A stretch of DNA of 64,000 bases from the NCBI GenBank assembly GCA_009103225.1, contig RHPI01000772.1, positions 735,987-799,986 on the forward strand, read 5' to 3'. The notes beneath the pieces were generated by a model. It saw only the letters and a program-made list of their open reading frames with translations. It was not told the DNA's origin and made no database searches. The position numbers and the translations under genes are program-made. The DNA is from Chlorokybus atmophyticus. Its lineage: Eukaryota; Plantae; Mesostigma and Chlorokybus algae. Shown one piece after another: positions 1-64,000 of the stretch. The stretch's first letter is position 1; the number at the start of each line of letters is the position of its first letter.

Positions 1-3
1 AGA

Positions 4-2525
<2,522 letters not shown>

Positions 2526-5500
2526 GGCAGCCACTGGTTGGCGTTCAGATACATGTCTTTTGGTAGTACGAGCGTGCTTATATGTAATAAAGTGTAGACT
2601 CTTGTAATATATAAGACTCATGTAATATGAAGGCAAGAACAGGATAGATACTGTTGTGATCCATCGACACACCTCTATTCTCATCTTGTACCCCTTTCCT
2701 TGCAACACCATCATCATCACAACGTGCCATTGGGTTTTCTGTACGTGTAAACCCTTCGCATACACAACCATTTAGTATACGCAGCACATGGGGACCTCAC
2801 TGACCTGCACATGCCAAACCGCTAGACTGCAAAGGCACTTGTGCCCAAGCGTACTTATAGCTGCTTGTGCTTGTGATCAAGGAGTTAAGTCTTTCCATTT
2901 GCTCACTGTGACTGTTGATCAATACTTTTCATGCGCAAATACAGTAGCAAAACAAACAAATAAACACAAGACACATGCGCAGGTAACTACTACACTCGCG
3001 ATGTATGCATGCAATATAGAAAGCAGTACGTTGGGTCCCGCAGCAGCAGCACTACCAACACACGAGCAAAAACACAACCAACACATTCACGCCACATTCA
3101 CACACACGTGCACCAGCACACATGCAGAGGCAGAGGCAGAGGCATGCGGGCAAACATCCTGAGGGGGGGGGGGGGGGGGGGGGANCATACACATACATGC
3201 GCACAGAAACAGAAGTGATGGTTACTGCAAGTTCTGTGTGGCTCCGTTAGTGGTTAACGGTTATGGTGACGGTAACGGTAACGGCTGCGGTTGCTGCTTT
3301 CATTATCATACAGTTTGGTTTACTAGCACCATCATGAGTTTTTGCATGTTTTGCGCTGCATCGGAACTAGGCGGGACAATGAAGTGGCGTGACAAAGTGC
3401 GTTTTATGTTACATTTGGCATGACTCGGTTTAGATTGGGATGACTCGGTTCAGATTTTACAAGTCGACTCATAGGGTTGCTATCCGCAGTATGTTATTGA
3501 TTCATTGCGCGATGCCACTCAACACTCTTTTCCCGATCTTGCTCGCTTTGCGGATGAAGGTTGTATTGCAATTCTGCTGGCAAAGGTCACTATTACCAAA
3601 TTTTGCAATGCGTACCTTACAATGTTCAAGGCTCATGGAGCCATTAACGAGCAGCAACGACTATTACTCGTCGTTGAGAGGTTCATTGCTGAAAAAAAGC
3701 TTATGGATTATCAACAATAAACCGTTACTGCCGACAATTCACAAGCTCTTGTTCCAATGCCATTGGCGGAGATAAATAAGCATGTACACACGTTTCGGCT
3801 CGCTTACACGGAGTTGCACGATCGCCATGCTGCATGAGAGATGGAAAACTTATAGTTTACCCGTGTAGCTTGGTTCAAATCATGTTTAATGTTGCTTACA
3901 AATTGCTGTATTAATGTGTTGCCATCGTGTACAGTGCGGTTCCGCGATAATGGTAACACGCTTGTTATCGCATATCGTATAATTGCAACACGTGTTGATC
4001 TACTTGTCCAACAAAATGACTAGTTGACTATGATACACATGCTCGTTAATGACTCATTAACAACTGAGTATTGTGGTTGCAATTTGTGATGAGTTACTTA
4101 ATTTACCTACCGTATTTACTCGAACACAAGCCCCCACTTTAAACATAAGGCCCCCACCCTTTTTTCTTGGGGTGGCCTATATTCTAGCCTATTCTTGCCT
4201 GTACAATGGGGTTTTTTACAAAGGCCCACCCTTGTTTTAACCAAAGGGCTTGTATACAGGGGGGNNNNGGGGGGGGGGGCTTTTGTTTGAGTACATACGG
4301 TAACAATGAGGATACCAAATCAATTGTGCAATGCATGAAGCACCCCATGTCATCAGCTGTTTATTCATACCAACCATGACGCAAGTCCTCATCTTTATTT
4401 TGCACAAGATACTTTTCAAGTGTACATGAACTCGAAATCATCGTTTAGATTAATGTTTCAGTAATCGTACTAGCATATTGGCTGCTTCATTGTATGTGAG
4501 GCATTTGTATTCTTTCTATTGCCCGGCCTTCATGACAAAAACGAGTTGCATCAATTGGGCTAGAGGTATGCATGAATCATCGTTTGCACGCCGGTTTTAC
4601 GGTTCATTATATGTTACAGTGTTTGGAAGACTTCATACTGACTCGTGCCTGGTTAAAACTGTCTTTTACATTTGGCATAGAAAAACTTGGCTGCACATGT
4701 GCACGCCACGTTCAACATGTTCAATAATCGATTCGCTATGAACCATGCCATATTGGTATTATATCTTTTATATTTATATTATATTAAGCATTTGTGTGTC
4801 AGTAAAATACCCAATGGCGGTCCGTTTTGATTGTCATGTTGTCTCTTGAATTCAATCTCTTCCGTAATGCTTTTGCTAATCATATCGTTAACGTCCATGT
4901 GAGTTAAGTCGTCGGTGAAAATTTGGTCGGGCATGCAGGCTACGTTGTCAAGAATACTTATTTGCCTTCATGATAAGCCATTGGCTATGCCTTCATGCTT
5001 CTTAAGCATTGTACATTGTCTTCAGTGTTGAGCTTACTTGTTCGGCTGATGTATTGTTTGGTTTCCAAACAAAAGTTGTTAAGTTAACGAGAAATGGAGG
5101 CGCAACAGAATGGTGTTAGATGGCATTTATTGTGCTGTGTTAAAAGATTCTTGGGGGGTATGGGGGGCCATCCAACCTCGTACCAATGGATTGGGTGATT
5201 GTAGAACGCGCTTTAACACGCGACTGTTGCACTCCTTTCAATCGCGCGCTCCTTTACTGCGTCGTTTGCCGTTTGCCATTGCATTCGGCGGCCAAAGATG
5301 CTTGTAATGTTGTGGATGCCTTTTTCGCCACTTTTAGCAACTGCGCTAACAGCATCGCCGCCTCGTCATTTATCTCGCATTTCATCGACTGCGGCGTAAC
5401 GGTTGGGCCACTGTTTGCTTGTAGTACGGATTCAATCGATTGGTTTCAAAGGAAATGCAATGGTTCCACATGAGAATAAGAAAATCATTATGTTGCATTG

Positions 5501-5799
5501 ATGATGTAATGCCATCACTCTTGATGTGGCAATTGTGATTTTTACCTTTAACCGTCTCTGCAATTTTCCATGCCACCATTGATGTTTAGACAGTATGGAT
5601 GTGTGCGCATCGCAGGCGCCGTCGGATGGAAGTTAACCTAAGGTCTCGTATTAGATTGTTGTGCTATTGCGCCATTGCGGTATTGCGCCCATATGTCACC
5701 ATATGGTACACATGGCAGCATATGGTGACATATGGTTGTATACGATATTATACCGATGCATGTTACGTCAAGTCCAAATGAGTATATTTTTTATGAAGG

Positions 5800-6080
5800 C
5801 CATGATCTAGGATGGTGACGGCGAGATTGGCGGTGGCGTGAATGTATTGAGGACTATGTGTCGGGAATGTGGCAGTTACATTACTGGGAGTTGAGGTCGA
5901 GGTTGCTCTATTATTACGTCAGTTTGGAGACGCTTTGTGAACACTGGTTGGACGGTGACGGAGAGGTTTGCGGTGGTGCAGATGTAATACGAACTCTTAA
6001 TATCCGGCAAGTGGCAGCTAATCATGTTGCTCTCTGTCACGTCAGGTTGGAGACGCTTTGTGAACACTGGCTGCAGTGTA
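5800..6080. repeat. Degenerate ~120-bp tandem repeat
   Basis: ttggagacgctttgtgaacactgg occurs twice (~5925, ~6047) and gga(t/c)ggtgacgg..ag.tt.gcggtgg twice (~5810, ~5950). Confidence 0.6.
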
Positions 6081-6759
6081 CCTAATGGCTTTTTATGTGG
6101 CAAAGTGTACAATGGGATTTTGTTTCAAAAATGCCGTGCTGCTCTATGTGTGGCTTTGTTCAATTTTATGCTCTCAATGTTTCCCCGATGCGATGTACGT
6201 CCTCGTCCGAATCAGCTTACAAAATCGCCAATATTTTATGGCTGAACACACGCAACGTCAGCAGAAGTAAATTATCTGTGACCGGTGTCGTCAAGGTTCT
6301 TCCCGCTCAGCTGACTTTGCGTTCCATAGTGGTGTATACATTTGCCAGGTGTTACAGTCACATCCTATAGACGTGCAGTTGTTGTTATTGTTGAACACGA
6401 CCACTGTTTTACGCAACTTGTACAACCCATGTGGTTTTCCATCTGGTTTGGTTCAACAGTTGATTATAGTGAATAGTCCATTCATTCATTGAGATCAGCT
6501 AGGAAGTTCTTCACTTAATTGTGTCAAGAAGGTATTGGTTGAGCTCGTCGTATCCAACCCGTTGGTTCAAAAATACAGCGCTCTATATGAGCAACCATTT
6601 GGTTCGTGGCATTCCCATTGTGAGTTCCGCTATAATACAAAACATTGTGTCACGTCACCAAGAACGCAACCCACTCAATGTTGTCGACAGTAACGCACAT
6701 CACTACGTGGTGACTACGTTGTTATCAATTCCCGTTCGCAGCAACTCAAATCCATGTTG

Positions 6760-9700
6760 ACGTTTTGATGCGCGCTGGCCATATGCAGTTACGTGATCCG
6801 CCCATTCAACTTGAATTGCAAGTACAGTTCAACGGCCAGTACAATGTCGCTAATGTCACCATTGAAACAGCATTGTTTCCCATGCTATTTTCAGTTGGCC
6901 ATGGTTTTTATGATGGCAATGTGTATCAAAGATTGTTGGACAATCTCATGGTTCGCTGCTCGCAAAGCTTTTCGCTATTTACGTTGTACAAGCCTTACTT
7001 GCTACTGATGTATCATGTTCGACAGTTTATTACCATGGTCAATAAGTGTCGCAAAGTTGCAAGCGAAGAACATATCCATAAATATCTACAAAAACACCAT
7101 GATGCGACCATCAATGACGCTATTCAACGTGTTGTTAACATTGAGTGCCAGGTGATGTGACTGGATCTCCCAATTGGCATCGACAACAGCTTAATGATCT
7201 TCCGTGTTTGGTACAATACTAGGGCATGCCTACTCTTTTTATTACCCTGACTGCTGATGAAGTCCAGCACTAAGTTTTTACAATTAGCAAACTTACAGCG
7301 CGTGTTGCAAAAAATATCAACATCGTTGTCGTGACAAGATGCTCCAATTGAATGCGCTTATTCATTTTATCATGTATCTAAATTCTTTAAAGAGTACATT
7401 GAACAATGCGATATCTTGGGCCGTGTCATGCATCACGTGATCAGGTACGAAACACAACATTGTGGATCGTTGCATGCACATATTATGCCATGGCTGCACC
7501 CTAATGACATTGAAAGCGTGTGCAATGAGATACTAGCGTTCATTCCAGGCAATTTTGATGCAAAACAACAACAATCAATTGTGCCATGTGATGGTAAGTT
7601 GGAGATTTTGCATGAGTATGTGGTTCAAAGCAAATGCAGCGATATTGGAATAGGCTGTCGCGCATACAACAAACAATGTGACATGGAATTTCCATATTCA
7701 GTTCCATATTCAGTTAAAATGAACACAAGCCCCAGTTCAACAACCATATGCACAGGTATGAATATTATCGGCCACGATACTGCGATCGCGATGTAGTTCC
7801 ATATCATCAAGTGCTATTGCTGTTATGGGGTGAACATGTAAATGTGTTGTGTGTGACAGTCATGGGAGCAAGTACCTTTTCAAGTACCAAGTATCAAAAA
7901 GATGGAGCCTATTAAAACTCTGAACGACGCCATTAATGCCAATGTCTTAGGGCTTTAAGGTTTTACACTCAACGCGCTATGTGTCATTGTATTTGTTTAA
8001 ACAAATTGCTCCTGCGGAGGCAGCATTAATCTATTAGAAATTCCGATTTTTCAGATGTCGGGTACTGTCACATATGATACACGTTCTACAACAACACGAG
8101 CGTACATTGCAACATGCTAAATAGATTCTGGTGTACCCAGTTGACATATACTATGCTAAGCCAAAAGAATTGAAGCAAATTACTTTGTACAAGCAATTTT
8201 GCCGTTTTGTGCAACATGAAAAACACAAACCTGCTCCCAGAGGTAATGTACGTGCTTTGCTTGATTGATTTGGTGGCAACTTTACGAACTCAGCACGCCG
8301 CGCATTATATGATTTTCAGACTATCATCCCACATACCATATTGAGGAATATTACTTTAACCTGCTATTACAAAGTGTTGTTTTCCGCAACGAAGCTGAGT
8401 TATTACCCCCCAGCAATACCGCAGGCAAGTATCTCTTAGAGTGTGTGCAGCGTGGTTTAATTACCGACACCACACGCACATTGCATACTCACATTATGGA
8501 ATATGCCCAGCAACACCTATATAATGATGTCAACATCCAGCAATTGATTACTTCCATGGCCAGGGAGGTTGATGCTGGAGAACATCAAGAATGTTCAGCA
8601 ACAGCAACAGATGAGTACATTACTGGTGCGTGTGACATCCAAGAATTTGCCAATATATCCATGTGTACAAGATAAAAAAACAACAAACAATATCCAACAG
8701 AATTTGTGCACAAATAATGGGCTTGCATGTGATATTGGGGTGTCCAGGAGCTGGCAAAACATATCTGATCAAACACATTACACATCAATTGCGCACAGCA
8801 GGTTTACTAGTTTTGTTGAGCGCAACAACCGGAGCAGCTGCTGCACGACTGAGTCCATATGCGCAAACTGCACATACCAATTCTACTATTCCAGTCGATG
8901 GTCAAATTGTATCATATTTTAGTGCTACGCACGACATATACAAACGACTGGCAGCGTGTCATGTTTTTGTAATTGAATTTTCCATGATAGCAGGGCGATT
9001 TTGTAACTTGATGTGCCTACGTATACGGCAAGTTCATATATGAGGTTTTTGGAACCACGTGGCTGTGGTATTGGTGGGAGATCACAAACAACTTCCTGCA
9101 GTTTGCTATCATTAAACAGAAGACAATACCCAAGTTTGTACCAGGTGCCACATTTTCGAATGTCGCATTTGGTCAATTCGTGTGCAATATGAACTTGCAG
9201 TATCAGTGCGCCATGTTTCAGACCTTGAGTTTGCCAAATTTTTGAGTAATACCCCATCCACTGTCCCCACATCATCAGCTATCTATTCAATTTTAGTCTG
9301 ATGGTTGGTTTCCGATCAGTTGCTGAGGCAAATTCTCGACAACACAATAGTGTTGTGTTCCCATGTAGAGGACGTTTTGCAGTTTCATAACATGGTGTTG
9401 CATCAGCAGTTCTCACAATCCCAAATCCATCAGGTGCAAATTCATACTAATGCTGCTCTAGTGCCAGAACTACAGGACTGGTTGCAAAAACCCAAGTTCA
9501 ACTTGTTGCCGCGTGTTGCGGTTGGAGCAAAGGTGTTGATTCTGAAAATTATGAGTTTGAACGATGGGGCTGCCAATGGTGCTGTAGCAACAGTTCAGAA
9601 ACTTTGCATTTACAACGGCAATCTGATCAGTATGTGTGTGAAAGTCGCCTCAACACACGACACACACGCACGACACATAAGCTCATATGGGTACGACGCA

Positions 9701-9900
9701 CAACCCACAAACACACCACTTGTCAAGGCAAAACCTATCTCACAAATACATTTCCATTGCAGTTAGCCTATGCAATGACTGTTCACAAGGCCTAAGGGAC
9801 CACATTAGGACACAATACTCCGGTTCACATGCAGAGTGCATTTAGACCTGAATTGTGGTATGTGGCGCTCTCACTTGTGACCAATCGATCACTGTTAAGC
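6760..9900 (+). pseudogene. Helitron Rep-helicase (HUH Rep + PIF1-like SF1B helicase), decayed
   Basis: LFPMLFSVGHG; Rep HUH motif RYETQHCGSLHAHIMPWL (7440-7500, cf. EFQxRGxPHxH); Walker A GCPGAGKT; ATTGAAA; VIEFSMI; VGDHKQLP; VGAKVLIL...GAANG; FPLQLAYAMTVHKA; LWYVALS. Many stops and frameshifts. Termini not resolved. Confidence 0.85.
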
Positions 9901-9974
9901 CTGACACGACTGTCAGAGCCTCAGGAAATGACACCGGTTCCGTGGGATTATCTGCAAGGTGAGTTCATGCAGTC

Positions 9975-10350
9975 ACACGATACTGTGGCGCAGTTCGTTC
10001 GAACATGGCAGCACATGGTAGCATATATGGACATATGTTGCCATATGCAGATCATCTGCATATGATATATGTTACCATATGTTAACGTATGGTGGAGGAT
10101 CAATGTACACATGATCGCCAATGTACGTCCATGTAGTCACTTTCCATGATAAGTATTTTCAAATTGTTGCATCGCACGCAGTCACGTACTGTGGCGAAGT
10201 TTGTTCGAACATGGCAATATATATGGTAGCATATATAAGCATTTGTTGCCATCTGCAGATATGTATTACCATATGGTAACATATGGTGGAGGATCGTCGT
10301 ACACATAATCGCGCTCGCCAGTGTACTTACATGTAGTTTTTCCATGGTAA
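9975..10350. repeat. ~200-bp tandem duplication downstream of the helicase
   Basis: cagtcac..tactgtggcg.agtt.gttcgaacatggca...ccatatg...tatggtggaggatc repeated at ~9970-10150 and ~10180-10350. Confidence 0.7.
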
Positions 10351-10733
10351 GTATCATAAAATCGTTGCATCACATGTGTAATCGTTGGATTGAGTAGCCA
10401 TTTGACAAGCTGCATGCAATAGGGTGCATGCTTACTGATTGGTGATTAGTGCAATGTGACCATTGCATATTATTACAGGGCTTCAAAATACAAAGCTGAA
10501 ACCAGCGACGGCACTAGTGTCTTTGGTGTCATCCTGCTCTTATTCACTGGCGCTCGTGAGAGCGTCAACCTCGTCTACTTCCACTTAGTCTGTCACATCC
10601 AGGTACGTAGCTGAGTGTGCAGATATTGGCAGCGGAATGATGTCGACTGTGTGCCTACCCAGCCACCAGCAACCATTCACTTACATTGGTTATGCTGTGC
10701 AGCATGGATTCCGATGCTTAGGAACTTAACAAG

Positions 10734-11880
10734 TTGAACTCGCATCTGTTTAATGATGAACTTGGAATTAAACGCCAACGCACCAGCAGCGGCAGCAGAG
10801 GAGGTTTTGGACGAGCATTGTCTGCAAAGCAAATGTGGTCATGCAACAACGCTGGTGTCACTCCCGACAAATTAGAAGGACTGCTCACTAAGACCGAAGA
10901 AGATAAGTTGATCCGCGCTGCTAAAGAACGGGCTTCAAAATTCCGCGTCAAAAATAGGATGCCATTGCCCCAGGTACATAATATATGCAACTCTTGCATA
11001 CATTAACGCTGTTCTGTTAGGAGCTTGTATCTTCTACATCCGCAAGATGGGCATCAACGTTAAAGATGAGTCAAAGCGCCAGGTCGCATACAAGTTATGA
11101 GACGCCTAGCTTTGCCAAAACAACCCGGATCTTCCTGACAGTGCAGATCCGCTTCTGGCTAATTAAGTATGAATGCACTTCTTGCTAGTGTTAGATTATT
11201 ACATTGTGTGTAATATTGCAAAGGTATGTGTAACACAGAAATGCATCACACAGGTCTTTGAACTGGTACACATTCGCAAAGTGTGCATCTAGGATGCAGC
11301 TCACCTCATGTCTGCGGGTAAAGCTGAGAAGATCCTCAACCAGATCAACAAAGCTGATTTATGTAGAGATGTTGGCTGCTAATGTTCCCAATCATTAGAT
11401 AGACGTACAGTTGATTCCATGTGTAACACATTCACATAAATATTATTCATGTAGTCGTGTTAATGACAACATAACAACTGCATGCTGCAGGTGGCTGAGA
11501 ATGTGTAGTCCGCTTCATTCAGCAGCACGCAATGCAACCCCAAACAATCTGCGGGCAGCAGCACGCTGTGCAAAAAACCGTCAGTAGATGAGCTGGATGG
11601 TGCGCGTTGCATCTACAAACTCACGTACCTGAAAAGTGGAAAAGTCTACATTGGTTAAAGCAGCACCCCCTACGTCGTTTTATGGAGCACAAGCGATCTC
11701 CTCCCAAGAAATTACATAAATAAAACACTTGGTTTATCAAAAGGATTTCAAGAAACAAGCAGTGATGCATGTTTTTGATGTAGCATAGAGCAAACAACTT
11801 TCAGATCGGTTGGAAGCAAAGTACATTGCACAGTGTGACTAATGTGGCAAAATGGGTTATGGTATTGATCATGGCAGTCT
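10734..11880 (+). pseudogene. Multi-exon remnant ending in a GIY-YIG endonuclease domain (domain ~11608-11880)
   Basis: CIYKLTYLKSGKVYIG*SSTP/RRFMEHKR at 11608-11700, then DRLEAKYIAQ...GYG. This is the xIY-YIG, R..H and catalytic-E spacing, with a stop and a frameshift. The upstream basic ORF 10734-11006 may be an earlier exon. Confidence 0.65.
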
Positions 11881-13665
11881 GAGTAGATTCAGGGCATTTT
11901 GGGCACGACAACGCATTGGTAATAGCTGGTAGTAGCTTTGGGAAATACAAAAGGAAGCGTTCTTGAGTATCCAATTCACATTAGTCCTTACGCATTAACA
12001 TGTCATTGCGTTCTGCTCTGCATGTAAATCTGCGTTACGATTGTTGCATTGGCAGAGAGTGAGTCTCGCACACAGCACCAACACACACCAGCATACTATG
12101 CATCTATTGCTGGGTTGGCACATTAGTTAATCTTCCCACACAATATGTGCGGCATACAAGTGGATGCGTGTTTCTAGTAACAACATAGCCATACAGATAT
12201 CAACAGATCACGGGAAGTATTCAGTTGACACCAATTTTGACACATGCAACTCAAGAGCAAAACAGGTACCATGCAATACAGGGCTACTCAGCCCGGGTGG
12301 CTGCGAAGGCCAAGCACCATCAGCACCGGAATTGTGTTTATTAACATCCTCATCATCATCGTCACTGTTGCTCAATTCAAATACGGGGAGATCGGGAGTC
12401 ATTGCACCATGTGGTGGGCGATATATAAAAATAAGTTAAAAGCAGCGGCAAAAAGAACACTCCATTAGAGGATGAGGTCGTGTGCGCAGCTTCTTCAAGC
12501 ATTAACGACACAATGTGGCTCCGCAACATGGCATTGGCAGCAACGCTTTCACTAGTTTCTGTTCGCAGCGGATTCCATGTGTTATCTTCATTGTCTACAC
12601 GCGCTTGCCCTTGTAGTCCTGGCGAACATGCTGCTGCATTTCTTCGGTTGGTGTTGCTTCACGCAGCAACGGAGCAACTGTGCAGAGGTAGGTGCAAACC
12701 TTCTCCCCAAGTATTTGGTAAAGTTTCAGTTGCTCCTGCTTGTTATCATCTTTGCGGTTGAGGAGCAATACCTGGTACACCAACCAGTAAACACCAAAGG
12801 GTTACAATTGATGGCGCACGCAGGCAATAATTGTAATTGTTGTGCGTTAAGGTCGATCTTTTTCAACATGTCTTTTGCCAAGCTGTCCAACTCTTTTTGG
12901 GTGACTTCCATTTGATGCTGGAAGCTATTAAACTGCATGCCATTGGGTTCAACGCGCTAACGGAATCGCCACTTAACCGTGTGAAGACGCAGAACGCTTG
13001 TCAACTCTAAAATCTGCAGCAGCATGTCAATTGCTGAAAAGTTGTTGGAGGTTTGAATAGTGCACGAGCAGACACCTTCGTATTTCGTGCGGCAATCGTC
13101 TGGTTGGCTTGGTCATTCTGGCCTTGCAAACGCGCCAGTTTTGCATTGTTGCCCTCATTTTGTTGCTGCAACCCGATGGCCCTGCGTTGCGCTTCTGCCA
13201 GCTGCTGGCGTAAGCGCAAGATGCTTGCTGCGTCTGCATTTGTGACGTTTTATGTCATTTTGGCGTGCTCAGCATGCTCATCGGGTAATGCGCATTTTAG
13301 GTCAATAAAGCGTTGTTCTGCAGCAGCATGGCGTGCACGCAGACCATTGAGTTCACTTATCATTTTTAACAGCTTTGCAACAATTTGGGGATCAGGCTGT
13401 TTATGACTTTGGCGTAGCTGCTTTGCTTGCTTCAAGTTGCGCTCACGAAGGGCTGTATTCTCGTCAACTAGATTAAGATCTGCAAACCATGCCATCATTG
13501 TCGTGTGTTAAAACAATGGCACAATTTGCCTTACTTTCATTTTGTAGTTGAGCGCTGCTTTGCACTTTACAAAGCAGGTTGGCACTGAAAGTGTCGATGG
13601 CAGCATGCATGACCTCAGGTGTAAGTTGGTAAGTTGGCATACGCGGCATTGCTTCCCCTGCGTTC

Positions 13666-14324
13666 TGTCATGCCATCTACCCTCGCATGCCAGTCCTTCT
13701 CGAGCATGCCTACACCCAGCCCCACGCCCGGGCTACCAGCATGAAGACCGCGCGAGCCCCAGCCTACTGCTAGCTACTGTACCTCCCATGTAGCATATAG
13801 CTAGGGCTACTTTATAGACCTGTCTGTAGGGACCGCGCGTAGCTGATCAGTTGTAAGTCTGTTAATAACACATGTGCTATACCGAGTCTTAGGGGATTTC
13901 CAAAATAGCATAAGGCCTCGATGTGACCGTTGGCCTAGTGCCCGTGTGGCAATGCACAGTCCTAGTTTGACATGTATAAATAGGAAGTCACGTCACCAGA
14001 CTGGCTGGTGACACTGTAAGTGAGTACTGTGAGTACTAGGAGTACTAAGAAGTAAAGACTCTGTTTCTAAAGAGCTTGTAAAGCGACTTGAACTGGAAGC
14101 ACGCTGTCCTGGTTGCCAAGAATTCCCTTATTGCGTGAGACACGGTGCCTGCTCTTCTGCGCTGTGCCTGTCATTGCTGTGAGCTTGGCGGTGGTGTGTT
14201 GTCTCATCAGTCAGGGTGTTGTATCCACGTGTTGCACACTCATAAACCTCACTTAACAGTGCATTATTCTATCCACTCATGCAAAGAACTGTGTCCACAG
14301 CACTACCTATCGTAGTGGCTTGTT
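13666..14324 (+). repeat. LTR segment B1 (659 bp)
   Basis: Direct repeat of 23533-24191, about 20 differences by eye, many of them transitions. Confidence 0.95.
13975..13982 (+). promoter_or_regulatory. TATA box of the LTR promoter
   Basis: TATAAATA in segment B (also in B2), ~30 nt upstream of the self-priming sequence. Confidence 0.65.
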
Positions 14325-14340
14325 CACTTACAGTGTCACC
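14324..14340 (+). promoter_or_regulatory. Self-priming primer-binding site (complementary to 14007-14023)
   Basis: TCACTTACAGTGTCACC is the perfect 17-nt reverse complement of GGTGACACTGTAAGTGA at 14007-14023. No TGG-type tRNA PBS here. Confidence 0.75.
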
Positions 14341-14529
14341 CTCTTTGCACAAGTGAGTGTGTTGCAATCTGCATCAGATAGTGCAGTCTGCACCCAGGGA
14401 TACATCGCTGGGCATTCGTTATCATTGTCATCACATAGTGCGCACAAGCACTAGTGTGTTGGGTGGTAACAGCATCAGGATAGACGGTAGAGCACAAGCA
14501 CTCTACCCTTTCACCTCTGGACCAGCTGT

Positions 14530-16639
14530 ATGAGCAGGCCCACCCCGTTCTCCCCAATAGACGAGGGTGACCTCAGCAGTTGGAGCCCAACCACCAACCT
14601 CACCTACGAGCGGACCAGTGACGGGAGCATCGACCGCAGCAGCAGAGGCTCGCGCTCCATCTCCAGCTTCACCCCGCTCCACTCTACTCCTCGTCATCAA
14701 GCTTCTCCACTATCATCGGACAGCGACGACAACGAGATGGAGTCCTCCAGTTCAACCACATCCCTGCGCTTCTCCGGACGTGCCGGCACCACCTCGCTGG
14801 ATGAGTTCATCATCAAGTTCCACTCCAAGATGCGGCAGCAAGCGCTGAAGAACAAAGACTGGTCAGATGAGATCTCTTTCCACATTGCTGCTCAGTATCT
14901 TGATCATGAAGCACACGATGTCTGGAAGTCCGTTGCTGAACTGCATCGAGTAGACGGCTATGGCGAGCTTGCCAGCACCATAGCATCTGCATCTCTGCAC
15001 CGTCCAGCAGGTGTCGTTCCACCTGCCACTTCAGTTGCAGTAACAGGCTTGTCCATAGCTGCAGCTCTCAAGCAGGCAGAGGAGGAGGAACCAGAGTTGG
15101 TACTTGTCAACTTGACCCCTGTAGAAGTTGAGTCCAAGTCCAAGTTGGATGCTGCTCTGAGCGAGTCGACACGCCTGACTCTGAACTACAGCAGGCCCCC
15201 TTGGCTACACCCTTAAAGAAGCCTTCGAGACTGCACAAGCCATCCACAAGCGCTTGGTGTATGAGAAGGCAGTGCTGGACACCAACCGCAGCGCCGCACG
15301 GCCTGTAGTCAGCACGACAACTGAGCCTCCTCGCCGCGACCGTGGCCGGGACGCTCCACCAGCACGCGACAAAGGGAAACGGTCAGCTCATGCTGCACTT
15401 GCTGCCCCTGTGCTGTGTCATCGCTGTGGACGGCATGGGCACTACCAAAAGGAGTGCACCGAAGAATACTCAACATTGGTTTGCGACCACTGTCACAAGA
15501 CTGGTCATTTGGAGTCAGTCAGCTGGCTCAAGTTCCAAGAGTTGAGGCCCGCCAACAGCTACAACCACAACTACTCTGGTGGCTACAACAGCAACAACAC
15601 TGGAGGCCACACTGGCAACAACTTCAGTGGCTACAACAGCAACAACACTGGAGGCCACACTGGCAACCACTTCAGTGGCTACAATAGCAACAACACTGGA
15701 GCCCACAACAGCAACAACGCTGGTGGCAGTAACAACAACAACAACGCCAGTGTTCGCAAGGAAGAGCAAGGCTACAGGGGGAAGAACAGACCTCCTCAGC
15801 GTAAGGGACCAGAGACACGTCCGCGCGCTGCTGCTGTTGCCGCCAAGGCTTCAGCCAACCCACCAGCTGATGACCATATGGCAGCCCTCATGGCGCATAT
15901 GGCACGCTTAGAGGAAGACAAGGAGCAAGACTACCGCGCCTGCTACGCTGCCCGATGGGCGCTGATGGCTGCAAAACGCGAGAGAGACAGGAACACTCCG
16001 TCCCGCGTGCAACCATCACGACGAGCACGAGGGGAAGCTGCAACAACATTAGCAGGCACCTCCTCCGAAGCCACCAGTGGTGCTGCCTCCGCAGCAACAG
16101 CCACACCGGCTACAACGTCGACTCCACCAACGTCAGCAGCACCCACTTCAGTTGTACCACAACCTGGTACACCGATGGACACCGTGACACCGACACTGGT
16201 GAGCACAATGGCAATAGCCGCCATCTCTACCGAATCTGCACCAGTGAGCGGTGTACTTCCCACTGCAGCAGTGCCTCTGTCCGTAGGCGTTGAGACCACT
16301 CTTGCACCACTCACCGGTACCGTCGCAACTGCCGCAATTGCCATCATCGAGCCCGCTGTCTCTGCAGCGATGCGCGCAGCCACTCTGCCCGCTCTCGATG
16401 TCACTCAGGCTGTCCCAACTGGTCAGCAAGCTGAGCGGGCATGGGAGACCATCCTGCGCGGAGCAGACCCCACAACCATCGCTTTCGGTCGGGGGGGGAG
16501 CGCACCACGCGTGTCGCCCGCGATGATCGCGTCTTCCCATTACCAGAGGTTCACACCCTTTCAGCACTCACTCAACACCAATTGGAAGATGAGATCCTTG
16601 CTGGCACTGCACCTCCGATGCGTGACAGGGTGTTTTTGA
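14530..16639 (+). pseudogene. Gag-like region with two CCHC zinc knuckles and N/G-rich repeats
   Basis: ORFs 14530-15216 and 15254-16639. CHRCGRHGHYQKEC and CDHCHKTGHLESVS; (GYNSNNTGGHTGNxFS) repeats at ~15585-15715. The N-terminus is homologous to the gag at 27360-28050. Confidence 0.75.
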
Positions 16640-18900
16640 TCAGCTACAGCCCACCTGTAGTGTTGGAGTTGGCCCTGCAGCTGTTCTGGGCGTTGCACAA
16701 CAACATGCAGACCGCCCCGCGCCAGCCTGCACACATGCCAACCACCACCTTTGAACCCAGCCCGCTGGACACGTATTGGGACTGCCGAGACACCGTCCAG
16801 CAGCGCATCGCCGATGCAGCCGACCTGCCTTTGGGCACTGATGAAGCACTCGGACCTCCTACAACCGCTCGTCTTCATCAGCGCTACCACGCACTGGAAC
16901 AAGCATATCATTGGCGACAGGATCAAGCTGCCGCCATTGCTGCACGTGAACAAGCTCTTGAAGCTACGCGTGCACCAATACCTCAGTCACTAGCTGTTGG
17001 TCCATCCTCCAGCACCACTCCGCTCTTCGTCGAGACCAGCTCTGACCAAGCGAGGGCGTTGGCTCAACAAATCTGGGGGGTGATCGCCCCGTTGCTGCCT
17101 GCGCTGGTGGAGGATCTACCTGAGGACCAAAGGGAGCCAGGGAGGGGCTACCTTACACCACAAGGGTGTACACAAAGAGATGGAGCAGGACTGGTTGGAG
17201 AGCAACAACTACGCACTGCTCTGTTGCGACAAGCAACCATGCTGCATCGGCAAGAAGGCATTGGACTTCGGCAGATGCTTGGGATGCGAGACAATGGCAA
17301 CGCGGCACGCGCACGGTTAGTGACGTGGCTGGTCACCAACCATCCCGCGATCCCGTTGTTCGCTTTCGGCGCCAGAATAGCGTGGGTGGACGCATTCCTT
17401 CGCTCCATACGGCAAGCCTATGATGAAGTGGCTTTCGCCGCCACTGACACTCTGGAGGGAGCTCTGGAGGCTATACTGAGTTTGCCAGGAGTGGAGGCAG
17501 GACGTCAGCGCAGGTGCATCGCCGCTGCTTACGAGCAGCATGTCCAACAGCCAGAGACAAGTCTCACTGTACGCGCACGAGCAATAACAGTGCTGAAAGT
17601 GGGAGTGGTCAACGGCAGATGGGACGCTTACATGGCGGGGATCCTCAGGGTGCCCACCATCACTCACGACATGAGAGCGCGGCTCCTACGCGTAGTGTAC
17701 CTGCAGCCCATGCCTCAGAACCATCGCTGGATAGACGTGAACAACAATGCGACGGCTACATGGGAAGGTACACTAGTCAGAGAGGCAGCCCATGCTGTGC
17801 GATGGACCTATGCAGAGGAGCAGGCTGCACGAGAGGCAGTCCCGCAAACACCAAGTCCTCCAGGGTTCCCGCCACAGCCACTGGCCACTCCTCCTGGCAT
17901 GACAACAGCTGCACAGAGGGTCAACCCTCCTGCACCTCCACTTGGACAGGTTGCAGCAGCACCTCCAGTGCCTAGGCCACCACGCGTGTACCAGCAACCG
18001 CGACAAGGACGGTTTGGACAAAGCCGAGGACAAGGAGGCCCACAAGATCCATCAAGCAGAGGAGCCCTGGCTGCCCTACGGTCAGGCCCCGCAGATGAGA
18101 GTGAAGCAACAGTCTCTCCACGCAAGAAGTTCCGTCGCTTCGAGAGGCTGCGCATCAACGCCAATGCAGCCATGATCGCCAACCAAGACAAGCACGTGAC
18201 CGTCAATGGTCGGGCACCCAAACGCGTGATGCTGGACACTGGAGCACAGCCTGTCATCATTGGGCGCTACCTCGCACGAGATCTCGGCATCACCAGCGCA
18301 AAGCTGCTTCCCTGTCCCTACCAGCTGGACACCGCAACCGACAACCGCGACAAGGTGCTCGGCCTTACCAAGCACACTGTGAGCATCCGCCTCACAGGAC
18401 TAAACCCTTCCCACAGCACCGAGATTGTACAAAGGTGTGTGGTCACCGATGCCGGGTCTTTTGACCTACTGCTGGGACAGGACTTCAACTTCCCTGTTGG
18501 CATGGGGATGGACTGCTGGACTGAGCAGGCATGGTTCCGACCGCATTGGGATGAGGATGATGGAGAGGAGCAGGGATTCCTACCTCTCGAGCTGGTGGCC
18601 AAGGCCCGCTCGCAACGAAGGTCGGCCGCAGCAGCCACCCACAGTCCTACAGAAAGCTCACGCGTGCCTCGTGCCCGAACGCAGCCGAGGACAACTGCAA
18701 CGAGCTCGAGCCCGAGCCTAAATTTTGAAGCGGACTCTCCTACACCGTACAATGAGTCTCATGAGACTGTCACCAAAGAAGTGGCCTTTCAGGAGCCATC
18801 CGAGCGTCGCTGGAGCGCACAAGTAGCAGCACACATGCTACTGACTACTGACAAGGCCTCAGCTCACTGCACACTTCCCTGTCTACAGAGACCAGGCTAC
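16640..18900 (+). CDS. Uncharacterised ~500-aa region followed by retropepsin aspartic protease (~18190-18530)
   Basis: Within ORF 16441-19059. VMLDTGAQPVIIG catalytic motif and SFDLLLGQDF C-terminal motif. Confidence 0.75.
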
Positions 18901-18964
18901 AGTGCAGAAGCAGTACCACATAGCTACTGGAGTTGTGGAGTTCCACATGTTCCGCCGACAACAA

Positions 18965-19930
18965 GGCATCACCGTGCTGGAGCTGTTCGGAGGCATAGGC
19001 AGTGGGCTTGCGGCTGTCCTCAACACAGGAACAACAGTCACCAAGTACCTCTACTGTGACCCTGACCCTCATGCACAGGAGGCTCTGAGCCATCATTTCA
19101 AATGTCGTAAGTTACGACAGCTGCACCAGCACTACCCGCAGCAGTTACCGCTGTCGGCACTGCAAGGGAGCCAGAAGGCTCTGCCGCAGGACATCCGCTG
19201 GATTACCAAGGATCACCTGCAAGACATTGACCTGCTGATAGCAGGATGGGAGTGTCAAGGGCACTCCAGGACAGGCAGAGGCCAAGGGCTTTCTGATCCT
19301 CGCTCACAGCTGTTCTGGGAGCTGATGAGATTTATCAAACTCCTGCAGACTAGTCAGGTCGCTAGGCCCTTGGGGTACATCGTCGAGAATGTGCACTCCG
19401 AGGATGACAAGCGGCATCACGTCGCCAAGGCCTATCGACAAGTATGCTCCTTGCTGGGGCATCCTCTTAAAATCAACGCCGCGCGTCATGGATCTCGCGC
19501 ACACCGCGTCCGCGCCAAGTGGACCAACCTGGCCATTGTGGAGGACCTGTTTCTGGCAGAGTACCAATACAGCAAGCGGCCGCGGAATCTCGTCGTCGAT
19601 GACATTCTGGACCCTGGACGCACAGCGCAACCGGTCACATGCCTTGATCACCACCACTTCTACCAGTGCAACCAGCCTGGTCAGCCGCGCCGCGCACTAC
19701 CCGCACTTGTATCCTATCCAGGCTCCTACGCGTTCCGCAATGGAAGCGACGGCATGGTGTTAGACTCTAACACTGGACAGCTGGAAGAACCCAATGCTCG
19801 TGAGCGCGAGCGTGCTATGGGATTCTCTGCAGGCAGCAACACAGGCTCCACGTTGACAACCCGTCAACAGTGTCAGTTGTTAGGGCGTGCCATGGATCAG
19901 AACAGCATGGTGTGGTACTTGGAATTGTGC
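18965..19930 (+). CDS. C5-cytosine DNA methyltransferase domain (DNMT3-like), in frame with RT
   Basis: Motif I VLELFGGIGSG; II YLYCDPD; III QDIRWI; IV DLLIAGWECQGHS; V DPRSQLFWE; VI YIVENV; VIII SRAHRVRAKWTNL (cf. DNMT3 AAHRARYFWGNL); IX/X ERERAMGF...QLLGRAM. Confidence 0.9.
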
Positions 19931-20099
19931 TTTGCTCTCCAGGACCGCCATGTGTCCTTCCAGGAGCTCGAACACCTGGCTAGGGGGTGGATTGCTCGCT
20001 TTTTAAAGACCAAAGCAGCACACACCGCCCTCGAGACCGCCCACATGGAGGAGCAGGCAGCAGTCACTGTGGAAGACATTCTAGTGGTCGCCAACGCTA

Positions 20100-21530
20100 C
20101 CTCGTGGTCCCACGCCATTGGACCGCTGGCCACAGGTCAGACTCGAGAGCAACTCGAGGCTCTCCTCAACAAGTGGAGGAGCCAATTCAGCTTTAATGTG
20201 AAGGAGCTGGGCATCTGCTCAGCATACCAGATGGACATTAAACTAGTGGACACCGAACCGGTGTTCAGAAGACAGTACCGCCTCTCCAAGCTAGAAGAAG
20301 ACTTGGTGGAACAGAGGTGCAAGGCGCCGCTAGATGCAGGCCTGATCGAGGAGTCCACATCGGACTTTGCGGCCGCGACCGTCATGCCCTTGAAAAAAGA
20401 TTCAGCAGGCAACTGGACAGACCGGCGCATGTGTGGCGACTCTCGCCCCCTCAACAACAAGACCAAGCAGGACAGATATCCAATGCCTACTGCAGAAGGC
20501 ATCTTTGATGATGTAGGAGACTGCACGGTCTTTAGTATCCTGAATATGCGCCAAGGGTACAACCAGATCGCCATCAAGGAGGAGGACAAGCACAAGACTT
20601 CCTTCTGGGGAAACCGGCAGCTGTACCAGTGGAAGGTCATGCCCTTCGGACTGAAGAACGCTCCGGCCAAGTTCGAGCGCGTCATGGACAAAGCCCTCAA
20701 GGGGTTGGACTTCGCACGCTGCTACATTGACGACATCCTCATCTTCAGTCACAGCAATAAGGAGCATCTCCAGCACATCAAAGAGGTGCTGCAGAGGCTG
20801 AAGGAAGTCGGGATGACGGTGCACCCTGACATGTGCACCTTCTTCACCCATAAGGTACCCTACCTAAGACACATGATTGTGCCCCATGGAGTGTACGTAC
20901 AGCAGGCCAAAGTGGAGGCACTGGTGGCTATCCCTGCCCCCACAGACCTCACGCGGCTGCGGGCCTTCCTCGGCCTTGCCAACTATTACCGCCGGTTTGT
21001 CAAGGGTTTTGCCAAGATCGCAAGGCCTCTCAACGAACTACCGAAGAAGGACACCGAGTTCTTGTGGAAGGAGGCACAACAGGAGGCCTTTCAGAAGCTG
21101 AAGCTCCGCCTCACCACCGCTCCCATTCTGCAACGCCCTGACTACACCAGGTCATTCATCCTGCACACAGACTGGAGCAAGCTCGGCATGGGGGCCGTGC
21201 TCGTACAGCACGACAACAACAAGAAGGAGCGCGTAGTGTCGTACGCCAGCCGCAGCAACAACAGTGCTGAGGCCAACTACAGCAGCTACGAAGGGGAGTG
21301 TCTCGCCGCAGTGTGGGCCATCTCCTTCTTCCGACCCTTCCTGTTTGAACGGCAGTTCCAACTGGTCACTGACCATCAACCCCTCAAGTGGCTAATGAAC
21401 AACCAGCACTTGACAGGAAAGTTAGCACGATGGGCGCTGCTGCTCCAGGAGTACGACTTCGAGGTGGAACACCGCGCAGGCCTTGCCAACCAGGATGCGG
21501 ATGGCCTCAGCCGTAACCCCCACCTCAGCA
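20100..21530 (+). CDS. Reverse transcriptase and RNase H (Ty3/gypsy type)
   Basis: RMCGDSRPLN, VMPFGLKNAP, YIDDILIF, LRAFLGLANYYRRFV, LHTDWSKLGMGAVL, YEGECLA, VTDHQPL, NQDADGLSR. Confidence 0.97.
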
Positions 21531-21799
21531 CCAACGACGCCACAGGCGCCGGACATGAGTTGGGTCCTACAGCTGCACCTTCAGGTGTGGCCACCATGTT
21601 CGCTGTCGCTGCGCTACGCTCAGGACTCAGATCGCTGAGGCAGCAGCAGACGGGGACATGCCCGCTCTTGAGCCCGCCATCACTACCACAGATCCTTTAT
21701 CAGAAGAAGCGATTGCTGCCGACCCTGAGGTGGATGATGAGGAGCTGGCACCCACCGACACACGACAGGACATCAAGCTGGACGAGCCATCCCTCGCAC

Positions 21800-23000
21800 T
21801 GCTTCAGACTGGACAACTTCCATCAGGCATGAGCGCACGCGAGAAAGACCGCGTCCGGCAAAGCACTCAGCGTTACCGCTGGGCCAACGACAGGCTGTAT
21901 CAACGGATACAAGATGCAGATCAGGAGGTCCCCACACTAGCTGCACGTGAAGGCATCATCTCCTCCCTTCACACCGAGCTCGGGCACTTCGGTGTCAAGC
22001 GCACGGTCAGCCTGGTCAGGACCCAGTACTGGTGGTATGGGGTGCACAGACAGGTGCGGGAGTTCGTCAGCAACTGTTAGCAGTGTGACATGGTTCGCGC
22101 CAGCCTCAACACGCGCAACGCCACCTTGCATCCCCTTCCCATTTTCGGGTTGTTCTACCGCTGGGGACTGGACATCCTCGGAGACCTAGCGCCCTCAGCG
22201 CGAGGCAACCGCTACATCCTCGTCATGATCGAGCACTTCTCCAAGTGGGTGGAGCTGGTGCCCCTGCCCGACAAGAGCAGTGAGGGAGTAGCCCAGGCTT
22301 TCCTCTCCCATGTACTCGGACGCTTCGGCAGCTGCGCTGAAGTCATCACCGACCAGGGTACGGAGTTCAGAGGAGCCTTCGACAAGCTTATCGACAGATG
22401 CTTCATCGACCACCGTCGCACCTCACGCGACCACCCGCAGGCCGACGGCCTCGCCGAGCGTACCGTGCAGACCATCAAAAAGGCACTGCGCAAGTACGTC
22501 CTCACCTACGAGAAGAATACCTAGGATGATCACCTCCCATGGGTAGCAATGGGCTACCGGCTGTCCAAGCAGGCAGCTCTGCGAGAGTACAGCCCATACT
22601 ATCTACTATTCGAAAGGCAGCCATTGCTCCCTTTCCACGCACAGCAGGAGGTCGACAGAGTGGTGGACAATCTTGACAACCCCGACGAGATGTTGTATGA
22701 TCTGACAGTGCGCAGTGCGCTGTTCGAACACACAGTCCCCATGGCCTTCAACAACCTGCGCATCGCGCAGCACCGCGACACGCTGCGTTACGAGCGTGTG
22801 CGCAGTGGTTTCTACAAGGAGCGGGAGCGCCGCTTCGAGTCAGGAGACTTCGTCTACCGTATGGCATCTACACGCGACACCCTCGATACCTCCGTCGGGC
22901 GTGCTGTCTACAAGGTATTGAAGGTGCACCCCACAGGGGTACTGGACCTGCTGGGACAACGAGGCGAGCGCATGAAGGACAGCATGGTCAACTGCGCCCT
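21800..23000 (+). pseudogene. DDE integrase with HHCC zinc finger, interrupted by TAG stops at 22078-22080 and 22522-22524
   Basis: LHTELGHFG...C*QC; WGLDILG; ITDQGTEF; HPQADGLAERTVQTIK. Confidence 0.93.
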
Positions 23001-23065
23001 GTCATCTCCCCTACATTGCTGGCTTCACCAAGATCCAGCACCCGCGTCCGCTGCGCAGCACCCGA

Positions 23066-23200
23066 TGCGAGAAGTGTGGCAGCGCCGACGACGACCCATT
23101 GATGATGTTATGCGACGGCTGTAATCAAGGCATGCACTGCTACTGCCTTGACCCTCCACTGGACGCAGTACCCTTGTGGGAGTACTGGTGCGATGACTGC
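23066..23200 (+). CDS. PHD finger at the integrase C-terminus (reached after a frameshift near 22990)
   Basis: CEKCGSADDDPLMMLCDGCNQGMHCYCLDPPLDAVPLWEYWCDDC is a canonical C4HC3 pattern; stop at 23228-23230. Confidence 0.9.
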
Positions 23201-23282
23201 CGCATCAACGGTCCCCCACACAGTCGGTAGGAACTGAGTTCTGGANATCGAGTTCTGGAGCAGAGAGCTACCCCAGAATCTC

Positions 23283-23291
23283 AGGGGGGGG
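23283..23291 (+). promoter_or_regulatory. Polypurine tract
   Basis: AGGGGGGGG immediately before repeat segment A1. Confidence 0.8.
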
Positions 23292-23530
23292 TGGCTTGTT
23301 GATTGTGTGCACTACGACACAGTCTGTACACAAAGGTGGCGAGCGGCATCGGCTCGTCCACTGCACTGAACACCGCGTAGGCTCATCTTCAAGCCTATGC
23401 CTCCAATTGGGGGGTTGTCTTTTGCTTGCATGACTCCGATGCAATGCACGGCACTAGCATGCGTGCAGCACTAGCACTCCTCCGCAGCCTGTCCGAGACA
23501 AGGTTGCCCTCGACCATGGCAGGCACGACA
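23291..23530 (+). repeat. LTR segment A1 (240 bp)
   Basis: Direct repeat of 24182-24421; ends GGCACGACA, followed by GC and then segment B2. Confidence 0.95.
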
Positions 23531-23532
23531 GC

Positions 23533-24191
23533 TGTCATGCCATCTACCCTCGCATGCCAGTCCTTCTCGAGCATGCCTACACCCAGCCCCACGCCCGGGC
23601 TACCAGCATGAAGACCGCGCGAGCCCCAGCCTACTGCTAGCTATTGTACCTCCCATGTAGCATGTAGCTAGGGCTACTTTATAGACATGTCTGTAGGGAC
23701 CGCGCGTAGCTGATCAGTTGTAAGTCTGTTAATAACACATGTGCTATACCGAGTCTTAGGGGATTTCCAAAATAGCATGAGGCCTCAATGTGACCGTTGG
23801 CCTAGTGCCCGCGTGGCAATGCACAGTCCTAGTTTGACATGTATAAATAGGAAGTCACGTCACCAGACTGGCTGGTGACACTGTAAGTGAGTACTGTGAG
23901 TACTAGGAGTACTAAGAAGTAAAGACTCTGTTTCTAAAGAGCTTGTGAAGCGACTTGAACTGGAAGCACGCTGTCCCGGTTGCCAAGAATTCCCTTACTA
24001 CGTGAGACACAGTGCCTGCTCTTGTGCGCTGTGCCTGTCATTGCTGTGAGCTTGGCGGTGGTGTGTTGTCTCAGCAGTCAGGGTGTTGTATCCATGTGTT
24101 GCACACTCATTCACCTCACTTAACAGTGTATCATATTATCCACTCATGCAAAGAACTGTGTCCACAGCACTACCTATCGTAGTGGCTTGTT
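23533..24191 (+). repeat. LTR segment B2 (659 bp)
   Basis: Copy of 13666-14324. Confidence 0.95.
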
Positions 24192-24421
24192 GACTGTGTG
24201 CACTACGACACAGTCTGTACACAAAGGTGGCGAGCGGCATCGGCTCGTCCACTGCACTGAACACCGCGTAGGCTCATCTTCAAGCCTATGCCCACGATTG
24301 GGGGGTTGTCTTTTGCTTGCATGACTCCGATGCAATGCACGGCACTAGCATGCGTGCAGCACTAGCACTCCTCCGCAGCCTGTCCGAGACAAGGTTGCCC
24401 TCGACCATGGCAGGCACGACA
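24182..24421 (+). repeat. LTR segment A2 (240 bp; shares 10 nt GTGGCTTGTT with the end of B2)
   Basis: Copy of 23291-23530; followed by the TSD. Confidence 0.95.
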
Positions 24422-25271
24422 GTTCACATAGGTCAGGTTGGAACCTCTGCAACGATGACGTTGATTACTTGTTTCAGCGTCAGTGACATGAGACGTGGTG
24501 AGAGTATCAAGCGCCATAGACAAGTTCTTATGGCGCTTAAACGGAGTCACACGTGCACTTGTTTAGATACACGCAGTGAATGGAATTCTGATGTAACCAC
24601 GAAGCAGTCACGTACTTGTTGGCACTGTCATGGCACTGGCGCTGATGTCATCGATGAGATTATGATCATTTGAGATTTCAACAGGGTGCAGATGCTTGCA
24701 GCGACGGTGGTAGGGGGGTTGTTTGCTGCAAGGGCCACGTTCTAGCAATTGGCATAAAGGCACCAATGGTAGGATTGAAGTTGTGTTGTGCCATTGCAGC
24801 CCGACCCCAAATGGCAACAAGTAGATAAGCATGCATCCAATTAAAACCCCGCATGAATCCGTGCACTGTACGCTGTGCGATCATCAGAGAACAACATGCA
24901 CTCAAATTAAATTGACGGTGACATTGCGCATTGTTGGGCTCTCAAGCTGTGGAGCAGTTTTATATTCGATCGATGACACAAGTACAGCAGTACATCATGC
25001 CATGCATGCAAAGACTCACCAAATCCAACCAGCTATACTTAAGCAGGTCATCTTGCTGTTGGCGTGTTAAAGCATTGAAGGCGTCTTTGTGGATACCGCA
25101 ACTAAGGTGGGACCTGAAGTTCTGCGGTCCCACTCTGGCGATCCAGCCTTTGTGTATGCCTATGAGGTTGCAGCCGTATGCGGACGAAGTATTCTTGAAG
25201 GTGGCTCCACGCTGAGAACCCGCCATGGAAACTGTATATGTTAGCCGTAATGCAGCAGCGGAACGTGGCTG

Positions 25272-25795
25272 TCACAGCCCACTTGACCACAAAAGACTTC
25301 ATGCTTTTATGATCGATTTGTGGTAATTTAATGTACCTTCCCGTTACATTCCCCCCCACTTACGAACGCTGACGTCCTCGGCATCTCCCATCAGCTGGGT
25401 AATCATCCTAGGGGTCTGATTAGGGTCGGTCACCGGCCCCACCACCCAAGGACCGACCAATCTAGGCCCATACCGGTCAACGCGCGCATAGCGCGCCGCT
25501 GCCGGCCCCACAGGTCGTATCGCGACCGCCAGGTTGCGTCCTGCCGCGCCGACTGAACTGGTCAGTCCGACGCGACTACCATTAAGCAAGTCGCGACCTA
25601 TCGATGATGGCACTTATGAAGTGACCAATTACGATGTTATTGGATCGAGAAACGACGACTGCGGAATTCATGTGCACTGCAGGAATTGAACCCGGGTCTC
25701 AAGCTCCGATGACCAATATCACAGCCCACTAGACCACAAAAGACTTGATGCTTTTATGGTCAATTTGTGGTAGTTTAATGTACCTTCCCGTTACA
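25272..25795 (-). mobile_element. Candidate miniature LTR-like (TRIM-like) unit with tRNA-like A/B boxes
   Basis: 77-bp direct repeats 25272-25348 and 25719-25795 start TGTAAC on the minus strand. A G7 purine tract (25349-25360) precedes the left copy. A box GTGGTCTAGTGG (25737-25726) and B box GGTTCAATTCC (25692-25682). Confidence 0.45.
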
Positions 25796-26498
25796 GTGGC
25801 GGCTAGTTGTAATCTTGTCGTCGCTGCCGTCGAGAATGCTTGCATCCATTTTTGGGTCGTAATCATTGTCAACCGTATCGCTCGGGCGCGTATGATATCG
25901 CATTATACGCAAGCGAAACCACGCACGATCGCAATCTTATGGAATAGGAAATCACAACGTGTCATGTAACGTTCAACGACATCGCGCGACATATGACCAT
26001 AGCAAGCCATATAATACCATATGTGAAATCCATCGATATGCTGTTGAGCATATCGCACCATATGATTCCGTATGCTAGCACATCAAATGCTATTCTATCA
26101 AGTGACGCCATATGATTTGCTACAATGTCACACAACGTCCCGTCTGTTGTCGTTGCCGTGCGCAACTAAAGATGCTGTTGGGCTTTTACCCCGTATTGTT
26201 CAACACCATTTCTACCTTCTCAATGCTGTGATGCATTGTCACGGACGTTTCTATCACGTGATGCGTTCACATTAACAAAAAGCTATGTTATGCGCGTATG
26301 TGATACAATATACGGCGATATTCTGCCATGTTTTCGTACATGATCGGAATGTCGACAAGGGCGACGTGTCCGCTGGAGAATAATGCTCACAACACACGAT
26401 ATGCGCGTATATGCTGCCATACGTTCATATCGCTCCATGTCGTAGCACAGTTGCGGAAACGGGAAGTCACGGCGTTTGCGACGTCGCGCGACATTGCA

Positions 26499-28050
26499 CT
26501 ATAAAACGTCTGTCTCTATGTTGAATGGGCATGGCTCGAGGTCGTTGTTGCTTAGCTGCAATGCCCCCATCGCGGTCCTCCCTAACATGACTGGCTGCGC
26601 ACTCGTGTCTAGCAACACCGAGCGCGATACATACCCTCCAATGCTGATGTGTCCTTCCTTGTTGTTTACCATCGCCACACGCGCGCACCGCTGGCCTCGT
26701 GAGAACCAAGGTGTCATTGCTGCGCTCAGCTGTTTGCACCATCTCCATTTTCTCCTCTACCTCGTGCTGCTGCTTCGATGTTGTTATGGTCTTCACATGA
26801 CACACCTGCAACTTTCTCCTCAACTCCAACCACCTCTGTGCTGGTCCCAACCAGCTCCTCGTGCGTGTTGCAGTCACCCCCTTGCCGGGCAAGTGCTCGC
26901 CAACCGCGTCAGCTACACGCCGTGTTTGCCACACCGCGTATGCTTCGTACTCGAATGGCATGCCTTGCATCCGCGTCTGCAGCTGCTCCAAGGCCGCCTT
27001 CAACTCCTTCACTTCGTTGCGCAACACCGCGATTTCCGCCAAAGCCTCGTTGCTGGTCATGACTGCCTCCGTCGTCAGTGTCGTGTTCGCGGCACTCCCT
27101 CGCGCCATCTTCAACTGCTGCGTCCGCATCCGCCCCGCTCATGCTCGTCCCACACTCGGACTCAGCTACGGAAGCTTGCTCCAACACTCATCCATCATGT
27201 GGCCAGTCTTCCCGCAATCTCCACACCGATCCGCTTGAGCCTCCCTTGAGCTGCTGCCCCTCCTTGGACAATCGCGTTGGATGTGGTCGGCTGCACCGCA
27301 CGCGTAGCAGCTCCACCCCGTCGGTATCGTAATCGCCGTCGCCACCCTCGCCGTTGTCGTCATTGGCTGCTTCGCCTCCTTGGTGCTAGTCTCTCCCCTG
27401 TTGAGAGCCAAGATAGTCCTCTTGTACTCCACCGCATGCTGCACCGCTTCCGCCATCTCAAACGCATGCTGCAACAGTACTCCTTCAACAATCCTTGTCC
27501 CGCCATAGCAATCTTCACCTCCTTTAATAGGTGTTGCTCTAGCTGCTCCACATAGATGATCGCGGCTGCCTTGTCCTTCAAGATCGAGTACTTCGTGTCC
27601 TTCAATCGATACATTCTTCCGTTCATCATCCTTGGTGTCTCACCCTCTCTCCTCCGCAATAGAGTCAGCTCCTTAATCTTTTCAGCTGTCATGGGCTTGA
27701 ATGCTTCCTTCAACCTCTTGTAAAGCTCCTCTACGGCTGATGTTGTCGATGCCGGCGCTCCTCCCAACCTCAAGGCTCGTTCCTCCACCGTGCCAGCTGC
27801 TGCAAGCTCCCTCTCCGTGACGATCTTCTTGTAGACGGTGTATGCCTCGTACTTCAAGTATCGTGGGATCAATCGGAATGTCTTCTCCTCCGTCCACGAT
27901 CGGTCTCGCATCTCCTATTGCAAACACTCAGCCTTGAACTTCACAATAAACTCCCTCAATGACCATGTTCCTGACCTTTCATTTAATGACAATGATGTGC
28001 TGGTGCTGCTAGTGTCATCCTCCACGAGACTGAACACTCCAGCCATGCTA
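26499..28050 (-). pseudogene. Truncated gag-protease of a divergent relative of the DNMT-carrying Ty3 element
   Basis: SGTWSLREFIVKFK...WTEEKTFRLIPRYL aligns with AGTTSLDEFIIKFH...WSDEISFHIAAQYL. Knuckles CYACGAADHIQRDC and CGDCGKTGHMMDEC. Protease VLLDTSAQPVMLG...LEPCPFNIET vs VMLDTGAQPVIIG...LLPCPYQLDT. Confidence 0.8.
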
Positions 28051-28846
28051 CCACTCACTATCTCGTCAACCATACACCGGTCTTACCAACCACCGAAGTC
28101 CTTGGATCTGGTCAGCAATTGACAGTCTACACGAGGGTGATGATGACGTCCGTGTCCTTATTGTAGATGCACTTGCTGAGCAAGGCACGATAAACGCCAG
28201 TGTCACACGCTTACACAACAACATTCTTAGCGAAGGCACCAATACAACACGCAAAGATGTATTGCACTAGTGGTATGGCACTTTCAACTTGGTATGGTAA
28301 CTTGCTGACCAAATAGCTACATCTGTTCACACTACTTATACAATGAATAAGTCAATAACACATGTCTTGAGCTAGCACAACCAATTGAAAATGCACTAGA
28401 CCATGGTTAAAGCTACTTGAACTTGCTCGCCTTTAGCTCCAGCTTCAATCCACGCCTCCAATGATGAGTAAATCGTCTCCATGACCAGCTCTTGACTGCC
28501 ACATGGATGCCCACTCCTTCCACCACTCTTTCTCCACTCACAACTCCCGAAATAGCCCCGATTACACCCACCAGATCTGGGGTTACGCTGATGTGCGGTT
28601 ACACTGACTGTAACTCGCCACATGCACTTCCCTTCACTCAATAACATCCTTATCTACCTTCCCATTACAAAACCCAACAAATCTTATTGCTTGGATATGC
28701 TTCTGCAAGCATGTTTAACTATCTTATGCCTACAACCAGCCCATAGGCTGTTATTCCCCTGCATGTGGTCATATCCTGAAACAACCTAGCTCAAGTCCTT
28801 CACTGGCATAACAACTACGCGTGCAGCGAGGTCAAATTACTGTTAA

Positions 28847-29947
28847 TTACATGCAAGCGCTCGCAAACATGCGACACCGAGCAGTTCTCGCATTGCAAGA
28901 GGTTAAGCGCGTTAGCAGCTTTGCCATATCATTGAGAACGCAAGCACGAAGACATAGCTGCTGGCAGGAGTTTTTGCAATAGCTTGGTGCACTGCATATA
29001 ACTCCGCAGCAGATGACCCCTAGCATCATCACCGCATACATAGCTGGGCACTGAATGGATGTGCACATTGCTAGTGCGCGCAAGCGGGGGCGTGATGGGC
29101 AACCGAGGATTGACCGGCTAGTATCGAGCAAGTTCTTAAGCAGCTGAGCAGTGCATTTGAGTTGTTGGGAATGCAAGGACCATAGCGAGATGTGCGCCAA
29201 AACAATCCATGCCAATTATATGCTGTTGCTCAATTCAAAACGGACTATGCCAAGCTGTCAGCTCAACAGGGTGTACATCAAATTGCAGCTACCCCGCTCA
29301 CCATGAAGGACATGCAAACGCTTGTGAAGTACTTCGCACAGCTATTGCCTGCCAAAAATCCAAGGCCCATGGTATTTCAAGTTGCCAGTTGTTAAAGAGA
29401 CTACAGTCTCTGCATGTACTTGTGGTGCATACGGCAAAGAGGTGGCGAGGGCGCACGCACGCATGCAAAAGATCTTCATATAGTACAAGGGGCGCTTGCA
29501 GCAGTACACATCTGAAAAACTATAGCGAGGGGAGTTCCAACCACCTCCATCAAAGACAGTCAACTCCCCTGCCAGTTTTCGGATGTACTACAACGGTATC
29601 TGAGAACCATGCAAGGAAGCCCTTTCGCCATCAGCAGCGGGCCATTGATCAGCCCTTTGGCACAGAGTCGAAAACAGTGAGTTAACAAGCCCATGAACTA
29701 TGAATGTTCTTATCACGCCTTTGTAAAGCATTGCAAGGCATGCAGCATTTACCGGCCGCACCTGGAGTGGCACTCTTTTGGACGAGGAGCAGCTCAGTAC
29801 GCTTTACTCCGCGGTGTCACCCTAGAAGAAAAATACAAGCACATTGGATTGTGGAATCGACATGAGAGCATGCAGCTGTACTTGCAGCAAAGAAGCTTAC
29901 TTGCCACCGCATCAGAACCACCTGGTAAGGACAAATGCCACGGTTAA
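28847..29947 (+). pseudogene. Tyrosine recombinase remnant (DIRS/Crypton-like)
   Basis: N-terminal SCWQEFL...TPSIITAYI and NNPCQLYAVAQFKTDYAK; C-terminal WHSFGRGAAQYA...GLWNRHESMQLYL, matching the HSxRxG...GxW...Y catalytic box. Stops and frameshifts. Confidence 0.6.
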
Positions 29948-30155
29948 TAGTGGAGGGCGGAACTCTGAGACCTTTTTTTGAACCATTGAGGCTTGTTGCG
30001 CACTAGCATGCGCTGCTTGATGGGCAAGGCCATGAAAGCTGGTCACCATACAGCAGAGCGCCATTCCACCACAATGATCCGTCCCTTTCTTGGACTTTTG
30101 TGTGTTTCAGACGAAAAACATAGGCTTGTGGACAAAGGTATATACAACAAGCGAT

Positions 30156-30375
30156 GTCAACATGCCTATGAGGGTATCTGATACCCTCATAGGCATGTTG
30201 ACGTTCGCACGGGGAGTCCCCGTGTGAAGAGCCCCCCACCCTCATTCCAACATTGCGCGAACAACCAAACATGGAGTGTTCATCTCATAGTGCACACACA
30301 GCACACTATGATACGCTTCTTGCGGCATTGCACGTCATGCCGCATGACGTGCAATTGCGCAAGAAGCGTATCATA
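30156..30375. repeat. Cluster of three palindromes with single-nucleotide centres
   Basis: 30156-30202 (23-bp perfect arms), 30208-30224 (8-bp perfect arms), 30307-30375 (34-bp arms, 2 mismatches). Confidence 0.9.
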
Positions 30376-31095
30376 CTGCGGCGATATGCTACTGCTCCCA
30401 CTCTCTTGGAGTTGTGCTTTTGTTGCGTAACATGATGCGAGATTATCTGATGGCCATGATGCTCAGCGGCGGTTGCTACGTAGGCTGCGCCGGAAGCTAC
30501 GGAGTACCCCAAGGATGGCATATGACACAGAGTGCAAGCATTTGTACAACATGTTAATGCACAGCTTGTGTGTTACTATCCAACCGGGTTGGAGAAGGCA
30601 ATGGGTTAGCTGGTGCAAGCAAGCGCGCAGCGTACAACAACGACAACATGTGAGTATGGGTGCATAAAGGGTAAGGAGATGTGGGGAGCACATTCAGTGC
30701 TCACATGCATGTCGTGTCCATACCGGCACACTGTGCAATGCTCTATGCTATGCCATGCTATCTATGCTGTGCTAAACATGCGAATGCTCTGCTGTGCTTG
30801 CTACAGCCAACCTAACAATGCGCGAACAAACAAGACAGCGGTTGTGAGTTGCTGCGCAGGCCTATAAGAATGCTGCCACCCTCACAAACTATCGGGGGCC
30901 TTAGTAGTCACAGTCGTCTTGGTTGCGGTGGCGCTGGCTGACTCTAACATCTCTAACATCTCCCTGCGCGGACACTCGTGGGCAGGCAGCCGCTCACGCG
31001 TGGGGCTCTCATCGCTTAGGCTACAAGTTTGTAGTGGAGGCGGTGTGCCCGTGGGGGCTGCCAGTGTCTTGCTTGCTTGCATGCAGACGGGAAGC

Positions 31096-32248
31096 ATGGC
31101 GGTGAGAGGCAATGCAGCCGTGATTGTGCTGGTGGTTGTTGTACTACTGTCGGCATGGCCTTCGCGACGACAACCCCTGTGCTGGGCAGCCTGGTGGCGA
31201 ATGCTTGGTGGACGTCAGCAAGGGGTTGCCAGGCAGACGTCCGGTAAAAAGCCCCGCCAAAGTCGGCATACTAGTGAGTGACATTATGTTGTTACCTTGA
31301 CGGTCACACGTTCGAAACTTACTGCGGCAGTAAGCCATCACAGTTACATGTGATGGCTTTGGATGCACGGGACTTGGCTGTCTCGTCATGCATGCGTGCG
31401 TGAGCGCGCCGACAATGCAAGCTCCAGCGCTAGCTGTGCATGACATGTGCTTGGCCTGGTGTGTCCTTGCCATGGTCTGCACCAGTTGTCACTCATGGGT
31501 GCGGTGTGCACGTGCAGAAAAATTCTACCAACGGGGTCAACGACCTAGTGTCGTGCTTCTCGCGGCATCTGTGCCCAACAGTCCACACGGACCAGTGCGG
31601 GAACAAGGATTGCGTGATGAAGGAATGCGCGATGAGCAGCAAGCTCACGGGCAATCGTATAGACTATAACGTTTATACTGTCACTTGCAAGTGCCCAGAA
31701 TCCTTCGATGATCCTCCTCCTGCCAACCCATGTGACTGTCCAGGTATAAGAATCTGTAGAACATGAGCCCCCCCCCCNNNNNNNNNNNNNNNNNNNNNNN
31801 NNNNNNNNNNNNNNNNNNNNNNNNNNNNNNNNNNNNNNNNNNNNNNNNNNNNNNNNNNNNNNNNNNNNNNNNNNNNNNNNNNNNNNNNNNNNNNNNNNNN
31901 NNNNNNNNNNNNNNNNNNNNNNNNNNNNNNNNNNNNNNNNNNNNNNNNNNNNNNNNNNNNNNNNNNNNNNNNNNNNNNNNNNNNNNNNNNNNNNNNNNNN
32001 NNNNNNNNNNNNNNNNNNNNNNNNNNNNNNNNNNNNNNNNNNNNNNNNNNNNNNNNNNNNNNNNNNNNNNNNNNNNNNNNNNNNNNNNNNNNNNNNNNNN
32101 NNNNNNNNNNNNNNNNNNNNNNNNNNNNNNNNNNNNNNNNNNNNNNNNNNNNNNNNNNNNNNNNNNNNNNNNNNNNNNNNNNNNNNNNNNNNNNNNNNNN
32201 NNNNNNNNNNNNNNNNNNNNNNNNNNNNNNNNNNNNNNNNNNNNNNNN

Positions 32249-32283
<35 letters not shown>

Positions 32284-33761
32284 CTTTGCTTACATGCGGC
32301 GCATGCGTGTTGGCAGGGGAAGTACGCGCTGGGGCTGTTGCGTCTGTATGTCTGTGTTGCTTTCTGTGTCACAAGGTCAGCAACATCAACTCACATGCCT
32401 GTTTGTGGACAGATTACGAAGCTGCGCATCCGTGCGACTGCGGCGCCCGCAGGAAGAACAAGAACTTGTTGGCGTCAGCTTCATGCGATCCTCACTTTGT
32501 TGGCTTTGACGGCAGAGGCTTCGACTTTCAGGTGTGAAACAACTCAGTACATAACACTGATAGGCACACACATGCGCACGCACGCACGCACATGCGCGTG
32601 TGTGCGCGCGCGCACACTTGTTGACATGGCATGTCAACGATGCATCGTCATGGTCATCACCACCTGCATCATATGTGTTGATACACGCAATACTGAACAG
32701 GGTGCAGGTGCGACTCCAACAAAGAGTGGCCGTACCTATGTCATGGTATATGATCCTGCTTCATCCTTCTGGCTGACTGCACACTTCTCCGAGCCGCCGC
32801 TCACGGGAAAGTTCCCACACAGCACGTACATCAGCGACATCGGCATCATGCTACCAAGCTTGGATGCTTCCAAAAACAACAGCACATTCCTTGTGGCTCA
32901 GCACCGTGGCAAGCTGCCCGGCGCCATCGCATCCTTCGGCCCCAACGGTGGGCTGTTTCATGAGAACGGGACACCCGTGCTCACATTGCCATCCTCCTTG
33001 CAGTCAAAGGATGAGAGTGATGATGATACACATATCAGTCTACCTGCTGGCAATGGTATCACAGCAAAACTTGTTGGCACGGTAAGGTTGCGAGGTTTGA
33101 AGTTTGTGGTCAGGTGAAGCTTCAAGTTGTGCACATGTTGTGCTTCGTTCGTGAGGGCTATAGACTGTGATGATTGCTGCAGGAGTTGACTTTGTCTGCA
33201 CCAAGCATGGACGTTGAGCTCATCATCACCTTCGACGAGTACTTCCTCGACTTTGCCTTCAAGTCCATCAGGTGCAGCTCCTGATCAGTCTATAATGATA
33301 AAGCACAGAGCTGTCACCAACTTGCACACACTTACCCTTCGTTCTGCATGTCACTGCCCAGCCTTTCCAAGTCAGCAACTGGAATTCTTGGTAAGTGGGG
33401 ACACACCCACGGATTCACACACCACCCTCGCGCTGATGCATATTGTGTTTCTCTACTATTGCTTCACTCACTCTGTGTTTCTCTTGCAGGGCGAACTGTG
33501 CCTCAAGCGTCTCAAGTTATGACCACAACTCGCAAGCAGTTTGAGCAGACTCTGCGCAAGATGGCAGATACATACGGTGAGGGAGTTACATCTTGCATGT
33601 GATTGTTTAGCTGGCGCATACAGTCAGGGATAAGTAACTCACTTGTTCCTGCAGAGGTTCAAGGACTGTTTGACATGGAAATGTTCAAGCACCGCACAAG
33701 CAACGTGAACACGCAGCGCCGCCTGCTAGCTACTGTGTCCCGGGTACAGAGTGCTGTTTAA
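31096..33761 (+). pseudogene. Paralogue of the root-cap/VWD-like gene; 11-nt deletion in exon 1
   Basis: Same exon layout and sequence as 4-2525. Exon 1 (31096-31273) is 178 nt and out of phase; TAC>TAA shortens the C-terminus. Homology extends into the 3' flank (2525-3130 vs 33761-34230). Confidence 0.75.
31778..32248. other. Assembly gap (N run) followed by (TG)n
   Basis: 471 N at the position equivalent to the (CT)n intron of the first copy. Confidence 0.99.
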
Positions 33762-35840
33762 AGCAATGTGCAGGACTAAGGTAGCCCTGGTTGGCTTTTA
33801 TAATGATGTCTATTAGTAGTATGCGCGTGCTGACTTGCAATAAAGCACAGATTCATGTGATATACTGCAGGAACTGGATGAATACTGATGTGATCCATTG
33901 ACAACTCTTGCTTCATCTTGTACCCCTTTCCTTGCAACACCATGCATCGCAGCTTGACACTGTTACTTCTGTACATGCAAACCCTTTACATACACAACAC
34001 TTTAATATGCACAACATACGGGGGCCTCACTGACCTGCACATGCCAAACCGCTAGACCGCAAAGACACTTGTGTCCAAGCGAACCTCTAGCCCCTTGTGC
34101 CTTCCATCACATTTATCCCAGTTCCATTTGTGCCCATATTCGTTTATCGACATAATACGTACGCAAATACAGTAGCAGGACAAACAAGCGAACACACCAC
34201 AAGCACAACCATAGCTAGGTGCACGAGTAGTGTAGGGCAGAGCTGCAGTGGCACGAGGAACCAAGTGAGAGTTAGCCGTGCAAGATCAACCAGCATGACA
34301 TGGAAACAATGTAGAAAGCAGTGCGTTAGGCCCCACAGCATTACCACCAACAAACAAGAACGGCAGCACCGAACCTGTGTGGAGCGCCATGGTTAGCAAT
34401 GTCTTAAACATCCATGGGTGACGTGCAATTGGGCAGTAGAGCGTTTTATGAACATAGCGTTTTAAGGTTTGAGCTCTCGCATACACGATTCGCAACACAG
34501 GGCATAATTAGTGAGTGAATAGGAGTGGGTCAATAGCATTCCATCGGCAGTCAACGCGGTCATTCAGTACGCATTGAAAACGTGGGCGGTATGTCAGTGG
34601 CAGTATGCACCTAGCATGTTCAATTTCCGCATATGAGGGTTATACAAAAATCAGTATGAGGGTGTTTGCACGCTTCTCTCAAGTTCTTGCCGCACAGATT
34701 TTGGTAATGATACATGATACACCAACATGCGGACCTACCATACCATGGTTCACCTTTAGTAACATACGCGCTTGCAATTGTTGCTGATTGTGACCTTCAG
34801 CACGAATGCGTTTGGTCAATGACCCTACAGCGGTTAAGAAGTCGGACTTGAATGTGCACAACCTCCGAAGCACATGCACTTAGCTCACACCACACCCTTT
34901 TTGTTTTGCTTATTTAAGTTTAATTGTGATGTGGTGCAGAGCCAATTCGAATGCCGGCAAACTTTAATTATAAATATAGATGCTTGAAATGGAGCATTGT
35001 GCATAATGTTGTGCAAGAAAGGCTCCGCATGATGGAACTCGGTGTGGGAGTGAGTTTCACCGTGCACAAGTGTGGGAGCAGGGCAGCAATGCGGGGTCCA
35101 ATTGCGAGGATGGTGGTGGTGCCACATGGTGGAGAGGAAGAGGAAATGGAGGGGATATCAAACTGGGTGATAACTTACACTGTTTAGGAGTAGTCACTCC
35201 AGCTCCTGTCAAGCGTATCGGTGGCGCAACGCATCCGATACGTTATAACCGAGTCGGTTATAAAGGTTTTGAGAGTCATAAGTGATGAGTTGAGGCCGAG
35301 TTATAGTTAGCACATCGAGATGTAACTTAAGTAAGCACGTAGAACTCACATGTGACTAAATTGTTGTAATTTATTTGTGGCGTCAACCATCTTGGTCAGC
35401 CTAGCGCTAAGGTGACCGATATGGTTAGCGCCACGTTAATCTACAATATGATTTGGGAGTTGTATGGTAGTTATGGCGGCTAAAGTGGTTAAAACGGTTG
35501 TGGAGACATGGTAGGGAGGGTATGTAAGTGTCCTTGACTCACAAGGCTTATATTGCACCTAGTTGAGCGCAAATCTCTTAATCCATTAACAATGTTTAGC
35601 TACTTTAAGAGGCTTCGAGGCTTCAAGCCAAGTTGGTTGGTCGTTGCCTTGGTTATTTGCTTGCCGTAAGTGTGCACATGCTTGAATATGCTTGTATAAA
35701 GTGTATGAGCGTGTGCTACACTTTGTAAACGGACTTGGACTCATCTCCCCAAGCATCACATGCCCATTGCAAGTGTAGAAGCCCATGCTTGAGTCTGGGT
35801 TGGCTAAGACACACGCTTGTTACTTGCGCTCAACTCATTG

Positions 35841-37908
35841 CACACGGATTGACGTCCAAGGACCATGAATGGTCCGTGACGCAGGACCGGGATTTTCCCC
35901 TGCTAAGTGAAATTGACGGACCATGTATGGTCCGGCTTTCATGGACAGTCGGACCATTCATGGTCCGAAATTCACGTGAATGGTACCATTGTCCCTTGGT
36001 ACGGACCACGTAAGGTCCGGCCGATTACTGTTGCATCAGGACCAGGTATGGTCCGGCCATCGGACCAGGGATTAAATCATTTTATTACAATACTTCAATC
36101 ATAACTGGTCCGGCCAGCGGACCATGGACCGAAAGTTATTATGGACCAATGTAAATATGAGTGCAAATGCAGTAAAAGTTGAGACATCTTTGCCGGCGGC
36201 ACCGGCCACACCCAACCTGCGGCGCACGAGGCCGCGGCCAGCTCCGCGGCGTTAGTGGAATGATTAGTCAAGAACACACGCATCGGCCGGATTCGAACCC
36301 AGCACCATGAGCATATCAAAGACGACGCCCTAACCATTAAGCTACAAGTGCACGTACCGGTAGGGTTGCATGGCAACCTATGTCATATATTGTTGCATGC
36401 GCCGCTTGGCGACTGTTGGCCGGCGGCAGTGATTGCCGATGGACAGTCGGAGATTGTCATTTTGATAGGCCCATAGGCTGAGCCCATGCAACTGTAGCAT
36501 TCATAGGCTGTACCAGTTACATGGACGGTGGTAAACTACATACCGGTAGCCGCGAACTCGGCGGTTGTCAATAGGCCAGTACAATTTGTAGACTTGTTAG
36601 GGGCTGTCATTGTGACAATGCTTAGCGATAGTAGCCAAATTGCGACTGTCAATGCAGCCAGTGTACCTTATCGGGCTGTCGATGATTCTGTGGTCGCATG
36701 AGGCTTTTATAGGCCATTAATGAGGTTATACAAGTAAGGCTGTAAGTCATGACATTGCTTTCGTTTCATATAGATCATTAAATTAAACATACTATAAACT
36801 ACGCTTAATAATGCAACATACGAACAGCATCAACATATGTATTCATGGTATGATATTAACGGTTGTGAACATTGTAATAATGTGATGACCAACACATTAT
36901 ATATAATATAATAAACACGCGCTACGCATGGATGTAAATTTAACATTAGTATTTAGGCTTTTATTGTGAATAGTTAGAATACTTATTATACATTACTTTA
37001 GACGTACGCAATTTTGCATATGTATATAAAAGGTCTAAATGCACATGTGTACGCGCATCAATATACTTACAACGATGTATGTACATAAAATTATAGGTAT
37101 GAAGTAATGCACGGCTGCAAATTGCGGCGCAATATGTCGACAATTTTTGCTCGTAAATGCCTTAACCCTACACCTACATGCACACACACACATATGTGTA
37201 TGTATACATATGTATATATGCGCATATATATATACATATATATATGTGTATATATACACATATATCTATATATATACACATATCCATATATACATATATA
37301 GGCCACAAGTGGACAGCCGCAACTGGTCGGCGGCTGTCAAGTTAAATGTACATGGACAGCCGGCTGTCAATATTCATTGACAGCCGCCGACCATTTGCGA
37401 CTGTCCACTTTATGGTAAGCGGCGACAGTCGGTGCGGCCTGTCACTTAAATGATGATACACACTATACATACATATATAGTACATGTATACATGTATGAT
37501 TGTACATATATGTACAACCATACATGTACTAACGATACTTTAGTCATGGTACACGTGTAGCGCGCCCTGCATGGGCCGCCAACCAGCAACATTGCTGGTC
37601 CATGCCGCCCCATACATGGTGCGGCACGGAAGTGTACGGTGCGCGGCTGCCGGGCCGCTGAGCCGCGGGCCCGCTCCTGGTCCGCATCCAGGAACCAGCG
37701 TAGAGTACTGGTCCGTGCCGCACCATACAAGGTGCGGCACGGACCATGTGTGGTGCGAAACTGCGCGCCAGGTATCGGGGCCCCGAAAGGACCATGGACG
37801 GTCCGTCCCCCGGGGACCAGGCACTCGTGGTCCTCGAGGCACGGACTATGTATGGCCCGCGGGGTCCGTAGAAGGACCATACATGGTCCCCGAACGTCAA
37901 TCCGTGTG
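35841..37908. mobile_element. Non-autonomous CMC/CACTA-like DNA transposon, 2068 bp, TSD TTG
   Basis: Perfect 15-bp TIR CACACGGATTGACGT, extending to ~35 bp with mismatches. TTG on both flanks. Subterminal GGACCATG/ATGGTCC arrays at both ends; no transposase. Confidence 0.92.
36280..36353 (-). pseudogene. tRNA-derived relic (A box TAGCTTAATGG, B box GGTTCGAATCC)
   Basis: Correct A/B box spacing and a CT-TTG-AT loop, but acceptor, anticodon and T stems pair poorly. Confidence 0.45.
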
Positions 37909-40099
37909 TTGGTATAAGGGTGTGCGGGTGTTTATGGAGGACGTGGAATGCACGTGGAAACAAGGGCAGGAGCTGGTCTGAAGGAGCTTGAAGTCCCCCT
38001 AGAGAAAAGAGGAAGAGAAATGCTCGAACAAGAGGTGCCTACTTTACCGAGCAAAAGGGATCTCTTGGACGAGCCATCCAGTGACAAGGAAGACGGTTCG
38101 AGTGTCGCAAGATCAGCTAGTCGGCACGTGATAGTCATGGAATGAGCACAAAGCATATAAGATGATGCCCGAGTTCTTGGAGGATGAAGCTCTGGGCACG
38201 TGGAGGGAGTTTAAAGAGGGAATTGAAGGCACGAGAAGAGAGGAGTAGAGCTTACCATGGAGTGAGTTTGAGAAGTGGGCGAAGGTGCAGCCCATGAAGG
38301 AGTTCATGGTGGTGTTGACATCAACAAATCTGCGATTAACACCTGCGAAGTTGATGGAGCTGATGTATATGTTAGTAATATTGCAGAGTCCACTCACCTC
38401 AAACCTTCGGCGGTTCTTGCTCGGCATGCTCCCAGCCAGTTTTTGGCTCTTGAAACGCTGTGCGGCATGCACACCTGCGCGCAAAAGAACACAACCGAGG
38501 CAACCCACGCACACCAGCACCTTCAGTGATGACTTAATGCTGTGGAGTGAGTTGCAAGTCAACGAGCTCTTAGACAAGGATGCTTGGGGACATGCACACA
38601 GCCATGCGCTTTCGTATGATTACTTCTCTTAGGCCACGTAGAATGAGAGTACGCACTGCAACAACCAAACCCGCAAAGCGCGATTGCAAGTTTATATGCA
38701 TGCAAGGTAAGCTTGCATGCAAGCAGTGAATGACATACAAGAGCACCATAAAGGTGTAGAGGTGGTGCACGTCGCGGGCAGCGGACGCAATAATCGCAAT
38801 TCTGTGAGCAGCACAAGCACACGCGTGCAAGATTGAGCACCAATGTGCGGAAGGAGCGGCATAATAAAATGGGTGTACAACATAAGACCGTTGTGTACGC
38901 AAACCGTTTGCGTAACATATTCTAACCAATCAACACAAGGCTGGATCTGCATGCTAGATCTCACTTGCCGAGTGACCTTTAGCATGCACACGACAGCGGC
39001 TGTCGCATGCAAGCACTAGCTTAAGGTTTGGGTTGTTCTGTTGGTGAATTGGCGGTCGAGGGTGTGCCGCCACCCCCTCCGCGCTAGTCCACTTACTTGC
39101 AAGTCATTGCCGACTACGGCTTTGGGGTTTGCTTAAGGAAGCTGTCAGCGAAGGCCGCCACCATTAGCATTTCTCCCATTTATAATCAATGCCAACACAC
39201 CGATTGACGTCAAAGGACCATGAATGGTCCGTACCTCTGGACCAGGATTTTCCCCTGCTAAGTGAATTTGGTGGACCATATATGGTCGGACTGTCAATGA
39301 CAGTCGGACCGTGCATGGTCCAAACCTCACGGTCCCATGTTTTTCTGGGGTCGCACCATGTATGGTGACCTGTTTGTATGAGTTTGCAAGGACCATGTAT
39401 GGTGCAATGCCCCCTGGCGCAGAAGACCAGGCATGGTTTGTTACTTCCACATGTCTGGTGATCGACAGTCGCACCATGCACGGTCCATGGATACGGACCG
39501 GAAGTCTTTGGTTAAACTGACATATTTCAGACCATGCATGGTGCGCTGCCCTCCTGGCTCAATGGACCATTTATGGTGCCAGTCTGATCGACAGTTGCAC
39601 CATGCACGGTCCATGGATACGAACATTGTTGTGCATATATGGTCCACAAGCGGTACCATGCATGGTCCTAACTATATATAAAAACTAACAACAAAATCGT
39701 CACACCAAGCTATGCACTGTCATCCCTGCCTATCATCGCACAAGTATACTCACACGCATGTCAGCGGCATGCAAGCACGCCTACACAACTACACTCCTAA
39801 CAGACAACGCACCATACATGGTCTGATTGACAGTCGCACCATGCATGGTCTATCATGATGTCACAGCCATTGAAGCCATGCATGGTCCACAAGCGGCACC
39901 ATGTCTGGTTCTAACAGACAACGCACCACATGGTCTGATTGACAGTCGCACCATGAATGGTTTGTCATGATGTCATAGCCATTGAATCCATGCATGGTCT
40001 TAGCACTGGTGCCTGCACCGTGCCCGGTGCATACAATCCGACACGCATGCAATTCACAGAAATGCTGTAATGGACTGTCAAACGACAGCCCATCAGTGT

Positions 40100-42970
40100 C
40101 AAGCCAATGAAACTGTAGCTACAGTCTCCTACATGCACTTCAAGCTGCGGTTACAGGAGGTAACAGGAGCAGCTAACAACATCAGTCTGTTGTGTTGCCA
40201 GCACCTTCGCCTGGAAGCCAGACATGTGCTCTCCCTGGTTGATTCAGCCCCAATGTGAAGACACCCGCGACAGCCTTGCTCAACAGCATCTCTTCAAGCA
40301 AGTTGCAAACACTCAGCAAGTGCTTGTTGAGCTCTGCACAACAACTGTACTGTCACGTGCTTACACAAACAGTAACTTGACCATAGCATAGGAAACCACC
40401 CACCTAGGAGGATGACGAGGGCTGTCGCGTCCACTGCCTCTTGGGTTGGAATGGCTTTCTCTTCTTTGCCTCGCTCAAAAGCCCTGCATTGTATCAAATC
40501 ATCACTCTTGAAAACCAGCAAAGGACTGTCGTTAACTTGCTGCAGTGAAGTATGCATACCTGGTAGTTTGCGATTGGATCCCCACTCGCACCCTCTTTCC
40601 ACATCTTTGTTGGACACCAACCACTTTTTCCTGGCAGCAAAGCCGAATGGCTCTCAAGATCAGCTCGTCTGGCACACGCTCCATTCGGTCGGGGTCCTTG
40701 AATGCCAGCTGGTGACCATTGTGGAACAGCGTGTGCTCGATGTGGTGGTAGTACTCATACATGTCCATTGCCTCCTCTCTGGTGGGGGCGTTGGGCTTGG
40801 TGTTGCACACAATCCCCGCTGCAGTTCGCAAGTCCATGGCGGCGGCTTCTTCATCTTCACAGTCAGAGATCGCCCCAGCAACCTGCATAGGACCCAGAGT
40901 GGTCGGTGCAGTCCATTGGCGACTGTCAATATCATTGACAGTCTGCAATGCGTTGATGACTGTCAAGAACTGCAACATGTAATGCAATTTGCGACTGTCA
41001 AGGCGTGATCAATGGCTGCATTGGCGACTGTTCATCATGTAACAGCAGCCTAACAACAGCCCTTATTAACCTCTGTCTCTGTGCTATGCTTGGCTGCGGG
41101 CGTAGGCAGCCGGTTCTTGATGCAACCCGGCACCGCAATGCGCTCATCGTTAGCGCATGCCTCACATGGGCAGATGCCTCCGCTGGCCAAGAACATCATG
41201 GGCCACTCCATCTCCCTGCCCTGCATGTTGTTGTGTTTCACAAGAAACGCTCATGCACTACACCATACAGTCACAGCAGGAGCATGTGCATATCCCCAGC
41301 AAGCAATGTACCTCCAGAGTACGCCCACCATGGCAGCTGCTTGTCGGCGTGCCATGAGAAAATGCCTTTCTTTCACATGTAGTTGAACGGCAAGGTTGCC
41401 ATCCTCACTTCTCATTGCCATCCAGTGGTTAACAGAGACTAGATACGTGCGCATTGGTTGATCTGGCTCGCTTATGGAATCGATGGTGGCGACGCCAACA
41501 ACTATTGCGTTGTTGCAAATATCGAACACCTGATCTTCAGCATATCCGTCCGCACCCCTGTCGTGACACGCAGAGTAGCATTCAGTAGCACGCACCATGT
41601 GTTAAGCCAGTATGCATGGAGGCAGCAGCTCAGCAAAACAGTACAACAGGACCGACGGTCGACCGACAGCACCATGGTTGCTTATCTCTCTTTTAGCCAA
41701 GTGGCCTGGTACTGAGCGTTTGTGAGAAGAAGAGCGGTTAAAGGCGCAAGCATGACCACCTGCTAGTTGGCCCTCATGTCCCTCCCCAGACAAAATGTCA
41801 TGCCCCAACCAGCTCCAGCTTGAGCAGCGCGGCTGCCTTGTGCAGCTTCCCTGTCGCTGGCACGCCTTTGCTTCTTGGCCTCATTGCGTTCTTGGACGCT
41901 CTTCCCGATACCATTGCCGCGCTTCGCGCCAACGGAGTACTGCAGCACCAGTACATGCAGCTTGATTTGTGCTGCAACACAAGCAGATAAGAGTACAGCA
42001 AAGTACCAACGGCAAGGACTGTCAACGGCAAGACAGCTCAAATACAGCATTTTCAGCTGTTGGAAGATTCCATCTGACAGAAGACAGCCTTAAAGACAGC
42101 GTATCGCAACTGGTCAATGAATCTACAAGCACAAACACAGCAACCAGGGCAAGGACTGTCAACGGCAAGACAGCTAAGCAGACAGTGAGTGAACTGAAAG
42201 CTGAACGACATGCTTGAAAGCTACTTTAACACAGCTGAATTCAAGTTCCTGTCAAACAGCAGATGTCACCAAGAAAGTAGCTCACCTTTTGTCCACGTGA
42301 GCATGTGGTTTGCGTAAAAGACCGTGGAAGTGACTGCTGCAAGACCGCCTCGCATACTTGTTGAGAGTCATTCCTACATACGATCAGCATCGACCCTCCA
42401 CTCAGGAGTAGAAGGTCGTAAGGATGAGCACTAGGTTCGGACTTAGCAAGATGGCGTCGTCGGACCAGACTCCGGACTCCAGACAGGAGCCTTACTAACT
42501 GCTTCCTATCTCCGCGTATACTTACTCATATTAGGCGTGTGAGAGCTTGTTGGAAAGCTCTGGTTGTAAAAAAGACAACACAGCTTAGAGCGCATTAAAA
42601 GGCTGAGTATAGCTTACGCAGTGCTTGCAAACGTAGACGTGTGTGTAACTGGCTGGTATAAGAACCAGCGGACAACTTGTAATAGATGAATGTGATGTGA
42701 CTTGTGTATGCTCTGGTGGCGGTAGCTCTGTCTCTGTGTGTCTATGCTTGCCTCAACTACATGTGCATGCTAGTCATTCAACAATACTTCGTCGAGCTCC
42801 TGCCGGTGCTCGGCATTCATCTTGAAGTCCTTGCCCTTCATACCTTGAGGTAGTGGCCACTTACTTAACATCTCCTTCTTCAGCTTCTCCAGGTTGACCA
42901 TTAGCGTTGTGCGCATATGCTTGTACTCCTCCTTCATCAAGAACTGCTGGCCTGTCACCTGGCCCAGCAA
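40100..42970 (-). pseudogene. Multi-exon gene of unknown function interrupted by a solo LTR
   Basis: Protein-like minus-strand fragments 42770-42970, 41798-42050, 41251-41598, 40532-40987 and 40294-40520. The exon reading ...RQELDEV continues across the LTR. Confidence 0.45.
42359..42783 (+). mobile_element. Copia solo LTR, TSD ATACT
   Basis: TGTTGAGAG...TTCAACA is the reverse complement of the LTRs at 45203/49705; ATACT at 42354-42358 and 42784-42788. Confidence 0.95.
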
Positions 42971-43704
42971 ATGGTTGCCCTTGGCCCTGAAGCAATCAGC
43001 TGCAGCAGGCGCGTGGCTGCCCTCCCCGTAGCCATAATGTCAGCTGAACAGCCTGAACAAGCAACCAAACTTAGTGCACAGACAGTGACTCAGCGCGCAA
43101 TCAACAAGGCATGCAAGCTTCAAAGCAAAACAAACACCTTTCACGTAAGCGCTGACAGCTCAAGCAGCAAACAACAAACGACTAGTGCAATTTTTCAAAG
43201 CTACACACAACCAGGGCGCATACAAACTCGCAAGCGAACTCACTACTCACTAGAACTGTCAAGTCACACTGTGTTCCATATGGACAGTCGCACGAGCCGC
43301 ACAAGCATTGTGACCGCCGCACAAGCCGCAATTGTGCAGTGCCAAATGCAGTGCGACACAGTCAATGGAACTCACAACGCTAGCGACGCGGCTGTCAATC
43401 CCTAGACTCACCTTATATATTTGGGGGTTGTCGTGTATTGGACGTCAACTCGACGCCAAACGCACTGCTAGCAACAAATTGCGTAGAATTTACAAGGCGG
43501 CTGTCAAGGGTTAGCAGTGTTAGGGCTAGGGACTCACCAACTTGGCGGCTGTCATTGATAGGACATCCTAGATTGGACGGGAGGTTGGCGGCGTATACAG
43601 CCGTTGCATGGTCTCGCTAGTATAGTTTGCTGTTGTTGTGGTTGTGGTGGTTGTGGTTGTGGTTGCGGGTGTAGCTCAGGGCGCAGGGTGAAGCGAGGAG
43701 AGGT

Positions 43705-46700
43705 GTGCGGAGCTGTGAGGAGTTGTACAAGACAGTCGTTAGGAGAAGGATTGCCAGGCAGTTGGACATCATGGAACGAAGGCGGGCGTCCACAGGGGCG
43801 CCGTTTATTTGGGGCTGCCCATTCTGCATGTGCAATGTGCAAGCTGGTCACCGTGATGCAAGGGGTCAACCAACTTGGGGAGAGACCAAGCCCACCAAAA
43901 TCGGACAGCACTTCAACACGCAGGTGTGCCGATGCGTGCGCATGATCAACAACCGGGGCGGTAGGGAGGACCAGGATGTGTGCAAGGCTATGGGGCTTCA
44001 ATACCAGCAAGCCATCAAGGTAAGAACGTTCAACAATCAAGATTGTTTACGACATGCATGGGCTGTCAATGCTCTGTGCTATGGCGCATCGCGCATCGCA
44101 TTGACAGGCGCTGCTGGGATCCTGTGCATGTCACTTGCTATGCATGATGTTGTTTTGTTCTATCACCTAGTTATCAACTTACATTTGCGTGACATGTCCC
44201 ATTGCACGAGAAACTCACCAGCAGCGTATTGCAGAAGGACAATTCCCGGCCCACCCTCACCCACATGTCGCGGTGCTGAAGTACTACAAAATGGCAGAAG
44301 TCATGGCCATCTCAGGATGGGTGAGTTGATGCATTTGTACACCAATTATCGCGGCATTCTTACTTACCCAAAGCTACAGACGCAACAACTGTGGGACGAA
44401 GCGGGACGGCTGTCGAGGCAGTATATCTTTTGGCCTCGCGATACGCAGTTGGAGGTGGAAGAGGAGCAAGCGGAGCAGGCGCAGCAGCAAGCGCAGCAGC
44501 AGCAGCAGCAGCAACAGCAACAGGAGCCGCAAGGAAGCGAGGAGGCAGACTCGGAGGAGACTGCAGATGTCTCAACAAGTCCATCATTGCGTAAATCCTC
44601 CGCACAGCAACGCGGCAAAGGAACTGCGGTGGATCCCAAAGAAGAGTTCCGTGCAGCTTTTTAAGAGATGCAGAGGTTTGAAGTGAAACGCTACAGTTCC
44701 ACGGGCACCACACAGCCACCCAACCTGTCGGACGACATCTTGAGGGTAAGCATATGTCTTGAATANCCCGCTTAGAGAACTGTCAAGCAAGACCGTCATC
44801 TGTCATGTGTGTTGAGGACTGTCAAGCAAGACTGTCATTTGTGTGGCTCTCAAAGCATTGCAACTGACCACTACACCAAACAGATTGACAATGAGATTCC
44901 CAACCTGAAGATCATCGATCGTGGAGATGGAGACAAGCACCAGCTGTGGCGGCTGAACTATTTGAAGGATGTGAAAGCATCCACAAGCATTCCGGTCAAG
45001 GAGGAGTTCAAGTATCACCTGCACAACTGGGAGATCAAGGACTCCACAATCATTGGTGTTGGAATGGGACTATTTGCCCGCCAGGACATAGCGAACGGTG
45101 CGTGCACGTGTATACGCGATGTGTTTGTGTATACACATGTGCTTATAACTGATGACCTGTGTGCAACTTTGCAGAGGAGTACCTGATGCCATACGACGGC
45201 AATGTTGAAGGACTAGCATGCACATGTAGCTGAGGCAAGCATAGACACACAGAGACAGAGCTACCGCCACTAGAGCATACACAAGTCACATCACATTCAT
45301 CTATTACAAGTTGTCCGCTGGTTCTTATACCAGCCAGTTACACACACGTCTACGTTTGCAAGCGCTGCGTAAGCTATACTCAGCCTTTTGACGCGCTCTA
45401 AGCTGCGTTGTCTTTCTTACAATTAAAGCTTTCCAACAAGCTCTTACACGCCTAATATGAGTAAGTATACGCGGAGATACGAAGCAGTTAGTAAGGCTCA
45501 AGTCAGGAGTCCGGAGTCTGGTCCGACGACGCCATCTTGCTAAGTCCGAACCTAGTGCTCATCCTTACGACCTTCTACTCCTGTGTGGAGGGTCGATGCT
45601 GATTGTATGTAGGAATGACTTTCAACACTCCCACGCGAGCAGCTTGACCTCCAACGCTTGCTCCTGTAGTCAAACACAGATGCCAAGTCCTGCGCAACAA
45701 GTCTTGAACTTGAGCGGTGACAATGGCTTTGTCATGAAGTCCGCCAGCATGCCCTCAGTGTTGCAGTACTGGAACTCCACCTCCTTCCTTGTGACTCTGT
45801 CACGCACAAAGTGATGCATGACATCAATGTGCTTCGTCCTTGCCGAGGCGATAGGGTGCTTCAACAACTTGATGGCTCCTTGGTTGTCACAGTTGATGAC
45901 GATGCACGCCATGGGGTGCTCCAAGTCTGCCATGAGCTTGCGAAGCCAGAGTGCCTCCTTCACTGCTGCTGCCGCTGCCATGTACTCAGCCTCTGATGTA
46001 GATGCTGCTGTTGTTGGCTGCAGCCTGCTGTTCTAGCTCACCACGCCTCCGTTTAGCTTGAAGACGTAGCCTGTAGTGGACCTCCTGCTGTTGAGGTCAC
46101 CAGCAAAGTCCGAGTCGCAGTAGCCTTCCAACTCAGTGCTCCCGCTCCCAAACTTGATGCCAACTGTTGCGCTCCCAGCAACATAGCGTAGTAATCCCTT
46201 TGCTGCTCTCCAGTGCTCCATGCTCGGTGCAGACATGTAGCGAGCAAGTACTCCCACAGCATGTGCAACATCGGGACGTATGCACACTGCCAGATAGAGC
46301 ATGCTGCCTACCAGCTCACCATATGGATACTGAGCCTTGTCGAGTACCTCCTCATCCTTTGCCTTGATGAGGGCAGTGCCAAGTGCCAACGGTGTGGTCT
46401 TGGTCTTCGCTTCTGTGAGCCCAAACTTGGTGACGAGTCTTCTCACCATCTGCTCATGACTGATCTTGATTGTACGTGCAGCCCTGTCGCGCTCAATCAC
46501 CATGCCAAGGAACCACTTGGCCTCTCCAAGATCACGAATTGAGAATGCTTGCTGCAGAGCAAGTTTCGTCTCATGCAGGTGGTGCACCTGCCTGGCGGTG
46601 ATGATGATATCATCAACATACACGAGCAGCCAGACCTTGTTGTCTGCATGGATGAAGAGCCCAGGGTCTGCAGAGGATGCGGTGAAGCCAAGTGCCTCCA

Positions 46701-49700
46701 GCTCCTTGGTGAGCTTGATGTGCCACATACGTGGTGCCTGTCGCAGCACGTACAGTGCCTTGATCAGCTTGCACGCTGTGCCTCTCTCCCTTTCTTCATA
46801 TCCAGGTGGTTGTTCGATGAAGATCTCCTCCTCCAGCTCTCCGTAGAGGAAGGCAGTCTTCACATCCAGGTGATGCAGCTCTAGGTCTTCAGCAGCAACC
46901 ATAGCTAGCAGTGCACGGAAGGTGGTATGCTTACTTGCAGGTGCAAACACTTTGTTGAAGTCCACACCTTCCTGCTGCAAGAAGCCCTTTGTCACCAGTC
47001 TTGCCTTGTAGCGCTCAATGTTGCCCTGACCATCACGCTTCACCTTGAAGACCCATTTCATTGGAATGGTCTTCACTCCTTGCGGTAACTGCTCCAGTGA
47101 CCAAGTGTTGTTGGCATAGAGTGATGCAATCTCCTCGTCCATAGCACGCTGCCATTGCTCCGCATCTGGTGCTAACAATGCCTCCTCGTAGGTGCTTGGC
47201 TTCTCATTCTGCAGACTGGCGACGTGTGCCTTGTGTAAGAAGTCAGATGCCTTTCTCTCCCTCACTGGGTATCTCCGAGCTGCGTGCTCCTGCTGTTGGT
47301 ACGGCTCCTCTTGGCCTGCTACAGCTGAGTCCTGCTCACCCTTGTTGTTGATGATGGCCTTGCCTGTAGCCTCCACTGTTTCAGGATGCTCCGGCTGTGC
47401 TTCATCTTCAGGAAAGAAGCTTGCTTCTGGTTGTGATAATCCCTCGTGGAAAACCACCTCTGCTCACGATGATCTTCTGAGTGTCCTCAAGCAAGATCCT
47501 GTAAGCCTTAGAACCCGGTTCATAGCCGACGAAGATGCCCTTCTTGCTGACCGGTTCCAACTTGTGCCTGAGCTGTTTAGGCACTAATCCATATGACGTG
47601 CATCCAAACACACGCATACTACTCACATCTGGTGTGGCTCCATAGAAGTGCTCCCACGGAGTCTTCTGCTCTGAGCTCACCAGAGACCTGTTGCGGATGT
47701 AGTTGGCAGTGAGTACCGCCTCCTTCCACATACTGTCTTCTATCTTGGTGTCATTGAGCATTGCTCGAACCCGTTCTAGGAGTGTCCTGTTGAGGCGTTC
47801 AGCTGCTCCATTCTGCTGCGGTGTGTAGGGTGCAGTGGTCTCGTGGCGTATGCCCTTGCTGGCGAAGAACTCCTTCAACTCCTTGTTGATGTACTCCCCT
47901 CCTCGATCACTCCTCATTGCCTTCATCTTGTTGCCAGACTTGGTCTCCAACAAGGCCACAACTGTGCGAAAAGTCCAGCAACTTCTGACTTCAGTGTCAA
48001 CGGAAAGATGACGGATAGCTTGCTGCAGTCGTCGAGGAATGTAGCAAAGTACCTGACCCCTCCCTTCGCCACAATGCGCATAGGGCCACAGACATCCATG
48101 TGCACAAGCTCGCAAGGATGCTGACTGCTGGAAGAGGATGATAGGAATGGCATAGCATGCTGCTTTGCAACCAGGCATGGTTCACAAAGTGCACCTGATG
48201 CATTCTTGAGTTCTTCTGTGCTGAGATGGATGCCCTTGACCATCTTCTCAGCGACAAGGCGAGTGAGGTTGACGTAGCTGAGATGCCCGAACCTTCGATG
48301 CCACAATGTTGGCGACTCCTTGTCCTTCACCACCATGGCTTGAATGTCAATGTCCTTTGGTTACTGCTTCACGTGTTAGAGCCCTCCCGGATCAGTGATT
48401 TCAACCATGTGCACGACCCCATCAAGGATGACTGTGCAGCCACCCTTCCGAAATAGGATCTCCGCGCCTAAGCGTTCCGCAACCCTCACAGAGAATAGAC
48501 TCGCAATAGCCTTAGGAACATGCAGGACGTTGCGTAACAACACCTCGCATAGTGTGTTACAAACCTTGCACTGGAGTCGTACGTTGCCAACTCCCTCAGC
48601 CACCAGTACTTCACCACCGAAGCCCGCCACCTTGATTTGGACGTCAGCTTTTTGTAGCCCTCCATCACCTCCAAGGTGATCAAGAAGTCCTTGTTTGGTG
48701 TGAGATGACGATCGCAGCCAGAGTCCACCACCCAGAAAGCTGTGCTCGCCCTCGAACTGGATGCAGTGAAGGCGACATGTTTCTCCTTGTGTTGGTGCTC
48801 GTTGCCGCTGTTGCTGGTGCTTGCTCTAGGTTGCCCCTGTTGTTTCTTCCTACAGTCCTTCACAATGTGCCCCTTCCAACCACACCAGTGGCATGTGAGG
48901 TCTTTGTGACGAGGATTGCCTGGCTTGTTGCCCTTGTACTTCTCTTCATGGTTGCTCTTCTTTGCGTGCTTGCCGGTGTAGAAGGCGACGGCATCCGCTT
49001 GCTCGTTCTTTTTCACAACCCTCTGCTCCACGGTGAGCAGCTTCGGTAGCAAATCGTCCAACGTCAACTCCGATGATGACGTCTCCAGCAGGGTTGCGAC
49101 GACCTCGTACTCTGCTGGTAGCCCTGCAACAATGGCCAGCACTACCTCCGTCTCCCCCAGGTTGTGGCCGACGTTGATGAGGTCCGCCCACAGCTCTCTC
49201 TCGCGCGCAACATACTTTGTGATGGGTTCTGCTGCCTCCTTCCTGAGTGCGCTGAGCTGCTTGCGTAAATGCAACTTTCTGGCATTGTTCTTGGCTCTGA
49301 AAACGGCTGATAGCTTTTCCCAAGCTTGTCTACCATCTTCACATGCAGTGAGCATGGGAAAGTGATGCGGTTTGCTGTTCAACACAAGCAAAGAGTGTGC
49401 TTCTGCTGAATGCTCTGACCACACAGTGTTCGCTCCTGGTGTTGGTGGTGGTGCCTTCGGATCAACGTACTTCCACACCTTCTTGTGGATGAGCAAGGCC
49501 TTCATCTCCACGCACCATGTGTTGTAGTTGTCGGTGTCCAGCTTTGCAATCTGCCCCTTGTCGTAGGTCGCCTCCATTTCTGTCGTGCCTGCCTTTCTTG
49601 CAGTTGACACCCAAGGCTCTGCTACCAACAAGCTACCGTAGTGTAGAACTACTATGCACACAAGCTAGTCTCACACTTCTCAAGCGTAGTGTGGGCCCAT

Positions 49701-50751
49701 CACCTGTTGAAGGACTAGCATGCACATGTAGCTGAGGCAAGCATAGACACACCGAGACAGAGCTACCGCCACCAGAGCATACACAAGTCACATCACATTC
49801 ATTTATACAAGTTGTCCGCTGGTTCTTATTCCAGCCAGTTACACACACGTCTACGTTTGCAAGCACTGCGTAAGCTATACTCAGTCTTTTGACGCGCTCT
49901 AAGCTGCGTTGTCTTTCTTACAACCAGAGCTTTTCAACAAGCTCTTACACGTCTAATATGAGTAAGTATACGCGGAGATACGAAGCAGTAAGTAAGGCTC
50001 CTGTCTGGAGTCCGGAGTCTGGTCCGACGACGCCATCTTGCAAGTCCGAACCTAGTGCTCATCCTTACGACCTTCTACTCCTGTGTGGAGGGTCGATGCT
50101 GATCGTATGTAGGAATGACTCTCAACAGGCAAATGGTTCACATACCAAGAGCAGCGGGATGTCTTCCGCAGTTGCCAGCTAACAACCGGCTTTCAACACC
50201 ACAGACGATATTACGTCAACCTGTTCCCGCCAAAAAACCCCAACAAGTATCAGGTTGTTATCGATGGCCACCCCCGCACTGGCAATGTGGCAGCTTGCAT
50301 CAATTCCGTACACGGGCAACAACGTGAGCCCAACGCCATGCTCTGGTCGGACTTCGATGACGCTGGCAAGCCAGCTGTCACTGTGTATGCGATCAAGGAC
50401 ATACAGGCAGGAGAGGAGCTACTACTGGACTATAACCCTTTCCGTGGGTCACCTGATGGGCAGACAGACAAAGTAAGTGGTTGCATTGTTGCATGCATGT
50501 TTGCTTGTTGGGTAGCTGTCAATGCAGACTGTCAATCTGTTACAGGACACTAACTGGCCTTTTGGTTGCAGACCCAACTGTGGAGAATGGAAGATGTTGC
50601 GCAGAAGTTTGTATATGGCTGGGGGCTGGCCATGGAGGACGCTATGTGGCTGGTAACGAGCAAGGCGCCAAGGGAGCCGGGTGAGAGTGCCAGGGCGTAT
50701 TCCAGGCGGTTGCTCACCCGTGCTGTCAAGCTGAGCGCACCAGATCAATAG
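43705..50751 (+). pseudogene. SET-domain protein gene (Cys-rich N-terminus, Q/E-rich linker) disrupted by Copia
   Basis: GMGLFARQDIA (exon ends 45097, intron to 45174), then EEYLMPYDGK[Copia]WFTY...IDGHPRTGNVAACINS...EPNA...VYAIKDIQAGEELLLDY. Removing the Copia and one GGCAA restores an open frame. Last exon ~50571-50751. Linking the 43705 exon is inference. Confidence 0.85.
45203..50127 (-). mobile_element. Ty1/copia retrotransposon copy 1, TSD GGCAA
   Basis: LTRs 45203-45627 and 49705-50127 (TG...CA); GGCAA on both flanks; PBS next to 49705; gag-PR-INT-RT-RH 49577-45670 with frameshifts and stops. Confidence 0.97.
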
Positions 50752-51130
50752 TAAGTTATGTATTCTTGTAGAGGCAGTGCATGTACATTGACAGTCCCTT
50801 TTTATAGTCTGTTGTTGGCATGTTGCTCACCCGTGCAGTTCGTGAACTGCACCGCGGATTGCATGCCAACAACCAATAGAGTATGCACGTCTGTCAACAG
50901 ATAGACCCTGAAGCTCATGTCCAGCGCCAAATATTTGTTCACTTCTATAAAGCTGTGCATGACGCTGCCTATGAAATGAGAGAGGCAGCAAACAGACAAG
51001 CAGACGACCTCAAACAAGTCATTTGAGACTTAAAGCTACGGATGACACAAGAGAATGTGCTCAGGGTACGTTGCCATGTAGGCCACCAAACATTCCACAC
51101 ATAGCCCTAACTTGTTACCTTTGTTTGCAG

Positions 51131-53991
51131 GAGAAATGGTCGCCATCTACACCAAGACAGTTGAGGCGCACCAAGCTCAGACACTTGGCTTGGCTGCCAG
51201 AGAGAAAGCTCTTACCCGGCAGGCTGTATCGCTTGAAGTGCAGCAGGAGGAAAGGGAAAAGCATTGGGAGAAGAAGATAACAGCTATTTTTCAAAAAGGC
51301 TGGAAGAAGCTCTTCTCCGAGGAGATGCAAGACGCGCTGCGTGTCTTCGTCAACGAGCAGATCGAGCACGAGGAGAAGAAGGAGGAGCAGGATAAGGAGG
51401 CTGATGCAGCACGTGCATTGGAAGCCAAGCCTGAGGAAGCCTTCCACTGCGGCTCAGGCGGCGCCTGCTAGGCCTGAACCTGTGAACCCCATGAGTGATA
51501 TAGAGATTGATTCGCATCCCCTGTGGACTTGGCTCGAGCGCGCCAACATGCGTCCACCCACCACTGGTCCAAGGCCCCTGCGGTCTGATAGGCCAAAGGA
51601 CAGTCCCCCTCACAGTCCCACTCACAACCCCCATGGCCCACCGTCCCCTCCCCCTTAGAATCCCCATGGCCCACCAGCACCTCCCGCTGGTACTAGTACG
51701 CCAGCTGGCACCAGTACGCAAGCCCCAGACCCTCCACGTGTTGATAGTCCCAAGCTACCTGCCAGGAGAACAGAAGGTCCCCCTTCTCTTACTCCACCAC
51801 CGTCCAAAAAGCAGCGCCAGGACCTGCCAGTAGCCACACAAGGAACTCCACAATCAACCACGCCATCAACTGATCAGTCCACCCCTATTGGAACCTTGCA
51901 GCTATCAACCTTGCAGCTATCAGGCTCTTCGTTCAGAGAACGTCTGCGAAAAATTGTCGCAGGTCCGACACCACCAGCGAATACGCCAACACCAAGTATG
52001 CCACAGGGCCGGCCGCCTCTACCTCTGCAAAATGTCATCCGGAACCTGACTCTCAGCGCTGAGCCCGAGGCGCTTGTGAAGATACGAGAAGCCGATAGCG
52101 TGCGCGCCGCCGACCTCGACGCTGCATTGCAAGACGTGCAAAACCTGGCATCTGCAGCAAAGGTACAGTCTATACACACATGGGCTGTCAACAAGGCTTG
52201 CAGCATACAGTTTGCGCCCGCATGGGCACAAATTGTTGACAGTCCTCAATGGTCGTTGACGACTGTCACAGAGTTTGATGTATGTTGGCAATGCTTTGCT
52301 GGCTAGTGTGTGGACTCACTTCTTGTTTTGCTGCTGCAGGATGCCAACGAGCGGGCACGGATCAGTCGCACGGTCTTGCAGGAGTCAATGCGCAACTTCA
52401 ATGAGATGCGCAAGAAGCAACTTGAACGTGCTCTCAACAATCTGGAGGAGTCACACCGGCAGCGTAGGCTGCTGGCTGACAACTTCACCCGTGAAGACAA
52501 GCTGCTGCGGCAGCAGCTGCAGGAGCTGCAGCAAAGGGAGTTGGCAGCAAAATCCCATGCTGAGGAGCTGCAGCAAAGGGAGTTGGCGGCGGTATCCAAT
52601 GCTGAGGAGCTGCGGCGGCAAAGGGAGTTGGCAGCAAAATCCAATGCTGAGGAGGTTGACAGTTTGCGCCGGCAGTTGCCTCAGGCACAGCAAGAGGTTG
52701 CAGCATCAAACGCATCGATGACTACCATGGCGGCAGACGCAGAGAACTGTGGGCGCTCCACCGATGCGGTGCTTCACGAGTACCATCAGCGCAACGCCAG
52801 TTTGTTGAAACGGGTGCAGCAGCTGGAGTCCACCTCAAGTGCGGCGGCCAATGTTGGTGAAGAGCTGCACCGTACAAGGGAACAGCTACTCAAGCTGCAG
52901 CAGCAAGCGGCACAACCTGTTACTGAGGCTGTCAATACTGAGACTGTCAGCGCACTGAAAGAGAGAGCTGAGCGAGCAGAGAAGCAGTTGGAAGAGGTGC
53001 GAGCCCGTAATCGAGAGCTGGAGCAACAGTTGGGGCACGTGCAGATCAACACTGAGGCTGTCAACGAAGTGAGAGTGCGAGCTGAGAATGCAAAGAAGCA
53101 GTTGGGAGAGGTGCAGCAACAGTTGGGGGAGGCGCAGAGAAACGTTGATAGGCTGGAACAGCTATCAGTGGAGCTCTACGCTGCACTCAAGGAGCGGCCT
53201 AAACAAGATGCATTGGACAGCCTGCAGAACCTGTACGACTGCGCAGATGGGAAGTACAATCAAGCGAAGACAAAGAAGGAAGCCCTCCAGGATGAGGTAG
53301 ACCATCTCAAAGAACAGCTCCCGCAGCCACCGCAACAACACCTCCAGGACCCGCAGCTACAGCTTCAGCAAGCGCGACAGCAACAAACGCAGCTGCAGAA
53401 CCAACTTCGGCAGCAACAGCAGCAGCTTGAACATCACCGTGCTCATGACATCATCAACACCATTCGGGAATGGGCGCGTGAGGTGACGAACCTCTTTGTC
53501 AACTTGCGAAGTTACGAGCGTGACAACGTGCAAGCGGGTGGTCCGACCGCCTTGGTTGCTGGCTGAACCTACGAGTTTACACAGGATGCGGGATGGCAAC
53601 GTCACTTGAGCAGCGCTCAATCCAGCTAAGGGATCTGCATCAGCGCAACAGACCAGGTGGACAGGGGCGATTCGAGGGTTGGGAGAATTCGATGGCTGGC
53701 TTCCTCAACTTCTACCGTAACGCGGATGCACACTACATTGGCATTCTGCGAGAGGCCCAAGTCATTCGTGAAGTCAACATCACTTCAATCTTTGAAGCGA
53801 TGTTCCTCACCATGCCATCATTCCTGGACTTCCTAGAGCAGCTTGACAGGCGGATGGCTGCGCGTCGTGCGCAGCCGGCCGTGTTTGAGGCGACAACCCC
53901 TACCAACTTCCAAGCTGCATTGCAGTGGTTGCATACCCCTGAAGGCATGGACGCCTTGACAAGATACCGCCAGGCTTGTTTCAGGCGGTAA
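51131..53991 (+). CDS. Long coiled-coil protein gene(s), multi-exon, with QRELAAxSxAEEL repeats
   Basis: 418-aa ORF 52310-53566 rich in Q/E/L/R heptads, three 14-aa repeats at ~52520-52660, flanking ORFs 51112-51471, 51896-52160 and 53593-53991. Function unknown. Confidence 0.55.
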
Positions 53992-55127
53992 GGCGCAGGT
54001 CGATAAGGACTGAACCCACCATGTATACCTTAGCCCGCGCTAGGCAGTTACATAGAACGATTGCCTTTGCGTACTACCAGCGGATCCTGGGGTACATCTG
54101 AACCTTCTTGGTGTATATAATCTGTGTATAGTACAAGTGTGTCAATGCCTAAGATGAACATCAGTGTTTTTATGCCTTCTTTCATTAATGACCACTCACA
54201 ACAAGCACAAATGAGCACATGAGCACAATTGACAGCCGCATGGACTGTAAGTGACACGTATTGCCTTGTTGCAAGATGTCAACCACTCACAACATGAAAC
54301 CACACATGAGCACAATTGACAGCCGCAACGACAGTTACCTTGACAGCCGCATGGACTGTTGCCAAAAATCGTTATGCGTACCTGCCTCGGGCTCTCCTGC
54401 CTTGTAGTACATGACATGTCTGTCATAAAACATGCGCACCACCGCAGTTGTTGGCTGCTCTTGCCATCTGCCTTGATCAACTTGCTGCTAGTTCAGCTTC
54501 CTCTTGACCGCAATGGGTGACACCTTCTGGTTGCGACAGAATTTATTGACCACCCACCGCGCCAGGCCTTGGCGGGCACTCGCTGGTCTAGGAGCAGGCT
54601 TCAGGTAGTCAACCTACATGTTGCCTTCATTGTCAACTTGGGGCTGTCGAACAACGACGATCCATGGCGGAGGATCATCAGATGCAGGTGCTGGTGGGTC
54701 AGTGGGCACGCGAAAGTCAAAGACCGACTTCTTCTCATCCTCATGTCTTACAAGCAGCACATCCCCGGTTTTAGGCCATACGGGGAGAGGTATATCAGCT
54801 GCTAGCAATCGCAGCTCTGGGTTGCTGAAGTCGTAAGCCAGCATGTAGGGGAGCAGCCTTGGTCTCTCCGTCAGCATCCACACTTTGCGCAGCAGCTGCT
54901 GCCCTTGAACAAGAATGTAGGGTTCCTCCAACGTGCGCACATGCAGTGCACCAGAGTCCGCGTCCATATACTGATTGCGAGCAGCATCTTTTTGTAGGCT
55001 GTACGTGTGGACGGCAATGTACACATTGCACTCTGTGTGGAAGAGCATGAAGATTTTGCTGACAATGGCAGGCCTGCTTTTATCAAGCATAACAGCATCC
55101 TTGCAGTTGCGCCTGTGTGCGAGTGCA

Positions 55128-55237
<110 letters not shown>

Positions 55238-55819
55238 CAAACAGTGGTTGCTTTGACAGTCGTTGACAGTCTGCGATTGTCAATGCCAACATTGACAGTC
55301 TGTGTGACTGCCAATACGATATGGACAGTCGAGACTGTGTAGTGGACAGCATAAAGTGGACATCTCTACGGATGTCAATGCCAGCACGTACCTGTATACC
55401 AGGCCGTCCCTCATGTAGGCTTTGTAGTCATGCACTATCCGCCGCGACTTGGTGTGGATGGCAATGTTCTCTTGTGTGCAGATGCGTCCGAACAAGGCGT
55501 TGTTCCCTACGTACTGAATGCTGCCTCGTCCAATCAATATGCCTTTCTTTTTGATGTGATGAGAGTGTACCAATGTGGGATATGCTTCCACAAGAGCCCA
55601 TATCTCCTCTGCGTGTCTGATTGTAGCCACCTCATACCAGGTGGACCCGTTGAATTTTGTTTTACTGATTGCTGACAGTGCATTGACGACTCTGTGGTGG
55701 AGCAGCAGGCCTTGTTGACATACACGTGCAAGTGACACGCCAACAACATCAACACAAGAGCATGACTGCAACTGCCATAGCATCCGCACACATGCTACAT
55801 CGTGACCTCTTATCTTCAT

Positions 55820-56141
55820 TGCAACAAGTCTGGGCTTTATACCCCGCCAGTCTCTACACACGTCTACATTAGCAAGCACCGCGTGCGCTATACTCAGCCG
55901 ATTGCTGTTTTGTAAGCTACACTGTCTAGCTCACAACCAGAGCTTTCCAACAAGCTAAGCTACGCCTGCTAAGCTTATGTATCCACGAAGCTACGCGATT
56001 TCTCCCAAGGCTCTACCAAGCAGCCTGGTCCGGAGTCCGTCATGACTCGACCATCTTGCTAAGTCTGGAGCCCACGCGCTTCTTCCTGGTACCTTCGACC
56101 CTCGACTCCTGTATGAAGGGCAAGCTGACCGGATACAAGCA
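55820..56141. mobile_element. Diverged solo LTR related to the Copia LTR family
   Basis: Shares cacacgtctac, gctatactcagcc, acaaccagagctttccaacaagct and ccatcttgctaagtc blocks with the Copia LTR; TG...CA ends; flanks match only imperfectly (tcat/tcac). Confidence 0.6.
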
Positions 56142-58140
56142 TCACCCATGTAATACCTTCAACAGGCCTGACCTCTGATCATCACGCATGACGCCAAAGA
56201 GTCGCACAAACCATCTCCTGACATATCGCTTCATGAAGCTGATCTCGTAGTCTTTACTATTGGATGGGGTGTTGACATACAGCTTCACAGAGCGCCCAAA
56301 GGCGTAGCACAAGAACACATCATGGTGGCCATGTCGACGGATGTTGTCAAGCGGGTGGCAAGTTCCCGCAATGTGCTCCAGAATCTTCTTGTTAGTGCCA
56401 AAGCAAATCTTGCTGTTCACCTTCCAGTATCTGAGCAATGCATTAGCGAGCTCCAGACGGCCGAAATCCCAACCCAAGCGGCGCGAGATGTCAAAGAACA
56501 AGCGAAATATCATGTGGAGGCACATGAGGAGGTCTCTCCTTTCTTCGCTTAGCAGCTTGTGAAAAACATAAGGCACAACAAACTGCACAAAGAGCTGGTG
56601 CTCCTGCGCCTTCCACCATCCAAGGCGACTGCTGAGGCCATGTGGCTAGCGGTTACCATGCCTCAACTCCCTGCCCCATGCGTTTCTCATCACAGTTAGC
56701 CGACTGTCAATCTCAGCCTTGCTGACCTGCTCGTTGCCACCATCCATCAGAGTGCAGGCTGTCAAGCTCTTGGCCAGTCCTTCGGCTAGCGTGTGCATGG
56801 TATCAAAGACCATGTCCTAGCATGGGTCATACTTGTACATTCGCCAAAGCCTCTACAAAAGCGACAGCCCGTTGACGCCATACTTCTTGGCTTTTTCTTT
56901 CGTGCGATTGGGATCTTTTGTGCTTTCAACTTCATCATACAGCTGGTATGTGGCCTCTGCAGTTCTTTTGGCAAATGGATGGCAACTGTGGTAGCGGCTG
57001 CTAGCGCAGTGGAAATCAGACCTGTTGCTCCGAGTTTCTTCAACAACATCGTTGCCAGTGCTGGGATCTTGAGTGACCTTTTTGGTAACAATCGAATACC
57101 GGATATGAGTTGCCAGCAGGCAACAACCCCTGCAACCGCATAAGCCGCCATTCTTGAATTGCCCCATCTCACTTTAAGCGGGATTGTCACCGGCTATGTT
57201 CATGACAATGGCTATGAGGAAAACCTTTTCACCTGCAAAACCCGTTGCAGCAGGACGCATTGCTTTATGGGCAGCGCGTGTGAAGCTATGCGCAGGACAC
57301 AACCGCGACTATCAACATGGACTGTCCCGTACATTAGACAGCTGCACTGCAAAGATAGTCGCTGGTGACAGTCTTCTCAACGCGCAATGGACTCATAAAA
57401 GGTGGCAACCAACAAAGTGCATAATTGTGACAGTCGTTTTTGCACAGCCTTCAATGGACTGTGCTTACTCTGCTCGATTCATTACAATGGGTATTAAGTT
57501 GACAGGCGATGTCGACAGTCACATTCATGACACAGCATTGCGCACGAGGTCTTGTAAACAGACGTATCAAGCGTACCGGCCGATCGATGAGGGAGCTTGA
57601 TGTCCACCTGGCTGGAGTCCAAACCGTAGTGCGTAGGGAAGCCCATGGCGTACAAATCCTCCAACTCATCCAGCATGGGCTTCATAAACGGGTTTAGACA
57701 GTCCTTGTCAGCGTCGAGTAGCTCGTCAACTGGGACAAACACCACGGGCATGATGGAAGAAGCCTGTGAGCTGACGCGCTTGCCTCCGTTGAGTACAACA
57801 ACGTTGATGACAAGGCTGCTCCGCTTTGTAGTTGATGCGCATCTGAAACCATCACTGTGCAGCATGAGCGCAATGTTGCGCGGGTCTCCAGTACACTGCT
57901 GCGCAGCCTCTTCATTGTCATAGGAGCATTCACAATGCCATTTCTGATAACCATCCCTGTGCTGGGACATGTCAATGTCATCATTGTAGCGTCCACAATC
58001 GCATTTGTTTGGCAGAGGAATGGTCTTCGTGCAGTCCTAAAAAGAAGACTGCTCTCTCCACTTGCTGCCATGCCAATCTTCCCATTGAGGCACTGGGGGC
58101 TGGTTAGCTGGCACGCCGAGCCAGGTGTCTTTGTCTCGCC

Positions 58141-61100
58141 TGTTGAAGGACTAGCATGCACATGTAGTTGAGGCAAGCATAGACACACAGAGACAGAGCT
58201 ACCGCCACCAGAGCATACACAAGTCACATCACATTCATCTATTACAAGTTGTCCGCTGGTTCTTATACCAGCCAGTTACACACACGTCTACGTTTGCAAG
58301 CACTGCGTAAGCTATACTTAGCCTTTTTACGCGCTCTAAGCTGCGTTGTCTTTCTTACAATTAAAGCTTTCCAGCAAGCTCTTACACGCCTAATATGAGT
58401 AAGTATACGCGGAGATACAAAGCAGTTAGTAAGGCTCAAGTCAGGAGTCCGGAGTCTGGTCCGACGACGCCATCTTGCTAAGTCCGAACCTAGTGCTCAT
58501 CCTTACGACCTTCTACTCCCGTGTGGAGGGTCGATGCTGATCATATGTAGGAGTGACTCTCAACACTCCCACGCGAGCAGCTTGACCTCCAACGCTTGCT
58601 CCTGTAGTCAAATACAGATGCCAAGTCCTGCGCAACAAGTCTTGAACTTGAGCGGTGACAATGGCTTTGTTATGAAGTCCGCCAGCATGCCCTCAGTGTT
58701 GCAGTACTAGAACTCCACCTCCTTCCTTGTGATTCTGTCACGCACAAAGTGATGCATGACATCAATGTGCTTCGTCCTTGCCGAGGCGATAGGGTGCTTC
58801 AACAACTTGATGGCTCCTTGGTTGTCACAGTTGATGACGATGCACGCCATGGGGTGCTCCAAGTCTGCCATGAGCTTGCGAAGCCAGAGTGCCTCCTTCA
58901 CTGCTGCTGTCGCTGCCATGTATTCAGCCTCTGATGTAGATGCTGCTGTTGTTGGCTGCAGCCTGCTGTTCTAGCTCACCACGCCTCCGTTTAGCTTGAA
59001 GACGTAGCCTGTAGTGGACCTCCTGCTGTTGAGGTCACCAGCAAAATCCGAGTCGCAGTAGCCCTCCAACTCAGTGCTCCCGCTCCCAAACTTGATGCCA
59101 ACTGTTGCACTCCCAGCAACATAGCGTAGTACTCCCTTCGCTGCTCTCCAGTGCTCCATGCTCGGTGCCCACATGTAGCGAGCAAGTACTCCCACAGCAT
59201 GTGCAACATCGGGACGTATGCACACTGCCAGATAGAGCATGCTGCCTACCAGCTCACCATATGGATACTGAGCCTTGTCGAGTACCTCCTCATCCTTTGC
59301 CTTGATGAGGGCAGTGCCAAGTGCCAACGGTGTGGTCTTGGTCTTCGCTTCAGTGAGCCCAAATTTGGTGACGAGTCTTCTCACCATTTGCTCATGACTG
59401 ATCTTGATGGTGCGAGCAGTCCTGTCGCGCTCAATCACCATGCCAAGGAACCACTTGGCCTCCTCAAGATCACGAACTGAGAATGCTTGCTGTAGAGCAA
59501 GTTTCGTCTCCTGCAGGTGGTGCACTTGCCTGGCGGTGATGATGATATCATCAACATACACGAGCAGCCAGACCTTGTTGTCTGCATGGATGAAGAGCCT
59601 AGGGTCTGCAGAGGATGCGGTGAAGCCAAGTGCCTCCAGCTCCTTGGTGAGCTTGATGTGCCACATGCGCGGTGCCTGTCGCAGCCCATACAGTGCCTTG
59701 ATCAGCTTGCACGCTGTGCCTCTCTCCCTTTCTTCATATCCAGGTGGTTGTTCGATGAAGATCTCCTCCTCCAGCTCTTCGTAGAGGAAGGCAGTCTTCA
59801 CATCCAGGTGATGCAGCTCTAGGTCTTCAGCAGCAACCATAGCTAGCAGTGCACGGAAGGTGGTATGCTTACTTGCAGGTGCAAACACTTCGTTGAAGTC
59901 CACACCTTCCTGCTGCAAGAAGCCCTTTGCCACCAGTCTTGCCTTGTAGCGCTCAATGTTGCCCTGACCATCACGCTTCACCTTGAAGACCCATTTCACT
60001 GGAATGGTCTTCACTCCTTGCGGTAACTGCTCCAGTGACCAAGTGTTGTTGGCATGGAGTGACGCAATCTCCTCGTCCATAGCACGCTGCCATTGCTCCG
60101 CATCTGGTGCTAACAATGCCTCCTCGTAGGTGCTTGGCTCCTCATTCTGCACACTGGCGACGTGTGCCTTGTGTAGGAAGTCAGGTGCCTTTCTCTCCCT
60201 CACTGGGTATCTCCGAGCTGCGTGCTCCTGCTGCAGGTGCGACTGCTTGTCTGCTACAGTGGAGTCCTGCTCACCCTTATCGTCGATGATGGCCTTGCCT
60301 GTAGCCTCCACTGTTTCAGGATGCTCCGGCTGTGCTTCATCTTCAGGAAAGAAGCCTGCTTCTGGTTGTGATAATCCCTCGTGGAAAACCACCTCTCTGC
60401 TCACGATGATCTTCTGAGTGTCCTCGAGCAAGATCCTGTAAGCCTTGGAACCCGGTTCATAGCCAACGAAGATGCCCTTCTTGCTGACCGGCTCCAGCTT
60501 GTGCCTGAGCTGTTTAGGCACTAGTGCATATGCCGTGCATCCAAACACACGCATACCACTCACATCTGGTGTGGCTCCATAGAAGTGCTCCCACGGAGTC
60601 TTCTGCTCTGAGCTCACCGGAGACCTGTTGCGGATGTAGTTGGCAGTAAGTACCGCCTCCTTCCACATACTGTCTTCTATCTTGGTGTCATTGAGCATTG
60701 CTCGAACCCATTCCAGGAGTGTCATGTTGAGGCGTTCAGCTGCTCCATTCTGCTGCGGTGTGTAGGGTGCAGTGGTCTCGTGGCGTATGCCCTTGCTGGC
60801 GAAGAACTCCTTCAACTCCTTGTTGATGTACTCCCCTCCTCGATCACTCCTCATTGCCTTCATCTTGTTGCCAGACTAGGTCTCCAACAAGGCCACAACT
60901 GTGCGCACAGCTCCAGCAACTTCTGACTTCAGTGTCAACGGAAAGATGACGGATAGCTTGCTGCAGTCGTCGAGGAATGTAGCAAAGTACCTGACCCCTC
61001 CCTTCGCCACAATGCGCATAGGGCCACAGACATCCATGTGCACAAGCTCGCAAGGATGCTGACTGCTGGAAGAGGATGATAGGAATGGCATAGCATGCTG

Positions 61101-63192
61101 CTTTGCAACCAGGCATGGTTCACAAAGTGCACCTGATGCATTCTTGAGTTCTTCTGTGCTGAGATGGATGCCCTTGACCATCTTCTCAGCGACAAGGCGA
61201 GTGAGGTTGACGTAGCTGAGATGCCCGAACCTTCGATGCCACAATGTTGGCGACTCCTTGTCCTTCACCACCATGGCTTGAATGTCAATGTCCTTTGGGT
61301 GCTGCTTCACGTGTTAGAGCCCTCCCGGATCAGTGATTTCAACCATGTGCACGACCCCATCAAGGATGACTGTGCAGCCACCCTTCCGAAATAGGATCTC
61401 CGCGCCTAAGCGCTCCGCAACCCTCANCCACGTGGTAGAGCCCTCCCGGATCAGTGATTACAACCATGTGCACGACCCCATCAAGGATGACTGTGCAGCC
61501 ACCCTTCCGAAATAGGATCTCCGCGCCTAAGCGCTCCGCAACCCTCACAGAGAATAGACTCGCAATAGCCTTAGGAACATGCAGGACGTTGCATAACAAC
61601 ACCTCGCGTAGTGTGTTACCAACCTTGCACTGGAGTCGTGCGTTGCCAACTCCCTCAGCCACCAGTACTTCACCACCGAAGCCCGCCACCTTGATTATGG
61701 ACATCAGCTTCTTGTAGCCCTCCATCACCTCCGAGGTGATCAAGAAGTCCTTGTTTGGTGTGAGATGACGATCGCAGCCAGAGTCCACCACCCAGAAAGC
61801 TGTGCTCGCCCTCGAACTGGATGCAGTGAAGGCGACATGTTTCTCCTTGTGTTGGTGCTCGTTGCCGCTGTTGCTGGTGCTTGCTCTAGGTTGCCCCTGT
61901 TGTTTCTTCCTACAGTCCTTCACAATGTGCCCTTTCCAACCACACCAGTGGCATGTGAGGTCTTTGTGACGAGGATTGCCTGGCTTGTTGCCCTTGTACT
62001 TCTCTTCATGGTTGCTCTTCTTTGCGTGCTTGCCGGTGTAGAAGGCGACGGCATCCGCTTGCTCGTCCTTCTTCACAACCCTCTGCTCCACGGTGAGCAG
62101 CTTCGGTAGCACATCGTCCAACGTCAACTCCGATGATGACGTCTCCAGCAGGGTTGCGACGACCTCGTACTCTGCTGGTAGCCCTGCAACAATGGCCAGC
62201 ACTACCTCCGTCTCCCCCAGGTTGTAGCCGACGTTGATGAGGTCCGCCCACAGCTCTCTCTCGCGCGCAACATACTTTGTGATGGGTTCTGCTGCCTCCT
62301 TCCTGAGTGCGCTGAGCTGCTTGCGTAGATGCAACTTTCTGGCATTGTTCTTGGCTCTGAAAACGGCTGATAGCTTTTCCCAAGCTTGTCTACCATCTTC
62401 ACATGCAGTGAGCATGGGAAAGTGATGCGGTTTGCTGTTCAACACAAGCAAAGAGTGTGCTTCTGCTGAATGCTCTGACCACACAGTGTTCGCTCCTGGT
62501 GTTGGTGGTGGTGCCTTTGGATCAATGTACTTCCACACCTTCTTGTGGATGAGCAAGGCCTTCATCTCCACGCACCATGTGTTGTAGTTGTCGATGTTCA
62601 GCTTTGCAATCTGCCCCTTGTCGTAGGTCGCCTCCATTTCTGTCGAGCCTGCCTTTCTTGCAGTTGACACCCGAGGCTGTGCTACCAACGAGCTACCGTA
62701 GTGTAGAACCAACCCTATGCACACAAGCTAGTCTCACACTTCTCAAGCGTAGTGTGGGCCCATAACCTGTTGAAGGGCTAGCATGCACATGTAGCTGAGG
62801 CAAGCATAGACACACCGAGACAGAGCTACCGCCACCAGAGCATACACAAGTCACATCACATTCATCTATTACAAGTTGTCCGCTGGTTCTTATACCAGCC
62901 AGTTACACACACGTCTACGTTTGCAAGCGCTGCGTGAGCTATACTCAGCCTTTTTACGCGCTCTAAGCTGTGTTGTCTTTCTTACAACCAGAGCTTTCCA
63001 ACAAGCTCTCACACGTCTAATATGAGTAAGTATACGCGGAGATACGAAGCAGTTAGTAAGGCTCCTGTCTGGAGTCCGGAGTCTGGTCCGACGACGCCAT
63101 CTTGCTAAGTCCGGACCTAGTGCTCGTCCTTACGACCTTCTACTCCTGTGTGGAGGGTCGATGCTGATCGTATGTAGGAATGACTCTCAACA
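58141..63192 (-). mobile_element. Ty1/copia retrotransposon copy 2, TSD TCGCC
   Basis: LTRs 58141-58565 and 62768-63192; TCGCC on both flanks; PBS GGTTATGGGCCC; gag-pol 62637-58608 nearly identical to copy 1. Confidence 0.97.
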
Positions 63193-64000
63193 TCGCCAAG
63201 CAGCAAGGTTGTTATATGCAATAGAAGGTACTTGCAGCCACGGATCGAGCTTTGGACCAATGGGTGTGTACAGAAAGTCAATGCACTCCTTGCGCGTGCG
63301 CCCGCATTGGCCTCCGCACGGCTGTTTCCACAAGCGCTTCACAAGCTTGTGGCGACTGTCATCTGCCTCGTAGCTGTCCTCGCTGTTATCGAACCCGGAT
63401 GGGTAAGCATCTGGAAAGAGATAACTGCATCTCGTGCATGCTGTATATCTGCGACTCTGGCATTCCGATGGAAGTCAGCAATGCATTGACAGCCGTGATG
63501 TCAGCCGGCTGGGAGGGGTTGCGCTGGCCAAGCAAGGCGTGGAGGTCATTTCGCAGCTGACTGTGGTCATAAGTAGGATCCTTGGCAAGCTAAACGATTG
63601 AATCCTCAGCGCCGAAAACAATCTTCAGCACCTTATTGATCAGTGATTGCTGGGCATGAGAGTCCTCCAAGTCTGTCAGCAGTGACATGAACTTATCCAG
63701 CATCTTTTGCGTAGGTGTCTCTGAGGTTTGTTGTTGGCAAGAATTGCCCGGTTGAGGGGTATCGCATTGTGCTGAAGGCATGGGCGGTGGGTGCATACTT
63801 TCTTGCGCCGCCGTGTCCAGTCGCATGTGGGCCATGGCAGTCTCCAAGTCAATCAACTGCCAAAAGAAACGGGCAGTCAACAACTGAAGTATGGTTCACA
63901 ACGTTGCGTGCATAGCAGTGGGCGAACCTGACAGTCGCATGGACAGCCTCAGTGCATGTCCAACAACCGTGCGCGCTATGAGGGAGCATGAGCAACATGA

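Follow-up and report, generated by a model that had tools for sequence, protein, structure and literature searches.

Layout and coding content of the locus

The window, a 64,000-nucleotide stretch of contig RHPI01000772.1 from Chlorokybus atmophyticus, contains a decayed, dead copy of a green-lineage Ty3/gypsy retrotransposon. Repeat searching, direct reading, and blastn gave the order target site duplication (TSD) GTTC, B1, internal region, G-run, A1, GC, B2, A2, TSD GTTC. The features, with their evidence in parentheses, are as follows.

13662-13665, + strand: left TSD, GTTC (direct reading; identical to 24422-24425)
13666-14324, + strand: B1, a 659-nt repeat starting with TGTCATGCC, an integrase-type TG end (97% identical to B2)
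13975-13982, + strand: TATA box TATAAATA within B1
14007-14022, + strand: putative RNA 5' end and self-primer within B1
14325-14340, + strand: primer-binding site (PBS), Tf1-like self-priming (16-nt perfect reverse complement of 14007-14022)
14325-23290, + strand: internal region
14530-15216, + strand: ORF1 (no Pfam hit)
15254-16639, + strand: gag-like ORF with a CCHC zinc knuckle
16441-19059, + strand: ORF with an aspartic protease domain (Pfam Asp_protease_2, E = 5e-8)
18902-21832, + strand: C5-DNA methyltransferase, reverse transcriptase, and RNase H in a single ORF (Pfam DNA_methylase, 1e-12; RVT_1, 9e-27; RT_RNaseH, 3e-36)
21658-22080, + strand: integrase H2C2 zinc domain, first of two ORFs (Pfam Integrase_H2C2, 4e-13)
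22090-22524, + strand: integrase DDE core (rve), second of two ORFs (Pfam rve, 2e-9)
23060-23200, + strand: PHD finger (Cys4-His-Cys3) at the end of pol, in a frame different from that of the preceding ORF (translation; Pfam PHD in relatives)
23283-23290, + strand: polypurine tract (PPT) AGGGGGGG, directly 5' of A1 (direct reading; G-run 5' of A in every relative)
23291-23530, + strand: A1, a 240-nt repeat starting with GTGGCTTGTT and ending with GGCACGACA, an integrase-type CA end (98.3% identical to A2)
23531-23532, + strand: 2-nt spacer GC, center of the palindrome GACA-GC-TGTC, candidate internal att (ACA-NN-TGT in all relatives)
23533-24191, + strand: B2 (repeat search, blastn)
24182-24421, + strand: A2, whose end GGCACGACA is the element terminus (direct reading, blastn)
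24422-24425, + strand: right TSD, GTTC (direct reading)

B1 and B2 differ at 20 of 659 positions and A1 and A2 at 4 of 240. B2 and A2 overlap by the 10-mer GTGGCTTGTT at 24182-24191. At the A1|B2 junction the integrase-type ends stand head to head in the palindrome GACA-GC-TGTC, whose 2-nt spacer is missing from the element termini; the terminal inverted repeat matches at eight of nine bases. The first-pass annotation had described this layout, the overlap of B2 and A2 by the shared 10-mer, and TG/CA termini that lie at the internal A|B junction with the GC spacer absent from the ends. All three descriptions hold on direct reading and by the 4-bp TSD, and its coordinates agree with ours within 1 to 2 nt. 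The window sequence contains Ns, and blastn found no second copy of the element within the 64 kb.

The pol order is protease, reverse transcriptase (RT), RNase H, and integrase, with a gypsy-type RT_RNaseH, over 16441-22524, and Pfam gives the same order in the intact relatives L009 and L052. The DNA_methylase match covers amino acids 95 to 172 of the ORF at 18902-21832, upstream of the RT, and a DNA methyltransferase (DNMT) is also encoded by L052 and L009. Among the relatives the coding set is protease, (DNMT), RT, RNase H, DDE integrase, and PHD finger, with the DNMT present in most members. No near-identical protein was found in the databases, the best match showing 61% identity in an alignment that spans half of the query.

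Split-repeat elements of the DIRS order (PAT, Ngaro, and TOC1, as well as SymbioDIRS-Dnmt3) encode a tyrosine recombinase and make no TSD. The element shares with them the X-internal-Y-X-Y topology as well as an "internal circle junction," a copy of its joined ends that lies inside the element, and its repeat topology, identical to the split direct repeats of PAT and Ngaro, would suit a tyrosine or other site-specific recombinase acting on a circle. However, neither the window copy nor the intact relatives have an ORF that matched PF00589 or any other recombinase domain (Pfam, E ≤ 0.01), whereas the H2C2 and rve domains of a DDE integrase are present, as had been proposed at first, along with a Ty3/gypsy-type RT/RNase H. 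TG...CA ends and 4-bp TSDs are characteristic of DDE strand transfer, and the presence of TSDs contradicts integration by a tyrosine recombinase, which we consider highly improbable for this lineage.

Relatives with the same split layout

The B...A-NN-B-A layout recurs in 14 independent peat-moss metagenome (JGI) loci, in an ENA long contig (L001), in Closterium sp. NIES-54 (L093), and in the Chlamydomonas reinhardtii reference genome (L092). These relatives have in common the palindrome GACA-NN-TGTCA, the G-run before A, and the self-primer site after B; the lineage ranges from green algae to streptophytes, from Chlamydomonas to Closterium. The palindrome is conserved although A and B of L052 match nothing outside the JGI loci. 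Perfect 4-bp TSDs flank 9 of the 13 elements with both ends visible (GTTC in the window, then GGTC, TGAC, ATGT, CCAC, TCCG, and GAAC, with CATC and CCAA in two short forms), and in two further elements the TSDs differ by one base. The pattern exceeds chance, since the architecture and the palindrome recur in unrelated assemblies and each perfect TSD has a chance of 1/256.

Some contigs are less regular or less complete. The short forms L041 and L074 have no matching TSDs, and L074 carries a partial B duplication upstream. L091 is a complex locus with extra LTR units on both sides, either a fragment of a concatemer or an insertion that went into the att of an older LTR array. In L004 (Closterium), L005, and L006 to L008 all repeats are low-complexity ones and none is of LTR type; L094 stops too close behind pol to be informative, and L031 shows one repeat pair before the contig end.

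The window layout could in principle be a local accident in a conventional family, such as a misassembly, a nested insertion, a single recombination, or the capture of a 2-LTR circle; there are Ns in the window, and the public reads that were found do not cover the exact locus. Three runs hold the family, as Logan contigs from nonidentical strains that are 90 to 99% like the window copy. These contigs cover the element but not the flank at 24421-25228, with no bridging of B|A; two cross A1-GC-B2 with 29 nt on the B side, short of the 31-nt rule, and the contigs break off where B ends, with a loose end in which B runs into the PBS. Against an accident, this layout is accompanied by TSDs in at least 18 independent elements, which come from different organisms and were assembled with different technologies; no conventional LTR-internal-LTR copy occurs among the relatives found, and DIRS-like repeats are in print for Klebsormidium nitens in a figure legend (PMC5890265). 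A unique or misassembled layout, named at the outset as what would overturn the interpretation, is contradicted by the tabulation of layouts and TSDs across copies that had been called for, and a local accident has hardly any probability left.

Offset of the reverse-transcription and integration frames

In LTR retrotransposons and retroviruses, the LTR made by reverse transcription is, as a rule, the unit on which integrase acts. Like a Ty3/gypsy element, the window copy has a DDE integrase, TG...CA termini (TGTCATGCC...GGCACGACA), and a short TSD (GTTC), but it lacks two identical LTRs bounded by both the termini and the PBS/PPT: the PBS abuts the end of B and the PPT the start of A, whereas the element itself begins with B and finishes with A.

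The 16 nt that follow B1 form an exact reverse complement to B positions 342 to 357, which lie 32 nt after the TATAAATA box, and an RNA fold pairs nucleotides 1 to 17 with the PBS at 14325-14340. The self-primer complement is 16 nt long in the window, 11 nt in L022, 12 nt in L052, and 15 nt in C. reinhardtii (L092, at B position 352), while the L009 site was read by eye. The sequences differ per lineage, the pairing co-varies between relatives, and the self-primer lies 31 to 32 nt after the TATA box wherever a TATA was found. A G-run stands directly 5' of A in every lineage. At the level of sequence, these features show that reverse transcription is self-primed, with a predicted RNA 5' end inside B pairing with the site just after B, and that plus-strand priming begins at the G-run just before A. 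Self-priming of this kind is that of Tf1/sushi elements, in which the RNA 5' end is complementary to a PBS immediately 3' of U5 and there is no tRNA PBS; the 16-nt complement, the fold pairing, and the co-variation in L022, L052, and L092 all agree with it. The likeness lies in the priming; the LTR ends of Tf1, unlike those described here, coincide with the PBS and PPT boundaries.

With the PBS after B and the plus-strand start before A, the "LTR" of the cDNA is A-NN-B, which upholds the first-pass annotation's definition of the reverse-transcribed LTR as A+B. Integrated copies run from the TG of B to the CA of A, carry a 4-bp TSD, and have lost the spacer at their ends. Read from these boundaries, the lineage reverse transcribes in one frame and integrates in another. 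The offset is 8 to more than 300 bp, with about 2 kb as the upper limit for A1 in one Chlamydomonas family. Across this whole lineage, a DDE integrase is nonetheless used and TSDs are made.

Integration at a putative internal att

On balance, we think that an ordinary integrase probably cuts a palindromic att inside the LTR and that the cDNA ends are joined to give B|A. The integrase would recognize ...GACA-NN-TGTCA... inside the reverse-transcription-defined LTR and cut 3' of both CA dinucleotides, leaving two recessed CA-3'OH ends with a 2-nt 5' overhang, the canonical geometry of processed ends; such cuts would explain the loss of the spacer at the termini. The true cDNA ends (the end of B and the start of A) would be joined by end joining or microhomology into the B|A junction, either before cleavage, as a 2-LTR circle, or after intasome capture of the two att halves. 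Cutting the att of the 5' LTR only would yield B-int-A-NN-B-A, the sole form able to remake a terminally redundant RNA, and cutting both atts, or starting from a 1-LTR circle, would yield B-int-A.

There is precedent in retroviral integrases, which cleave palindromic LTR-LTR junctions: in 2-LTR circles of PFV and HIV-1 the DDE integrase cuts an internal CA-spacer-TG palindrome and regenerates integration-competent ends (PMC1180852, PMC1905944, PMC4372172). In retroviruses, however, the palindrome is made by joining the cDNA ends and serves a side pathway (PMC1180852, PMC1905944, PMC4372172), whereas in this lineage it is encoded in the LTR, with a 2-nt spacer, the junction of the cDNA ends (B|A) is separate, and the route would be obligatory.

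Putative integrase cleavage at the internal att fits all the data, and the circularize-then-cut route proposed at first is partly supported; circularization through the 10-nt redundancy is not general. The B end and the A start share 10 nt in the window but 0 to 2 nt in relatives (2 nt in Chlamydomonas and Closterium), with near redundancy in L009. The B|A junctions vary by 0 to 3 nt between insertions, a pattern that fits either 2-nt overlaps or the retention of a few PBS bases, and joins with 0 to 3 extra or overlapping nucleotides look like end joining. In some copies A2 is deleted from the joined side, with the terminal 27 to 29 nt retained.

Three element forms had been predicted, and two of them exist: B-int-A-NN-B-A and B-int-A, the latter being common, although it could equally come from A1 × A2 recombination after insertion. 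The third, B-A-NN-B-int-A, was seen in none of the 11 independent loci with a visible 5' side. Matches of an att regular expression upstream of pol (L014, L022, L041, L044, L052, and L074) were rejected as alternate forms, being chance matches in AT-rich flanks. The missing form counts against integration through an internal att as set out above, because a symmetric 2-LTR circle should also produce it; the observed asymmetry needs an extra assumption, possibly that the att of the 5' LTR becomes double stranded first. The tandem arrays of L009 and L090, the extra units of L091, and the short A2 of L092 count against it as well.

The asymmetry is explained without extra assumptions if the B|A junction is RT templated and no host end joining takes part, since extra units would then arise on the 3' side only. 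A linear multimer whose right end repeats the LTR unit would be produced and two internal atts cut, after either an extra template switch, in which the plus-strand 3' end (the end of B) moves onto the complement of the A start via the 10-mer or 2 nt, or rolling-circle synthesis on a closed 1-LTR intermediate. This route accounts for the ENA contigs L009 and L090, which are pure tandem arrays, (int-A-GC-B)n, without a B|A junction. (Their names end in "_c", but with noninteger copy numbers and no flanks they were not counted as extrachromosomal circles.) The terminal redundancy in the window, L009, Chlamydomonas, and Closterium is likewise in its favor. On the other hand, most JGI copies join B to A with 0 to 3 extra bases and not by homology, rolling circles yield no B|A junction, and there is no evident reason for synthesis to stop exactly where the A end becomes available. 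We regard an RT-templated origin as rather unlikely, if worth serious consideration.

The A repeats bear on a further alternative, that A2 is inherited and not regenerated, by readthrough from B2 into A2 and copying of the parental B2-A2 junction in some priming or transfer step that would hand the layout down intact, which is nearer to DIRS/PAT logic. The young C. reinhardtii copy L092 has identical B1 and B2 (100%) and an A2 of 49 nt beside an A1 of about 2.15 kb, so its A2 is not a plain copy of A1, and the right LTR of Gypsy-7a_cRei is described in a legend as only 8 bp longer than the left (PMC9940879). However, the mapped PBS and PPT allow no standard strand transfer that copies A2, and the B|A junctions vary between insertions. 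A1/A2 identity rises and falls with B1/B2 identity in the window and the JGI loci, the outcome to be anticipated when each insertion regenerates both pairs; independent inheritance would not keep A1 and A2 as alike as B1 and B2. Inheritance of A2 thus seems improbable.

Known elements and implications

The first-pass annotation did not recognize its proposed route from Ty3/gypsy biology. The layout itself is already shown in two figure legends. KnitGypsy-Dnmt3 of K. nitens has "the same structure of repeats as a DIRS retrotransposon" together with Gypsy domains (de Mendoza et al. 2018, PMC5890265, Fig. 4c legend), and Gypsy-7a_cRei is drawn with "LTR subparts," its left LTR ending 8 bp short of the right one (Craig et al. 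2022, PMC9940879, Fig. 6A legend). As far as the legend describes it, KnitGypsy-Dnmt3 resembles the window copy in both its C5 methyltransferase (Dnmt3-like) within a Ty3/gypsy polyprotein and its DIRS-like repeats. The paper provides no TSD, att, PBS/PPT, or mechanism and regards the acquisition as confined to the K. nitens lineage (PMC5890265). The host differs, and the lineage described here reaches Closterium, peat-moss metagenomes, and Chlamydomonas (without the DNMT), a range wider than the single charophyte reported in 2018. The layout is already in print for KnitGypsy-Dnmt3; the TSD, att, and PBS/PPT detail and the wider range are added here. Gypsy-7a_cRei and other PHD-finger Gypsy elements of C. 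reinhardtii share the PHD finger in the polyprotein, but, as described, they lack the DNMT and have a very short A2 (8 bp in Gypsy-7a by description, PMC9940879; 49 nt in L092). Apart from these two legends, our literature search turned up no account of a DDE Gypsy that has an internal att.

Tentatively, an ancient, Viridiplantae-wide Ty3/gypsy clade may integrate obligatorily via integrase cleavage of a built-in palindromic att, effectively a circle junction hard-wired into the LTR, its cDNA ends being sealed by host end joining, although we hold this broader claim to be somewhat doubtful. If the internal-att reading is true, cleavage of a palindrome like a circle junction can be a primary pathway and not a salvage one, a natural, obligatory counterpart of circle-junction integration, the route long set aside for retroviruses. 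Host end joining would then be part of a retrotransposon life cycle, and the lineage would represent a convergent, DDE-based solution to a layout otherwise seen only in tyrosine-recombinase retroelements. The same reading would explain why annotation tools that expect paired LTRs miscall these elements. Gypsy-7a_cRei, with its PHD finger and reported LTR subparts, is actively transposing in C. reinhardtii laboratory strains, which may open the question to experiment. A DNA methyltransferase and a histone-reading PHD finger also occur together on one polyprotein in this lineage.

Anatomy of the window copy

The Ty3/gypsy-type element at 13662-24425 consists of an internal region (int) and two split repeat parts, B and A, each present twice. 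The first-pass annotation had mapped these repeats correctly to within 1-2 nt, as judged by repeat finding, direct reading and blastn against the window.

Parts of the window copy, with the means by which each was located
13662-13665: left target site duplication (TSD), GTTC; direct reading
13666-14324: B1, 659 nt, starting with TGTCATGCC; repeat finding, direct reading and blastn
Last base 23290: G-run, directly 5' of A1; direct reading
23291-23530: A1, 240 nt, ending with GGCACGACA; repeat finding, direct reading and blastn
23531-23532: spacer GC between A1 and B2; direct reading
23533-24191: B2; repeat finding and blastn
24182-24421: A2; direct reading and blastn
24422-24425: right TSD, GTTC; direct reading

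B2 and A2 overlap by a single copy of the 10-mer GTGGCTTGTT, which is also the end of B1 and the start of A1. Differences at 20 of 659 positions between B1 and B2 and at 4 of 240 between A1 and A2 make this a moderately old insertion. No second copy of the element turned up in the window when its parts were used as blastn queries. About 850 nt past the 3' end of the element there is a 77-nt direct repeat (25272-25348 and 25719-25795) whose two copies, 447 nt apart, are 94% identical; it is unrelated to A or B.

Reverse-transcription and integration frames

Directly 3' of B1, 16 nt (14325-14340) match the reverse complement of 14007-14022 without exception. The latter segment lies inside B, 32 nt downstream of TATAAATA (13975-13982), and in an RNA fold of 14007-14345 the first 17 nt pair with the site directly after B1. 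The transcript is predicted to begin at 14007 and to have its poly(A) site within B2 rather than A2. The same relationship was read in L009, a relative on an ENA contig. Two JGI metagenome loci (L022 and L052) have TATA at B position 132-133 and the self-primer complement at 164, and the Chlamydomonas reinhardtii relative (L092) has a 15-nt complement at B position 352. The self-primer sequences of the window copy and its relatives are unrelated, and the pairing is kept; such covariation of primer and site is strong evidence for Tf1-like self-priming. Since this site adjoins B, U5 ends where B ends. A G-run stands directly 5' of A in every lineage, despite differing first bases of A, so that U3 begins where A begins. 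Reverse transcription thus yields an LTR of the form A-NN-B, where NN is the 2-nt spacer. In the window copy, a 4-bp duplication brackets an element that opens with TG and closes with CA and whose terminal inverted repeat matches at 8 of 9 bases. At the sequence level, these features show that the LTR defined by reverse transcription and the ends defined by the integrase are offset from each other, and that the split layout results from this offset.

Coding content

Pfam domains of the window copy occur in the order CCHC knuckle, aspartic protease, C5-DNA methyltransferase (DNMT), reverse transcriptase (RT), RNase H, H2C2 integrase zinc domain and rve (DDE) core, and translation shows that pol closes with a Cys4-His-Cys3 PHD finger (23060-23200). 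No tyrosine recombinase was found by Pfam in the ORFs of the window copy or in intact relatives. Several reading-frame breaks show that the window copy is dead. The methyltransferase lies between protease and RT (ORF 18902-21832), in the same polyprotein as the C-terminal PHD finger, and both domains occur in the metagenomic relatives L052 and L009. The C. reinhardtii relative has the PHD finger and lacks the methyltransferase; the split-repeat trait therefore tracks the PHD lineage rather than the DNMT. No Pfam domain matches the N-terminal ~585 residues of the ORF that contains the protease (16441-18195, a long stretch between gag and protease). At 15544-15743, the gag-like ORF (15254-16639) has a 24-nt coding unit with many Asn, Ser and Gly codons, present in six to eight copies.

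Distribution in the green lineage

A protein search followed by contig look-ups led to L001, on a long ENA contig, with 61% RT identity; toward the 3' end, this contig has in order G-run, A1, ...ACGACA-GC-TGTCATGC..., B2, A2, ...ACGACA, flank. A metagenome scan by RT alignment returned 80 loci. Among these JGI contigs (L010-L089), which we take to be peat-moss associated, RT relatives at 46-63% identity are abundant; several of the loci examined have AT-rich flanks. Typing by self-comparison and by mapping with A and B from one element revealed int-A-NN-B-A at 14 independent JGI loci, in six of which B1 and both flanks are also visible. A and B of L052 have no match beyond the JGI group of loci.

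The layout also recurs in sequenced algae. In Closterium sp. NIES-54 (L093), B1, int and A1 are followed by ...CTGACA-GC-TGTCACC..., B2 and A2, with TSD GAAC. In the C. reinhardtii reference genome (gene CHLRE_09g398141v5), B1 is identical to B2, the TSD is TCCG, the palindrome is GTGACA-GC-TGTCAC, and self-primer and G-run are both present. The candidate integrase site (att), GACA-NN-TGTCA, is kept throughout despite the divergence of A and B; most elements have GC as spacer, replaced by AC, AA, AT or GT in some JGI copies. Perfect 4-bp TSDs flank 9 of the 13 elements with both ends visible (GTTC, GGTC, TGAC, ATGT, CCAC, TCCG and GAAC, plus CATC and CCAA from two short forms); two others (L022 and L075) have one mismatch, and no matching TSD was seen in the remaining two (L041 and L074).

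The recurrence of layout, palindrome and TSDs in relatives excludes a misassembly or one-off rearrangement. The arrangement first noted at this locus is hence no single-locus accident, and from the sequences compared the split-repeat structure is real and common to the lineage. In public reads, the family was present in three runs, whose Logan contigs come from organisms other than the source strain and have many differences; they show that the family is multicopy elsewhere. Logan contigs gave no coverage of the flank at 24421-25228, did not bridge the B2-A2 join (B|A junction) and thus provide no validation of this particular locus.

B|A junctions

The first-pass model had cDNA circularizing through the 10-nt end redundancy, with the DDE integrase opening the circle at the internal att. 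As a general means of B|A joining, this redundancy does not hold. In the JGI group, the extent of the self-primer complement indicates that U5 probably ends in ...TTCA and that the primer-binding site (PBS) probably starts with ATTCTAG; junctions of individual insertions read TTCA, then AT, ATT, ATC or nothing, then ATACATG, that is, 0-3 retained PBS-side bases. At the Closterium and Chlamydomonas junctions, B and A have 2 nt in common. In L045, A2 is deleted from the joined side with the terminal 29 nt kept, and A2 of L092 is only 49 nt. Junctions as variable as these look like those left when cDNA ends are joined end to end by end joining, and the 10-mer of the window copy would be a lineage-specific microhomology.

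In the C. reinhardtii element (L092:17594-20334, CM008970.1), A1 is about 2.15 kb and has two extra att-like palindromes, at 19637 and 19686, a short way upstream of the real att at 19749. Its A2 is a miniature that combines the first 14-22 nt of A1 with the last 27 nt, although B1 and B2 are 100% identical.

Observed forms

Three forms had been predicted as equally expected, and two were found. B-int-A-NN-B-A is represented by the 14 JGI loci, the window copy, L001, L092 and L093. Nine independent loci have B-int-A or an int-A that runs into flank, two of them with perfect TSDs; these forms could alternatively have arisen by A1 x A2 recombination. The third form, B-A-NN-B-int-A, is absent from all 11 independent loci with a visible 5' side. 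Random opening of a symmetric 2-LTR circle at either att would give six complete full forms and zero alternates with a chance of ~1.6%; a simple circle model thus needs an added asymmetry.

Two contigs of ENA sample ERZ25067493, L009 (21.3 kb) and L090 (18.4 kb), are pure int-A-GC-B tandem arrays whose units recur every 8.35-8.44 kb and 8.26 kb, respectively, with intact polyproteins of 2300-2358 aa. They represent two different families (74% identity over the aligned pol region), and neither contig contains flank or a B|A junction. Both contig names end in '_c'. Genomic tandem arrays, concatemers and amplified circles are all possible origins, and neither contig was counted as a circle. A further relative (L091:8592-18801) has an intact 2352-aa polyprotein with extra LTR units on either side, in the order B-A-GC-TGTC-B-int-A-GC-B-A-B; TGTC is duplicated at the left att, 5 nt are lost at the right att, and the inner LTRs (90.6% alike) differ more than the outer B copies (97.8%).

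Proposed integration mechanism

Retroviral integrases cleave palindromic LTR-LTR junctions (PMC1180852, PMC1905944, PMC4372172). Here, we infer that the integrase would cut 3' of CA on both strands of ...ACA-NN-TGT..., producing two ends with a recessed CA-3'OH and a 2-nt 5' overhang, which is the standard processed-end structure; such cuts would explain why the element termini lack the spacer. End joining would seal the cDNA ends, in a circle ahead of cleavage or else after it. Cutting at the internal palindrome combined with end-joined cDNA ends is the best-supported mechanism, and we lean toward it, if only slightly. Its main rival, an RT template-switch or concatemer route, appears unlikely to us. 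For integrase cutting, one possible source of the added asymmetry is that the 5' LTR might be the first to become double stranded after plus-strand transfer, so that its att would be captured first.

Relation to earlier descriptions

The structure is partly noticed in earlier publications; our literature search found no discussion of an internal att for a DDE Gypsy. KnitGypsy-Dnmt3 was described in Klebsormidium nitens (de Mendoza et al. 2018, PMC5890265) without TSD, att, priming sites or mechanism; the legend of Fig. 4c likens its repeats to those of a DIRS retrotransposon and gives it Gypsy domains. The range of DNMT-carrying Gypsy elements extends beyond this one charophyte. For the actively transposing PHD-finger element Gypsy-7a_cRei, "LTR subparts" were drawn by Craig et al. 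2022 (PMC9940879). The chief interest is that C. reinhardtii has both members of the lineage and this actively transposing PHD-finger Gypsy, so that the mechanism may be testable. In Gypsy-7a_cRei, the right LTR ends with 8 bp that are missing from the left one (PMC9940879), which is how a split architecture with a very short A is expected to look.
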